Virus record (IMG/VR): IMGVR_UViG_2660238346_000033 | Length of the DNA: 37,514 nt | Strand: one strand, 5' to 3' | Origin: a virus | Lineage: Duplodnaviria; Heunggongvirae; Uroviricota; Caudoviricetes | Part shown: in pieces, positions 1-37,514 of the stretch | Position numbering within the stretch: the stretch's first letter is position 1 | How the letters are laid out: the number at the start of each line of letters is the position of its first letter | Position numbers and translations under genes: made by a program | The notes under the pieces: model-generated | What the model was told of the DNA's origin: nothing | Databases searched by the model: none | Seen by the model: the letters and a program-made list of their open reading frames with translations, nothing else

Positions 1-549
1 ATGCAATTTAATATCCCTACGTTGCTTACACTGTTCCGTGTCATCCTTATCCCATTCTTTGTATTGGTCTTTTATCTGCCTGTCACCTGGTCGCCGTTTG
101 CCGCCGCGTTCATTTTCTGCGTCGCGGCGGTGACTGACTGGTTCGATGGTTTTCTGGCACGCCGCTGGAATCAGAGTACCCGGTTTGGTGCTTTCCTTGA
201 CCCTGTCGCAGATAAAGTTCTCGTGGCTATCGCCATGGTGCTGGTAACCGAGCATTACCACAGCTGGTGGGTGACCTTACCGGCAGCAACGATGATCGCC
301 CGTGAAATTATTATTTCTGCGCTACGCGAATGGATGGCGGAGTTGGGTAAACGCAGTAGCGTGGCTGTCTCCTGGATTGGGAAAGTGAAAACCACTGCCC
401 AGATGGTGGCGTTAGCCTGGCTGCTGTGGCGTCCGAACATTTGGGTTGAGTACGCCGGTATTGCACTTTTCTTTGTGGCTGCGGTACTGACTCTGTGGTC
501 AATGTTGCAATATTTGAGCGCTGCGCGTGCAGATTTGCTTGATCAGTGA
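1..549 (+). CDS. pgsA: CDP-diacylglycerol--glycerol-3-phosphate 3-phosphatidyltransferase (phosphatidylglycerophosphate synthase)
   Basis: 182-aa [23 protein letters not shown]... recognised as full-length enterobacterial PgsA; followed by the Gly-Cys-Leu tRNA cluster as in E. coli. Confidence 0.95.
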
Positions 550-700
550 TCGTTTCGGCGCAATTTTCAGCAAACGATCAAAAGTGGTGAAAAATATCGT
601 TGACTCATCGCGCCAGGTAAGTAGAATGCAACGCATCGAACGGCGGCACTGATTGCCAGACGATAATAAAATCAAGTGATTAACTGATTGCTTGATGAAT

Positions 701-776
<76 letters not shown>

Positions 777-829
777 GTTTAAAAGACATCGGCGGCAGCG
801 GATGTCTGGCTGAAAGGCCTGAAGAATTT

Positions 830-903
830 GGCGCGTTAACAAAGCGGTTATGTAGCGGATTGCAAATCCGTCTAGTCCGGTTCGACTCCGGAACGCGCCT
901 CCA
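830..903 (+). tRNA. cysT: tRNA-Cys (anticodon GCA)
   Basis: 74-nt sequence GGCGCGTTAACAAAGCGGTTATGTAGCGGATTGCAAATCCGTCTAGTCCGGTTCGACTCCGGAACGCGCCTCCA read directly. Confidence 0.95.
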
Positions 904-915
904 CTTTCTTCCCGA

Positions 916-1002
916 GCCCGGATGGTGGAATCGGTAGACACAAGGGATTTAAAATCCCTCGGCGTTCGCGCTGTGCGGGTTCAAGTCCCGCTCCGGGTAC
1001 CA
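916..1002 (+). tRNA. leuZ: tRNA-Leu (anticodon UAA), long variable arm
   Basis: 87-nt sequence GCCCGGATGGTGGAATCGGTAGACACAAGGGATTTAAAATCCC...GGGTACCA read directly. Confidence 0.95.
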
Positions 1003-1046
1003 TGGGAAAGATAAGAATAAAATCAAAGCAATAAGCAGTGTCGTGA

Positions 1047-1069
1047 AACCACCTTCGGGTGGTTTTTTT
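1047..1069 (+). terminator. rho-independent terminator of the tRNA operon
   Basis: AACCACC-TTCG-GGTGGTT hairpin followed by T-run. Confidence 0.7.
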
Positions 1070-1154
1070 GTATTTGTATTTTGTGCAATGGCGGTTGAGT
1101 GGCGATGGTGTGGCGATATGCAGAAACAATGGTAGTGCACGTGCTGTTTAAACT

Positions 1155-1259
1155 CTAAGGATGAAGCAGAATTCTTCTGCAGCTCCTCCGTATTTCGCAT
1201 AGTGAACCAGGACCTCTGTTAAACAAAAATTTTTCTGGGATTTTTCCACTCGACTTCAT
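1155..1259 (-). pseudogene. hok-like remnant (34-codon ORF retaining the GSLCEIR motif but lacking the N-terminal transmembrane segment)
   Basis: DNA segment 1182-1210 is an imperfect direct repeat (about 24/29 nt) of the SLCEIR-coding part of the hok-like gene at 2011-2151; translation MKSSGKIPEKFLFNRGPGSLCEIRRSCRRILLHP; AGGAGG upstream of ATG. Confidence 0.35.
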
Positions 1260-1540
1260 TTTTCCTCCTGCAATCCACCAACAGGTACCTGCGCTAATCT
1301 ATCTTTTTAATCTGACAACATCTTGGGAAAAGGCAAATTCGTCAGATTTACTGTTTTTCTGCTGCCTCGAATGCCGATGTCTGAAGCACTGATAAGAGTT
1401 CTGTCTCTTTGATATAGATCTTTTTTTTGATGAATTGCACGACATATTATCGTTATGACACCTTCTTGTTAAAGGTATTGTACTCCTCATCTCGATTTTA
1501 TGATGTGGGCTATGATTGGTTAGTAATAGAGTGTATCGGT

Positions 1541-1822
1541 ATGCGATGTGGTTTATTAATGGCAATCTGCCTTTGTTTAGTATCTTTTAGCGGATATGCA
1601 GCAACAGGAAAGTCTGATGCTCAGATCAAAAAAGAAATAATTAAAGAATCCATTGAATCTTATCCAGGCAATTGTGCGTGTCCTTATAATCATGCAAGGA
1701 ATGGTAGTAGATGTGGTGGACGCAGTGCATATAGCCGTAATGGAGGGTATGACGTGGTATGTTATGAGGGTGATGTTACCGATGAAAGGATCCGGCAATG
1801 GAAGCAGGAGAATGCTGAGTAA
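1541..1822 (+). CDS. small secreted cysteine-rich protein of unknown function (AT-rich cargo gene)
   Basis: ORF with signal-peptide-like N-terminus MRCGLLMAICLCLVSFSGYAA, then a Cys-rich mature part (YPGNCACPY...CGGRSAYSRNGGYDVVCY); much lower GC than the flanks; start may be the ATG at 1559. Confidence 0.5.
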   Translation: MRCGLLMAICLCLVSFSGYAATGKSDAQIKKEIIKESIESYPGNCACPYNHARNGSRCGGRSAYSRNGGYDVVCYEGDVTDERIRQWKQENAE

Positions 1823-1896
1823 TCTCTTTTAACAGGTTTGTTGTGCGAGCATTATGTGCCGTTAACGGTACACTAGCTAGTGATAGTTCCAAAAAG

Positions 1897-1928
1897 AAAA
1901 CCCGCAGTTCTTACGCTGCGGGTTTGTT
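1897..1928. terminator. bidirectional rho-independent terminator
   Basis: CCCGCAG-loop-CTGCGGG hairpin flanked by an A-run upstream and a T-rich run downstream; lies between the convergent secreted-protein gene and the hok-like gene. Confidence 0.6.
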
Positions 1929-2010
1929 GTTCATGTCTGTGAGATAGGGTGCCACTTCAGCCAACCTTAGCAACCGATTGACGGGGGATTGCTCCCCCGT
2001 CGCGGTTTCC

Positions 2011-2151
2011 TTACTGCTTACACTGTAAGAACGCCGCAAACTCCGCTCCCCAGAAGCTCATCCGTATTTCACACAGCGAACCGTGTAGCATCCAGATGAT
2101 GAGGATTACCGTCACGCAGAACGTGATGGCCGTAAGCGATTTTTGCGACAT
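2011..2151 (-). CDS. Hok/Gef-family type I toxin (small membrane peptide, 46 aa)
   Basis: Translation MSQKSLTAITFCVTVILIIWMLHGSLCEIRMSFWGAEFAAFLQCKQ: hydrophobic helix followed by the SLCEIR...EFAAF signature of Hok proteins; AAGGAG RBS; below the ORF-track size cutoff. Confidence 0.7.
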   Translation of the reverse strand: MSQKSLTAITFCVTVILIIWMLHGSLCEIRMSFWGAEFAAFLQCKQ

Positions 2152-2342
2152 AGCGCTTGCTCCTTTGTTGGAGAGGCGCTAACCTATCACTTGCTTAAGG
2201 TAGATATGTTAGGGCCTCGGTTAAACAGAAATGTTTTCCGGGGCCTTTCCACATCTGGCCTTCGGGTATTCCCTCCGACCATCAGCCGAAAGGCACCCGC
2301 GCGTAATCTATCGCTTTTTTGTTACTCCGGCAATTCTGCCTG

Positions 2343-2603
2343 TTAATTCTGAGGTAAAGGCAAACTCATCTGATTGTTTCCCCTGTGTGAAGCTGGCAGC
2401 TCATGCCACGGGATACCTTCTGAAGAGTGAACGCCGGAGGTGTGTTTTGATGTGAATTTATGGAAAGCTTCCAGTGTTGAGAAGCATACGCCGCATTCCA
2501 GGTTGTTACACTGGTAATACTTTTGCCGCACGGTGTTTGAATCATTTTCAGGACGACTGGTGCGGATACGGGCAGATGCGCCACAAAGCGGACAACGGAA
2601 CAT
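2343..2603 (-). CDS. ogr: Ogr/Delta-type zinc-finger late-gene transcriptional activator
   Basis: MFRCPLCGASARIRTSR...YYQCNNLECGVCF: CxxC...CxxC arrangement like P2 Ogr; AGGGAGG RBS; sits next to gene D as in P2. Confidence 0.8.
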   Translation of the reverse strand: MFRCPLCGASARIRTSRPENDSNTVRQKYYQCNNLECGVCFSTLEAFHKFTSKHTSGVHSSEGIPWHELPASHRGNNQMSLPLPQN

Positions 2604-2645
2604 AGCGACCTCCCTTAACGTGGTGCTGCTGCTATTCTAAGTTGC

Positions 2646-3755
2646 TCACTCTGTTTCTGCTATCCATTCCGAGATTTTTGCCTCAAGCTCAAGCTGCGTG
2701 GTAAAGCCGCTGTTATCGATGGTGTGCTCGGCTTTTGCAATAATCCAGTCCTGATTATCAATCTCGCTTTTAAATCCTGTTACCGTGCCATGCATTTCGG
2801 GGTAGAGTTCTGCACGACCACATGCCAGCGTGATGGAGAATGATGCGGCTCCGCGTTGTAGCTGCTGCCACTTTGCCGCCGCTGCGCGTCTTGCTGCCTG
2901 CTCGTTCTGATAAGTCTTGCGTAACACAAACACATTGCCTTCCGCGCCTTCCATATAATCACCTTCACGGCTGCTGCTTTTCTCCTTTTTGGGTTTTGGC
3001 GGTTTGCGGTGTTTCACGCTGACTTTTTTCTTTTTCCCGTAATTAAGATCAAGCCAGTAAGCGCGTACCCCCGTATACGCTTCGCGGTCAGCAATGCGGA
3101 ACTGATGGCGATCGCCACTGCTGCGCGTGATGGCGAACGATGGCAACGGCTGGCCCTGTGCGTTCACGCCACCGCCTGGCATAATGAATAACAGATTACC
3201 GCTTTTTACCGTGGTGATTGCGCCCAGCATTTCCGCCATGCGCGTAAGGAAGGACATGTCGCTTTCTTCGGTCTGGTCGGCGTGGTCGATTTCGATATCC
3301 ATCAGCATTTCGCTGATTTGCGGTTTCAGACCATACCGATGAGCGATGGCGGATACCACACGCTCAACGGTCACATCATGCCAGGACACCTCACGTTTAA
3401 CGTTAAATTCATCCCGAAAATCTGCGCTTCTGGCTGAAACAGTCAGCCTGTCCGGCGGTCCTTCGTGAGCGATTTCATCAACAATGTAAGTGCCTTTTTC
3501 TGTCAGCGGTTCTCCTTTCCAGCCAATGAGAACCGTCAGGCGCGCGCCCCGTGGCGGTAGCTGCAACTGACCATCCGCATCATCCAGCGTGATGGTGAGC
3601 TGGTCCGCGTCAAATCCCCGGTTGTCGGTCAGTGACAGGCTCATCAGGCGCTCTGCCACGCCTGACAGCGTTTTACCCTCCGCGAGAATATCAAAATCCG
3701 GCATTTTCACGGGGTCTGTGCCCTGACTGAGCAATTGCATGGTGGTATCGGTCAT
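2646..3755 (-). CDS. D: P2 gpD-like tail protein (late control gene D)
   Basis: MTDTTMQLLSQGTDPVKMPDFDILAEGKTLSGVAERLMSLSLTDNRGF... matches the gpD family along its length; start placed at the internal ATG with GGGAGGG RBS (ORF track extends to 3887). Confidence 0.85.
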   Translation of the reverse strand: MTDTTMQLLSQGTDPVKMPDFDILAEGKTLSGVAERLMSLSLTDNRGFDADQLTITLDDADGQLQLPPRGARLTVLIGWKGEPLTEKGTYIVDEIAHEGPPDRLTVSARSADFRDEFNVKREVSWHDVTVERVVSAIAHRYGLKPQISEMLMDIEIDHADQTEESDMSFLTRMAEMLGAITTVKSGNLLFIMPGGGVNAQGQPLPSFAITRSSGDRHQFRIADREAYTGVRAYWLDLNYGKKKKVSVKHRKPPKPKKEKSSSREGDYMEGAEGNVFVLRKTYQNEQAARRAAAAKWQQLQRGAASFSITLACGRAELYPEMHGTVTGFKSEIDNQDWIIAKAEHTIDNSGFTTQLELEAKISEWIAETE

Positions 3756-3912
3756 CTGTTCCCTCCCTGTGCGGCATGGTCGCATGTGCGTGCGGAGGGG
3801 GTTACTGCTTTTTGTTGTCGCCGGGTCGGGAGAACGGCGCAGGGGTGAGATTACGCGCGTGGTGGGTGATGATTGTTGCCGAATCATTTAACGGATACAA
3901 GGGGCTAAAGCT

Positions 3913-5097
3913 ATGAGTGAAACTCGTTTTCATGGTGCCCGTGTTACGGAAAGTACCGACCTGGTAACAGCGATTAACGATGTTGATTCCAGCGTTATCG
4001 GTATCGTGGCAACGGCGGATGATGCGGACGCGAAGCTGTTCCCGCTGAACAAGCCCACACTGCTGACCCGCGTCAATGACGTGCTGGGAAAATGCGGGAC
4101 AACGGGGACGCTTTATCGTGCGCTTAAGGCCATCGCAGACCAGGTGAGCACAAAGGTGATCGTCGTTCGCGTGGCTGAACACAAAGAAGAAAACGGAAAG
4201 ACGCAGGATCAACTGGTTATCGGTGGTTCTGAATCTGACGGCAGCTATACGGGGATGTATGCGCTGCTTGTTGCAGAGCAGGATGAAAGCATCGGATACC
4301 GTCCGCGTATTCTGGCCGCGCCGGAGCTGGACACGGAGGCGGTGACAAAATCCCTGTGCGTGATTGCGGGTAAACTGCGCGCGTTTGTGTATGCCACATG
4401 TCATGGTTGTAACACGATGGCTGAGGCGATTACCTACCGCCAGAAATTCAACGAACGTGAGGTGATGCTCTTATGGCCGGACTTCATCGCCTACAACCCG
4501 AAAAGTGGCAAAAACGAAACGTTCCCCGCGCCTGCTTATGCGTGCGGCCTTCGTGCGTACATTGACCATGAGCAGGGCTGGCACAAATCGCTGTCCAACG
4601 TTCCGGTTAAAAATGTGCTGGGGATGTCGAGGCATGTGTTCTGGTCGTTACAGGCCGAAGACAGTGATGCCAACAGCCTCAACAACAAAGAAATCACGAC
4701 CATTATTCGTCGTAACGGGTTCCGCTTCTGGGGCAACCGCACACCGGAAACGAACGCCTACATCTTTGAGGTGTATACCCGAACCGCACAGGTGCTGGCT
4801 GATTCAATTGCGGAAGCGCAGTTTGAAACCATCGACAGTCCACTGACACCTGCGAACGTGAAGGATGTTATCAGCGCCATCAGAGCAAAACTGGATTCGC
4901 TGGTTACTGTCGGGAAACTGATTGGTGCGGAGTGCTGGTATGACGTGGTGGATAACAGCACCACGGGTTTACGTCAGGGGCGTGTGCGTATTCGCTACAA
5001 ATATACGCCCGTTCCTCCGCTGGAAGACATGGAGCTTTACCAGTCGTTTACTGATGAATTCTTTGGTCCCGCATTTGCGGTGCTGGGAGGTGCCTGA
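3913..5097 (+). CDS. FI: contractile tail sheath protein (P2 gpFI-like)
   Basis: 394-aa ORF MSETRFHGARVTESTDLVTAIND... typical of P2-family sheath proteins; stop overlaps FII start. Confidence 0.9.
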   Translation: MSETRFHGARVTESTDLVTAINDVDSSVIGIVATADDADAKLFPLNKPTLLTRVNDVLGKCGTTGTLYRALKAIADQVSTKVIVVRVAEHKEENGKTQDQLVIGGSESDGSYTGMYALLVAEQDESIGYRPRILAAPELDTEAVTKSLCVIAGKLRAFVYATCHGCNTMAEAITYRQKFNEREVMLLWPDFIAYNPKSGKNETFPAPAYACGLRAYIDHEQGWHKSLSNVPVKNVLGMSRHVFWSLQAEDSDANSLNNKEITTIIRRNGFRFWGNRTPETNAYIFEVYTRTAQVLADSIAEAQFETIDSPLTPANVKDVISAIRAKLDSLVTVGKLIGAECWYDVVDNSTTGLRQGRVRIRYKYTPVPPLEDMELYQSFTDEFFGPAFAVLGGA

Positions 5098-5609
5098 TGG
5101 CTGTACCAAAACATCTTCGCTTTTTTACGTTGTTTGTGGATGGTGAAAACGAAGTGGGTAAAGTGACATCCGTCACGCCACCCAAACTGACGCGCAAAAC
5201 CGACAGCTATCGTGGTGGTGGCATGATGGGGGCGGTAAGTATTGATCTCGGTCTGGACGACTCCGCGCTTGATGCGAGTTTTGTCATGGGGGGAGCTGTT
5301 CGTGCGCTGTTCCTTAAATATGGCGGCACGATTGACGGCACGCTGCTGCGTTTTGCGGGTGAATACTACACCGATGCAGAAAGCGATCTGTATGAAATCG
5401 AGATGCGCGGGCGTCTGACGGAAATTGATATGGGGGAAGCCAAACAGGGCGAAGCCACATCACACACTTACGCTGTCAAAAACACCTACTACAAGCTGAT
5501 CGTTAACGATCGCCCGCTGTGGGAAATCGACCTGTTGAACCACATCTACCGGAAGGACGGCAAGGACATTGTGCCTGACCGTATCCGTTCCGCGCTTGGG
5601 CTTGGCTGA
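5097..5609 (+). CDS. FII: tail tube protein (P2 gpFII-like)
   Basis: 170-aa ORF immediately after the sheath gene, ATG overlapping the FI stop. Confidence 0.9.
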   Translation: MAVPKHLRFFTLFVDGENEVGKVTSVTPPKLTRKTDSYRGGGMMGAVSIDLGLDDSALDASFVMGGAVRALFLKYGGTIDGTLLRFAGEYYTDAESDLYEIEMRGRLTEIDMGEAKQGEATSHTYAVKNTYYKLIVNDRPLWEIDLLNHIYRKDGKDIVPDRIRSALGLG

Positions 5610-5664
5610 TAAGTAATATGCAGGCGGCGCAGTGCGTCGCCTTTGACTGAAAAGGAGACAACTG

Positions 5665-6039
5665 ATGAAAGACATCGATACTGAAACCCGGAATAACACC
5701 GTGGCGGATGATGTGACGGCAGGTGAGGATATGGCTGTCGAACGTGGCGTAAAACTGACCCGACCAATTGAGCGTGGTGGCGAAAAAATCACGTATGTGG
5801 AGATCACCGGGGCTATTGAGCAGGCTGGATCCCTGCGTGGTCTGTCGCTGTCTGATGTGCTGAATCTGAAAGCGGATACCATGTTTACGCTGTTGCCTCG
5901 CGTGACCTCGCCACGACTGGATGAAGTGATGATTAAAAAAATGTCGTCACGCGATTTTATTCAGTTGTGCGCAGTGGCTGTAAATTTTATGAGCGAGCCA
6001 GACTCTGGCGCGAAGAGCGTGCAGGAGACGGCAGCGTAA
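5665..6039 (+). CDS. E: tail assembly chaperone (P2 gpE-like)
   Basis: Position between tube and tape-measure genes; overlapped by a -1 frame ORF lacking its own start, as in P2 E/E+E'. Confidence 0.7.
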   Translation: MKDIDTETRNNTVADDVTAGEDMAVERGVKLTRPIERGGEKITYVEITGAIEQAGSLRGLSLSDVLNLKADTMFTLLPRVTSPRLDEVMIKKMSSRDFIQLCAVAVNFMSEPDSGAKSVQETAA

Positions 6040-6203
6040 TCACCCTGGTGTGCTTTGAGCACATCGAAGATCTGGTGGCGGATATTGCCGCCATTTTTAA
6101 CTGGTCGCCCGCCGAAATCTTCATGATGACGCCCGGCGAAGTGGTTAGCTGGCGCGAGCGGGCGGCACTTCGCAGCGGGAATGCAGATAATGAAGACTCT
6201 TGA
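5937..6203 (+). CDS. E' extension: -1 frame reading frame expressed as an E+E' fusion by programmed frameshift
   Basis: The -1 frame is open from 5937 to 6203, with no ATG or RBS; candidate slippery heptamers AAAAAAA (5935-5941) and AAATTTT (5982-5988) lie in the overlap; its end overlaps the tape-measure start. Confidence 0.5.
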   Translation, partial: KNVVTRFYSVVRSGCKFYERARLWREERAGDGSVITLVCFEHIEDLVADIAAIFNWSPAEIFMMTPGEVVSWRERAALRSGNADNEDS

Positions 6204-8997
6204 TATCCGGGTCGCTTTCAGCGCCGTTGACAGGCTGACCCGGCCTGCCGAAAACGCCCGCCGCCTGATGGGGCAGTTTGGTGACTCCATCCAGCGAACG
6301 CAGGGGGCGATCAAAAATCTCGAGCGTCAGGCGCGTTCATTTGAGCGCGCCCGTGACGCTGTCAGTAAAGCGGATGCTGGCATCGTGAAAGCACGACGCC
6401 AGCTTAACGCCCTTAATCAGTTACAACGCACGGGTACAGTGCTCAGCGAAAAACAACAAAAGCTGATGCAGCAGTTAAGCACCCGGCTTGAACGCCTGAA
6501 TGAATCGCGCACACGGGAAATTCAGAAAATGCGGGAGCTTGGCGGAGAGCTGAAACGCCACGGCATTTCCCTGACAGGCAGCGATAACACCATCCAGCAG
6601 GCCATCAGACGCACCGAACAGTACAACAACCAGCTTGAACGCGAACGGCAGGCGCTTGCGCGTGTAACGCGGGCGCGTGAGCGGTATTCGCGCGCGCAGG
6701 AAACCGCGGGAAAACTGAAAACAGGTGGTGCGCTGGCAATTGGTGCTGCAGCGGCTGGCGGCTATGCTGCCGGGCGTTTTTTGCAGCCTGCGATCGGGTT
6801 CGGCAAAGAGATGTCCCGCGTTCAGGCACTGACGCGAATCGACAAAAACAGCCCGCAGTTTAAGGCGCTGCGTGAGCAGGCGTTAAAACTTGGTTCTGAA
6901 ACACAGTTTACTGCGAGTGATGCCGCCAGTGGGCAGAGCTTTCTGGCAATGGCTGGTTTTACTCCGCAGGCCATTCAGGCCGCATTGCCCGGTGTTCTTA
7001 ATATGGCGCTGGCAGGTGGCGTCGAACTCGGCGAGACGGCTGATATAGGCTCCAATATCCTCACACAGTTCAACCTGACAGCCGATCAAATGGACCGGGT
7101 TGGCGATACGCTGACAGCAGCATTCACCCGGACCAATACTGATTTACGCGCGCTGGGCGAAACCATGAAGTATACCGGTCCGGTTGCCGCAAAACTTGGT
7201 ATCAGTCTTGAAGAAGCGGCGGCCATGGCCGGGATGCTTGCCAATAATGGTCTTCGCGGAAGCGATGCTGGTACGGCCATGCGCGCAAGTCTGTCCCGCC
7301 TTGCATCACCGCCAAAAGCTGCGGCTGATGCACTGAAAGAGCTGGGGGTGTCAGTTGCTGACGCCAGAGGCAAAATGCGCCCGATGGAGGATGTGCTGCT
7401 TGATCTCTATAAGGCGACACAAAAATACGGACAGGTGGACCAGGTCTCCTTCTTCAAGGACATCGCCGGAGAAGAGGCGTTCGTTGGTTTGCAGACGCTT
7501 GTTGCGGCGGCTGGTTCAGGAGAACTGCAAAAACTGACCAGAGAATTGCAGGGGGCAAGGGGAGAGGCCGATCGCGTTGCAAAAGTAATGGCCGATAATC
7601 TTGATGGAGACCTGAAAAATCTCGACAGCGCATGGGAAGGTCTTCGTATTCGCATCAGTGATCTGGTTGACGGTCCGCTGCGTTCTGTCACGCAGTGGCT
7701 CACGCGGGTGCTTGAAAAAATCACCTCGCTGGCGCAGGCCCATCCGGTACTGACGCGCCAGCTACTGATAGCAGGCGGTGCGTTGCTGGCAATGACTGCA
7801 ACGATTGGCTCGTTGTCGCTGGTTATTGGGGTGCTTTACGGGAAGCTGGCCACCTTGCGTCTTGGTTTCGACATTCTTACCCGGTCAATGAATGTCATCA
7901 GGGTGTTGCCTGCGCTGTGGGGAATGGTGACGGGTTCTGTTTCTTTGCTGGGTGGTGCTATCGGGGCGCTGTTCAGTCCGGTTGGTCTTATCGTGGCTGC
8001 GCTTGCCGGAGCTGCCGTTCTTATCTGGAAATACTGGGATCCCATCAGGGCATTTTTTGCCGGGGTGTTCAGCGGGATTATGGAAAGGCTGACCCCGTTG
8101 CGTGAAACCTTTGAACGGTTTGGCCCTGTTTTTGACGCAATCGGAAGCGGGATCAGCCTGGTGTTTAACTGGTTTAAATCGCTGTTGTCACCGATGGAGT
8201 CCAGCAAGGAAACGCTGGATAAATGCACCAGTGCTGGCGAGATATTCGGTAACGTTCTTGGCGGTGCGTTACAACTTGTTCTGACGCCTGCAAAAATGCT
8301 ACTGGATACGCTGGCGTGGATACTTGAAAAACTTGGCGTCCTTCCGGATGAAGCGGAAAGGGCGCGCAAGAAAATCGAAGACGCACAGCGTGCGGCCATT
8401 CTTCAGGACAAGGTTGCCTTGCTTCAGGGGGACCTGGCGAAAATCAATCCGCCGAAGCCTGTGGAAAATGGCAATGGCACCGGAGGTGATAAACCCAAAG
8501 ACAACAAACCGCTCACAGACAGCAATACCGGTACGCTACGCAGACTCAGCAAAATTGCTGATAACACAGGTAAGCTGGTTGATGAGACGAAAAAACGCAT
8601 TGGCCCCGGCGATATTGTCTTTAAGAATCTGCCCCGCGCACTTGCTGTTCGTGGGGAGTGGCAGGAGCGGAAGATTGCGCAGGTCAGTAAGCCTGCTTCC
8701 GCAATCAACATCACACCCGTGGTCCCGACTCCTCTGCCTCTGGCGCTGGTCCCTGTTGTTGCGGCCAGCTCCCGCCCGGTGGCGGAGGCCATACGATCGC
8801 CAGTGGCATCAGTTCCTGCAACTTCCCGTAACCGGGAGCCTGTTGTCTCCGGATTTGGCGGTGAAATTCATGTTCATCTGCATAACGTTGTTACGCAGAA
8901 TCCCCGCGAACTGGCGAAACTGGTCGGTGAAATGGTCAGGGCAGAATTGGAACGACGCGACCGTGCCGGACGTGGCAGTTTTTACGATAAAGATTGA
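6181..8997 (+). CDS. T: tail tape measure protein (P2 gpT-like)
   Basis: 938-aa ORF with coiled-coil-rich N-terminal part and central hydrophobic/Gly-rich segments; position after E/E'. Confidence 0.9.
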   Translation: MQIMKTLDIRVAFSAVDRLTRPAENARRLMGQFGDSIQRTQGAIKNLERQARSFERARDAVSKADAGIVKARRQLNALNQLQRTGTVLSEKQQKLMQQLSTRLERLNESRTREIQKMRELGGELKRHGISLTGSDNTIQQAIRRTEQYNNQLERERQALARVTRARERYSRAQETAGKLKTGGALAIGAAAAGGYAAGRFLQPAIGFGKEMSRVQALTRIDKNSPQFKALREQALKLGSETQFTASDAASGQSFLAMAGFTPQAIQAALPGVLNMALAGGVELGETADIGSNILTQFNLTADQMDRVGDTLTAAFTRTNTDLRALGETMKYTGPVAAKLGISLEEAAAMAGMLANNGLRGSDAGTAMRASLSRLASPPKAAADALKELGVSVADARGKMRPMEDVLLDLYKATQKYGQVDQVSFFKDIAGEEAFVGLQTLVAAAGSGELQKLTRELQGARGEADRVAKVMADNLDGDLKNLDSAWEGLRIRISDLVDGPLRSVTQWLTRVLEKITSLAQAHPVLTRQLLIAGGALLAMTATIGSLSLVIGVLYGKLATLRLGFDILTRSMNVIRVLPALWGMVTGSVSLLGGAIGALFSPVGLIVAALAGAAVLIWKYWDPIRAFFAGVFSGIMERLTPLRETFERFGPVFDAIGSGISLVFNWFKSLLSPMESSKETLDKCTSAGEIFGNVLGGALQLVLTPAKMLLDTLAWILEKLGVLPDEAERARKKIEDAQRAAILQDKVALLQGDLAKINPPKPVENGNGTGGDKPKDNKPLTDSNTGTLRRLSKIADNTGKLVDETKKRIGPGDIVFKNLPRALAVRGEWQERKIAQVSKPASAINITPVVPTPLPLALVPVVAASSRPVAEAIRSPVASVPATSRNREPVVSGFGGEIHVHLHNVVTQNPRELAKLVGEMVRAELERRDRAGRGSFYDKD

Positions 8998-9003
8998 GGA
9001 GTC

Positions 9004-9498
9004 ATGGCCATGATGATGATCTACGGCATGTTTGTTTTTGAGCTGCGCACATTGCCGCATCAGCAGTTACAGCAAAACAAAAGCTGGCGGTATGTGAAAA
9101 ATGAACGCGTTAACCGTTCAGCAAGCTGGCAGTATATCGGCGCAGGTGATGATCGCATCGTGCTTTCCGGCGTGCTTTATCCTGAAATTACAGGTGGCGA
9201 AGTGTCGCTTTCATTGCTGACCACGCAGGCATATACAGGACGGCCCTGGCCTCTGATTGATGGTGTCGGGCAGATTTACGGCATGTATGTACTGACTGAA
9301 ACGAATACGACCCGTTCCGAGTTTGATCGCTACGGTAAGGCGAAAAAGATAGAATTTTCACTGACTCTTGAACGCTGTGATGAGGATTTGCGGGAGCGCC
9401 TGCAATCCTCATCGTTCAGCGATATGTTGTCCGGCTTCAAAGATAAGGTGACATCATCCCTTAATAGCGCGGCCAGCTCAGTTAAGGGGCTGCTCTGA
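9004..9498 (+). CDS. U: tail protein (P2 gpU-like)
   Basis: MAMMMIYGMFVFELRTLPHQQL... resembles P2 gpU; GAGGA RBS. Confidence 0.85.
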   Translation: MAMMMIYGMFVFELRTLPHQQLQQNKSWRYVKNERVNRSASWQYIGAGDDRIVLSGVLYPEITGGEVSLSLLTTQAYTGRPWPLIDGVGQIYGMYVLTETNTTRSEFDRYGKAKKIEFSLTLERCDEDLRERLQSSSFSDMLSGFKDKVTSSLNSAASSVKGLL

Positions 9499-19412: not shown

Positions 19413-19466
19413 TACTCCCCCCACAACTGAATCATTTCTTACTCCCCCCACAACTGAATCATTTCT
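19413..19466. repeat. perfect 27-bp tandem duplication (2 copies) at the X-holin junction
   Basis: TACTCCCCCCACAACTGAATCATTTCT at 19413-19439 and again at 19440-19466; encodes the last codons and stop of X plus the RBS used by the holin. Confidence 0.85.
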
Positions 19467-19639
19467 CGTTTCTTCTTCTCCGGCTCCGGCATCTCCACTT
19501 CCTGCCCGGCGTCCAGAAATACCTGCTGACAGAGTCCGGGGTTGGCATCCAGCACCTTTTCGGTGACGCCCTGCGTCGTGCCGTAGTACCGGAAACAGAG
19601 CGAATCCACGGTGTCGCCTTCCAGTGCCTTCACTTTCAT
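19439..19639 (-). CDS. X: tail protein X (P2 gpX-like, LysM-like)
   Basis: MKVKALEGDTVDSLCFRYYG... resembles P2 gpX; ATG overlaps the L stop. Confidence 0.75.
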   Translation of the reverse strand: MKVKALEGDTVDSLCFRYYGTTQGVTEKVLDANPGLCQQVFLDAGQEVEMPEPEKKKREMIQLWGE

Positions 19640-20142
19640 CAGCACAACTCCGCAAAGATTCGCGGGCGGCACAGAATGTCAGAGATGGCCCAGCTCACAT
19701 CGCGCCACAAATCCGATGTCTGTATATCCAGTGCGTCCGCCCGGCGGTCGCCCTTGTCCGTTGTGTCCGCATCGCGGTAACGCTCCAGAATCAGGGCGCG
19801 TGTGGCGGTATAAACAGCATTGCGCCAGCGCCAGAGATTGACGCTTTCTCCGTTAATTACGGGTGCAGGAACATCGGCCAGCGTCTGATGGCCAGCCGCC
19901 TGCTGTTCCTGCTGCCACGCTTCCAGCTCGCGGGTAACGTGTGCCACGGCCCCGGTGGCGGTATGCAGCAGGCGGGAGGTGGTCACGCGCCCCGGCAGTC
20001 GTACCGCCAGACGCAGCTCACGCAGCACAATATCCGGCCAGAATGCACCCGCTGAAATACGGGTATCACCATCATCGGTATCGGTGATGTCGTCCTCTGC
20101 GGGTCCGGGGTTGGTTCTGGCAACCATACTCATGGGGTTCAC
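19639..20142 (-). CDS. L: head completion/stabilisation protein (P2 gpL-like)
   Basis: 167-aa ORF downstream of M in conserved order. Confidence 0.8.
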   Translation of the reverse strand: MNPMSMVARTNPGPAEDDITDTDDGDTRISAGAFWPDIVLRELRLAVRLPGRVTTSRLLHTATGAVAHVTRELEAWQQEQQAAGHQTLADVPAPVINGESVNLWRWRNAVYTATRALILERYRDADTTDKGDRRADALDIQTSDLWRDVSWAISDILCRPRIFAELC

Positions 20143-20234
20143 TCCTGAAAAAATCGGGCGGTGGGTGCGCGGTGTAAACGGTCACGGAGTCAAACCGGAA
20201 CACCGCGCACGCCGCCCGCTGACGGGGTCAGTCG

Positions 20235-21035
20235 TTAACCGCGCTTCGCCTTCTGCGTCGCGGTGGTTTTTCGTGTTGCAGGCTTCCGCGTTGTCTTTTT
20301 ACTTTTGCTGCTTTCGTTCTGCGCCTGCGGTGTGCTGGCATCTTCTGGTGCGGCTGCGGAATCGGCTTTTTTCAGAGCGCGGGAAAGGGTTGCAATCTCG
20401 CGTTTCACACCTGCGTTCGGGTTCAGGTGCATCGCTTCGCGCAGCAGCTTCAGTGATGAGGCCATGCTGTCCGCATCGCTCAGGCTACGGCGGGCAAAGG
20501 CGCACGCCTTGCATAATTTGGCGCGCACTTCGTCCGGCATATCCTGGTTGGCGACAATTTCCCAAAGTGTGTCCAGTGGTTCGATAAAGGCGGATAAATC
20601 CGCGTCGGCATCCGTCCCGGCCTGCGTCAGTACCGGGTTGCAGATTTCTTCGGTCAGTACCGTGGCAGCAGTACGGCCAAAGTTATCCGGCATGATGAGG
20701 TTGTGACGGACCACATACGCACCAATACGCAGCGCCAGCGGAAGATCGCCGCAGTCAATTGCCCACGCCATCAGCGTGGCAATCACTTCATCCTGCTGCC
20801 CGCCGTCAGCCTCCAGCGTTCCCTCAATCCAGCCGGAAAAGTCCGGCAACAACTCTTTTTTGATGGCGGCTTTCGCGCTTCTGGCCTGTACGCCCTTAAG
20901 TCGGGCCTGTGCCAGACGCAGACGATACAGCACCTCTTCATGCGCGGTACGCGCGGCGTGGTCCACGCCTTCATTCGCCCGGCCTGCGCGCTGTGCCATC
21001 ACGTTCTGCCAGTGTTGCTGTGCAGGAGTAATCAT
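20235..21035 (-). CDS. M: terminase small (endonuclease) subunit (P2 gpM-like)
   Basis: 266-aa ORF between N and L. Confidence 0.8.
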   Translation of the reverse strand: MITPAQQHWQNVMAQRAGRANEGVDHAARTAHEEVLYRLRLAQARLKGVQARSAKAAIKKELLPDFSGWIEGTLEADGGQQDEVIATLMAWAIDCGDLPLALRIGAYVVRHNLIMPDNFGRTAATVLTEEICNPVLTQAGTDADADLSAFIEPLDTLWEIVANQDMPDEVRAKLCKACAFARRSLSDADSMASSLKLLREAMHLNPNAGVKREIATLSRALKKADSAAAPEDASTPQAQNESSKSKKTTRKPATRKTTATQKAKRG

Positions 21036-21080
21036 TTTTTCTCTCCGTTACAGGCGGGCATGATGCCCGCCGTGAGTTGA

Positions 21081-22133
21081 TTAGCTGTCGGCGAACTTCA
21101 GGCCAGTGACCATCGCGCACTTGCCATAGTCTTCAACGACATAAGCGTCATTGATGGACTGGTAGGTGGCGATGCGGTTGTATTCCGGCTCGTCTTTCAT
21201 CAGGCGACGCATTGTTCCTTTCTGCCAGTAAATCGACAGGTTGTTGAACGAGGTGATCAGCATCGTTGAATCCGGGAAGAACGGCGCAAGGAATACATCC
21301 AGTCCGCCAATGGCGCGCGATGACAGGATGAGCTGTCCGGCAAGTAATTCCGCATTGGGATTCTGGCCGCTGATGCTGTTCAGCACGGGCAGACGCAGCG
21401 AGTTAAACAGGTTGCGCCCCATAATCACCACGAGGTCGTCAGCTTCCTTGTGCCATTCATCCAGCAGGGATGAGCGCGCATCCTGTACCAGAGCATCGGC
21501 ATTCGCATACTTACCCGCGTGCGCCACAGTGTTGTCCATGTTGCGGGAGGTCAGCGTCACGTCATTCATTACGCGCTCGCTGGCATCGGTTCTGATGTGC
21601 TCCAGCCAGCCCACGTTAACGTCCTGAAGCAGCTTGTTGGTGTGAAAATCAGACTCGTAGGCGTGGGATGTGCCGTTAAAGCCAATCATGATGCGATCAA
21701 GCGCTACCTGCCGGGCGATCTGTGTACTGATACGGGACTGAAAATCGCTGTGGGCCGCCCAGGTATCAAGCTGTGGGTACGAAATAAAGGTATCGTAGTT
21801 CACCTGTTCGCACTGGTACTGACGAGACTTCATATCGATCACGTTATTCGGGTTACGGCGTTTGATGCCGTCATAACTGCTATTCGTGCGCGCAATTGGC
21901 CCGGTGGTGTCCAGGAGGATTTTTTCGCCTTTCTGGTCGGTCACGCCGATCACGTTAATTCTTTTCGTAAATTCGGTACTTTCCTTTGAGGCGTTTTCAA
22001 AACGCTGCTGCACCGAGGGTTCCACGGTAAATCGCGATACCAGTGCAGATACCGGGATGTTGTTAAGCGACGCCTGCTGCGCCATATAGCAACCCAGCTT
22101 GTTGCGGGTAATATCTGACATCACCAGATTCAT
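21081..22133 (-). CDS. N: major capsid protein (P2 gpN-like)
   Basis: 350-aa ORF with FTVEPSV, GFNG and DYVVEDY motifs recalled from P2 gpN. Confidence 0.85.
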   Translation of the reverse strand: MNLVMSDITRNKLGCYMAQQASLNNIPVSALVSRFTVEPSVQQRFENASKESTEFTKRINVIGVTDQKGEKILLDTTGPIARTNSSYDGIKRRNPNNVIDMKSRQYQCEQVNYDTFISYPQLDTWAAHSDFQSRISTQIARQVALDRIMIGFNGTSHAYESDFHTNKLLQDVNVGWLEHIRTDASERVMNDVTLTSRNMDNTVAHAGKYANADALVQDARSSLLDEWHKEADDLVVIMGRNLFNSLRLPVLNSISGQNPNAELLAGQLILSSRAIGGLDVFLAPFFPDSTMLITSFNNLSIYWQKGTMRRLMKDEPEYNRIATYQSINDAYVVEDYGKCAMVTGLKFADS

Positions 22134-22156
22134 AAAAAATTTGCTCCTTTGTCTTA

Positions 22157-22993
22157 TCAGAAGTCAGCCAGCTGGTCGGAGGCTGCACCTGTTGCGGTGA
22201 ACCGGTTCTGCGGATCGCCGTCCTGCGTGCGCAGTTTTTCCTTCAATGCTGTCAGCTCTGTGGTCAGTGACGTGATTTTCTGGCTGTCCTGCTGATGGCG
22301 GGTTTCCAGCACATTAAAACGGTCGATAATGTCGGCCTGTGACGTTGCGACGCCTTCCAGCGCTTCCTGAATACGGGAGAAACTGGCGTCATCCGCTTTG
22401 CGGCCACGACCAATAATCCCCATTACGCGGTTAAACCACTGGGTGCCTTCTTCCTGGCGTTGTTCTGCCATTTCGATGATTTCAGACTCGATGGCTTCGG
22501 AGATAAGCGGTGCTTCACCCTGGACACTGTTGAACGTCATTACCGCCTGACGTTGCTGTGCCGTAAATTTCAGGCGCTCAGTGCCCAGGCTTGCCGGGGT
22601 GTCGGTCATCGCCAGCCCGACCAGATAGGCGCGCCCGTTAACGGAGAACTGCGGGTGCAGTTCGATACTGGAATAGATTTTCTTGCCGTCCGCGACAAGC
22701 TGCTTCATGCGCTCGGTCGGTTCGATTTCTGCATACAGCGCAGTACGTCCGGCCAGCGGACCTTCCGTAATGTCTTCCGTACTCAGTGCGGTGACATCGC
22801 CCATTGCGGAAAATTCGCTTGACGGGCATGGCGAGAGATAGTGCTCAACGTTCACGCGGGCAGCGTAAACATCCGGATTGAAGTTCTCGGCGGCTTCACG
22901 CAGATGCACCGGACTGATTTCACGGCCATCAACAGTTGATCCGGAGACAGCCACGCGAAACTTTTTGCGGGATGTCTTTTTTTCATTAGCCAT
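22157..22993 (-). CDS. O: capsid scaffolding protein (P2 gpO-like)
   Basis: Start placed at MANEKKTSRKK...; divergent from the P gene. Confidence 0.8.
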   Translation of the reverse strand: MANEKKTSRKKFRVAVSGSTVDGREISPVHLREAAENFNPDVYAARVNVEHYLSPCPSSEFSAMGDVTALSTEDITEGPLAGRTALYAEIEPTERMKQLVADGKKIYSSIELHPQFSVNGRAYLVGLAMTDTPASLGTERLKFTAQQRQAVMTFNSVQGEAPLISEAIESEIIEMAEQRQEEGTQWFNRVMGIIGRGRKADDASFSRIQEALEGVATSQADIIDRFNVLETRHQQDSQKITSLTTELTALKEKLRTQDGDPQNRFTATGAASDQLADF

Positions 22994-23147
22994 AGTTTTT
23001 GCCCCTCTGACTGGTTCTTCAGTCATGATGGCAAAGCGTAAAAGGCTGATACAAAGGGCTTTTGTTGTAAGAAAACGGCCAGAACAGGGGGTTAAGGAGA
23101 ACAGTTTCGCGCGCGGGTAATCTTCCTGTAATTACTCAGGGGGAGCA
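22994..23147. promoter_or_regulatory. divergent late promoter region between O and P
   Basis: 154-bp intergenic region between divergent capsid and terminase operons, as in P2; exact Ogr-site motif not identified. Confidence 0.4.
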
Positions 23148-24899
23148 ATGATTCAGGACGCTTTTGTGCGCCAGCGTGCGCGGCAACTTTACTGGCAGGG
23201 GTATCCGCCCGCAGAAATATCACGTCTGATGGGAATAAACCCGAACACGATTTATGCGTGGAAAAAACGCGACCAGTGGGATGAAACGCCACCCGTGCAG
23301 CGTGTCACGCAGTCCATCGATGCGCGCCTCATCCAGCTCACTGAAAAACAGAATAAAACAGGTGGTGACTTCAAGGAAATAGACCTGCTGACCCGGCAGC
23401 TTAAAAAACTGCATGATGGCCAGCCGGATGCGGCGGCCACAGGAAAGAAAGGCCGGGCGAAAAAACTCAAAAATCATTTCACGCCGGAACAGATTGCCGC
23501 GCTGCGGGAAAAAATCATCAGCAGGCTGGAGTGGCATCAGCGGGGCTGGTTTGACTCCCTGACCCTTTGCAGGGAAGCCGGGATACGTAACAGGATGATC
23601 CTGAAATCCCGACAGATTGGGGCGACCTGGTATTTTGCACAGGAAGCACTGCTGATGGCGCTGCGTGACGATGTGGCGCAACCTTACCAGCGTAACCAGA
23701 TTTTTTTGTCTGCGTCGCGTCGTCAGGCGTTCCAGTTTAAAAGCATTATTCAGAAGGCCGCGGCTGAAGTTGATGTGGAGCTGAAAGGGGGCGATAAAAT
23801 CATCCTCTCCAACGGCGCAGAGCTGCATTTTCTCGGCACTTCTGCTGCGTCGGCACAGTCCTATACGGGCAATTTTTATTTTGATGAATTTTTCTGGGTC
23901 AGTCGCTTTGCTGAACTGCGCAAGGTGGCTGGCGCTATGGCAACCCTCAGCGGACTGCGGCGCACCTACTTCTCCACGCCATCCACCGAAACGCACGAGG
24001 CATACGCCTACTGGAACGGCGACCGCTGGAACGAGAAAAAGGCCACGCATAAACGCCAGCGTTTTTCTGTGGACTGGAAAACGCTGCATAACGGGCTTAT
24101 CTGCCCTGACCGGACGTGGCGGCAAATTGTCACGCTGGAAGATGTGGTTAATCACGGCTGGAAACACACCGATATCGACGAAATTCGTGATGAAAACACC
24201 GAAGACGAGTTCCTCAATCTCTATATGTGTGAGTTTGTCCGCGAAGGGGAATCGGCATTTAACCTGAATATCCTGATTGGCTGCGGCGTTGACGGATACG
24301 ACGACTGGAAAGACTGGAAACCTTTTGCTCCCCGCCCGATGGGGAATCGTCCGGTATGGATTGGGTATGACGCAAACGGCAGCAGTGGCAACGGCGACAG
24401 CGGCGCTGTGTCCGTGGTGGTTCCTCCGTCTGTTCCTGGTGGCCGTTTTCGAACGGTGGAGACGCGACGCGTTCAGGGGCTGGAGTTTGAAGAACAGGCC
24501 AGAGTCATTGAAGAGTTCACGTATCGCTACAACGTGGAACACATCGGCATTGATGTGACGGGCGGGAACGGGGAGGCTGTTTATCAGATAGTGAAACGGT
24601 TTTTCCCTGCTGCTATTCCGTACACCTTCACGCTGTCATCAAAACGGTCGCTGGTACTGAAAATGCTGCAAATAATGCGTGCCGGGCGGTGGGAATACGA
24701 TCGCGCCGAACGCGAGCTGGTCGCGGCCTTTAACGCCGTGCGTAAGGTGAAAACACCGGGCGGCTTTATCACTTACGAAACGGACCGCGCGAGGGGGATC
24801 AGCCACGGCGACCTTGCGTGGGCAACCATGCTTGCTGTCATTAACGAACCGATTGGCGGCGAAGGAGAAAACGAGCGTTTCACGGTTATGGAGTTCTGA
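23148..24899 (+). CDS. P: terminase large (ATPase) subunit (P2 gpP-like)
   Basis: 583-aa ORF; stop overlaps the Q start. Confidence 0.9.
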   Translation: MIQDAFVRQRARQLYWQGYPPAEISRLMGINPNTIYAWKKRDQWDETPPVQRVTQSIDARLIQLTEKQNKTGGDFKEIDLLTRQLKKLHDGQPDAAATGKKGRAKKLKNHFTPEQIAALREKIISRLEWHQRGWFDSLTLCREAGIRNRMILKSRQIGATWYFAQEALLMALRDDVAQPYQRNQIFLSASRRQAFQFKSIIQKAAAEVDVELKGGDKIILSNGAELHFLGTSAASAQSYTGNFYFDEFFWVSRFAELRKVAGAMATLSGLRRTYFSTPSTETHEAYAYWNGDRWNEKKATHKRQRFSVDWKTLHNGLICPDRTWRQIVTLEDVVNHGWKHTDIDEIRDENTEDEFLNLYMCEFVREGESAFNLNILIGCGVDGYDDWKDWKPFAPRPMGNRPVWIGYDANGSSGNGDSGAVSVVVPPSVPGGRFRTVETRRVQGLEFEEQARVIEEFTYRYNVEHIGIDVTGGNGEAVYQIVKRFFPAAIPYTFTLSSKRSLVLKMLQIMRAGRWEYDRAERELVAAFNAVRKVKTPGGFITYETDRARGISHGDLAWATMLAVINEPIGGEGENERFTVMEF

Positions 24900-25945
24900 T
24901 GAGCAGAAAAAATAAAAAAGTGCGCATGAGTTCACGCATTGATCTCGCTGATGCGCTCAGGAAAGAATCATCGCTCAGTGCATTCACATTTGATGGCCCT
25001 TATCGCCTGACCGGGCATGACCTGCTGGACAATATGTACTGTGCCGATAACGGGCGGTGGTATGAAACCCCGGTGGACTGGTACGGTCTGGCAAGAGCTG
25101 CCCGGCAAACGTCCTGGCATCAGTCTGCGCTTTACTTTAAGCGCAATGTATTGCTCGGTTGCTATATTCCGCCCCCGCTGCTTTCCCGGCAGGATTTCTC
25201 GGCGCTGGCGCTGGACTGGTTTGTGTTCGGTAACGCATTCCTTGAGCTTCGAAGCAATATGCTCGGCGAACCGCTTAAATTACGGCACGCCCTGGCGAAA
25301 TACATGCGACGCGGAAGCGATCTTGAATCATGGTGGTATGTGCAGGATGGTAAGGACGCGTTTCAGTTTCGCCCTGGCAAAGTGTGCCACCTGATGAATC
25401 CGGATATTAACCAGGAAATCTACGGCATGCCGGAATATCTCGGCGCATTACTCTCGGCCAGCCTGTCTCATTCGGCGGACATGTTCAGAAAACTGTATTA
25501 CGACAACGGATCCCACGCCGGGTGCATCATCTACATCGGTGCAGCGCAGGTAAACCGCGAAAGCATGGACTCCCTGAAAGAAACGTTACAGGGTGCACGT
25601 GGTGGTGGTGCGTTTAAAAACGTGCTCATTCATGCGCCAAACGGGGGCAAAGAGGGGGTGCAAATTTTGCCGTTCCAGCAGATCACCGCAAAGGATGAGT
25701 TCATGAATGTTAAGGCGGCATCCCGTGATGATGTGCTGGCTGCGCACCGTGTCCCGCCGCAACTGATGGGGGCGATGCCGGGTGAAAAAAGTGCGTTTGG
25801 TGATGTGGAGAAGGCCGCGCGGGTTTACGCAATTAACGAGCTGATGCCCGTCATGGAGGCCATGAAGCACATCAATGACTGGCTTGGCGAAGAGGTGATC
25901 CGCTTTAACCCTTATGCACTGCTGGACACCCAGCCCACATCCTGA
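24899..25945 (+). CDS. Q: portal protein (P2 gpQ-like)
   Basis: 348-aa ORF downstream of P. Confidence 0.9.
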   Translation: MSRKNKKVRMSSRIDLADALRKESSLSAFTFDGPYRLTGHDLLDNMYCADNGRWYETPVDWYGLARAARQTSWHQSALYFKRNVLLGCYIPPPLLSRQDFSALALDWFVFGNAFLELRSNMLGEPLKLRHALAKYMRRGSDLESWWYVQDGKDAFQFRPGKVCHLMNPDINQEIYGMPEYLGALLSASLSHSADMFRKLYYDNGSHAGCIIYIGAAQVNRESMDSLKETLQGARGGGAFKNVLIHAPNGGKEGVQILPFQQITAKDEFMNVKAASRDDVLAAHRVPPQLMGAMPGEKSAFGDVEKAARVYAINELMPVMEAMKHINDWLGEEVIRFNPYALLDTQPTS

Positions 25946-25971
25946 CGCGCTTCGCTTGTCTGCTGCTTCGC

Positions 25972-25996
25972 CGGGGCATAAAAAATTTATGCCCCG
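25972..25996. repeat. perfect 25-bp palindrome downstream of Q
   Basis: CGGGGCATAAA-AAA-TTTATGCCCCG; possible terminator or protein-binding site. Confidence 0.6.
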
Positions 25997-26368
25997 ACTC
26001 TCCAGCTCCTGTATCAGTCAGATAATTTCACGACGCTTTCCTGCTTATTGCCATCATCGACGGTCAGACTCTTACGCAATCCCACCGCGTTAACTGCATG
26101 TTCTCGCCGCCTCAGTGCGATTTTGACGGCCTTATCTGCCACCCCATCAAATCAAAAGCCCTCACGTCTTTTTCACGCTCAGCGTGAGAAATACAGCCAT
26201 TCTGTTGTGTTGCTGCGACATCGTTCAGGGGATGCTATTTACCCCCTGAAACGCGGGCTGTTCCCCCGTCACCTGCGCGCAGAAAAAACGCGTTTTTTGT
26301 GCACGCACGGATCCCTGACGGATCCAGCCGCCACGCGGGCCGGAAGGGCAAAAAGTCGTTCAAAAAAA

Positions 26369-26395
26369 TTGTGCAAATTTGTGCACTATTGTGCA
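26369..26395. repeat. three direct TTGTGCA repeats at exactly 10-bp spacing
   Basis: TTGTGCA at 26369, 26379 and 26389, with a further copy at 26297; helical-phase iteron-like arrangement. Confidence 0.6.
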
Positions 26396-26414
26396 TTGCG
26401 CACTTGTTATAAAT

Positions 26415-26443
26415 AAACAAAAAAAGAGCCGCTATTGCGGCTC
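26415..26443 (-). terminator. rho-independent terminator of the peptidase-PIN operon
   Basis: GAGCCGC-TATT-GCGGCTC hairpin preceded on the + strand by an A-run (T-run on the - strand); 34 bp downstream of the PIN-like gene. Confidence 0.65.
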
Positions 26444-26476
26444 AATATAATCCAATATGGCAAGAGAAATTTGGAT

Positions 26477-26995
26477 TCATTCGAAACTGGCAAGAATCTG
26501 TTCTCGAACAGAAGATTTCATCGTTAACCCACGATCTAGGAAAAATTGGAAATGCATTAAGGCTTGTTGTTTGTGTATAAGTCTCCTGCGCACAGCCTCT
26601 TGAAGTAGCCCTCCGTGGCGGGCGGCTTTTACACCGCGTTCCGCACACGTTTTATAAACCGCATTATCCGCCGAAAGACATGTTGCATCATGTATTCTCG
26701 CGTTAACAACGCAGCTTATGTCCGCATACTTCAATGCTCTCCTGCGATTTTTTATCTCAGCCATTTCAATAAAATGTTCAGGTTCGTAATCATTGGTGAA
26801 ATTGTATGGAAGTTGCAGGCGTGTAAGCTGTTCCTGAACATCAAGATTGTATTTAGCTTTTAGTTCCTCGCAGACATAGGGGTCAATCCACACACCACCC
26901 GGGTAAATTTGCCAGATAATATCTAAGCATTTACCTTCGTAAAAATCAGACAGTACATTCGTATCGATAACACATCTGGGGCATTCAAACGGCAT
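26477..26995 (-). CDS. PIN-like nuclease domain protein (candidate toxin/effector)
   Basis: N-terminal VIDTNVLSDF plus later acidic residues (E near 44, D near 104-123) fit the PIN pattern; GGAGAGG RBS; start overlaps the end of the upstream peptidase gene by 11 nt. Confidence 0.55.
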   Translation of the reverse strand: MPFECPRCVIDTNVLSDFYEGKCLDIIWQIYPGGVWIDPYVCEELKAKYNLDVQEQLTRLQLPYNFTNDYEPEHFIEMAEIKNRRRALKYADISCVVNARIHDATCLSADNAVYKTCAERGVKAARHGGLLQEAVRRRLIHKQQALMHFQFFLDRGLTMKSSVREQILASFE

Positions 26996-28130
26996 CCTCT
27001 CCGGCCTCCTGTTCGTCGTACCATTCATCCAGAAGATTGCTGAGAGCTTTTCTGTCTAATTCTAAAAGTTCAGATATGAAGGTTTCCGACGCGGAACCGG
27101 CTTCCCATGCTTTACGCGATAAGACGGTTAGGCGACCTTTATAATTTAGTGCTTCCCTAATGGGATTTGGCTCGTGTCTCTTCCAACCTTTACGATTGGC
27201 GGTTGCCCATAGGTATCTAGTGTTTTGTTGATTAATTAAATTACATTTACTAAGACGATCGATGATGCAAGTGGCTGATACTCTGAAAATGCTTTTTAGT
27301 CTAAGGACGGTTTCCTCATACGCCCATCCACCACCTTGCATGACGAATTGTTTTCGCAATGCGCTTTCTGGTACCAAAAAACAAGCAGCAAAGTGATTAG
27401 CAACTTTTTCTTCCGGTGAAATTGCTTTGCCATTAGTTTTATAGCTTTTAGCAGGGCCATCATACTCATCACGGTGGAAGATAAGATGAGCATATTCATG
27501 GCAAATACTGAAGATTTGACGTTCTATTGAAATGCTGTCGTGAACATTTACATAAATCGCGGTACCGTATTTGTTCGAAAACGCAGAAAATCCGAATACC
27601 ATCCCTTTATCGGTTTCTTCGCGATTGAACGGGATTACTCGAATATCCGATGCTTCCAAAATGGCTACAATGTCACCAACGCAAGTAGCGTTACCTATAC
27701 CAAGACGGAAACGTTCTTCCATAGCCTTATCTTCGACTCTTCGCAAATCTTCTGCTTTGGCGGTAAAAATAGGCATTGAGTTAGGAAGATCTTCTGGCAA
27801 ATTAGCATCAGCAGCTTCCTCAATTGCATTGATATTTTTTAACTTTTCAATCAACTCATTGCGAAGTTTGGCATCCAACAAATCCGGACTATCTGCCCGC
27901 ATTGCAAAACGAAACTCGCCATCATCTTGCTCATAAAAATACCCGATAGGCTTATCGAAAATCTTGCAGAGCATGATGAGTTGGGTAACGCTTGGGACGC
28001 CTAACGCCTGCTCAAACTTACTGTAGGTTTGACGAACAACACCGATCGCATCTGCGACGGCGCTTGCACTCATTCCCGCGTCGTTTCTGGCCTGAACCAA
28101 GCGTTCTGCTATACGCTGTTGAATGTTCAT
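26985..28130 (-). CDS. XRE-family HTH fused to ImmA/IrrE-type zinc metallopeptidase
   Basis: N-terminal HTH (QQRIAERLVQARNDAGMSASAVADAIGVVRQTYSKFE) and central HEYAHLIFH (HExxH) peptidase motif; AT-rich. Confidence 0.7.
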   Translation of the reverse strand: MNIQQRIAERLVQARNDAGMSASAVADAIGVVRQTYSKFEQALGVPSVTQLIMLCKIFDKPIGYFYEQDDGEFRFAMRADSPDLLDAKLRNELIEKLKNINAIEEAADANLPEDLPNSMPIFTAKAEDLRRVEDKAMEERFRLGIGNATCVGDIVAILEASDIRVIPFNREETDKGMVFGFSAFSNKYGTAIYVNVHDSISIERQIFSICHEYAHLIFHRDEYDGPAKSYKTNGKAISPEEKVANHFAACFLVPESALRKQFVMQGGGWAYEETVLRLKSIFRVSATCIIDRLSKCNLINQQNTRYLWATANRKGWKRHEPNPIREALNYKGRLTVLSRKAWEAGSASETFISELLELDRKALSNLLDEWYDEQEAGEDAV

Positions 28131-28284
28131 ACGTCACCTGAATTTAACAATGGTGGCTCTTATGGGTTTAGATTGGTTAATTATTACTAACATTATGAAT
28201 GGAGAGTTGCAAAAATCATAGTTAAATTATGCAAATTTCATGGAGCGTGATGTGGTGTGGGTTCACACTCTCTGCTGATTACAT

Positions 28285-28305
28285 CCAGGGCGGTTTCCGC
28301 CCTGG
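28285..28305. terminator. stem-loop downstream of parR
   Basis: CCAGGGCGG-TTT-CCGCCCTGG perfect 9-bp stem; no clear U-tract. Confidence 0.4.
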
Positions 28306-28314
28306 CTCTGCTTA

Positions 28315-28623
28315 CTAAGGAAATAGCGCCCGGATATTTCCGGCCATCTGACTGGTTATCTGTGCGGTTGGTACTGGCTGTGACACGGGGCGTTCTGTCC
28401 TGGTTTGTGTCACGGATAACGCCTCATCGTCAGCCCATGCAGCCAGTCGGTAAGCCTCTGCCGGATTCATTTTCAGAAGTGCCAGCCCGGCCAGAAAAGC
28501 CACGCGTTGGCCGCTTTTGCGGGCTTCTGGTGTAAGGCTGTCCAGCCAGGCGCATGCTTCGCCTTCGTTCTTGACGGCGGCGGGCTTCAGATAGAAACTT
28601 ATCCGTCTGGTTGGTGTCGTCAT
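28315..28623 (-). CDS. parR: ParR/StbB-like centromere-binding protein (ribbon-helix-helix)
   Basis: MTTPTRRISFYLKP...AWLDSLTPEARKSGQRVAFLAGLALLKMNP resembles plasmid R1 ParR; AAGGAG RBS; start 5 nt after parM stop. Confidence 0.7.
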   Translation of the reverse strand: MTTPTRRISFYLKPAAVKNEGEACAWLDSLTPEARKSGQRVAFLAGLALLKMNPAEAYRLAAWADDEALSVTQTRTERPVSQPVPTAQITSQMAGNIRALFP

Positions 28624-28627
28624 TGGT

Positions 28628-29587
28628 TTACTCCTTGTCCATTGCGTACAACCCATTAACCAGAGCAAACTGTGGCACCCCGTCCGCGATGAAAGTCGCA
28701 TTAACTCCGCAGGCTTCGCGGATAGCGGGTGCCACAATCTCCGCCCCGCCACCGACAACCATCACCCGCCCGTAACCCGAAAAACCCGCCAGCGCGCGGA
28801 TCACGCGTTGTTTCAGTGTTTCTTCCTTTTCACGAATAACCGCCATCAGGCTGGCGTAATGCGCGTCATTATGGATGTGCTGGCGCAGCCAGGCTTCATC
28901 ATGGCGATGTTCGATAATGGTATTGGCGATGTGGTGACTGGTGCGCATACCGTTAGTGGCCATCACCGACAGTACGGCATCGGCCATCAGAGAAACGCCT
29001 ACGTGTGGATCGCAAAACACCTGGCTGATACCTGCCAGTTGCCCCTGAACCTTTGCCACATCCAGCGTGGTTCCGCCCAAATCCACAATCAGCAGGGATT
29101 CAAACGGACTCATGTCAGCCAGTGCCTTAAAGCCAGCCGGAATGGATTCAGGCATAACCCGCACGTTACGGATAGTGAATGCTTCGCCGTGCTGGTACTC
29201 CACCGGGCGCATAACGTTCGCTTTTTTGCGGTTGATGTTGGCCATGTCCGGCTGTGCGTTTGTGTCGAAATACTCGCTCAGTGGCAGGGTGACAACCACA
29301 TCCACCTCCTGTGGCGTGATGCCTGATTTGACCAGCGCGTGATGAATGGCAATGACATTCACATCGCTGTACTGGTATTGCGTGTCGGTCGTCTGGACAA
29401 AGCGATCGCTGACCGGATCAAAACCATAGCGCACGCCATCAAGCATGTAGTTCGCGGGCTGCGTGCCACCGAACGGCGCAGACCATTCCGACTTGAAGCT
29501 GTTCGGGCTGATGGCGTTGCGGCGTTCGCCGTTCTCAGTCCATGCCAGCTTGATGTTGGTGGAGCCGTCGTCGATACAAATTTTCAT
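28628..29587 (-). CDS. parM: ParM/StbA-like actin-type segregation ATPase
   Basis: MKICIDDGSTNIKLAW... (phosphate-1), LIVDLGGTTLDV (phosphate-2), VMVVGGGAEIV (adenosine) motifs; N-terminus closely resembles R1 ParM. Confidence 0.8.
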   Translation of the reverse strand: MKICIDDGSTNIKLAWTENGERRNAISPNSFKSEWSAPFGGTQPANYMLDGVRYGFDPVSDRFVQTTDTQYQYSDVNVIAIHHALVKSGITPQEVDVVVTLPLSEYFDTNAQPDMANINRKKANVMRPVEYQHGEAFTIRNVRVMPESIPAGFKALADMSPFESLLIVDLGGTTLDVAKVQGQLAGISQVFCDPHVGVSLMADAVLSVMATNGMRTSHHIANTIIEHRHDEAWLRQHIHNDAHYASLMAVIREKEETLKQRVIRALAGFSGYGRVMVVGGGAEIVAPAIREACGVNATFIADGVPQFALVNGLYAMDKE

Positions 29588-29621
29588 GTCGCTTTTCCTT
29601 ATGTTGATTAATTAATCGTTT

Positions 29622-29714
29622 ACGGGATTCTGAAATCCCGTTTTTGCCTGTTTTGTGTGCGCTTTATATATCGCGGCGCGTTTTTTGCTCATTTACGGGA
29701 TTTGTGAATCCCGT
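29622..29714. repeat. two 20-bp palindromes flanking the parMR promoter (parC-like operator/centromere)
   Basis: ACGGGATTCTGAAATCCCGT (29622-29641) and ACGGGATTTGTGAATCCCGT (29695-29714); the second lies in the last codons of gene A. Confidence 0.55.
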
Positions 29715-32486
29715 TTCTGTCTGTTTTTTGTTTCCACTGGTCAGGCCACCCCGCAGCAGGTTTGCTTTGCGGCGGGCGCGTTCAGTGGTTTCACTGATTC
29801 TCTGTGCGTGCTCTGCGTCGCGGATGGCGCGCAGCATGTCAGAAAGTACGGTAACGGGTGTTTTCATGGTGTTCTGGTCTTGCTGAAGTGTGGATGCCAG
29901 GCGTGCGGCGGCTTCGGGGTCTGATGCCCCCAGCTGCTCCAGATAGCTGGCGACCGGGTTATGGCGGATCTCCGTGCTGCTTGCGCCGTGGTTACGGCTC
30001 AGGCGCTGCCAGAGCTGCGTGATCCGGCTGTCCGGTCGGGTATCCGGTTTGCGTACAATTTCAAATCCCTGCGGTGCAATGATGCTGCCGTCAACGTACA
30101 GACTGCCGCCCCGTAACAGGTGCTGCATTTGCTGTTCACCGATATGCAGGCCGAGAGATTCAGCAGACTCCCGCCATTCTTTAGCGAGTAATTCGTGGTT
30201 ATCAGGCAAAGGCCGCTGCTGTTTGCGGCTCTGTGTCCAGCTCTGCATTTCATCACTGCTGTTTTTTGCCTGTTTGTCACGAAGCGAACGCATCAGCGCC
30301 CGGCGTTCGTGCCGTTTCAGTGAGCGCATCCATTCGTTCACGTCAACGCCGTCAGGAAGCTGCGGCCACGGTGCTGGCCGTTCTTCCGGCTGTTCTGTCC
30401 CGTTGTTGTCCGTTTCCTGTACACGGGGACAGTTATTGCCACGAGTCCAAGGGGCGGCAGGGCCGCCCTGAAGGTCAAAACCATTTTCGCGGGCGCTGTC
30501 TTCCGCTTCCGGTTTACGTCTTACCAGCTTCCAGTTATCCGGGTGCGTGCACACGCGGGAAGATTCCCCGATTTGTGGCGACCAGATCCCGTAAATCTGT
30601 ACGCTTTGCTCGCCGTAATCGTTCAGCTCTTCTGCGAGGTCGTAGGCGGTGCGAATCAGGTAGTCTTTGCGTGGAACAAGTACGCCACCCTGTTTCTCAA
30701 TGTAGGTGGCAAAACACCCGGCATCAGCGGCAGCGAGTACCGCATCCATTGCGTCATTTTCCAGACGTTGTGGACCTTCCGGGTTGCGGGCCATCTGACT
30801 GGCAAGGCGGCGGAGTTCACGCCATACCTGACGGGAGGGGATACCAAAGAACTGGAACTGGCGGATGCGGTGAAGACGCGCCCAGCCGATGGCGCGTTCC
30901 ACGCTCTCGGCCATTGATTTTCCGGTTTCGTGGTCCACGCGTGGCTTGTCCGTTTTCGGGTCGATGCCATCCACGGCGCGGCTGTCCAGGTTCTTTCCGA
31001 TGTAGGTGGCGATGTAGCTGGTTGGCGTGCCTTTTGAGCCGTCGACATACTCCACCTTAAAGCGCGGAGTAATATCATTGCCCAGCTCGTGGCGGTCTTC
31101 CTGAATGGCAATATCGCGGGTATGGGACACAATGGTGTCGATTTCTTCCGGATGTGCAAAGACCATCATATGCCAGTGTACGGTGCCGTCATGATGAGGC
31201 TCCACCGTGCGGATGCCATACCAGCGCAGGTCGTCGCGGTTCAGTTTTTTGCGGACCGCCGCAAAAAACGTGTTAACCAGGTAATCGCTGGAGTCGCGCA
31301 TTGTGGCCCCGTTCCATTTGGGATTCGGATGACCGTTCTCCGTTGTGGCGTGGTATTTTGACGGGCAGGTGACAGTCAGAAACACCGCTTTGTCGCCACG
31401 GGCTTCGGCCAGAAGTTCCAGCCCCTTCATGGTGGCCATCATTTCTGCCTTACGGTGAACCGGGTTACTTACTCCCGCGTAATACACCGTCTCGAGATCA
31501 ATCGTGAACCCGTCTTCATTTTCCAGCATGAAACTTTTCAGGAAATCGCGTGTTTTCTCGCGCTGTGCGCGAAACTCGCTTAACGCGTCCTGGCTCAGAT
31601 AGGGCGATGTTTTTCTGGAAACCAGACAGGCGGCGCGGAGTTGTTCTTCTCTCCACTCGCAACGTAACAGCCACAGTTTGCGTTTCCACCATTCCGCACA
31701 GGTCAGGCGAAGGATTGCGCCCGGCAGCAGTTCTGTGTCCGGTTCGTGCCTCCGGTCTTTGTCTGTTGTCAGTGCGTCATAATGCGGAGGCATGGCGTGT
31801 AAGTGTAACGCCATGCGGGCCAGCATCTGATACGCCTTCAGCGTTACATCCATGGTCAGCTCGCCATTAGTCGCGCCAAAACCATCGCAGAGTTTTTCGA
31901 AGGTGCTGCTGAACATCGCCGCCGTCATGGTGGCCAGCGTCTGTATCTGGTGTTTGTTGAGTTGCGGCAGGTAAAGCAAATCGTCCAGGCGTTCACGTCC
32001 GGCAAGGGAGCGATAACCCGATGTCAGCCATCGGTGATCGGTGCGCTCCAGACGTTCGAATATTTTGCGCAGGGTCCCACGCGCATAGCGTTCTGCCTGC
32101 CTGGCGTTTTTTCCTTTCTGACGATCGGCTTCCTGTTTTTTGCGCAGGAAGGAGAGGTGGCGAATAAGCGGATCGCGCAGATAGGACGGCAGCAGGCGCA
32201 GTGAGGCCATGGCCTCATCTACCGCGCCGCGTGCCTGTTTTCTGGCGTCTCCTGCCAGTGTGATTGTTTTGTCCTGTTTTTCCTGTGCGTCCAGGCTTTT
32301 ATTAATCAGGTTGCCCAGCGGCGTGGCGGAGAACGCCGCATCAGCCATTTCCTGGCGGCGCTCGTTCTCTGCCCGGTAGGCATCCAGCCAGGAGGAAAGC
32401 GCGGATTCAGGAGCGGGGATCCCCGTTCCTTCACGCCCCACTGCGTGGCGCGGTTGTTGCCAGTCCCTGATGTACTCTGCCGTCAT
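29664..32486 (-). CDS. A: rolling-circle replication initiation endonuclease (P2 gpA-like)
   Basis: 940-aa ORF with HUH-type motif (VHWHMMVF) and conserved central region; longer than P2 gpA. Confidence 0.85.
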   Translation of the reverse strand: MTAEYIRDWQQPRHAVGREGTGIPAPESALSSWLDAYRAENERRQEMADAAFSATPLGNLINKSLDAQEKQDKTITLAGDARKQARGAVDEAMASLRLLPSYLRDPLIRHLSFLRKKQEADRQKGKNARQAERYARGTLRKIFERLERTDHRWLTSGYRSLAGRERLDDLLYLPQLNKHQIQTLATMTAAMFSSTFEKLCDGFGATNGELTMDVTLKAYQMLARMALHLHAMPPHYDALTTDKDRRHEPDTELLPGAILRLTCAEWWKRKLWLLRCEWREEQLRAACLVSRKTSPYLSQDALSEFRAQREKTRDFLKSFMLENEDGFTIDLETVYYAGVSNPVHRKAEMMATMKGLELLAEARGDKAVFLTVTCPSKYHATTENGHPNPKWNGATMRDSSDYLVNTFFAAVRKKLNRDDLRWYGIRTVEPHHDGTVHWHMMVFAHPEEIDTIVSHTRDIAIQEDRHELGNDITPRFKVEYVDGSKGTPTSYIATYIGKNLDSRAVDGIDPKTDKPRVDHETGKSMAESVERAIGWARLHRIRQFQFFGIPSRQVWRELRRLASQMARNPEGPQRLENDAMDAVLAAADAGCFATYIEKQGGVLVPRKDYLIRTAYDLAEELNDYGEQSVQIYGIWSPQIGESSRVCTHPDNWKLVRRKPEAEDSARENGFDLQGGPAAPWTRGNNCPRVQETDNNGTEQPEERPAPWPQLPDGVDVNEWMRSLKRHERRALMRSLRDKQAKNSSDEMQSWTQSRKQQRPLPDNHELLAKEWRESAESLGLHIGEQQMQHLLRGGSLYVDGSIIAPQGFEIVRKPDTRPDSRITQLWQRLSRNHGASSTEIRHNPVASYLEQLGASDPEAAARLASTLQQDQNTMKTPVTVLSDMLRAIRDAEHAQRISETTERARRKANLLRGGLTSGNKKQTETGFTNPVNEQKTRRDI

Positions 32487-32492
32487 AGTGAT

Positions 32493-32858
32493 TTACTTCG
32501 TCATGCCATTCAGGGTGTCGCGGCAGACTGTAGCCAGCCGCTGAATTTCCAGCACGGTGTCTTCTGTGTCGGCATGGCGATGTGTGATGCGGATGCTGTC
32601 GGCAATCACATTGACGATTGCAGAGGATGGGCGCTGGTAAATGCCAATAACGGACGGGGTGCCACCTTCAATGCGGTAAAGCCTGTAATTTCCCTCGTGG
32701 CTGTCAATCATGTAGCGACCATCAATAACAATCTTTCCGTCAGCGAGCTGCGGTACAAGCAGGGATTTCAGGTACATGTCATAACGTTCACGCACGCGAA
32801 CGGCAAGATCACGCTCTGTGTTGAGCAGGTATTCAAGAAAGTCGTTGGCGAGAATCAT
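32493..32858 (-). CDS. hypothetical early-region protein
   Basis: 121-aa ORF ending 7 bp before the A start; no recognisable motif. Confidence 0.45.
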   Translation of the reverse strand: MILANDFLEYLLNTERDLAVRVRERYDMYLKSLLVPQLADGKIVIDGRYMIDSHEGNYRLYRIEGGTPSVIGIYQRPSSAIVNVIADSIRITHRHADTEDTVLEIQRLATVCRDTLNGMTK

Positions 32859-32999
32859 TGCGGCAATCCTCTTGTTACAGATGTGCGAAGGCCTCCCGCC
32901 ACAAGGTGCAGGAAAGACCCGGAACAGGAATTAATGGAGTTTGTTTTGCTGCCGGATGAGCTGCTGAAGCCCGACGTGGTTTCCGGCAGTTGGAGGTGC

Positions 33000-33245
33000 T
33001 CATGCTCTGATTTCCCTCAGTAGCTGGTTGAACATCTGGGTTAGTGGGTTGCTACACCCAAACGGCATCGGGTTTACCTGATAAGAAAAGCGACCGCCTG
33101 TTTTGCGCTCTTTTCTTATGACTGAACCGCTGCGCCAGAGACGGCGTAGCTCCGCATTAATGGTTGTGGTTGGTGTATTCAGTGCTGCGGCGATTTCTCC
33201 ACCGCTACAACCCGGATTGGCAGCGATGTAGTCCAGAATGGTCAT
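33000..33245 (-). CDS. small early-region protein, possible winged-helix DNA-binding
   Basis: Start placed at MTILDYIAANPG..., whose ATG overlaps the stop of the upstream ORF. Confidence 0.4.
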   Translation of the reverse strand: MTILDYIAANPGCSGGEIAAALNTPTTTINAELRRLWRSGSVIRKERKTGGRFSYQVNPMPFGCSNPLTQMFNQLLREIRA

Positions 33246-33445
33246 CTGCGTGACTCCTGTACCTGTCTGATAAGATTTACCTGCACCACGTTGGTGGCGC
33301 AAAAGTAAGTGCCGTCAGTGAGATAGATGTGATGTGCATCCTTTTCTGAACGGTGTTTGTCGATTGTGGTAATCAGGCGTTCGTCAACTTCGTATTCACG
33401 TCCTTTGGAGGTGAAACGAACGACGGGAAAATGCTTAATTGCCAT
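33242..33445 (-). CDS. hypothetical early-region protein
   Basis: Start at MAIKHFPVV... supported by AAGGAGG RBS. Confidence 0.45.
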   Translation of the reverse strand: MAIKHFPVVRFTSKGREYEVDERLITTIDKHRSEKDAHHIYLTDGTYFCATNVVQVNLIRQVQESRR

Positions 33446-33531
33446 TACGCCTCCTTGGCGTGTGCGAATACCTCCGCGAATGCGGATTGTTTTCACATTT
33501 TCTTATTTAACCTGGGGTCTTATTTGCGCGG

Positions 33532-33645
33532 TTATTCTTCAGTGAAAAAGCGTTCAATCTTTTTTACTGAATTAATAATTCGCATAATCCCAATGGCGCA
33601 GACCACCGAAATAATCAGAACAAGCCATGAGATAAATATACTCAT
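33532..33645 (-). CDS. small single-pass membrane peptide (37 aa)
   Basis: MSIFISWLVLIISVVCAIGIMRIINSVKKIERFFTEE; ATG overlaps the stop of the upstream ORF; below the ORF-track cutoff. Confidence 0.35.
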   Translation of the reverse strand: MSIFISWLVLIISVVCAIGIMRIINSVKKIERFFTEE

Positions 33646-33887
33646 GCGATATTTCCCAGCTTATACGGTTCAATATGTTCCCCGCATTCTGCGGCATAGA
33701 TCAGCTCGGAAAGTTCGTTAAGTGCATCCAGATCATCAGCGTAAAAAGCCACGTCATACAGACTTCGGATTGCTCTGGTCAATGAGTCACGGGCCGCACG
33801 TTCAGCATGAGCGCCTGATGCACTTAAGCGAAAATAAAAACGCTCAAGTGCTTTGTTAATGAGAGTTTTATATTCTTTGCCCATCAC
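33642..33887 (-). CDS. hypothetical early-region protein
   Basis: 81-aa ORF in the same operon. Confidence 0.4.
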   Translation of the reverse strand: MMGKEYKTLINKALERFYFRLSASGAHAERAARDSLTRAIRSLYDVAFYADDLDALNELSELIYAAECGEHIEPYKLGNIA

Positions 33888-33895
33888 AACGCCCT

Positions 33896-34174
33896 TTAAT
33901 CTGCTTTCTGAATTTCAGCTTCTGAATCCATACAAATAATTTCGATATAGGGGTCATCGCCATTAACCTGACGTGCCTTTTCAGCTTCGCTAATGATTTC
34001 TCGTACGGTCTGGTACGGAAGCTCCACAGTCAGGCGCGTACCGTTCAGATAAACGTAAGTAGCTGCGTTTTTTTCGGATGGAACAACTCCGTCAATGGCT
34101 GATGCGCGTAATAACAGTTCACCGCGAAAATCAATAAAACGGATAAATACACCTTGTGCATGCTCTTTGGTCAT
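33896..34174 (-). CDS. hypothetical early-region protein
   Basis: Start placed at internal MTKEHAQGVF... Confidence 0.4.
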   Translation of the reverse strand: MTKEHAQGVFIRFIDFRGELLLRASAIDGVVPSEKNAATYVYLNGTRLTVELPYQTVREIISEAEKARQVNGDDPYIEIICMDSEAEIQKAD

Positions 34175-34184
34175 AAAGCACCTG

Positions 34185-34535
34185 TTATAAATCAGCCTGT
34201 TTAATAAAACTTTGCCCGCGAAGCAGACGATCAACCGTGCGAAGTGCTTCGTATAATGTGAAATCCTGCCCGAAGTGATTGTCGCCGCAGTTCAATGCAA
34301 AAATGCGGTTTCCGGTAAACGGATTGCGTGGGCATTTGTGGACCACGATTCCAGCTTTCTCAATCAGCCAGGCATGCTCGCCGATTTGTTTTACAGCGTG
34401 GCCATCCGGTGTTGCGTGCGTCTCGTTCAGGTTATAGCGACTGTTACTACGTGATGCACTGGTAGCGACGTGGTGTACATGGCGTTCTACGCCATTACGA
34501 AATTTGGAGTATGGATTATTAGCGTTTTTTTTCAT
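34185..34535 (-). CDS. hypothetical early-region protein
   Basis: 116-aa ORF with His/Cys-containing C-terminal half; function not recognisable. Confidence 0.4.
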   Translation of the reverse strand: MKKNANNPYSKFRNGVERHVHHVATSASRSNSRYNLNETHATPDGHAVKQIGEHAWLIEKAGIVVHKCPRNPFTGNRIFALNCGDNHFGQDFTLYEALRTVDRLLRGQSFIKQADL

Positions 34536-34556
34536 GATGGTGCTCTGTTCATTGTT

Positions 34557-34760
34557 TTAGCTGTTAGCCAAAGCGTCTTTTAACATCGCCACAAGGTTTA
34601 CTTCAGGCTTTTCCATTTTGGCGCGTTTGGGTCGGATAATAATTCGACCGTCAGCCAACATCTTTTTGCATGTATTAAGAGGGATACCTGTTATCTCTGC
34701 ATATTTCTGCAGGGATACATAGGGGGCATTCACATTGATATTGATGGTTATACCTGACAT
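34557..34760 (-). CDS. small HTH DNA-binding protein (excisionase/Cox-Apl-like)
   Basis: YVSLQKYAEITGIPLNTCKKMLADGRI HTH-like segment; second gene of the lytic operon. Confidence 0.45.
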   Translation of the reverse strand: MSGITININVNAPYVSLQKYAEITGIPLNTCKKMLADGRIIIRPKRAKMEKPEVNLVAMLKDALANS

Positions 34761-34776
34761 CCCACTAGCCTCCTGA

Positions 34777-34983
34777 TCAGGAAGATTTGTTTTGTTCTTT
34801 CTGGGTTAGCTCTAGGCCGCGAAGGAAGATCATGCGCGCCATGTTAGAGGATGAGCGTTGTTCTTTAGCTGCCATTTCATCAATGACGGCTCGCTCCTCG
34901 AGGGACAGCCGAAGTGCCAGTCTTGGACCTGTGGCGGTGTTACGCGGAATGCGTGATCTGGTATCGTGAAGAACTTGTTTCAT
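34777..34983 (-). CDS. small ribbon-helix-helix-type regulator (Cro/Cox-analogue)
   Basis: RLALRLSLEERAVIDEMAAKEQRSSSNMARMIFLRGLE resembles RHH folds; first gene divergent from the repressor. Confidence 0.5.
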   Translation of the reverse strand: MKQVLHDTRSRIPRNTATGPRLALRLSLEERAVIDEMAAKEQRSSSNMARMIFLRGLELTQKEQNKSS

Positions 34984-35059
34984 AGTGGTATATTGTGATC
35001 ATCTAATAGCTCGTGAAATCATTTTGGTATCAAAAAAGATACCTGTCAAGGTTTTTTGT
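34984..35059. promoter_or_regulatory. lysis-lysogeny switch region with operator-like palindrome
   Basis: 76-bp divergent intergenic region; perfect palindrome GGTATC-AAAAAA-GATACC at 35026-35043; further GGTAT half-sites at about 34960 and 34987. Confidence 0.5.
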
Positions 35060-35464
35060 ATGAAAAATGATATTGGTCAGCGGTTGCGTGAGGAAAGGGA
35101 AAGATTGGGACTTAGTCAAGTTGCCATGAGCGACATTGGTGGAGTCAAAAAGCTAACTCAGCTTAGATATGAGAAAGGAGATAGCTTTCCTGATGCTGCG
35201 TATTTGGCAGCGCTGTCTCGTTTTGGCCTTGATGTTCAGTATGTTGTGTTGGGAATTCACTCACCTGAAACTTATAACGATGATGAGCAGGAGTTGATTA
35301 CTCGCTTTCGAGCAGCTTCGTTAGATGTGAAAAATGCGGTGATTGGGGCTTTAAAAGGTGCGATCAGTGAAAAGGAAACTCAGCCATCAGGACGTGAGTT
35401 AAATATTTCTGGTGGTAATAACCGTATCGCTGGTCGTGACTATAACGAAACTAAGGGTAGGTGA
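35060..35464 (+). CDS. immunity repressor (XRE-family HTH, C/CI-like)
   Basis: IGQRLREERERLGLSQVAMSDIGGVKKLTQLRYEKG HTH; divergent from the lytic operon and co-oriented with integrase. Confidence 0.7.
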   Translation: MKNDIGQRLREERERLGLSQVAMSDIGGVKKLTQLRYEKGDSFPDAAYLAALSRFGLDVQYVVLGIHSPETYNDDEQELITRFRAASLDVKNAVIGALKGAISEKETQPSGRELNISGGNNRIAGRDYNETKGR

Positions 35465-35479
35465 TAGTAGGGAGGTGAC

Positions 35480-36130
35480 ATGGCCGTCAACTCAAACGGT
35501 TCAAACAATCGCGTTGCTGGGCGTGATTTTCACGAAAAGAATATTCAGATAGAGCGATATGATGGTTCTCAGACCGTCAATATCGCAATCCCTTCGAATA
35601 ATGATGATGACGATCGCCCTTTGCTTAAGGCTCAGCGTAAGGAGCTAAATAGCTTGGTTGCTGCTATTGCAGAAGCTAGCAATACTGAAGCGTTTATTAT
35701 TTGGCAAAAAGTACATGCGGAGATTGGTGTAGCTGGTATTGATGATATGACAGTAAATCAATATAAAACAGCGGAGAGTTTTCTGCATGCAATGCTTGAG
35801 CGATGTAAAGATCATGATGCCTGTAAGGCTCTTGTAAGTTTATTACTACGTAACAGTGAAGACTGTGGACTTCGACAAAAACTTCTGCGGTATTGCCATA
35901 TCAATTTCGGTACAGGACGTTTAAACGATCTTACTCGTTCTCAGTTACAGTCTGCATTGTCGTGGTTAGAGCAACAATCGGCATCAAGCCACACAGAGAG
36001 TTCGACCTTACCAGAAGTCCGACTTCGTGCTTCAGAATTAATCCGACTTTATCCAAAAGAAATAATATTCTTTATCTGCGTAGGGGTTTTGGTAGGCGGT
36101 GTCATTTCTAGGGCGTTTTTTAATTTGTAA
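35480..36130 (+). CDS. cargo protein with C-terminal transmembrane anchor, unknown function
   Basis: 216-aa ORF, GGAGG RBS, C-terminal hydrophobic helix IIFFICVGVLVGGVISRAFF; AT-rich. Confidence 0.55.
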   Translation: MAVNSNGSNNRVAGRDFHEKNIQIERYDGSQTVNIAIPSNNDDDDRPLLKAQRKELNSLVAAIAEASNTEAFIIWQKVHAEIGVAGIDDMTVNQYKTAESFLHAMLERCKDHDACKALVSLLLRNSEDCGLRQKLLRYCHINFGTGRLNDLTRSQLQSALSWLEQQSASSHTESSTLPEVRLRASELIRLYPKEIIFFICVGVLVGGVISRAFFNL

Positions 36131-36159
36131 TCTTACTTGAGCTAAATTGAGGTAATGAT

Positions 36160-36507
36160 ATGAAAGTAAAAAAGGTTCAACTATTAGTTACTTTTTTATC
36201 TATGTTTTCTTTTTCCGCCGTCGCAATGCCTTTTAAAACTATTGAACGTGAGAGTTTCAATGGGGTATGGCCATTTAATACTGATGAGGTTCAATTACAG
36301 TGTCTTGATGGTAATCCTTATGTGATGAATTTTGACGATAATAAGTTATATGCACTTACAGGTTTGGCTCGAATAAAAGGTAAAACATTTGGTGCGTTAC
36401 CGTTAGATAACAATAATCCATTTTGGCTAGATAATGATGCCGCCCCAGGGTTAAAAAAGAGTCTGGGGGATGTCACTAAGGCTGCATTTGATTTATGTGA
36501 TAAGTAA
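36160..36507 (+). CDS. small secreted/periplasmic cargo protein, unknown function
   Basis: 115-aa ORF with signal peptide MKVKKVQLLVTFLSMFSFSAVA; AT-rich; ends 6 bp before integrase. Confidence 0.55.
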   Translation: MKVKKVQLLVTFLSMFSFSAVAMPFKTIERESFNGVWPFNTDEVQLQCLDGNPYVMNFDDNKLYALTGLARIKGKTFGALPLDNNNPFWLDNDAAPGLKKSLGDVTKAAFDLCDK

Positions 36508-36512
36508 CTAAA

Positions 36513-37514
36513 ATGTCGGTTCGTAAGATTCCATCAGGTAAATGGCTTTGCGAATGTTATCCCTACGGGGCATCGGGAAAACGCATTCGTAAACAGTTTG
36601 CGACAAAAAGTGAGGCGCTCTCTTATGAGCGCCGTTTAATGAATAGTAGAGTTGGAGACGAGTTTCAAGATGGTTCTGGTCCTCGTCTTTCTGAGTTGAT
36701 TGCTCGTTGGTTTGAGATGTACGGTAAAACCTTGTCCTCTGGTGCAGAGCGCAAAGTCAAACTTGAGGCGATTTGTTCCAGGCTGGGAGATCCATTTGCT
36801 TCTCAGTTTGACAAAAATATGTTTGCTACTTATCGGGAAAGAAGGCTATCAGGAGAATGGAATCCCAAGGGGAAGAAAAAACTTAGTGAAGCAACCGTTA
36901 ATCGCGAGCAGTCATATCTACATGCTGTTTTTGCCGAACTGAAGCGCCTTGGGGAGTGGTCTGGTGAAAACCCCCTGACTGGTATTCGCAAGTTTCGTGA
37001 GGAAGAAAAGGAACTGGCGTTTCTGTATGTAGATGAGATTGAACGCCTTCTGATTGCGTGTGATGAGTCACGGAATAAAGATTTGGGGGTTGTTGTCCGT
37101 ATTGGGCTTGCGACGGGTGCTCGGTGGAGTGAAGCAGAAGGATTAAAGCAATCTCAAGTACTGCCCGGTCGAATCACATTTGTTAAAACTAAAGGAAAGA
37201 AGAACCGCACTGTACCGATTTCACCTCAATTGCAGGCTATGCTTCCTAAAAAACGAGGAGCGCTATTTTCACCATGTTATGAGGCTTTTGACGCTGCAAT
37301 TAAGAGAGCGAAGATCGAGCTTCCTGATGGGCAATTAACTCATGTGCTACGTCACACGTTTGCCAGTCATTTTATGATGCGGGGCGGAAATATTCTTGTG
37401 TTGCAAAAAATACTGGGGCATAGCGATATAAAAATGACTATGCGTTATGCGCATTTTGCTCCAGGTCATTTAGAGGCTGCTGTTGAATTGAACCCTTTTG
37501 ACAATAGAGGGTAA
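36513..37514 (+). CDS. int: tyrosine integrase (P2 Int family)
   Basis: 333-aa ORF with HVLRHTFASHF and LGHSDIKMTMRYAHF catalytic-region motifs; stop codon is the last 3 nt of the window. Confidence 0.9.
   Translation: MSVRKIPSGKWLCECYPYGASGKRIRKQFATKSEALSYERRLMNSRVGDEFQDGSGPRLSELIARWFEMYGKTLSSGAERKVKLEAICSRLGDPFASQFDKNMFATYRERRLSGEWNPKGKKKLSEATVNREQSYLHAVFAELKRLGEWSGENPLTGIRKFREEEKELAFLYVDEIERLLIACDESRNKDLGVVVRIGLATGARWSEAEGLKQSQVLPGRITFVKTKGKKNRTVPISPQLQAMLPKKRGALFSPCYEAFDAAIKRAKIELPDGQLTHVLRHTFASHFMMRGGNILVLQKILGHSDIKMTMRYAHFAPGHLEAAVELNPFDNRG

Follow-up and report, generated by a model that had tools for sequence, protein, structure and literature searches.

A hok/sok-type toxin-antitoxin locus, a dead hok relic and an exchangeable cargo gene at the edge of a P88-like prophage in leuZ

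The minus-strand reading frame at positions 2011-2151 of the window, by which we mean the whole 37,514-nucleotide stretch of viral DNA that was analysed, is a genuine and already catalogued Hok membrane-toxin gene of a known kind, and it belongs to a hok/sok-type type I toxin-antitoxin locus at the ogr-proximal end of a prophage. Very probably, the region as a whole is made up of a hok/sok-type locus of a P88-like prophage in leuZ, the dead relic of a paralogous locus and an exchangeable cargo gene. The homology, anatomy, conserved RNA structure and distribution on which this reading is based come from this analysis; the toxicity of a closely related peptide, 72_1621, and the mechanism of the plasmid R1 system are taken from the literature.

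The window from ~1072 to its end is a P88-like prophage (Xuanwuvirus, Peduoviridae, P2 family) that entered leuZ by site-specific integration. Its P2-type late genes are present in order (ogr, D, tail sheath and tail tube were found with Pfam and RefSeq), a tyrosine integrase lies at the opposite end, att repeats flank the element, and its identity to phages P88 and 520873 is 95-99%. The site is empty in E. coli K-12, which has no prophage sequence between leuZ and yecA and whose sequence departs from the window after ~1071. The comparison with the leuZ-yecA region of other E. coli that the initial annotation had proposed thus finds this DNA absent from K-12, but the annotation had missed the prophage context: the region is prophage, not core chromosome. 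The left junction is an att repeat at 948-1071 (plus strand), composed of the 3' 55 nt of leuZ, 3'ETS-leuZ and a terminator, and this repeat of ~123 bp is duplicated directly beyond the integrase gene in E. coli 55989. The first backbone gene of the prophage is the P2 late-gene activator ogr (2343-2603, minus strand; Pfam Ogr_Delta, E 5e-14, and RefSeq annotation), which adjoins the hok locus.

The initial annotation had recognized a Hok-like toxin of 46 aa at 2011-2151, and the list of open reading frames, Pfam, PHROG and RefSeq all agree with it. The peptide, MSQKSLTAITFCVTVILIIWMLHGSLCEIRMSFWGAEFAAFLQCKQ, scores 30.1 bits against the Hok/Gef family (PF01848, HOK_GEF; E 3.7e-07), above the cut-off of 22, and matches PHROG 251 over its full length (E 2.5e-23); matches to the NCBIfam HokA and Hok models fall below the equivalog and subfamily cut-offs. 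The gene is already annotated in RefSeq (WP_000078920.1, "Hok/Gef family protein") and in phage P88, in which the label 'MokW-like host killing' on gp52 is the name of a PHROG family and not evidence of orthology. The peptide 72_1621, which was cloned for toxicity testing, is the V15A variant of the Hok described here (45/46 identical; 2026 preprint, bioRxiv 10.1101/2025.08.07.668861, Table S2). In that study 42 of the 45 homologues tested were toxic, and 72_1621 is not among the three non-toxic ones (19_179, 60_1482 and 69_1540). By analogy with this near-identical peptide, the Hok of the prophage would be toxic, and the toxicity test that the initial annotation had proposed is practically available in print. 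The significance of the locus is mostly one of annotation: its toxin gene already stood in the catalogues, and toxicity has been demonstrated for a peptide that is almost the same.

At the protein level there is no material difference from Hok cluster 72 (60% identity; Escalera-Maurer et al., bioRxiv 10.1101/2025.08.07.668861; tested members 72_1621 and 72_1589). The members of this cluster likewise have 46 aa, their loci lie in P2-like prophages and Stx2a phages, and 72_1621 shares with the peptide here both the Shine-Dalgarno context GGAGC and the C-terminal WGAEFAAFLQCKQ. Sok, mok and the mRNA elements of cluster 72 were not mapped in that work. Models of defence systems in PADLOC matched neither Hok nor the cargo protein described below.

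A hok-type mRNA of ~400 nt is predicted on the minus strand, from 2298 to ~1893. Its promoter, TTGCCG, a 17-nt spacer and TAGATT (2305-2333, minus strand), was read from the sequence, aligns with the K-12 hokC and hokB promoter regions, and ends 7 nt upstream of the mRNA 5' end. The tac element, GGGUGCC (2292-2298, minus strand), forms this 5' end, and here the match to the Rfam sok model RF01794 begins, at model position 1. The match covers the full length of the model (1-157) on the hok-sense strand at 2141-2298; its score of 47.9 bits (E 4.6e-09) lies below the gathering score of 59. Neither the hok nor the sok promoter was reported by the sigma-70 consensus scan at its threshold, and both were placed by homology. 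The initial annotation had also described a bidirectional terminator and was right to do so: a hairpin at 1898-1925, scored on both strands in the terminator scan, is common to the hok mRNA (minus) and the cargo gene (plus).

The predicted mRNA has the fold expected of a hok transcript. In the MFE fold, nt 1-15 of the mRNA are paired with nt 337-352, which joins the tac element to the fbi element GGCACCC (1947-1953, minus strand), complementary to the mRNA 5' end, and the fold energy corresponds to z = -8.6. The alternative 5' tac hairpin is found as well. Because the RNAalifold consensus chose this hairpin over the tac/fbi pairing, the closed structure was tested explicitly on 33 distinct relatives. 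When it is projected on them, 95.2% of cells pair, compared to 38-45% with the partners slid, and pairs changed on both sides number 18, compared to 5-9 in the slid controls, for sequences that are closely related and a structure derived from one of them. The tac/fbi helix is paired in 93.5% of cells; its core 7 bp are almost invariant and covariation is thus uninformative there. The tac element itself is almost unchanged among the 33 relatives, one of which has a gap at the sixth base. A further hairpin in the MFE fold (2153-2179, minus strand; helix 7) buries the hok Shine-Dalgarno sequence (GGAG, 2163-2160) and is paired in 95.9% of cells in the relatives. All 33 relatives have an intact hok ORF, with protein identity mostly of 96-100% and of ~63-74% in the four most distant.

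The initial annotation had mapped neither Sok nor mok and had pointed to the DNA upstream of hok as the place to search for a sok promoter and a mok frame, together with an alignment to known hok/sok loci. A Sok region is present by homology, as are the mRNA 5' end and the tac/fbi pair. In a multiple alignment, positions 2199-2254 on the plus strand correspond to both sokC and sokB as annotated in K-12. A possible Sok 5' end lies at ~2192-2199, and the hairpin fold of the region (z = -5.3) is similar to that of SokB and SokC. A candidate sok promoter is predicted at 2157-2185 (plus strand), where TTGCTC (2157-2162), a 17-nt spacer and TAACCT (2180-2185) form a weak match to the consensus; TAACCT is invariant in the alignment and TTGCTC is identical in 31/33 relatives. 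TATCAC (2185-2190) was also considered as the sok -10 and was rejected, as its sequence varies among the relatives and no -35 lies at a suitable distance from it. Sok may be expressed from this region.

With regard to mok the initial annotation holds, as no mok-type ORF overlaps the hok start in any of the three frames of this allele. The mok-frame leader ORF (2195-2254, minus strand, from the translations) runs for 19 codons from an AUG at 2254 and does not reach into hok because the TAA at 2197-2195 cuts it. The other leader frames are shut at 2189-2187 and 2181-2179, such that each of the three ends 16-34 nt before the hok Shine-Dalgarno sequence. Position 2207, the start site of mokC and mokB, reads AUA here. 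An ORF that overlaps the hok start is found in 12 of the 33 relatives, with three different start positions, and is absent in the other 21; in some relatives the mok frame continues into hok. We infer that Hok is translated from this mok-less allele, but since no mok-type ORF reaches the hok Shine-Dalgarno sequence or start, it may be translated poorly or not at all. The locus is a natural test case of whether hok translation needs the mok frame outside plasmid R1. It is a speculative and rather unlikely proposal that the widespread 46-aa Hok cluster of P2-like and Stx phages works without a Mok-type overlapping frame, by coupling through a short leader ORF that ends at the foot of the RBS hairpin, and that the locus and its dead twin further delimit a slot for exchangeable cargo by the att site in P88-like prophages.

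If the locus operates as a hok/sok system, the ~400-nt hok mRNA would be made from TTGCCG-17-TAGATT, and the predicted tac-fbi pairing would lock the full-length mRNA in an untranslatable form, with the hok RBS hidden in its local hairpin. The Sok homologue, of ~55-65 nt (~2192/2199 to 2254, plus strand), would be complementary to the hok leader. By analogy with plasmid R1, trimming from the 3' end would open the mRNA, and the unstable Sok would pair with it and trigger its destruction; once Sok synthesis stopped, the 46-aa Hok would enter the inner membrane and kill or lyse the cell. The prophage might benefit by stabilisation against loss, by exclusion of other phages, or by help with lysis on induction.

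The locus shares several features with R1 hok/sok (parB) and K-12 hokB/sokB and hokC/sokC. Its toxin is small, has a TM segment and carries the LCE(I/V)R motif, its leader has ~147 nt and its mRNA starts with GGGUGCC, as in the Rfam model; also common to them are the tac/fbi closure, the alternative 5' tac hairpin and a putative antisense region equally far from the hok start. It differs in that no mok ORF overlaps hok and in that the candidate sok promoter has a weak -35 at a shifted position. In addition, its Hok has 46 aa and no basic residue before SLCE, whereas the R1 and K-12 Hok proteins have 49-52 aa, and its location is a P2-like prophage, whereas the R1 and K-12 systems are on a plasmid or the core chromosome. 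A type I hok/sok system carried by a prophage is also known from hokW-sokW of the Stx2 prophage Sp5/933W, which is experimentally toxic, is neutralised by an sRNA and aids phage release after induction (PMC8621323). HokW, however, has 51 aa and falls in a separate Hok cluster, and its lambdoid phage is unrelated to the P2-like element here.

The relic of a paralogous hok/sok locus lies at 1144-1345 on the minus strand, as defined by pairwise and multiple alignments. A degenerate hok-like repeat that lacks the TM segment had been noted here initially, and the repeat is real but larger than had been stated. Positions 1144-1208 align with 2014-2082 at 70% identity (E 2e-06) and 1209-1308 with 2211-2317 at 72% (E 1e-12); in the multiple alignment the similarity continues to ~1345. 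The relic retains a decayed hok promoter, the 5' leader and a remnant of hok codons 24-46 in which a 4-nt gap shifts the reading frame. Nothing in the relic corresponds to positions 2083-2210 (128 bp) of the intact locus, and a single 128-bp deletion has removed the TM-coding half of hok, the Shine-Dalgarno sequence, the region of the sok promoter and the 5' end of Sok. An intact hok ORF, a Shine-Dalgarno sequence and a sok promoter with a 5' end are all absent from the relic. The 34-codon ORF within it (1155-1259, minus strand, from the ORF list), which contains GSLCEIR and in which the initial annotation had located the repeat, is not a gene but a chance frame over the deletion junction. Pfam finds no match in its 34 aa, and in other relic lineages the frame has a stop, indels or frameshifts.

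All relic variants carry the same 128-bp deletion. When complete E. coli genomes were searched in distant mode for an undeleted ancestor, only copies with the same deletion and weak matches to intact cluster-72 leaders were found. The relic, which is less conserved than any other segment here, is found beside leuZ, unannotated, in 615-666 of 5,426 complete E. coli genomes (~11%, or approximately one in nine). We conclude that it is the dead, unannotated remnant of a sister hok locus, and it merits annotation as a pseudogene or repeat region. It is like K-12 hokA, a hok-family locus that is kept on the chromosome and disabled by a structural lesion (an IS150 insertion, with mokA a pseudogene), but differs in that an internal 128-bp deletion, which removed the toxin N-terminus and the sok promoter, inactivated it, and in that it travels with a prophage attachment arm.

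Between the two copies lies the convergent Cys-rich gene that the initial annotation had placed there, at 1541-1822 on the plus strand (a RefSeq CDS in E. coli 55989, WP_001303543.1; PHROG 27544, E 1.8e-56). This gene has a GC content of 35-42% in the GC profile. Its product, of 93 aa, carries a signal peptide as well as four invariant Cys, and all 233 homologues are named hypothetical. Pfam finds no domain in the protein; its AlphaFold2 model (pLDDT 82.8) has no match in the PDB. The K-12 protein YdcA, which is small, secreted and encoded convergently with hokB, was considered as a relative and rejected, as BLASTP finds no similarity (E 0.28). Several cargo modules can replace one another in the slot between hok and the attachment site, and the AT-rich gene is one of them. 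In strain PSS-08-2 its place is taken by a VasI/TagO-like gene and a zinc-ribbon gene, and the breakpoints of this exchange lie near 1411 and 1936, which makes two cargo types seen between a relic and an intact hok. More broadly, the DNA after the hok fbi in 63 related loci is of at least 12 different kinds, among which are a DNA methylase, a RES-domain protein, TM2/zinc-ribbon proteins and a WapI-like protein. The interval from hok to att is a place to seek variable cargo in P88-like prophages. A blastn search of the phage collection with window positions 1075-1890 gave no match, and therefore no sequenced phage in that collection carries the relic or this cargo.

The intact-looking hok locus might instead be functionally silent, an early-stage pseudo-locus in which no Hok is made without mok and which is carried as neutral baggage; we regard this as a real, if minor, possibility. 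The closure of every leader frame ahead of the hok Shine-Dalgarno sequence and the TAA in the mok frame are what it would predict, and the many relatives without an overlapping ORF, together with the three different starts in the remainder, suggest that there is no selection on mok. However, the intact hok ORFs of all 33 relatives and the retention of the mRNA structure, with both tac/fbi and the Shine-Dalgarno hairpin, argue for ongoing selection on the locus. Moreover, ribosomes that terminate on the leader ORFs would do so at the foot of the Shine-Dalgarno hairpin and could still open it.

Two other explanations concern the relic. It is improbable that both hok-homologous segments are kept because they serve as flanking homology, or because the relic functions within the attP arm, and that they define a slot in which related prophages swap cargo by recombination. 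Although the relic and the att arm are constant, the cargo between the relic and intact hok is variable, and many different sequences follow the fbi, the copies share only 70-72% identity over ~100 bp, which is too little for homologous recombination to be efficient. Furthermore, the relic is poorly conserved relative to its surroundings, the breakpoints lie outside it, and its side of hok has yielded just the two cargo types. It is more doubtful still that the relic was left by an earlier leuZ prophage, through tandem occupancy followed by decay, and is not in the present phage genome. Its position at the extreme edge, adjoining the att repeat, and the lack of any phage-collection record for 1075-1890 are compatible with such a history. 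Yet there is no extra att copy between the relic and intact hok, as att is found only at 948-1071 and beyond int; the relic, the cargo and the hok-ogr segment form one uninterrupted stretch in IMG/VR viral contigs as well as in >300 genomes; and the product of the AT-rich gene matches a PHROG family.

The dead paralogous relic is separated from the att repeat by the att-proximal prophage arm (1072-1143), which is linked without exception to prophages integrated in leuZ and shows 88-93% conservation from lineage to lineage. Within this arm, a direct repeat of GTGGCGAT, read from the sequence, is present at 1099-1106 and 1110-1117, and its two copies might be arm sites of the integrase.

The intact hok gene (2011-2151, − strand), which encodes MSQKSLTAITFCVTVILIIWMLHGSLCEIRMSFWGAEFAAFLQCKQ, is a Hok-family toxin gene, as the initial annotation had proposed: its product scores 30.1 bits against Pfam HOK_GEF (cut-off 22), matches PHROG 251 over its full length (E 2.5e-23) and carries the RefSeq name 'Hok/Gef family protein' (WP_000078920.1), the annotation also borne by P88 gp52, while scoring below the strict cut-offs of the NCBIfam HokA and Hok models. 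The observation holds, the gene is rightly assigned to Hok, and the locus is of an ordinary, already-known kind; what is added here is its prophage context, a map of its RNA elements, the anatomy of the deletion in the second, degenerate copy (the relic), and the absence of a mok frame in this allele. The proposed toxicity test has in effect already been done, since a one-residue variant, V15A (id 72_1621), from the abundant cluster 72 of a 2026 preprint with a catalogue of 1,264 Hok peptides, was among the cloned representatives, and 42 of the 45 homologues tested were toxic, the three non-toxic ones being other sequences (bioRxiv 10.1101/2025.08.07.668861).

A cluster-72 hok (141 nt, 46 aa) is also found in Stx2a phages (1566-1706 of the locus from phage Lyz12581Vzw), where the whole mRNA is 84% identical at the DNA level, and the cluster-72 locus occurs in ∼90 Stx-converting phage records; this gene is separate from the experimentally studied, 51-aa HokW of Sp5. 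The enterobacterial hok-ogr segment also occurs, with protein identities of 74-100%, on contigs labelled as a Planococcaceae MAG, Vagococcus sp. and Xanthomonas pisi, which are probably contaminated or mis-binned.

The locus had been placed in a region beside a tRNA cluster, and the position holds (pgsA, 1-549, at the window start; glyW-cysT-leuZ, 701-1002), but the setting is the ogr-proximal end of a prophage rather than the core chromosome. In K-12, leuZ is followed by the 3′ETS-leuZ sRNA and yecA; the window matches K-12 as far as ∼1071 and diverges beyond. In E. coli 55989, window positions 948-1071 are repeated directly beyond the integrase gene (3151-3029 of that locus) and are followed by K-12-like DNA and yecA; the comparison therefore indicates that the window from 1072 on is P2-family prophage DNA, flanked by ∼123-bp att repeats. 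The prophage is 95-96% identical over 25 kb to Escherichia phages 520873 and P88 (Xuanwuvirus, Peduoviridae), has ogr at 2343-2603 (Pfam Ogr_Delta, E 5e-14) and, based on the 55989 annotation, D, tail-sheath and tail-tube genes, and ends with a tyrosine integrase in the final 1 kb of the window. Because the repeat takes in the 3′ 55 nt of leuZ and the entire 3′ETS-leuZ sRNA sponge with its terminator, lysogens hold a second, partial and promoter-less leuZ-3′ETS copy adjoining yecA. The conserved att-proximal arm also contains GTGGCGAT as a direct repeat (1099-1106 and 1110-1117, 11 bp apart), which may represent integrase arm-type sites.

Along its whole length, the Rfam 'sok' model RF01794 aligns to 2141-2298 on the hok-sense strand, with 47.9 bits (E 4.6e-09) against a gathering score of 59 that is not reached; this model represents the leader, since its end is the hok AUG. 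Its position 1 places the mRNA 5′ end at 2298 (GGGUGCC), 7 nt downstream of a −10 element (TAGATT, 2310-2305) with a −35 element 17 nt further (TTGCCG, 2333-2328), and this − strand promoter aligns with the promoter regions of K-12 hokB and hokC. A terminator scan identified a hairpin at 1925-1898 that ends both the hok mRNA and the convergent AT-rich gene, in agreement with the bidirectional terminator described earlier. By minimum free energy, 2298-1893 folds into a closed form (−178 kcal/mol, z = −8.6) in which nt 1-15 pair with nt 337-352, including GGCACCC at 1953-1947, matching the tac/fbi arrangement described for plasmid R1. The hok SD (GGAG, 2163-2160) is buried within a hairpin at 2179-2153. 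We projected the closed structure on 33 distinct relatives from IMG/VR contigs, E. coli, E. albertii, Salmonella, Citrobacter and one Stx phage: 95.2% of cells are paired, compared to 38-45% with the partners slid, and both-side changes occur in 18 pairs, compared to 5-9 in the slid controls, figures to be read with the limited divergence among the relatives and the derivation of the structure from one member in mind. RNAalifold on the same alignment instead prefers GGGUGCCUUUC paired with GGAAAGGCCCC, a hairpin equivalent to the tac stem that the R1 model assigns to the mRNA once processed and open.

An antisense RNA is likely encoded at the intact locus, by homology: K-12 sokC and sokB both map to 2199-2254 (+), a GC-rich hairpin followed by UUUCC (z = −5.3, compared to −4.3 for SokC and −3.7 for SokB), but the promoter match is weak. 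The candidate sok promoter on the + strand (TTGCTC, 2157-2162; 17-nt spacer; TAACCT, 2180-2185) lies at a suitable distance, and among the 33 relatives TAACCT is invariant and TTGCTC is kept in 31; each, however, matches consensus at only 3 of 6 positions and overlaps elements conserved for other reasons, and a consensus scan reported no promoter at this site.

The mok reading frame, for which a search of 2152-2340 had been suggested, is absent: translation of all three frames of the leader revealed no upstream-starting ORF that overlaps the hok start. The frame ...ASDRLAP..KRSKRYVAKIAYGHH..., which in several relatives goes from a leader AUG into hok, is here stopped by TAA at 2197-2195, leaving a 19-codon remnant from AUG 2254; the remaining frames close at 2189-2187 and 2181-2179, and the mokC/mokB start position is occupied by AUA (2207). 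An overlapping ORF is present in 12 of the 33 relatives, starting at −130, −103 or −28, and in none of the other 21. Since no mok frame reaches hok in this allele, the intact locus might be silent. Either the cluster couples translation differently, or many alleles, including the present one, translate Hok poorly; for the former, ribosomes terminating at 2189-2179 could open the SD hairpin at its 5′ arm. Apart from mok, the parts corresponding to those of the R1 and K-12 homologues are present and conserved, and by analogy the locus would work as they do. The benefit to the prophage could be stabilisation, exclusion of other phages or assistance in lysis, the last of which has been shown for hokW-sokW in Sp5 (PMC8621323).

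The relic (1144-1345, − strand) is indeed a degenerate hok-like copy, a dead paralogue without the TM segment. Positions 1144-1208 align to 2014-2082, in the hok 3′ half (E 2e-06), and 1209 to ∼1345 to 2211 to ∼2345, the leader and promoter (E 1e-12), both at 70-72% identity, with E-values that hold for a small search space. In pairwise and multiple alignments intact 2083-2210 has no counterpart in the relic, a loss of 128 bp that took away the TM helix (hok codons 1-23), the SD with the hairpin around it, the candidate sok promoter and the 5′ end of Sok. The rest is frameshifted by a 4-nt gap, and the promoter has lost its −35 spacing. The ancestral frame would read ...GSLCEIR...EF.., which places the relic's origin in the same Hok cluster. 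The 34-codon ORF noted there is no gene: it is the leader frame joined across the deletion junction, has no Pfam match, and in other relic lineages is broken by a stop (E. coli H3) or shifted by 1-nt indels (lineage L010). The relic is present in 615-666 of 5,426 complete E. coli genomes, as three sequence types; every copy found has the same deletion, is unannotated and adjoins the leuZ att arm, and a search of these genomes found no undeleted ancestor. Its segments are the least conserved locally (80-84% in the divergent lineage, compared to 88-93% for the flanks and 96% for the AT-rich gene), a pattern that bears the signature of a pseudogene. In E. coli O157:H7 SS17 (locus 3497-7128), the relic and AT-rich gene are kept at 99% identity, while IS3- and IS30-family elements stand in place of the intact hok and ogr and gene D is truncated; in this strain the dead copy has persisted longer than the live one.

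The AT-rich gene between the two hok segments (1541-1822, +; 35-42% GC) is exchangeable cargo, a variable moron. Strain PSS-08-2 has the same relic and att arm and the same hok-ogr, and between them carries genes for a zinc-ribbon membrane protein and a VasI/TagO-like protein, with breakpoints near 1411 and 1936. At least 12 different sequences lie 3′ of the hok fbi among 63 related loci, including genes for a DNA methylase, a RES-domain protein, TM2/zinc-ribbon proteins and a WapI-like protein. The view that these two segments of hok serve as recombination anchors for this exchange has weak support, given their low identity and the position of the breakpoints outside the relic. It is also unlikely that the relic is a decayed remnant of a tandem prophage, because there is no internal att copy.

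The 93-aa cargo protein, which matches PHROG 27544, carries a signal peptide ahead of a mature domain of ∼65 aa, in which four Cys are invariant (SYPGNCxCPY...RCGGRSAYSR.GGY...CY..DV). Its 233 homologues across Proteobacteria are all named 'hypothetical'; searches found no Pfam domain and no PADLOC match, and no solved structure matches its confident AlphaFold2 model (pLDDT 82.8). YdcA, the small secreted protein adjoining K-12 hokB, is unrelated by sequence comparison.

Other cargo occurs elsewhere in this and related prophages. The DUF2511 gene (36160-36507, +) directly upstream of the integrase gene and a 216-aa ORF without a Pfam match (35480-36130) are further cargo at the int end. In the leuZ prophage of E. 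coli H3, SIR2-family and TIR-domain genes lie between ogr and gene D (5445-7360 of that locus); the window is without this defence-type insertion, ogr and D being adjacent (2603/2646). An overlapping pair on the − strand (26477-28130), encoding an HTH (XRE) and IrrE/M78-peptidase protein (26985-28130) and a PIN-domain protein (26477-27028), looks like a second, protein-based toxin-antitoxin or defence-like module. Finally, this P2-like prophage contains a ParM/StbA actin-like segregation gene (28628-29587, −; Pfam E 3.6e-82), which is also annotated in P88 and 520873.

Follow-up and report, generated by a model that had tools for sequence, protein, structure and literature searches.

The 37,514-nucleotide window, that is, the whole stretch of DNA analysed (IMG/VR record IMGVR_UViG_2660238346_000033), derives from a P2-like prophage of E. 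coli that carries a two-gene module as cargo in its cos-proximal A-Q hotspot. The features of the module and its surroundings are as follows:

24899-25945, plus strand: portal gene Q
26396..28281, minus strand: whole cargo insert (variable slot, from the cos-proximal backbone to parR), delimited by BLAST and GC content
26416..26443, minus strand: intrinsic terminator from a terminator scan (7-bp stem with 6 GC pairs, 4-nt loop, T7 tail)
26477..26995, minus strand: ORF2, 172 aa
26985..26995, minus strand: 11-nt overlap of the ORF1 stop and ORF2 start, sequence GGAGAGGATGCCGTTTGA, giving translational coupling
26985..28130, minus strand: ORF1, 381 aa
27252..27554, minus strand: M78 peptidase core, ORF1 residues 193-293 (Pfam Peptidase_M78, E 1.5e-11)
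27936..28094, minus strand: Xre/Cro-type HTH domain, ORF1 residues 13-65 (Pfam HTH_3, E 3.1e-8)
28131..28281, minus strand: 5' leader with conserved blocks, presumed promoter/operator
28315-29587: parR/parM, between the module and gene A
29664-32486, minus strand: gpA-like replication endonuclease

By BLAST, homology to E. coli prophages with other cargo breaks off at 26395/6 (left edge) and 28282-28312 (right edge), and the insert of about 1.9 kb between these points (26396-28281) holds ORF1 and ORF2 as its only two genes, with no further ORF. Its GC content is 42.3% and that of the remainder of the window 52.4%; segments of equal size in the remainder have a mean of 52.7%, a standard deviation of 4.8 and a minimum of 40.9%. 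The preliminary description of this DNA had placed the module at the tin/old site of P2 and called it AT-rich against the backbone, and both statements agree with these values and with the location of the genes between portal gene Q and parMR/gpA. AT-richness of this degree is not unique in the window, as the region at about 34500-36900 is equally AT-rich. The slot by cos, between Q and A, is all that the module shares with tin/old, to which it has no sequence or domain relationship. Other prophages carry phd/doc and a ClpX zinc-finger protein, Ead/Ea22, DUF3800, or about 670 bp free of genes in this slot, and the P2 A-Q slot is already known as a hotspot for defence genes and other cargo, many validated defence systems among them (Rousset 2022, PMC9122126). 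A 15-nt direct repeat (26366-26380 and 28224-28238), roughly bracketing the insert, was rejected as a recombination scar, since it lies off the junctions and such repeats occur at roughly chance frequency. The P2 cos 19-mer had no match in the window at up to 3 mismatches, and an Rfam scan of 25900-28700 returned a single, far-sub-threshold chance match.

ORF1 and ORF2 are arranged as a single, tightly coupled operon that has a leader and a terminator of its own. The mechanical ORF list begins ORF2 at an ATG at 27028 (183 aa), but the start is the ATG at 26995, as 14 of 14 full-length homologues begin with MPF and the RefSeq annotation gives 172 aa. With this start the previously noted 11-nt overlap holds, an AGGAGG lies 9 nt upstream of the ORF2 ATG with a GGAG closer still, and the junction in all related loci is either an overlap of 4 to 17 nt or a 4-nt gap. 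The dedicated terminator ascribed to the module is likewise present, as the hairpin GAGCCGCAATAGCGGCTC (26443..26426, minus strand), followed by T7, lies 34 nt past the ORF2 stop and inside the insert boundary. At the opposite end, an AGGTGA Shine-Dalgarno sequence precedes the ORF1 ATG by 4 nt, and the aligned leaders of E. coli, Gibbsiella, Rahnella and one MAG are diverged except in the blocks CATAAT (28197-28192), ..AAyTAAC (about 28182-28176) and GTTAA (about 28148-28144), which are invariant. A sigma-70 consensus scan of the leader found no promoter, so it is the conservation of these blocks that suggests promoter and operator roles.

ORF1 belongs to the RmrA family and joins an Xre-HTH to an ImmA/IrrE zinc peptidase whose metal site is intact. 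The fusion of these two modules, proposed in the preliminary description, is confirmed by the Pfam matches listed above and by Foldseek comparison of an AF2 model (pLDDT 84.7, with low-confidence linkers at residues 70-80 and 226-235), in which the peptidase fold matches IrrE (3dte), PprI (8slm) and CapP (7t5t) and the HTH matches P22 c2, SinR, C.BclI and the N-terminal domain of CapH. The HEYAH motif (27500-27486) supplies H211, E212 and H215, and E241 (27410-27408) is presumably the third zinc ligand; among 23 homologues, down to 25% identity, H211, E212 and E241 are invariant and H215 is at least 90% conserved. A C-terminal helical domain follows the peptidase domain. Fifteen PADLOC models of RmrA, the RosmerTA antitoxin, match ORF1, the best at E 2.8e-35 over residues 4-321, and the protein also matches phrog_2439 (E 2e-45). 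The sole match in a PDB sequence search was 9vzy, an unnamed 393-aa HTH protein (E 0.002), for which a literature search found no paper. We presume that ORF1 acts as an RmrA-like antitoxin and autorepressor.

ORF2 is a VapC-like PIN protein with an acidic catalytic set, and presumably the toxin and effector of the pair. The Pfam PIN model scores 24.9 bits (cut-off 23.6), and the AF2 model (pLDDT 93.2) retrieves only PIN proteins among its top 50 Foldseek hits in the PDB, namely VapC toxins, FitB, PIN-type RNase P and a PIN-carrying archaeal RuvB-like helicase, with a probability of 1.0 and target-based TM-scores of 0.6-0.7 for the VapC toxins. D11 (in DTNV), E43/E44, D92 and D110 (in SAD) are invariant across 14 homologues, and in a loose alignment D or E is kept at the matching columns in relatives of 20-37% identity; from their conservation and motif positions, these are the predicted metal-binding active-site residues. 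The PIN type is probably COG2405/DUF3368. PF11848 (DUF3368) is not among the matches of ORF2 itself at E≤1 in a Pfam scan; precomputed PF11848 matches exist for a 98%-identical protein (P0001) and for nearly all homologues, some flagged as weak, and distant relatives match at 1e-6 to 1e-8 over residues ~123-168. Of the earlier PIN/DUF4411 assignment, the PIN half stands on Pfam, AF2 and Foldseek evidence, and the DUF4411 half falls, with no PF14367 match at E≤1. A PDB sequence search with the ORF2 profile gave nothing at E≤1, a PADLOC-DB v2 scan gave no RmrT model at E≤1, and the PDC-S70 models matched weakly (E 2.7e-4, 19.1 bits, and E 1.4e-3).

The two genes are inherited together and also move together. 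An ORF1 relative lies directly upstream of an ORF2 relative in 11 of 11 distinct loci, an ORF2 relative never occurs alone, and the two stay side by side and closely coupled in relatives as distant as about 30% identity, with the identities of toxin and antitoxin dropping together (37% with 41%, 27% with 34%). The contexts include a P2 prophage, a P2 remnant and a Mu-like region as well as non-phage chromosomal sites in Rahnella and a Lamprobacter site adjoining an MmeI-type RM gene. The whole module is present, nearly identical, in 32 of 5,426 complete genomes, and the E. coli copies are intact with all catalytic residues present and 99.8% identity among the complete genomes listed. The ORF2 subfamily is very rare, with 8 representatives at E≤1e-10 among 1.84 billion and loci in 3 cases among 185,579 species genomes, so that broad statistics such as defence-island enrichment cannot carry an argument about function. 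By tblastn, ORF2 had no match in 50,697 phage records or in 72,556 plasmids, and only proteins 20-25% identical to ORF1 were found in the phage records. Two relatives have decayed. One, in Enterobacter sp. BRE11, has an intact antitoxin next to a toxin from which an in-frame deletion has taken D92. The other, in Ca. Pantoea deserta, has a frameshifted toxin and an antitoxin that no longer contains a peptidase domain and keeps its C-terminal helical domain. This pattern of decay is typical of TA pairs.

The preliminary description had not recognised the module as one of the named defence families, a statement that gives way to the RmrA match and to two earlier records of the pairing. HTH-DUF955 (COG2856) proteins with PIN-like proteins (COG2405/DUF3368, DUF4411 and PIN_14/20/26) were predicted as a TA class in 2017, the example being a Geobacillus HTH-DUF955 fusion upstream of a COG2405 protein (Matelska, PMC5499597), and the exact pair, WP_033544760 with WP_001603073, is entered at the P2 A-Q hotspot in Table S5A of Rousset 2022 (PMC9122126). 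As far as the accessible part of that study goes, the only peptidase entry among its evaluated systems is a different one ('Peptidase + TM', pFR104), so the pair was apparently not cloned or tested there. The NetFlax analysis (Ernits et al. 2023) links an ImmA node, D25, to PIN toxins, and the accessions of this pair are absent from the portion of its tables available to us. Full-text literature searches for RosmerTA, for ImmA with PIN and for DUF3368/COG2405 returned no experiment on an HTH-peptidase and PIN pairing. An exact match to an already characterised system was also considered and rejected, as the PADLOC matches were confined to the antitoxin and to a candidate family that fits weakly. 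We conclude that the module is an uncharacterised pair, probably of the RosmerTA kind, whose arrangement had been predicted in 2017 and which is already listed for this hotspot.

The closest parallel is RosmerTA itself, in which RmrA, like ORF1, joins an N-terminal Xre HTH to an ImmA/IrrE M78 zinc peptidase in about 380 aa and is encoded, as here, in a two-gene operon on mobile elements. Members of the RmrA family pair with many unrelated toxins (PMC10440598; Millman 2022 preprint), transformation with an rmrA deletion was unsuccessful (Millman 2022 preprint), RmrTA of Gordonia phage Kita protects against phage (PMC10440598), and S. pneumoniae RipB (spr1629) antagonises RipA (spr1630) (PMC12795458); RmrA-type proteins are thus antitoxins by experiment. 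The difference lies in the toxin, which is a PIN protein here, whereas that of the Millman RosmerTA is of unknown function, Kita RmrT depolarises membranes and RipA targets DnaN. ORF1 is also far from being RipB, as the NCBIfam spr1629 antitoxin model gives it 86 bits against an equivalog cut-off of 335. With no RmrT model matching ORF2, PADLOC would probably not call the locus RosmerTA, assuming that its rule needs both genes; since the literature allows diverse toxins, this lowers the chance that tools will name the locus RosmerTA and not the chance that it works like RosmerTA. The Matelska class and NetFlax D25 share the domain pairing and the gene order of the module, and both are computational predictions only.

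Other known systems resemble one half of the pair. ORF2 has the VapC fold, with best matches to Pyrococcus VapC4 and to VapCs of K. pneumoniae and M. tuberculosis, keeps the acidic residues, and is encoded, as in VapBC, by a gene that overlaps and follows that of its partner; it differs from canonical VapBC in the 381-aa HTH-peptidase upstream, in place of a small VapB (AbrB, RHH, Phd or COG2886), and in its probable DUF3368-type C-terminal helical extension. PDC-S70 is likewise a PIN-nuclease candidate defence gene, whose models distant ORF2 relatives match at up to E 3e-16, and for one cold-seep member a 100 to 1000-fold drop in the plating of T4, T5 and T7 is reported (10.1101/2024.09.26.614923); it is defined, however, as a single gene, mostly archaeal, whereas the PIN gene here is always paired with an HTH-peptidase gene. 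On the ORF1 side, ImmR/ImmA of ICEBs1, DdrO/IrrE-PprI of Deinococcus and CapH/CapP of CBASS share the peptidase fold, the HExxH...E motif and an Xre-type HTH, and are the best-studied models of DNA-damage sensing by such proteases. In those systems repressor and protease are separate and the output is transcription of other genes, whereas ORF1 fuses both and the output is a co-translated toxin; the ORF list holds no separate small HTH gene in the insert, and no IrrE-like GAF-like sensor domain was detected in ORF1. The three genes of PD-lambda-2 encode HigB-like, Xre-peptidase and P4-antitoxin-like proteins (Vassallo 2022, PMC9519451), and the module was rejected as an instance of it, having two genes only, neither HigB-like, and no PADLOC PD-lambda-2 match. 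The clpP-linked E101 TA (Rousset 2021) was set aside as a different system.

Taken with the domains and folds, the conserved catalytic residues, the anatomy of the operon and the retention of the pair as a unit, these comparisons lead us to regard the module as probably a self-contained, horizontally mobile, type II-like TA of the Rosmer kind that occupies the P2-like A-Q hotspot as cargo. A TA-like or abortive-infection module, with the protease as antitoxin or trigger and the nuclease as effector, was what the preliminary description had proposed, and homology to RosmerTA/RipAB and to VapC implies the same. We suggest that the HTH of ORF1 would repress the operon at the conserved leader motifs and that ORF1 would bind the PIN protein directly and neutralise it; with both proteins translated from one mRNA, control at the protein level would be needed. 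A phage-linked cue, for which the parallel with IrrE, ImmA and CapP suggests DNA damage or ssDNA and which might also be a phage protein or a lost host proteolytic balance, would then inactivate or consume ORF1 or switch on its peptidase. The freed PIN protein would cleave RNA, stop translation and abort the infection, protecting the lysogen population and the resident prophage, and the same addictive property would also aid retention of the prophage.

A more specific version, which we put forward only tentatively, is that ORF1 is a phage sensor and not merely a passive, labile antitoxin: switched on, in the manner of IrrE or CapP, by an infection cue (for instance ssDNA or DNA damage), it would cleave either itself or the toxin-holding segment and free the pre-made PIN RNase within minutes. 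Toxin binding might in that case reside in the C-terminal helical domain of ORF1, the part retained in the peptidase-less Ca. Pantoea deserta variant.

Several observations count against the Rosmer-type reading as a whole, namely the missing RmrT match, the weakness of the PDC-S70 match, the outcome of the sigma-70 scan and the rarity of ORF2.

A first alternative, to which we give about one chance in five in our own estimation, is addiction by post-segregational killing, in which loss of a labile antitoxin would lead to PIN-mediated arrest and stabilise a P2-like element able to persist as a ParMR-partitioned plasmid or to resist curing. The module directly adjoins parR/parM, and the same parMR-side slot in other E. 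coli prophages holds phd/doc with the ClpX zinc-finger protein, phd/doc being the addiction pair of the P1 plasmid-prophage. The partition system may let such prophages persist as plasmids (Rousset 2022, PMC9122126). Against this, the pair is also found away from par genes, in Rahnella and in a MAG at ordinary sites in the chromosome and elsewhere beside an RM gene, no ORF2 relative was found by tblastn in the 72,556 plasmids, and the hotspot is rich in validated defence systems. Addiction and defence are not mutually exclusive, and the parMR neighbour and the phd/doc pair in the same slot elsewhere fit a role in maintenance as well as one in defence.

It is less probable, and in our view doubtful, that the module is a purely transcriptional switch, a fused counterpart of ImmR/ImmA, DdrO/IrrE or CapH/CapP that operates without protein-protein neutralisation. 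The HTH would repress the operon until damage or infection led the peptidase to cleave the HTH or linker, in cis or in trans, and the PIN gene was induced, which is the model proposed by Matelska 2017 (PMC5499597). The match of the peptidase fold to IrrE, PprI and CapP and the conserved motifs in the leader are compatible with it, the conserved HExxH...E implies that proteolysis matters, and the ORF1 model has low-confidence linkers (residues 70-80 and 226-235). The PIN gene, however, overlaps ORF1 on the same mRNA, so any transcription, basal or induced, makes both proteins, and without neutralisation the expression of an autoregulated repressor would itself yield toxin. RmrA and RipB, moreover, are antitoxins in trans, and the Ca. 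Pantoea deserta locus (L015) combines deletion of the peptidase domain with a toxin frameshift, as loss of protection would predict.

Very unlikely, finally, is a module with reversed roles, with the peptidase as a toxic part that its own HTH restrains and the PIN protein as an accessory or RNA-processing factor, or one that is a decaying, non-functional passenger: COG2856 was read as the toxin of 'Xre-COG2856' pairs (Makarova 2009, according to the summary in PMC6929052), the Xre-peptidase fusion PD-lambda-2B is toxic by itself (PMC9519451) and decayed copies do exist, but the E. coli copies are intact and nearly invariant, the PIN catalytic set is invariant, and in decayed copies the PIN protein is damaged whenever its partner is intact.

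RosmerTA-type systems are widespread and are counted in every defence census, and the literature we searched offered no explanation of infection sensing or toxin control by their HTH-zinc-peptidase antitoxin. Here the partner of a RosmerTA-like antitoxin is a PIN nuclease, and toxins of this class are readily assayed; because the pair resides in an E. coli P2-like prophage it offers a convenient model for the trigger, for the role of the protease site and for the question of defence versus retention. The module establishes no new category; it would fill a predicted branch of a known kind of TA. Should ORF1 prove to be a phage sensor, the pair would provide the first mechanistic account of Rosmer-type triggering, in a tractable E. 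coli prophage.

The preliminary description placed a two-gene cargo module at 26477-28130. It is confirmed: these limits are precisely those of two ORFs listed on the minus strand. These are ORF1 (HTH plus M78 zinc peptidase, presumed antitoxin) and ORF2 (PIN protein, presumed toxin). The window is a P2-like prophage, with capsid scaffold, terminase and portal Q to the left of the module.

Features of the module and its surroundings
24899-25945, + strand: portal Q, left of the module
28130..26985, - strand: ORF1, 381 aa
start ATG 26995, - strand: ORF2, 172 aa per RefSeq
28315-28626, - strand: ParR (Plasmid_stab_B), right of the module
28628-29587, - strand: ParM/StbA, right of the module
29664-32486, - strand: gpA-type replication endonuclease, right of the module
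36513 to window end: integrase

Lying between Q and gpA, as first proposed, the module occupies the A-Q hotspot next to cos that Rousset et al. 2022 described (PMC9122126). By megablast, 32 of 5,426 complete E. coli genomes carry the whole module, chromosomally every time and at 99.8% identity among the E. coli matches listed, while 424 of the 5,426 carry the flanks without it. When prophages with different cargo are aligned, the slot is bounded by 26395/6 on the left and 28282-28312 on the right. Other prophages fill it with phd/doc and a ClpX zinc-finger protein, with Ead/Ea22-like genes or with a DUF3800 gene, or have some 670 bp free of genes there. The insert is AT-rich (GC 42.3% vs 52.4% in the remainder of the window), a composition that is not unique, the region at ~34.5-36.9 kb being equally AT-rich. 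This second stretch (34500-36900, GC about 0.41), between a repressor-like HTH ORF (34985-35464) and the integrase, may be a further cargo slot; its 216-aa ORF (35480-36130, +) has no Pfam or PADLOC match.

Several smaller features surround the slot. A 15-nt direct repeat at 26366-26380 and 28224-28238 (AAATTGTGCAAATTT and AAATTATGCAAATTT) loosely flanks the insert, its backbone copy falling within a run of TGCRCAA repeats (26365-26405) that adjoins the left junction; the copies do not fall on the slot junctions and may be a chance occurrence. At the right edge, just past the parR stop, a perfect 9-bp inverted repeat lacking a T-run (CCAGGGCGG TTT CCGCCCTGG, 28285-28305) is present in some prophages with other cargo (L013) and missing in others (L012). 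The 19-mer taken as P2 cos is absent from the whole window even with 3 mismatches, and a different cos sequence probably lies in the conserved 450 bp that follow Q (25946-26395). Two further ORFs were noted. The first (626 aa, 16274-18154, -), within the structural-gene block, has DUF1737, SASA (sialate/carbohydrate acetylesterase) and DUF6645 domains and no PADLOC match, and could be either a moron that modifies surface glycans or an enzyme associated with the tail; the second (201 aa, 9622-10227, +) has a sub-threshold hexapeptide-transferase repeat (26.2 bits, cut-off 27) and may be an acetyltransferase-type moron.

The two genes form an operon. The ORF lister alone starts ORF2 at ATG 27028; the start at 26995, which gives the MPF N-terminus of all full-length homologues, yields the 11-nt overlap originally described. 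AGGAGG lies 9 nt upstream of this ATG, with a GGAG nearer, and the terminator scan located the expected dedicated terminator, a G+C-rich hairpin followed by T7, at 26443..26426, 34 nt past the ORF2 stop. Across genera, the aligned leaders share few invariant blocks (CATAAT, AAyTAAC, GTTAA and the Shine-Dalgarno), which are candidate promoter/operator elements. Conservation extends to the acidic residues that end ORF1 (..EDAV; DAV in 40%-identity relatives; 26985-27000), whose coding region overlaps the toxin ribosome-binding site and near-invariant MPF start; either dual coding or a function of the tail itself could account for this.

Both domains anticipated for ORF1 were recovered, namely Pfam HTH_3 (residues 13-65, E 3e-8) and Peptidase_M78 (193-293, E 1.5e-11), followed by a C-terminal helical domain (~300-380). 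In PADLOC it matches 15 RmrA models (best E 2.8e-35 across residues 4-321) and, more weakly, CapP and PDC-M69B; it also matches phrog_2439 (PHROGs, E 2e-45), and the NCBIfam spr1629 repressor/antitoxin model at 86 bits, far under the equivalog cut-off of 335. The HExxH...E zinc site is intact: H211, E212 and E241 never vary, and H215 hardly does, among 23 homologues with identity down to 25%. Structure searches with the AF2 model (pLDDT 84.7) bear out the peptidase fold, matching IrrE (3dte), PprI (8slm) and CapP (7t5t), with an N-terminus resembling Xre/Cro repressors. The sole solved-structure sequence relative, PDB 9vzy chain A (393-aa 'HTH cro/C1-type domain-containing protein', E 0.002, peptidase region), for which our literature search found no paper, may represent an RmrA-like protein.

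ORF2 barely exceeds the Pfam PIN cut-off (24.9 bits, 23.6 needed). Its AF2 model is confident (pLDDT 93.2), and the leading Foldseek PDB matches are all PIN proteins, mainly VapC toxins and PIN-type RNase P, confirming the nuclease fold. All 14 homologues compared keep D11 (in DTNV), E43/E44, D92 and D110. The suggested DUF4411 assignment was not borne out by the Pfam scan, and in PADLOC no RmrT toxin model matched and PDC-S70 matches were weak. PF11848 (DUF3368), the short helical segment at the C-terminus that typifies COG2405-group PIN proteins, is present in ORF2 homologues; because a direct scan of ORF2 itself did not reach PF11848, membership of this subfamily is probable rather than demonstrated. 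The subfamily is tiny: of 1.84 billion representatives, 64 match at E<=1e-3 and 8 of them reach E<=1e-10; relatives occur at 3 loci among 185,579 species genomes and at none in the phage and plasmid collections searched.

The pair moves as a unit. An ORF1 relative lies directly upstream at all 11 distinct loci with an ORF2 relative, paired genes at related loci share 4-17 nt or leave a 4-nt gap, and antitoxin and toxin diverge in parallel. The surroundings vary widely: the E. coli copy is in a P2 prophage and the Gibbsiella copy in a P2 remnant, another lies in a Mu-like region, those of Rahnella and a MAG have ordinary chromosomal neighbours, and in Lamprobacter the pair adjoins an MmeI-type RM gene. 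Two decayed loci agree with toxin-antitoxin logic. In Enterobacter sp. BRE11 (L016, 4001-4393) the PIN gene has an in-frame deletion of ~residues 62-103, D92 included, beside an intact antitoxin. In Ca. Pantoea deserta (L015, 3535-4515) the antitoxin lacks ~residues 43-260 (peptidase) but retains both its N-terminal and its C-terminal portion, and the PIN gene is frameshifted near residue 150.

We propose that ORF1 would repress its own operon and neutralise the PIN protein through binding until a cue tied to infection eliminates ORF1 or switches it on, whereupon the freed PIN would cut RNA and stop growth. Protein-level neutralisation is argued because the toxin is translated from the mRNA of the antitoxin itself, and conservation of the protease site argues that switching involves proteolysis, as it does for ImmA, IrrE and CapP. 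The experimental anchors come from relatives of the module: in RosmerTA, an rmrA deletion was not transformable (Millman 2022 preprint); RmrTA of phage Kita provides anti-phage defence (PMC10440598); RipA is antagonised by RipB (PMC12795458); and the candidate PIN family PDC-S70, only distantly related to ORF2, has one member that protects against phage (10.1101/2024.09.26.614923).

An alternative is an addiction role linked to the adjoining parMR. Roughly one in four P2-like phages has a partition system of this sort, which was suggested to permit plasmid-like maintenance (Rousset 2022, PMC9122126), and the ParR-ParM pair (28315-29587, -) between module and gpA bears on a possible retention role of the adjoining toxin-antitoxin pair. 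The module could also be a purely transcriptional, ImmR/ImmA-like switch. Lastly, function could be reversed or absent.

The module, not recognised at first as one of the named defense families, does not fall outside them, as its antitoxin is a clear RmrA relative, the HTH-DUF955 plus PIN architecture was a predicted TA class in 2017 (PMC5499597) and also appears in the NetFlax ImmA zone (PMC10440598), and the locus was already catalogued at the A-Q hotspot (Rousset et al. 2022, PMC9122126). In the portions of that study's tables covered here, the pair does not seem to be among the systems tested, because the sole peptidase entry evaluated there is a different one, 'Peptidase + TM' (PMC9122126); our literature search found no experimental account of any HTH-M78 plus PIN pair. 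The module would not surprise a specialist, but it is useful as a tractable system in which to study how Rosmer-type systems are triggered.

Follow-up and report, generated by a model that had tools for sequence, protein, structure and literature searches.

Introduction

Why should a phage that integrates into the chromosome of its host keep a segregation motor of the kind that plasmids use? P2-type phages rely on gene A-driven rolling-circle replication into monomeric circles. The question is raised here by a two-gene cassette lying beside gene A in the window under study (the whole stretch of viral DNA that was analysed, 37,514 nt in length). A preliminary description had read the cassette as a type II ParM/ParR partition system in an integrated P2-type prophage and had seen in it an unexpected cargo, whose insertion might have remodelled the 3' end of gene A.

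The presence of ParMRC in P88-like prophages is real but not new. The genes are annotated in RefSeq, the occurrence has a published mention (PMC9122126), and an ICE and another prophage provide functional precedents, so that as a discovery the cassette adds little. Our literature searches for functional work on the P88-like ParMR cassette found none. What is new here is the dN/dS of parM (0.04) together with its capsid-like conservation, the make-up of ParR as two conserved ends joined by a hypervariable linker, and the retention of the palindrome cores and their 73-bp spacing in a Hafnia relative despite another gene A reading frame. The system is also small and well defined, with two genes and four half-sites, and is found in P88, an inducible and genetically tractable phage.

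Identity and conservation of the cassette

The cassette is almost certainly a genuine plasmid-type actin ParM/ParR DNA-segregation module accompanied by a small two-palindrome region. Along the minus strand gene A is followed by the palindrome region, parM and parR, all co-directional, and 76 nt separate A from parM (Table 1). The initial type II assignment was borne out by domain and structure searches, in which ParM matched Pfam StbA_N at 3.6e-82 and the ParM C-terminal domain at 1.3e-68, and was matched by phmmer to the R1 ParM structures 1mwk/4a62 at 1.6e-92. Membership of a different actin-fold family, such as the sugar kinases, had been raised for the 319-aa protein and can be set aside, the ParM domains scoring about 250 bits above anything else. 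All of the nucleotide-binding motifs are kept in the ParM alignment, namely phosphate-1 (DDGSTN), E148 (in MPESIP), phosphate-2 (DLGGTT) and the adenosine motif (GGGAE).

Table 1. Positions in the window of the genes and candidate elements in and around the cassette.
Feature	Positions	Strand	Description
GC-rich hairpin	28285..28306	minus	9-bp stem; 9 nt past parR stop
parR	28315..28623	minus	102-aa adaptor, Pfam PF10784
parM	28628..29587	minus	319-aa actin-fold ATPase, StbA/ParM family
parC-like region	29616..29731		two 43-nt direct-repeat units, 29616-29658 and 29689-29731
parM-proximal palindrome	29622..29641		ACGGGATTCTGAAATCCCGT = ACGGGATT-CTGA-AATCCCGT; candidate ParR site
weak promoter-like hexamers	29663..29691	minus	TGAGCA-17 nt-TATAAA; by eye, candidate only
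gene A	29664..32486	minus	940-aa rolling-circle replication endonuclease, Phage_GPA 3e-131
distal palindrome	29695..29714		ACGGGATTTGTGAATCCCGT = ACGGGATT-TGTG-AATCCCGT; within last codons of gene A

The start of parR is the ATG at 28623, 4 nt past the parM stop and with GGAG 6 nt upstream; the 147-aa TTG-started ORF of the program-made list was rejected as parR in favour of this ATG-started gene. The product matched Pfam PF10784 (Plasmid_stab_B) at 1.6e-24, and a profile-profile comparison (hhalign) matched its residues 6-67 to residues 5-66 of R1-type ParR with a probability of 97.6%. It has an N-terminal predicted DNA-binding domain of the R1 ParR family (RRISFYLKP...QRxAFLAGLAL), followed at about residues 66-90 by a linker that is hypervariable among phage alleles. 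Unlike the linker, the C-terminal motif N-I-x-x-x-F-P is invariant in 12 phage alleles, and it is common to plasmid ParRs of 138-147 aa; lying where R1 ParR has its ParM-binding tail, it is the putative ParM-binding element. An AlphaFold model of the ParR monomer, built on a 12-sequence alignment, was poor (pLDDT 55) and did not bear out a ribbon-helix-helix fold, and a search of ParR against solved structures returned nothing at E <= 1. With tblastn, the phage ParR found no plasmid ParR outside P88-like prophages.

The pattern of conservation suggests that parMR is very probably functional and selected. The parM ORF is intact in 76/76 IMG/VR contigs and, compared with the Hafnia relative (dS for parM and parR ranging from 0.6 to 1.0), its dN/dS of 0.04 at a dS of 0.63 indicates that the gene is under strong purifying selection. 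For parR the overall dN/dS is 0.20, and all 4 of the changes in its last 8 codons are synonymous. ParM of the E. coli lineage is 94.5% identical to that of the Hafnia lineage, as compared with 94% for the capsid, 97% for the terminase and 98% for the portal protein, whereas the A protein encoded next to parM is only 60-62% identical. Other P2-like phages lack the cassette and one degraded prophage (L090) has lost it, as might be the case if it were the inert remainder of an old recombination with a plasmid, passively carried, but this is hardly credible for a pair of genes with such low dN/dS values at this dS, a parM that is intact in all 76 contigs, a ParM as conserved as the virion proteins, and a ParR whose functional ends are kept whilst its linker drifts. 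The module is also old, given the dS of 0.63 relative to the syntenic Hafnia relative and the fact that PLSDB holds no plasmid ParM more than about 52% identical to that of the phage.

The paired palindromes

Both palindromes are 20 bp long and have the form ACGGGATT-N4-AATCCCGT, with perfect 8-bp arms about a 4-nt spacer and a core of GGGATT-N4-AATCCC. The proximal copy lies 34 nt upstream of the parM ATG. Each of the 43-nt direct repeats consists of an A-rich tract (on the parM-sense strand) and then the palindrome; the repeats are 81% identical and 73 bp apart from start to start. These two are the only exact matches to the palindrome in the 37.5 kb, and shuffled sequence gave a mean of 0.14 matches even with up to 3 mismatches allowed. 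Between them we found no further half-sites or iterons, allowing one mismatch.

The core of the proximal palindrome is invariant in relatives from E. coli, E. albertii, Salmonella and Hafnia, with variation in the spacer and flanks. Across the IMG/VR contigs the proximal core is perfect in 50/76 and has one mismatch in 26/76, the equivalent figures for the distal core being 42/76 and 34/76. The spacing of 73 bp is seen in 89 of the 93 contigs of one set and 73 of the 76 of another (otherwise it is 72-74 bp), and likewise in Hafnia. In IMG/VR the paired-palindrome pattern adjoins a P88-type A gene in all 93 of 93 contigs and parM in 92 of them. These data, apart from the common single-base variants of the cores, support the view that the palindromes are conserved as a protein-binding site would be, and ParR probably binds them. 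Both ParR allele classes adjoin the same palindrome sites, and no co-variation was seen between allele class and palindrome variant. Whether the sites would have centromere activity or would serve merely in autoregulation is uncertain, because there are only four half-sites compared with the ten iterons of R1 parC. The half-sites are inverted rather than direct.

We also considered whether the palindromes could be something other than ParR sites, such as RNA hairpins or terminators, or elements of the A protein or of an origin. A T-rich run follows each palindrome on the plus strand, where both were listed as terminator-like, and the RNA fold of the region beats that of shuffled sequences (z = -4.7); the distal copy also lies within gene A. 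The T-runs, however, lie on the strand opposite to that of A and parM, which has no gene end at this point, and there is no U-tract on the sense strand. Variation is found in the spacers and flanks, single changes in the core are not compensated in the opposite arm, and no credible Rfam family was found between positions 26000 and 30500. Taken together with the way in which the repeats, at a constant spacing of 73 bp, bracket the sequence upstream of parM, like R1 parC and srpC, this makes a role unrelated to ParR improbable.

Gene A, transcription and the limits of the module

Gene A reads through the distal palindrome, which does occupy its last codons as had been described, in the form T-G-F-T-N-P-V; it ends 29 nt past that palindrome, in the interval that separates the two. 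Comparison with a relative, as proposed at the outset, showed that the A protein is 62% identical to Hafnia A as far as residue 922 and has no similarity to it thereafter, so that the resemblance of the E. coli-lineage A protein to its Hafnia counterpart ends exactly at the palindrome. To that extent the idea of a remodelled A 3' end stands, but what differs is only a run-on tail, of 18 aa here and 4 aa in Hafnia, in different reading frames. In the window the last 18 A codons (29667-29720) continue through parC and are not conserved; in Hafnia, gene A stops inside the spacer of the distal palindrome, in another frame, and the palindrome is kept nonetheless. Given that the tails differ after the palindrome, gene A simply runs on into parC until it meets a stop codon. 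With the C-terminal 249 aa of A as query, matches were confined to the 14 P88-type phage records, among which no A protein with the same C-terminus lacked parMR; a large protein search gave mostly fragments.

The two 20-bp palindromes are placed as first described, on either side of a supposed promoter. The promoter itself is less secure: a sigma-70 consensus scan between the palindromes found no site at its threshold, and of the hexamers picked out by eye the -10-like one overlaps the gene A stop codon and is not conserved in the Salmonella relative. No terminator-like site was found on the minus strand between A and parM. The hairpin after parR folds with -25 kcal/mol (z = -4.1) and has no U-tract; it may be a terminator. 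It does mark the boundary between the conserved module and the variable cargo, with similarity to P88 and many other relatives beginning at window position 28282.

Distribution and carrier

The element itself is, from its sequence, a P88-like (Xuanwuvirus, Peduoviridae) P2-type prophage, in which integrase, portal and gpD domains were found. That it is integrated was correctly recognised from the start: it sits beside the host pgsA-tRNA-Gly-Cys-Leu cluster, with these host genes at the left end of the window and the tyrosine integrase at the right end. Its cassette is 97.4% identical to that of P88, above the nucleotide identity of about 95% taken as the lower bound for P88-like phages in this region, its A C-terminus is 97% identical, the synteny is the same, and P88 has been described as an integrated, mitomycin-inducible prophage (PMC5285337). 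The notion of an unexpected cargo brought in by insertion does not fit the distribution, as the module is fixed in the P88-like lineage. A, parC, parM and parR occur together in every P88-type phage record, parMR adjoins A in 14/14, and the module is present in 1308 of 5426 complete E. coli genomes (24%). The lineage is narrow, comprising Escherichia, Salmonella, Citrobacter, Hafnia and Cronobacter. When one genome per species was scanned for the phage-type ParR, no more than 4 loci were recovered. Two of these are in records titled Vagococcus and Fredinandcohnia, in which an enterobacterial prophage would hardly be expected, so that contamination is likely.

ParMRC systems are usually carried by autonomously replicating low-copy replicons, whereas the carrier here is an integrated prophage. 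This makes a plasmid partition locus less probable, but does not lower the probability that the cassette works like ParMRC. Rousset et al. (2022, PMC9122126) have suggested a facultative phage-plasmid state, in which the cassette would let these phages persist as stable low-copy plasmids. In keeping with this, NZ_CP148288.1, a circular record of 34,461 bp labelled as a 'plasmid', consists of an entire P88-like genome that includes integrase, A and parMR, and a linear record of 26.8 kb from Shigella is likewise a replicon of phage size. The lone circular record is, however, equally explained as an excised copy arising from spontaneous induction, and of the 1456 places at which the module was found in complete E. 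coli genomes 1454 are chromosomal and 2 are on plasmids. Matches in PLSDB amount to 7 of 72,556 plasmids, most of these being large replicons of 0.2-1.4 Mb, and in all records the integrase is present and the element is located at attachment sites. No plasmid-type replicon is annotated, the sole replication gene being the rolling-circle A gene in a repressor-controlled early operon. A stable plasmid lifestyle is thus not supported, and we consider it a poor prospect.

Comparison with known partition systems

One of the closest known systems is ParMRC of R1/NR1 and related enterobacterial plasmids (parA/stb). The phage ParM is homologous to and 47% identical with R1-type ParM over 318 residues, and is about 52% identical to the ParMs of IncFIA/FIC, IncL/M and IncI-gamma/K1 plasmids. 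The N-terminal domains of the ParRs are likewise homologous, as the PF10784 and hhalign matches indicate, and the order of site, parM and parR is the same, with sites that bracket the region immediately upstream of parM. The C-terminal tail motif N-I-x-x-L-F-P is common to the phage ParR and plasmid ParRs, the corresponding R1 sequence being KKNAMKLIN. Differences are found in the carrier, an integrating P2-type phage here and a plasmid in the case of R1/NR1, and in ParR, which at 102 aa has a shorter linker than the plasmid ParRs of 117-147 aa. The site differs too, with two 20-bp palindromes (four inverted half-sites) in place of the two sets of five 11-bp direct iterons of R1, for which two iterons suffice for ParR binding (PMC4949242). 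A further contrast with R1/NR1 is the overlap of the distal site with the 3' coding end of the replication gene.

SrpMRC of the SXT/R391 ICEs is also a type II actin-type partition system in a normally chromosome-integrated element, and it acts on, and stabilises, the excised, rolling-circle-replicated circle (Carraro et al. 2015, PMC4489591). Only four direct and inverted repeats, situated at the 5' region of its motor gene, make up the centromere, and binding to single half-sites is not stable (PMC4489591). SrpM and SrpR are distant from R1 ParMR, SrpR having no similarity to ParR, whereas the homology of the phage cassette to the R1 family is close. SrpMRC is carried by an ICE with a relaxase, the present cassette by a phage with gpA. 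In prophage CGP3 of C. glutamicum, AlpAC/alpS pairs an actin-like filament protein with a co-transcribed adaptor that binds a consensus upstream of the operon. Its genes are switched on early after excision, and efficient replication of the circular phage DNA depends on the system (Donovan et al. 2015, PMC4446434). AlpAC belongs to another actin-like family, with another adaptor, in a Gram-positive host. For both SrpMRC and AlpAC function has been shown, whereas for the phage cassette it is inferred.

The same module, with 97-98% nucleotide identity and the same A-parM-parR synteny, is present in P88 (NC_026014) and other Xuanwuvirus members, where the genes are annotated as 'plasmid segregation protein ParM' and 'partition protein'. 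In P88 the distal palindrome is one base imperfect (GGGACT), and the cargo downstream of parR differs from that of the window.

Possible function

The reading that we somewhat favour is that the cassette is a type II (ParMRC) segregation module belonging to the replication/early region of P88-like phages, where it would segregate or position excised, A-replicated circles. Since the prophage is chromosomal, the substrate is probably an extrachromosomal circular phage genome, and we judge it slightly the better supposition that the module acts on excised or replicating circles rather than on a stable plasmid. Given that parMR lies directly downstream of A without an intervening terminator, co-expression with A would be expected after induction or infection. 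Each palindrome would offer two GGGATT half-sites, and ParR dimers would occupy all four; the palindromes would be seven helical turns apart and hence on the same face of the DNA. A small partition complex could then form, which might also autoregulate parMR, and the C-terminal tails of ParR would catch the ends of ParM filaments that push DNA copies apart. The benefit to the phage could be efficient replication, positioning or packaging of circles, as shown for AlpAC of CGP3, or the passing on of excised circles to both daughter cells, as shown for SrpMRC. Classic P2, 186 and most other P2-like phages are without the module, which is therefore no general requirement of P2-type replication.

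A more specific version can be offered only tentatively, and is rather doubtful as a whole. A quarter of the P2-type prophages of E. coli may carry a working minimal centromere of four half-sites and an actin motor. Acting on the monomeric products of the A nickase, the system would distribute replicating genomes through the cell, or would ensure that both daughters retain a circle that has been excised but is not yet lytic. It might even operate in partnership with the A protein, whose gene overlaps the centromere, as R1 ParMR partners TraI. If true, a classic 'integrating' family of phages would be using ParMRC as an aid to replication or inheritance.

A partnership with A also features in an explanation in which the palindromes are an operator only and ParM and ParR have been recruited elsewhere, either to stimulate the A nickase or to interfere with incoming plasmids or related phages. 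The TraI relaxase of R1 is a binding partner of ParM and ParR and is stimulated by them (PMC4949242). In the phage the half-sites number only four and flank the region just upstream of parM, and parMR always adjoins and perfectly co-occurs with P88-type A, whose 3' end overlaps the distal site. Such recruitment is nonetheless unlikely. ParR keeps the plasmid-type C-terminal motif and ParM all of its polymerase/ATPase motifs, as a working filament-adaptor pair needs, and the conservation of ParM (94%) relative to A (60%) between lineages does not suggest tight co-evolution of an interacting ParM-A pair.

The position of the cassette at the P2 A-Q hotspot led us to consider ParMR as a defence system. 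This was discarded, as no PADLOC model matches ParM or ParR, which likewise argues against a recruited role in interference. ParMR is the constant flank of the A-Q hotspot and not its variable part, the variable cargo hotspot starting only downstream of parR. As a separate observation, a neighbouring 381-aa protein matches RmrA in PADLOC at 2.8e-35.

Identity of the cassette

Homology places the cassette in the R1-type ParMR family. In Pfam, the 319-aa protein hits both domains of ParM (StbA_N, 3.6e-82; ParM C-terminal domain, 1.3e-68), and it also matches the R1 ParM crystal structures (1.6e-92). Its alignment with an R1-type ParM covers 318 residues at 47% identity and preserves the phosphate-1, catalytic Glu, phosphate-2 and adenosine motifs. 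The preliminary description had proposed a ParM/ParR pair, while allowing that the larger protein might belong to a different actin-fold family such as the sugar kinases; no such family scores near the ParM domains. HMM searches also support the second half of the pair, given that the 102-aa protein is a member of PF10784 (StbB/ParR; 1.6e-24) and that a profile built from related phage proteins aligns with residues 5-66 of R1-type ParR with 97.6% probability. A gap of 76 nt separates gene A from parM, and parR starts 4 bases 3' of the parM stop. Judged from sequence, all three ParMRC parts are present in canonical order, intact and under selection.

The finding itself is not new, as the cassette has been annotated and mentioned in the literature before; RefSeq names its genes 'plasmid segregation protein ParM' and 'plasmid partitioning/stability family protein'. 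Literature searches found no functional study of it. What is added here is the anatomy and conservation of the site, the domain logic of ParR, selection figures and evidence against a plasmid lifestyle.

Features of the cassette and of other loci in the window
Feature	Position	Strand	Remarks
Host flank	1-1002		CDP-alcohol phosphatidyltransferase (pgsA-like), tRNA-Gly(GCC), tRNA-Cys(GCA), tRNA-Leu(UAA)
626-aa ORF	16274-18154	-	DUF1737, SASA (sialate O-acetylesterase-like), DUF6645
Two-gene cassette	26477-28130	-	variable A-Q hotspot
Hairpin	28285-28306		GC-rich; z = -4.1
parR	28315-28623	-	102 aa; PF10784 match
parM	28628-29587	-	319 aa; ParM domain matches
Proximal palindrome	29622-29641		ACGGGATTCTGAAATCCCGT; perfect 8-bp arms, 4-nt spacer
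Gene A	29664-32486	-	940 aa; Pfam Phage_GPA 3e-131
Distal palindrome	29695-29714		ACGGGATTTGTGAATCCCGT; perfect 8-bp arms, 4-nt spacer

Genomic context and lifestyle

Host pgsA and three tRNA genes (Gly, Cys and Leu) open the window and a tyrosine integrase closes it, so the element is an integrated P2-type prophage, as had been described. It adjoins the 3' end of tRNA-Leu, and in E. coli 55989 the integrase-side end faces yecA. Over the cassette region, identity is 97-98% to Escherichia phage P88, which is integrated and mitomycin-inducible (PMC5285337), and to other Xuanwuvirus (Peduoviridae) records, all of which share the order integrase, C, cox, early genes, A, parM, parR, variable genes, portal and terminase. 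The C-terminal 249 aa of A match exactly those 14 phage records that have parMR. Just past the parR stop lies a GC-rich hairpin, and variable cargo starts only beyond it, which makes parMR a constant flank of the A-Q hotspot and not cargo inside it. The earlier view of the cassette as unexpected cargo is therefore not supported.

Among 5426 complete E. coli genomes, 1308 carry the cassette and 1432 the P88-type A gene. Rousset et al. have suggested a stable plasmid lifestyle, for which one circular 34.5-kb record speaks, but most of the evidence is against it: essentially all copies in the complete E. coli genomes are chromosomal (1454 places, compared with 2 on plasmids), phage-sized plasmid records are scarce, the integrase is universal and there is no annotated plasmid-type replicon. 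The circular record just mentioned, NZ_CP148288.1 (34,461 bp), carries a plasmid label but comprises an entire P88-like genome, including the integrase, A and parMR genes, and could be an excised copy or represent a rare episomal state. Assemblies assigned to Vagococcus sp. and to Fredinandcohnia humi (a 229-bp contig in the second case) also contain phage-type parR, most likely through enterobacterial contamination.

The paired palindromes

The two near-identical 20-bp palindromes of the preliminary description have no further exact match in the window, and shuffled sequence yields a mean of 0.14 matches at up to three mismatches. Each lies within a 43-nt direct repeat unit, the units being 73 bp apart, and no further half-sites were found in this region even when one mismatch was allowed. 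The distal palindrome does fall in the last codons of gene A, which reads through it to a stop codon (29664-29666) between the two palindromes. The likely promoter that they were thought to flank fared less well, since a consensus scan found none between them; only weak hexamers (TGAGCA-17-TATAAA) are legible, and the -10-like hexamer is not kept in a Salmonella relative.

In the Hafnia relative, both cores (GGGATT-N4-AATCCC) are intact and their spacing is again 73 bp, although gene A is read there in another frame and terminates within the distal palindrome's spacer. As judged by this comparison, the constraint on the palindrome acts on the DNA rather than on the A protein. Similarity between the two A proteins breaks off exactly at the palindrome, with tails beyond it of 18 aa here and 4 aa in Hafnia. 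The proposed remodelling of the A 3' end thus holds in a limited sense, but its attribution to an insertion is not supported, given the constant position of parMR beside the hotspot.

Searching IMG/VR with the paired-palindrome pattern returned 93 contigs, all of which have the P88-type A and 92 of which have parM; in the sole exception, a deletion has fused the terminase gene to codon 15 of parM. The two palindromes are 73 bp apart in 89 of the 93 and 72-74 bp in the remainder. In a second set of 76 IMG/VR contigs, picked by ParM alone, spacing is 73 bp in 73, the proximal core is perfect in 50 and the distal core in 42, all others having a single mismatch and never more. The exception in the first set is a degraded relative (L090, ~6337-6381) that keeps gene A and both palindromes, with parM cut after 15 codons and fused mid-terminase.

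Palindrome spacers and flanks are variable, and single core changes are uncompensated in the partner arm. This pattern and the missing U-tract on the sense strand speak against an RNA hairpin or terminator role; an Rfam search gave no match for the region. There was also no correlation between ParR allele class and site variant, which agrees with the invariant N-terminal domain of ParR.

Selection and the anatomy of ParR

Pairwise comparison with the Hafnia relative of the same synteny (L010) gave a dS of 0.63, a dN of 0.027 and a dN/dS of 0.04 for parM. For parR, dN/dS was 0.20 overall, and the final eight codons hold four synonymous and no nonsynonymous changes. These figures, together with a full 319-codon parM in 76 of 76 IMG/VR contigs, effectively exclude the possibility that the cassette is an inert relic. 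When the E. coli and Hafnia lineages are compared (L009, L010), ParM (94.5% identity) equals the virion proteins in conservation (91-98%; major capsid protein 94%, terminase 97%, portal 98%), unlike the adjacent A protein (60-62%).

ParR occurs as several alleles of 52-95% identity, alongside ParM of 98-99%. Every allele has an invariant N-terminal domain (RRISFYLKP ... QRxAFLAGLAL) and an invariant C-terminal N-I-x-x-x-F-P motif, joined by a hypervariable linker of ~25 residues. The same motif terminates the 138-147-aa ParRs of IncF, IncL/M and IncI plasmids; R1 ParR ends in KKNAMKLIN, and in the R1 system ParM is bound by the C-terminal tail of ParR. Conservation of this kind is consistent with a working adaptor, which would contact ParM in the same way. 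parR is also a mosaic (28315-28569; loci L005 and L016): the match at DNA level to one set of relatives breaks off at ~28569 (codon 18), giving ParR alleles only ~52% identical, with parM still at 98-99%. A boundary of hotspot exchange seems to run through the gene.

Proposed mechanism and comparison with known systems

R1-type ParMR is plasmid-borne, whereas this cassette resides in an integrating phage and has a shorter ParR. Its site consists of palindromes with four half-sites in all, in place of the ten direct iterons of R1 parC, and unlike the R1-type site it overlaps the end of a replication gene. A four-repeat centromere has experimental precedent in srpC of the SXT/R391 ICEs, which consists of four direct and inverted repeats and whose half-sites alone bind poorly (PMC4489591); R1 ParR binding needs only two iterons (PMC4949242).

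We propose that ParR dimers would occupy the four half-sites, whose centres are ~10 bp apart inside each palindrome, with the palindromes seven helical turns apart. The resulting small partition complex may also repress transcription entering parM, and its ParR tails would capture the ends of ParM filaments, which would push DNA copies apart as they grow. The system probably acts on circular phage genomes outside the chromosome, since the prophage itself is chromosomal, the A nickase of P2-type phages produces monomeric circles during replication, and no terminator was found between gene A and parMR.

The pay-off could be either efficient replication or positioning of phage DNA, as for AlpAC of prophage CGP3 (PMC4446434), or inheritance of excised circles, as for SrpMRC (PMC4489591). 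These are the closest functional analogues by lifestyle, and the data do not separate the two options. A co-opted function is less likely, and nothing in the data requires one; examples would be a role alongside the A nickase, for which R1 ParMR and TraI (PMC4949242) offer a parallel, or the blocking of incoming elements. The reason for which a quarter of P2-like prophages retain an actin motor should be easy to test, and the answer likely lies within known precedents.

Other loci in the window

Immediately 3' of parMR lies a two-gene cassette whose first gene encodes a 381-aa HTH and M78 peptidase protein (PADLOC RmrA, 2.8e-35; NCBIfam spr1629-type antitoxin) and whose overlapping second gene encodes a 183-aa PIN-like protein (Pfam PIN, 3.3e-5; weak PDC-S70). 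These matches suggest a candidate RosmerTA-type toxin-antitoxin or defence system; a similar HTH-M78 gene lies 3' of parR in locus L012. The 626-aa ORF, for which PADLOC gave no match, sits between the tail and lysis genes at a position where P88 has only a short gap, which by this comparison makes it a second cargo site.

Follow-up and report, generated by a model that had tools for sequence, protein, structure and literature searches.

The window analysed here, a stretch of 37,514 nucleotides, carries a P2-like prophage (Peduoviridae, Xuanwuvirus-type). Its lysogenic operon is tightly packed in the order repressor, ORF1, ORF2, integrase gene (int), with intergenic gaps of 15, 29, and 5 nt. 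The features of the locus, by position in the window, are as follows.

34557-34760, minus strand: Cox-like excisionase/repressor gene, divergent from the repressor gene
34777-34983, minus strand: Arc-like early gene, divergent from the repressor gene
35018-35071: inverted and direct repeats flanking the candidate promoter of the next line
35021-35049, minus strand: sigma-70-like site TTGACA-17-CAAAAT (a consensus match alone), candidate Pe facing the early genes
35060-35464, plus strand: XRE-type HTH repressor (HTH_31/HTH_3; phrog_8/phrog_4, ‘transcriptional repressor’; RstR/DicA-like NCBIfam models)
35396-35449, plus strand: C-terminal tail motif of the repressor, LNISGGNNRIAGRDYNE, residues 113-130
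35480-36130, plus strand: ORF1, a putative tail-anchored Flk_N protein (‘mini-Flk’) of 216 aa
35483-35536, plus strand: N-terminal arm motif of ORF1, VNSNGSNNRVAGRDFHE, residues 2-19, within a 44-residue low-confidence arm (35480-35611)
35612-35995, plus strand: Flk_N helical domain of ORF1, residues 45-172
36062-36112, plus strand: predicted C-terminal transmembrane anchor of ORF1, residues 195-211, with G202xxxG206 (Kyte-Doolittle profile)
36160-36507, plus strand: ORF2, a predicted secreted YebY/DUF2511-family protein of 115 aa (signal peptide 36160-36225, mature protein 36226-36504)
36513-37514, plus strand: tyrosine integrase, final gene of the operon (Int_N, E 5e-32; Phage_integrase, E 2.5e-22); the last position of the window is the int stop codon

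In P2, the repressor gene C is followed directly by int, whereas here ORF1 and ORF2 stand between the two. The original prediction had placed two genes at exactly these positions, after the repressor in the lysogenic operon, and both the genes and their placement are borne out. Shine-Dalgarno-like sequences precede ORF1 (GGGAGGTG) and ORF2 (GAGGTAA), and no terminator-like sites were found on the plus strand from the repressor to the end of int. The pair had also been called AT-rich; their GC contents are indeed low (0.415 and 0.353, against 0.519 for the whole window), but the repressor (0.437), the Cox-like gene (0.417), and int (0.45) share this property. The repressor and ORF1 lie in the same frame. 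A fusion of the two by read-through or frameshifting was ruled out because three successive stop codons (TGA TAG TAG) stand between them.

The site at 35021-35049 is the sole promoter-like match near the switch and is a candidate for Pe in a face-to-face arrangement. The Arc-like and Cox-like early genes match phrog_3431 (E 1e-28) and phrog_575 (E 1e-27), respectively, and were kept in all the P2-like loci surveyed. An Rfam search of positions 34400-37514 returned no RNA family. The search for LexA boxes found a single exact CTGT-N8-ACAG (position 30417), as chance alone could produce, and it identified no SOS-linked antirepressor.

The original prediction saw no recognisable domains in either gene. 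The domain and structure predictions that it proposed as a check give a family for each: Flk_N for ORF1 and YebY/DUF2511 for ORF2. ORF1 matches phrog_5825 (E 6.6e-103), all of its close homologues bear a precomputed PF27202 Flk_N tag, and it aligns with positions 18-149 of the NCBIfam Flk profile (NF007987; E 7.8e-16) and with residues 26-146 of K-12 Flk (28 per cent identity, E 2e-10 by BLASTP). These results place ORF1 in the Flk_N family, though not within Flk proper, as its score of 58.3 bits compares with an equivalog cut-off of 353 bits for NF007987. Pfam matches to zf-P11 and ELYS were below threshold and were discarded.

[quoted passage not shown] Flk proper has two or three such units in about 330 aa (in K-12 Flk, one spans residues 26-146 and the next starts near residue 151), whereas ORF1 has one. 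ORF1 also differs from Flk in having the N-terminal arm motif, in being phage-borne and always downstream of a repressor gene, and in its abundance in non-flagellate hosts. Literature searches for phage Flk-like or Flk_N (PF27202) proteins returned nothing relevant. A tblastn search with ORF1 and ORF2 against 50,697 phage records matched only phage 520873, in which both genes are frameshifted and unannotated; the literature on isolated phages therefore offers no handle on them.

The transmembrane anchor that the original prediction assigned to one of the two genes is present in ORF1, as its single hydrophobic segment at the extreme C-terminus. The segment (residues 195-211, IIFFICVGVLVGGVISR) has a GRAVY of 2.36 and is followed by five residues; outside it, the highest 19-residue Kyte-Doolittle value is 1.09. 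Within the family, G202 never varies and G206 is conserved to at least 90 per cent. The AlphaFold model (pLDDT 73.9) has a helix at residues 192-214, while residues 1-44 fall below pLDDT 50. The predicted disorder of this arm is typical of a binding peptide, and in the monomer model the arm is not docked on the domain with any confidence. From these features, we infer that ORF1 is tail-anchored with its N-terminus inside and its bulk in the cytoplasm, a topology it would share with Flk, which is an experimentally validated tail-anchored protein (PMC6794478). A protein that is nearly all cytoplasmic would be a poor fit for a classical exclusion protein facing the periplasm.

The order repressor, ORF1, ORF2, int occurs in prophages of about 9 per cent of complete E. 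coli genomes, O157:H7 EDL933 (with genes EDL933_RS14115, RS14110, and RS14105) among them, and in E. coli chromosomes the prophage adjoins yecA. The pairing of repressor and ORF1 is far wider. An ORF1-type gene lies directly downstream of an XRE repressor in every examined locus. These include P2-like loci from eleven genera (Escherichia, Klebsiella, Rosenbergiella, Mixta, Izhakiella, Enterobacter, Erwinia, Kosakonia, Symbiopectobacterium, Hafnia, and Arsenophonus), as well as from Salmonella. They also include transposase-bearing BcepMu/Mu-like prophages that have no int, found in Gilliamella, Pectobacterium, Pseudomonas, and metagenomic relatives. The order is constant, with a gap of 9-19 nt, and the cassette is present in EDL933 and in hundreds of further E. 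coli, as well as in Klebsiella, Salmonella, Yersinia, and Pectobacterium. It moves as a unit between unrelated types of temperate phage, and it appears not to have been described until now. The ORF1 family is commonest in Klebsiella pneumoniae, with one cluster in 1158 index blocks.

Several of these loci bear on how the two genes relate. In E. coli prophages that are otherwise 80-97 per cent identical, the body of the repressor gene has been swapped (about 40 per cent DNA identity), as expected of an immunity determinant. One Gilliamella contig has an intact repressor and a disrupted Flk_N gene, so ORF1 is probably dispensable for repression itself. As a control, a related repressor lineage without the C-terminal tail has no Flk_N gene downstream; a different tail-anchored protein occupies the same place. 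Natural fusions also join Flk_N-like/ORF6C modules to HTH, AntA, and Rha regulators.

The C-terminal tail of the repressor and the N-terminal arm of ORF1 carry the same peptide, rich in G, N, Q, V, and I. The local alignment score of tail against arm is 62, which none of 20000 shuffles reached, and in all six frames of the window the motif occurs only in these two places. The tail motif is invariant among repressors that are only 41-57 per cent identical, and it lies four to six residues from the C-terminus in 48 of the 120 listed repressor clusters. The arm motif is invariant or almost so in forty-three members of the ORF1 family. Elsewhere both families diverge to 40-60 per cent identity. 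A MAFFT alignment placed the repressor tails onto the ORF1 arm. At the DNA level, the tail, spacer, and arm (35431-35550) form the best-conserved stretch of the region between heteroimmune relatives (93-95 per cent).

The peptide differs between lineages and matches within each. Across seven lineages, the summed score of the natural pairs (342) is the best of 5040 permutations, with the repressor's own arm ranking first in five lineages and second in two. The likeness survives in lineages whose motifs have otherwise changed beyond recognition, and across gene spacings of -4 to +32 nt, overlaps included. Recent gene conversion was rejected as the source of the motif because the identical residues are mostly encoded by different codons (in five lineages, tail and arm use the same codon at only about half of these positions). 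Episodic gene conversion, with synonymous drift afterwards, could in principle also have produced the co-variation. In one locus (L037), a tail-bearing repressor-like gene is followed by a DUF1889 protein without a matching arm.

In the second gene, the original prediction had recognised a signal peptide. ORF2 begins with a canonical Sec (SPase I) signal, read from its sequence as MKVKKVQ (+3), LLVTFLSMFSFS, and AVA|MP, with no lipobox Cys. The protein matches phrog_2950 (E 8.7e-40) and positions 2-87 of the 87-position PF10709 DUF2511/YebY profile, at 28.4 bits against a gathering cut-off of 21. It is 36 per cent identical to K-12 YebY and matches the YebY structure 7N0J at E 0.0027. W37, C48, and C113 stand at the same positions as in K-12 YebY and are invariant in sixteen phage-borne homologues of ORF2. 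For its AF2 model (pLDDT 73), the best PDB match was MlbQ (2MVO; E 9e-3, probability 1.0, TM 0.44), and 7N0J was absent from the hits. By these signatures ORF2 belongs to the YebY/MlbQ (DUF2511) family, with predicted Sec export to the periplasm and a predicted stabilising disulfide.

Canonical YebY and MlbQ genes stand beside copC/copD or an ABC transporter gene, whereas ORF2 stands in a prophage lysogeny operon between the Flk_N gene and int, without copC or copD neighbours and so outside the AZY operon context. About half of the YebY family lies outside AZY operons, and yebY homologues flanked by genes for a XerD-type recombinase and an HTH protein of the phage CI repressor type were already mentioned for Enterobacteriaceae in 2021 (PMC8689200). 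Host YebY is a periplasmic, disulfide-bonded, MlbQ-like protein that lowers YebZ-dependent copper uptake (PMC8689200, PMC11923076). ORF2 probably binds a periplasmic partner, judging from its family and predicted export. It might damp YebZ/YobA copper import as host YebY does, or it might give MlbQ-like protection against an agent that targets the envelope. In pathogenic E. coli, a phage-borne YebY would make the handling of periplasmic copper, or the protection of the envelope, a matter of prophage carriage.

The interval that separates ORF1 from int keeps the same two flanking genes (Flk_N and int) and has exchangeable contents: YebY, a BRCT-288/292 protein, a DUF8087 protein, proteins of 244, 291, 242, and 440 aa, or nothing, with at least six unrelated cargos overall. 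This makes it an accessory hotspot, or moron slot, and several of the sibling cargos are akin to PDC-S48, a candidate defence family in PADLOC. Of the two genes, ORF2 does lie in this variable slot, in partial support of the original prediction; ORF1 is constant. Neither protein matched any model of PADLOC-DB 2.0 at E values up to 1. The slot resembles known P2-like hotspots in its conserved flanks and fast-exchanged, unrelated contents (Rousset et al. 2022; PMC13586616). One of those, the int-primase interval, is described in PMC13586616 as a minor defence hotspot holding 8 per cent of P2 defence systems. The parts of these papers that were read do not single out a slot downstream of a Flk_N gene within the lysogenic operon, and YebY is not a known defence protein. 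The slot would be a further accessory hotspot, inside the lysogenic operon, where expression of the cargo in the lysogen would be guaranteed.

The original prediction took ORF1 and ORF2 to be a pair of exclusion or lysogenic-conversion genes, like rexAB, inserted between the repressor and int. Both are in the lysogenic operon, both appear to be targeted to the envelope, and the sibling prophages hold candidate defence genes in the slot. As a single inserted module, the pair does not survive the comparison of loci: ORF1 is constant with the repressor, even in the int-less Mu-like prophages, where ORF2 is also missing, and ORF2 is swapped independently for at least six other cargos or none. ORF2-type genes form 18 clusters, a small subset beside the more than 194 clusters of ORF1. 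In addition, neither gene has a PADLOC match, and ORF1 would expose only about five residues to the periplasm, the compartment of ORF2. We therefore regard a two-gene module of this kind as very unlikely. An exclusion or conversion role for ORF1 by itself is likewise disfavoured, as it shares a co-varying peptide with the repressor, would be nearly all cytoplasmic, and drew no match in PADLOC. Its homology to the N-terminal unit of Flk, in the same tail-anchored architecture, also raises the idea of ORF1 as a phage version of Flk, one that reprograms the host's flagellar type III secretion switch and alters the motility or flagellin expression of the lysogen, perhaps through FlhA-C, which Flk binds. 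We rejected this as the main function and consider it very improbable: ORF1 falls far short of the equivalog score, has one unit rather than two or three, and carries an arm motif absent from Flk proper; its family is most abundant in K. pneumoniae, a classically non-flagellate species; and a flagellar role leaves both the linkage to the repressor and the shared peptide unexplained.

Two other readings accept the link between ORF1 and the repressor gene in different ways. ORF1 could be a membrane effector of superinfection exclusion or abortive infection, acting on the cytoplasmic side of the inner membrane, with the repressor tail as a mere keeper or trigger. Its predicted tail anchor with a conserved GxxxG, which suggests association of transmembrane helices, its predicted expression with the repressor, and the different tail-anchored protein beside the tail-less repressors are all consistent with this, and Bab/Agp has its matching peptides arranged on neighbouring genes in the same way (bioRxiv 10.1101/2024.11.07.622273). 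Against it, ORF1 has one short transmembrane segment and no pore-forming or enzymatic domain, PADLOC gave no match, and Flk, the only relative that has been studied, binds a cytoplasmic partner rather than harming membranes. On balance an effector role seems fairly unlikely. The likeness of tail and arm might instead have no function, as a module-exchange ‘linker’ junction or the product of repeated gene conversion, in which case ORF1 would be a conserved gene of the lysogeny operon with an unrelated role. Mosaic joints in phages often lie at gene boundaries, and the tail, spacer, and arm do form the best-conserved stretch, at the mosaic boundary of the swapped repressor bodies. A functionless junction is nonetheless improbable given the divergent codons, the persistence of the likeness through unrecognisably different motifs, overlaps, and variable spacing, and the invariance of both peptides in families that diverge elsewhere.

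The explanation we favour, and consider moderately probable as a whole, is that ORF1 is a membrane partner of the repressor in the lysogeny switch and that ORF2 is an independent periplasmic moron of the YebY family, co-expressed with the repressor. A terminal peptide that co-varies between ORF1 and the repressor points to an immunity or induction circuit rather than to lysogenic conversion, and together with the travelling cassette it suggests a part of the lysogeny switch that has not been described. ORF1 would be held on the inner membrane by its tail anchor, with the Flk_N domain and the disordered arm in the cytoplasm, and would contact the repressor there. The likeliest route is beta-strand pairing of tail and arm; alternatively, both peptides may dock in one co-evolving site on Flk_N domains. 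Such a contact would make ORF1 part of the immunity/induction switch.

In the version that we prefer, ORF1 is a membrane-tethered sensor that would capture or inactivate the repressor upon a signal, giving a RecA-independent induction. An antirepressor made alongside its repressor requires an activating signal, and a stabilising or buffering role for ORF1 is equally compatible with the data. A search of the literature on membrane sequestration of prophage repressors gave nothing relevant. The general logic, control of a cytoplasmic regulator from the inner membrane, has precedents in Mlc, a transcription regulator sequestered at the membrane by PtsG, and in lambda CIII, a membrane-associated decoy of FtsH. 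CIII is a co-expressed phage peptide that competes for the recogniser of a regulator. Neither system has sequence or structural kinship to ORF1; the parallel is one of logic.

The paired peptides also recall the amyloid-signalling pairs of fungi (HET-s/NWD2) and bacteria (Bell/NLR of BASS1-10 and the E. coli Bab/Agp pair of BASS11). In those systems, too, the C-terminus of the upstream protein and the N-terminus of the downstream protein carry a matching peptide, the two genes are collinear with almost no gap, and the motifs are lineage-specific yet matched within pairs. The pooled tails and arms (G 14 per cent, N 13, I 9, V 9, Q 8, L 1.2, K 2.2, and P 2.6) follow the composition bias of reference amyloid motifs, which are rich in Q, N, G, V, and I and poor in K, P, and L (bioRxiv 10.1101/2020.01.06.895854). 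At about 13-17 residues, the enterobacterial motif is short, and it includes R, D, and E. Bab/Agp is an abortive-infection pair with matching peptides on adjacent genes (bioRxiv 10.1101/2024.11.07.622273) and, like the repressor and ORF1, is prophage-borne. The known pairs differ from ours in their partners: they join a STAND/NLR or TPR sensor to a membrane-targeting cell-death effector (Bell, HeLo, or Bab), while here an XRE HTH repressor adjoins a tail-anchored Flk_N protein. By analogy, tail and arm might form a prion-like pair. An envelope cue, such as superinfection or envelope damage, would then lead the Flk_N protein to template or co-assemble the repressor, switching immunity off and inducing the prophage. 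We offer this as a speculative reading with a small chance of being correct. If it were true, P2-like and Mu-like phages would have in common a RecA-independent, membrane-triggered induction built on a functional amyloid, and roughly one in ten E. coli genomes would carry it.

P2-type phages are the textbook ‘non-inducible’ prophages. The control of their repressors in vivo is still poorly understood, and a portable cassette of repressor and membrane partner would add a new layer of lysogeny control. It would also give a second biological context to the otherwise orphan Flk_N domain. Flk holds FlhA inactive by binding its cytoplasmic domain (PMC13344023), and a repressor-binding Flk_N protein could help to explain that restraint.

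The two genes that the original prediction placed between the immunity repressor and the integrase lie at exactly the positions claimed. The genes of this interval are as follows:

35060-35464, plus strand: repressor with an XRE-type HTH, 134 aa, upstream of ORF1
35480-36130, plus strand: ORF1, a tail-anchored Flk_N protein, 216 aa
36160-36507, plus strand: ORF2, a Sec-exported YebY/DUF2511 protein, 115 aa
36513-37514, plus strand: tyrosine integrase (int), 333 aa, downstream of ORF2

The spacing between consecutive genes is 15, 29, and 5 nt, good Shine-Dalgarno sequences precede ORF1 and ORF2, and the int stop codon coincides with the final base of the window. No terminator-like site on the plus strand interrupts the series from repressor to int. 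Both inserted genes had been called AT-rich, and their GC contents (0.415 for ORF1 and 0.353 for ORF2) are indeed below that of the window (0.519); however, the repressor, cox, and int are AT-rich too, so only ORF2 stands out. The repressor ORF closes with three successive in-frame stops (TGA TAG TAG, within 35462-35479), followed by the ORF1 ribosome-binding site, and the two genes share a reading frame.

The opposite strand carries an Arc-like, a Cox-like, and a DUF4761 gene. The sole sigma-70-like site of the switch region faces left (35049-35021), which fits the face-to-face arrangement of early and repressor promoters (Pe/Pc) in P2-type switches (PMC1904263). An inverted repeat with 20-nt arms (75 per cent complementary) and three copies of direct repeats like TGGTATCAAAAA occupy 35018-35071 and 35140-35151. 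They lie on both sides of the repressor start codon and the leftward site, and are candidate operators of such a switch. The Arc-like ORF (34777-34983, minus strand; phrog_3431, E 1e-28) is annotated in phage record NC_049344 but not in RefSeq E. coli records, where a 45-aa hypothetical ORF is called opposite it (about 34833-34970, plus strand).

The original prediction found no recognisable domains in either protein, a view that database comparison overturns. ORF1 matches phrog_5825 end to end (E 6.6e-103), and its homologues carry the Pfam Flk_N tag (PF27202). Residues 35-166 match the NCBIfam profile of Flk, a flagellar regulator (E 7.8e-16), and BLASTP aligns ORF1 with E. coli K-12 Flk at 28 per cent identity over 124 residues (E 2e-10), the Flk_N unit being repeated within K-12 Flk. 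The expected membrane anchor is present as one hydrophobic segment at the extreme C-terminus (residues 195-211, GRAVY 2.36, with 5 residues beyond). An AlphaFold model built from 43 sequences has a confident five-helix domain at residues 46-172 (pLDDT around 85), a low-confidence N-terminal region at residues 1-44 (pLDDT below 50), and a C-terminal helix at 192-214 preceded by a variable linker.

A profile search of 1.84 billion representatives returned just 142 Flk_N-type clusters. These include short ORF1-like proteins (185-225 aa) with an N-terminal arm motif and a GxxxG-containing tail anchor; Flk proper (320-430 aa), which lacks the arm; proteins whose TM segment lies mid-protein, leaving an extracytoplasmic tail of 55-90 residues; and a few proteins in which the domain's first half (ORF6C by Pfam) is fused to AntA, Rha, or XRE-HTH regulators. 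In representatives P0247, P0254, P0259, P0260, P0263, P0266, P0267, and P0271-P0273, the arm motif and first half of Flk_N are followed by the mid-protein TM segment and a tail of this length with conserved Cys and Trp; such proteins may serve as transmembrane sensors within the family. The match to Flk might suggest a flagellar function for ORF1, but this is contradicted by the ORF1 score of 58 bits, far under the 353-bit equivalog cut-off, by the arm being absent from Flk, and by the abundance of the ORF1 family in Klebsiella, which is classically non-flagellate.

Among 5426 complete E. coli genomes, 481 have the 2.6-kb region at 99-100 per cent identity and 506 cover at least 80 per cent of it, always as a single copy adjoining yecA. 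An ORF1-type gene is present in 525 genomes, including O157:H7 EDL933. We examined P2-like loci from Escherichia, Klebsiella, Rosenbergiella, Mixta, Izhakiella, Enterobacter, Erwinia, Kosakonia, Symbiopectobacterium, Hafnia, Arsenophonus, and Salmonella. Every one has the same order, with Cox and Arc genes transcribed leftward and, rightward, the repressor, an Flk_N gene 9-19 nt after it, a cargo slot, and int. The slot contents vary:

YebY: window, Klebsiella, Rosenbergiella
288/292-aa BRCT protein: Klebsiella, Enterobacter
DUF8087: E. coli, Izhakiella, Symbiopectobacterium
Unrelated proteins: Mixta (244 aa), Kosakonia (291 aa), Hafnia (242 aa), Salmonella (440 aa)
Empty: Arsenophonus

Because the slot varies while the Flk_N gene is constant, only ORF2 is the cargo of an accessory hotspot; the accessory location originally proposed for both genes thus does not hold for ORF1. 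ORF1 and ORF2 are also distributed independently of each other, which contradicts their reading as an inserted rexAB-like two-gene module. Four slot cargos are akin to the PADLOC candidate defence family PDC-S48, with BRCT or weak WYL signals (L002 4647-5513, L018 5635-6513, L020 5663-6538, and L041 2871-4193; E 1e-3 to 1e-8). A 2026 survey assigned 8 per cent of P2-like phage defence systems to the int-primase interval (PMC13586616), and the slot described here adds to the accessory hotspots of these phages.

ORF2 has the predicted signal peptide, a canonical Sec signal ending in AVA and followed by MP. It passes the Pfam DUF2511/YebY gathering score (28.4 bits against 21), matches the sequence of the E. 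coli YebY crystal structure (7N0J, E 0.0027), and is 36 per cent identical to K-12 YebY. Its Trp37, Cys48, and Cys113 occupy the same positions as in K-12 YebY and are invariant among the 16 closest relatives. Host YebY is a periplasmic monomer stabilised by a Cys48-Cys113 disulfide that binds copper only weakly (PMC8689200), and its co-expression lowers YebZ-dependent copper uptake (PMC11923076). In some Enterobacteriaceae, YebY homologues flanked by a XerD-type recombinase on one side and a phage CI-type repressor on the other were already pointed out in 2021 (PMC8689200), so the prophage context is not new; ORF2 adds a new member to a known family. We regard it as a periplasmic binding protein that is predicted to share expression with the repressor and to act independently of ORF1, and it is very probably a YebY-family accessory gene (moron) of the variable slot. 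By analogy with host YebY, it might tentatively be assigned a role in damping YebZ/YobA copper import; only slightly less likely is that, in the manner of MlbQ, it would protect against a peptide or phage component that acts on the envelope.

The constant partnership of repressor and ORF1 is accompanied by a shared peptide. The repressor ends in ...LNISGGNNRIAGRDYNETKGR, with the tail motif at residues 113-130, and ORF1 begins with MAVNSNGSNNRVAGRDFHE..., with the arm motif at residues 2-19. A scan of all six frames of the window shows no further copy of the motif, and the tail/arm alignment score of 62 was reached by none of 20000 shuffles. The tail motif is invariant across repressors that are otherwise 41-57 per cent identical and lies 4-6 residues from the C-terminal end in 48 of 120 listed repressor clusters, which come from many Enterobacterales; among 43 ORF1 relatives, the arm motif shows little or no variation. 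The tails of distant repressor homologues are of another, degenerate type (F[HN]G.V.GQ..A..I.N), and these repressors belong to BcepMu/Mu-like transposable prophages, whose repressor loci have no integrase and instead carry a divergent rve transposase and AAA_22 protein, with holin and SLT genes downstream. There a 186-200-aa tail-anchored protein directly follows the repressor (Flk_N-tagged in three of five lineages); a sixth lineage, L034, pairs its repressor with a 270-aa protein that bears an arm. Tail and arm match inside each lineage:

Pectobacterium: tail QIFNGDISGQFAGNQIINN; arm QEFNGTAQGQFSSRDIINI
Gilliamella: tail GEGQIAGGNIYTT; arm AEQIAGRDIYNIT
Pseudomonas: tail QQFNGPVGTVTSGDVVN; arm QQFHDRVHQVAAGDIKN
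Metagenomic pair L034: tail QVFHGAVSGGVAARDIINN; arm QEFQGNVDGGVAGRDIVNQ

When all tails were scored against all arms in seven lineages, the own-pair assignment was the single best among 5040 permutations, with the own arm ranked first by five tails and second by the other two. Shared ancestry alone cannot yield this matching, since by descent a tail should be no closer to its own arm than to those of other lineages. Recent gene conversion is unlikely, as in any lineage only 3-4 of 8-12 identical residues use the same codon. A purely recombinational origin of the junction is weakened by the same codon differences, and by tail and arm still matching where gene spacing differs between lineages. 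In two E. coli prophages (the window and L006), the repressor bodies are about 40 per cent identical in DNA over 35037-35430, whereas the tail-spacer-arm segment (35431-35550) is 93-95 per cent identical, the best-conserved stretch of the region. With the body swapped and this segment kept, ORF1 is tied to the repressor tail and not to DNA-binding specificity. As a control, no Flk_N gene was found downstream of a related tail-less P2-like repressor. One exception is a short metagenomic contig, where a tail-bearing repressor-like gene precedes a DUF1889 protein without an arm.

We infer physical communication between ORF1 and the repressor. Binding peptides usually take the form seen here, with an arm predicted to be disordered and a tail that extends a short way past the last helix. 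Tail and arm might pair with each other by beta-strand addition, or both might fit one site co-evolving with them, for which the Flk_N domain would be the only lineage-specific candidate. Functional coupling of ORF1 to the repressor is likely, and direct binding of tail to arm (or to the domain) as its basis is evenly poised. Our preferred reading is that ORF1 would be a membrane-tethered modulator of the repressor. It could act as a sensor, capturing or inactivating the repressor when a cue arrives, or it could stabilise or buffer the repressor pool. Restraint of a cytoplasmic partner from the membrane by a tail-anchored Flk_N protein has a precedent in Flk, whose tail anchoring in the inner membrane has been validated by experiment (PMC6794478). 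Flk faces the cytoplasm and binds the cytoplasmic domain of FlhA, keeping the flagellar export gate in early mode (PMC13344023). The relatives with extracytoplasmic tails suggest that the family could relay envelope information. In a Gilliamella metagenome (L029, a Mu-like contig), the Flk_N gene is split (3905-4485, 53 and 92 aa) beside an intact repressor, which suggests that ORF1 is dispensable for repression as such.

Matched peptides are also how fungal and bacterial amyloid-signalling pairs were discovered (bioRxiv 10.1101/2020.01.06.895854), and the prophage-borne E. coli Bab/Agp abortive-infection system has the same signature (bioRxiv 10.1101/2024.11.07.622273). As here, the upstream C-terminus matches the downstream N-terminus, the two collinear genes almost abut, and the peptides are rich in G/N/Q/V/I and poor in L/K/P. 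However, the partner domains are entirely different and the likeness is one of sequence and layout, so that a pair of this type seems improbable. An exclusion or abortive-infection effector is similarly hard to credit: ORF1 has no PADLOC match, nearly all of it is cytoplasmic, and the shared peptide would be unexplained unless the repressor tail were the trigger. Our literature search found no description of a repressor-Flk_N cassette with matching terminal peptides. The cassette, with its co-varying peptides, is common to P2-like and Mu-like prophages and brings together two known kinds of system: the control of a regulator by a membrane-tethered protein, and gene pairs with matched peptides. 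The cassette is widespread, occurs in model pathogens, and is directly testable.

Several smaller observations concern individual loci. The window contains one exact LexA-box-like site (CTGT-N8-ACAG, 30417-30432), which is probably due to chance, as 28 per cent of shuffled sequences have at least one match; no SOS-linked antirepressor was identified in the window. The mosaic boundary with L006 is sharp, with the repressor body swapped and cox/arc and int 80-97 per cent identical; a second unrelated block (35971-36524) spans the ORF1 linker and TM segment plus the cargo slot. The tail-less repressor of L043/L044, a P2-like prophage beside pgsA/uvrC, is followed by a 117-aa Cys-rich protein (CxxC...CxxC), a different 140-aa tail-anchored coiled-coil protein, and int, so tail-anchored proteins may recur at positions downstream of the repressor. 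The closest phage record, Escherichia phage 520873 (NC_049344.1; Peduoviridae, Xuanwuvirus), is the only isolated-phage record with the module. Its ORF1, ORF2, and int are frameshifted, with ORF1 and ORF2 unannotated and int split into two CDS, and it includes part of host yecA, which suggests a prophage-derived, error-containing sequence. In insect symbionts (L023, L026), Flk_N and int are both fragmented, indicating decaying prophages. Finally, the Salmonella enterica locus L041 has three tandem repressor paralogues (767-1982; 141, 124, and 121 aa) ahead of the Flk_N gene, two with an intact tail and one with a degenerate tail, followed by the 440-aa membrane/BRCT-like cargo and int.
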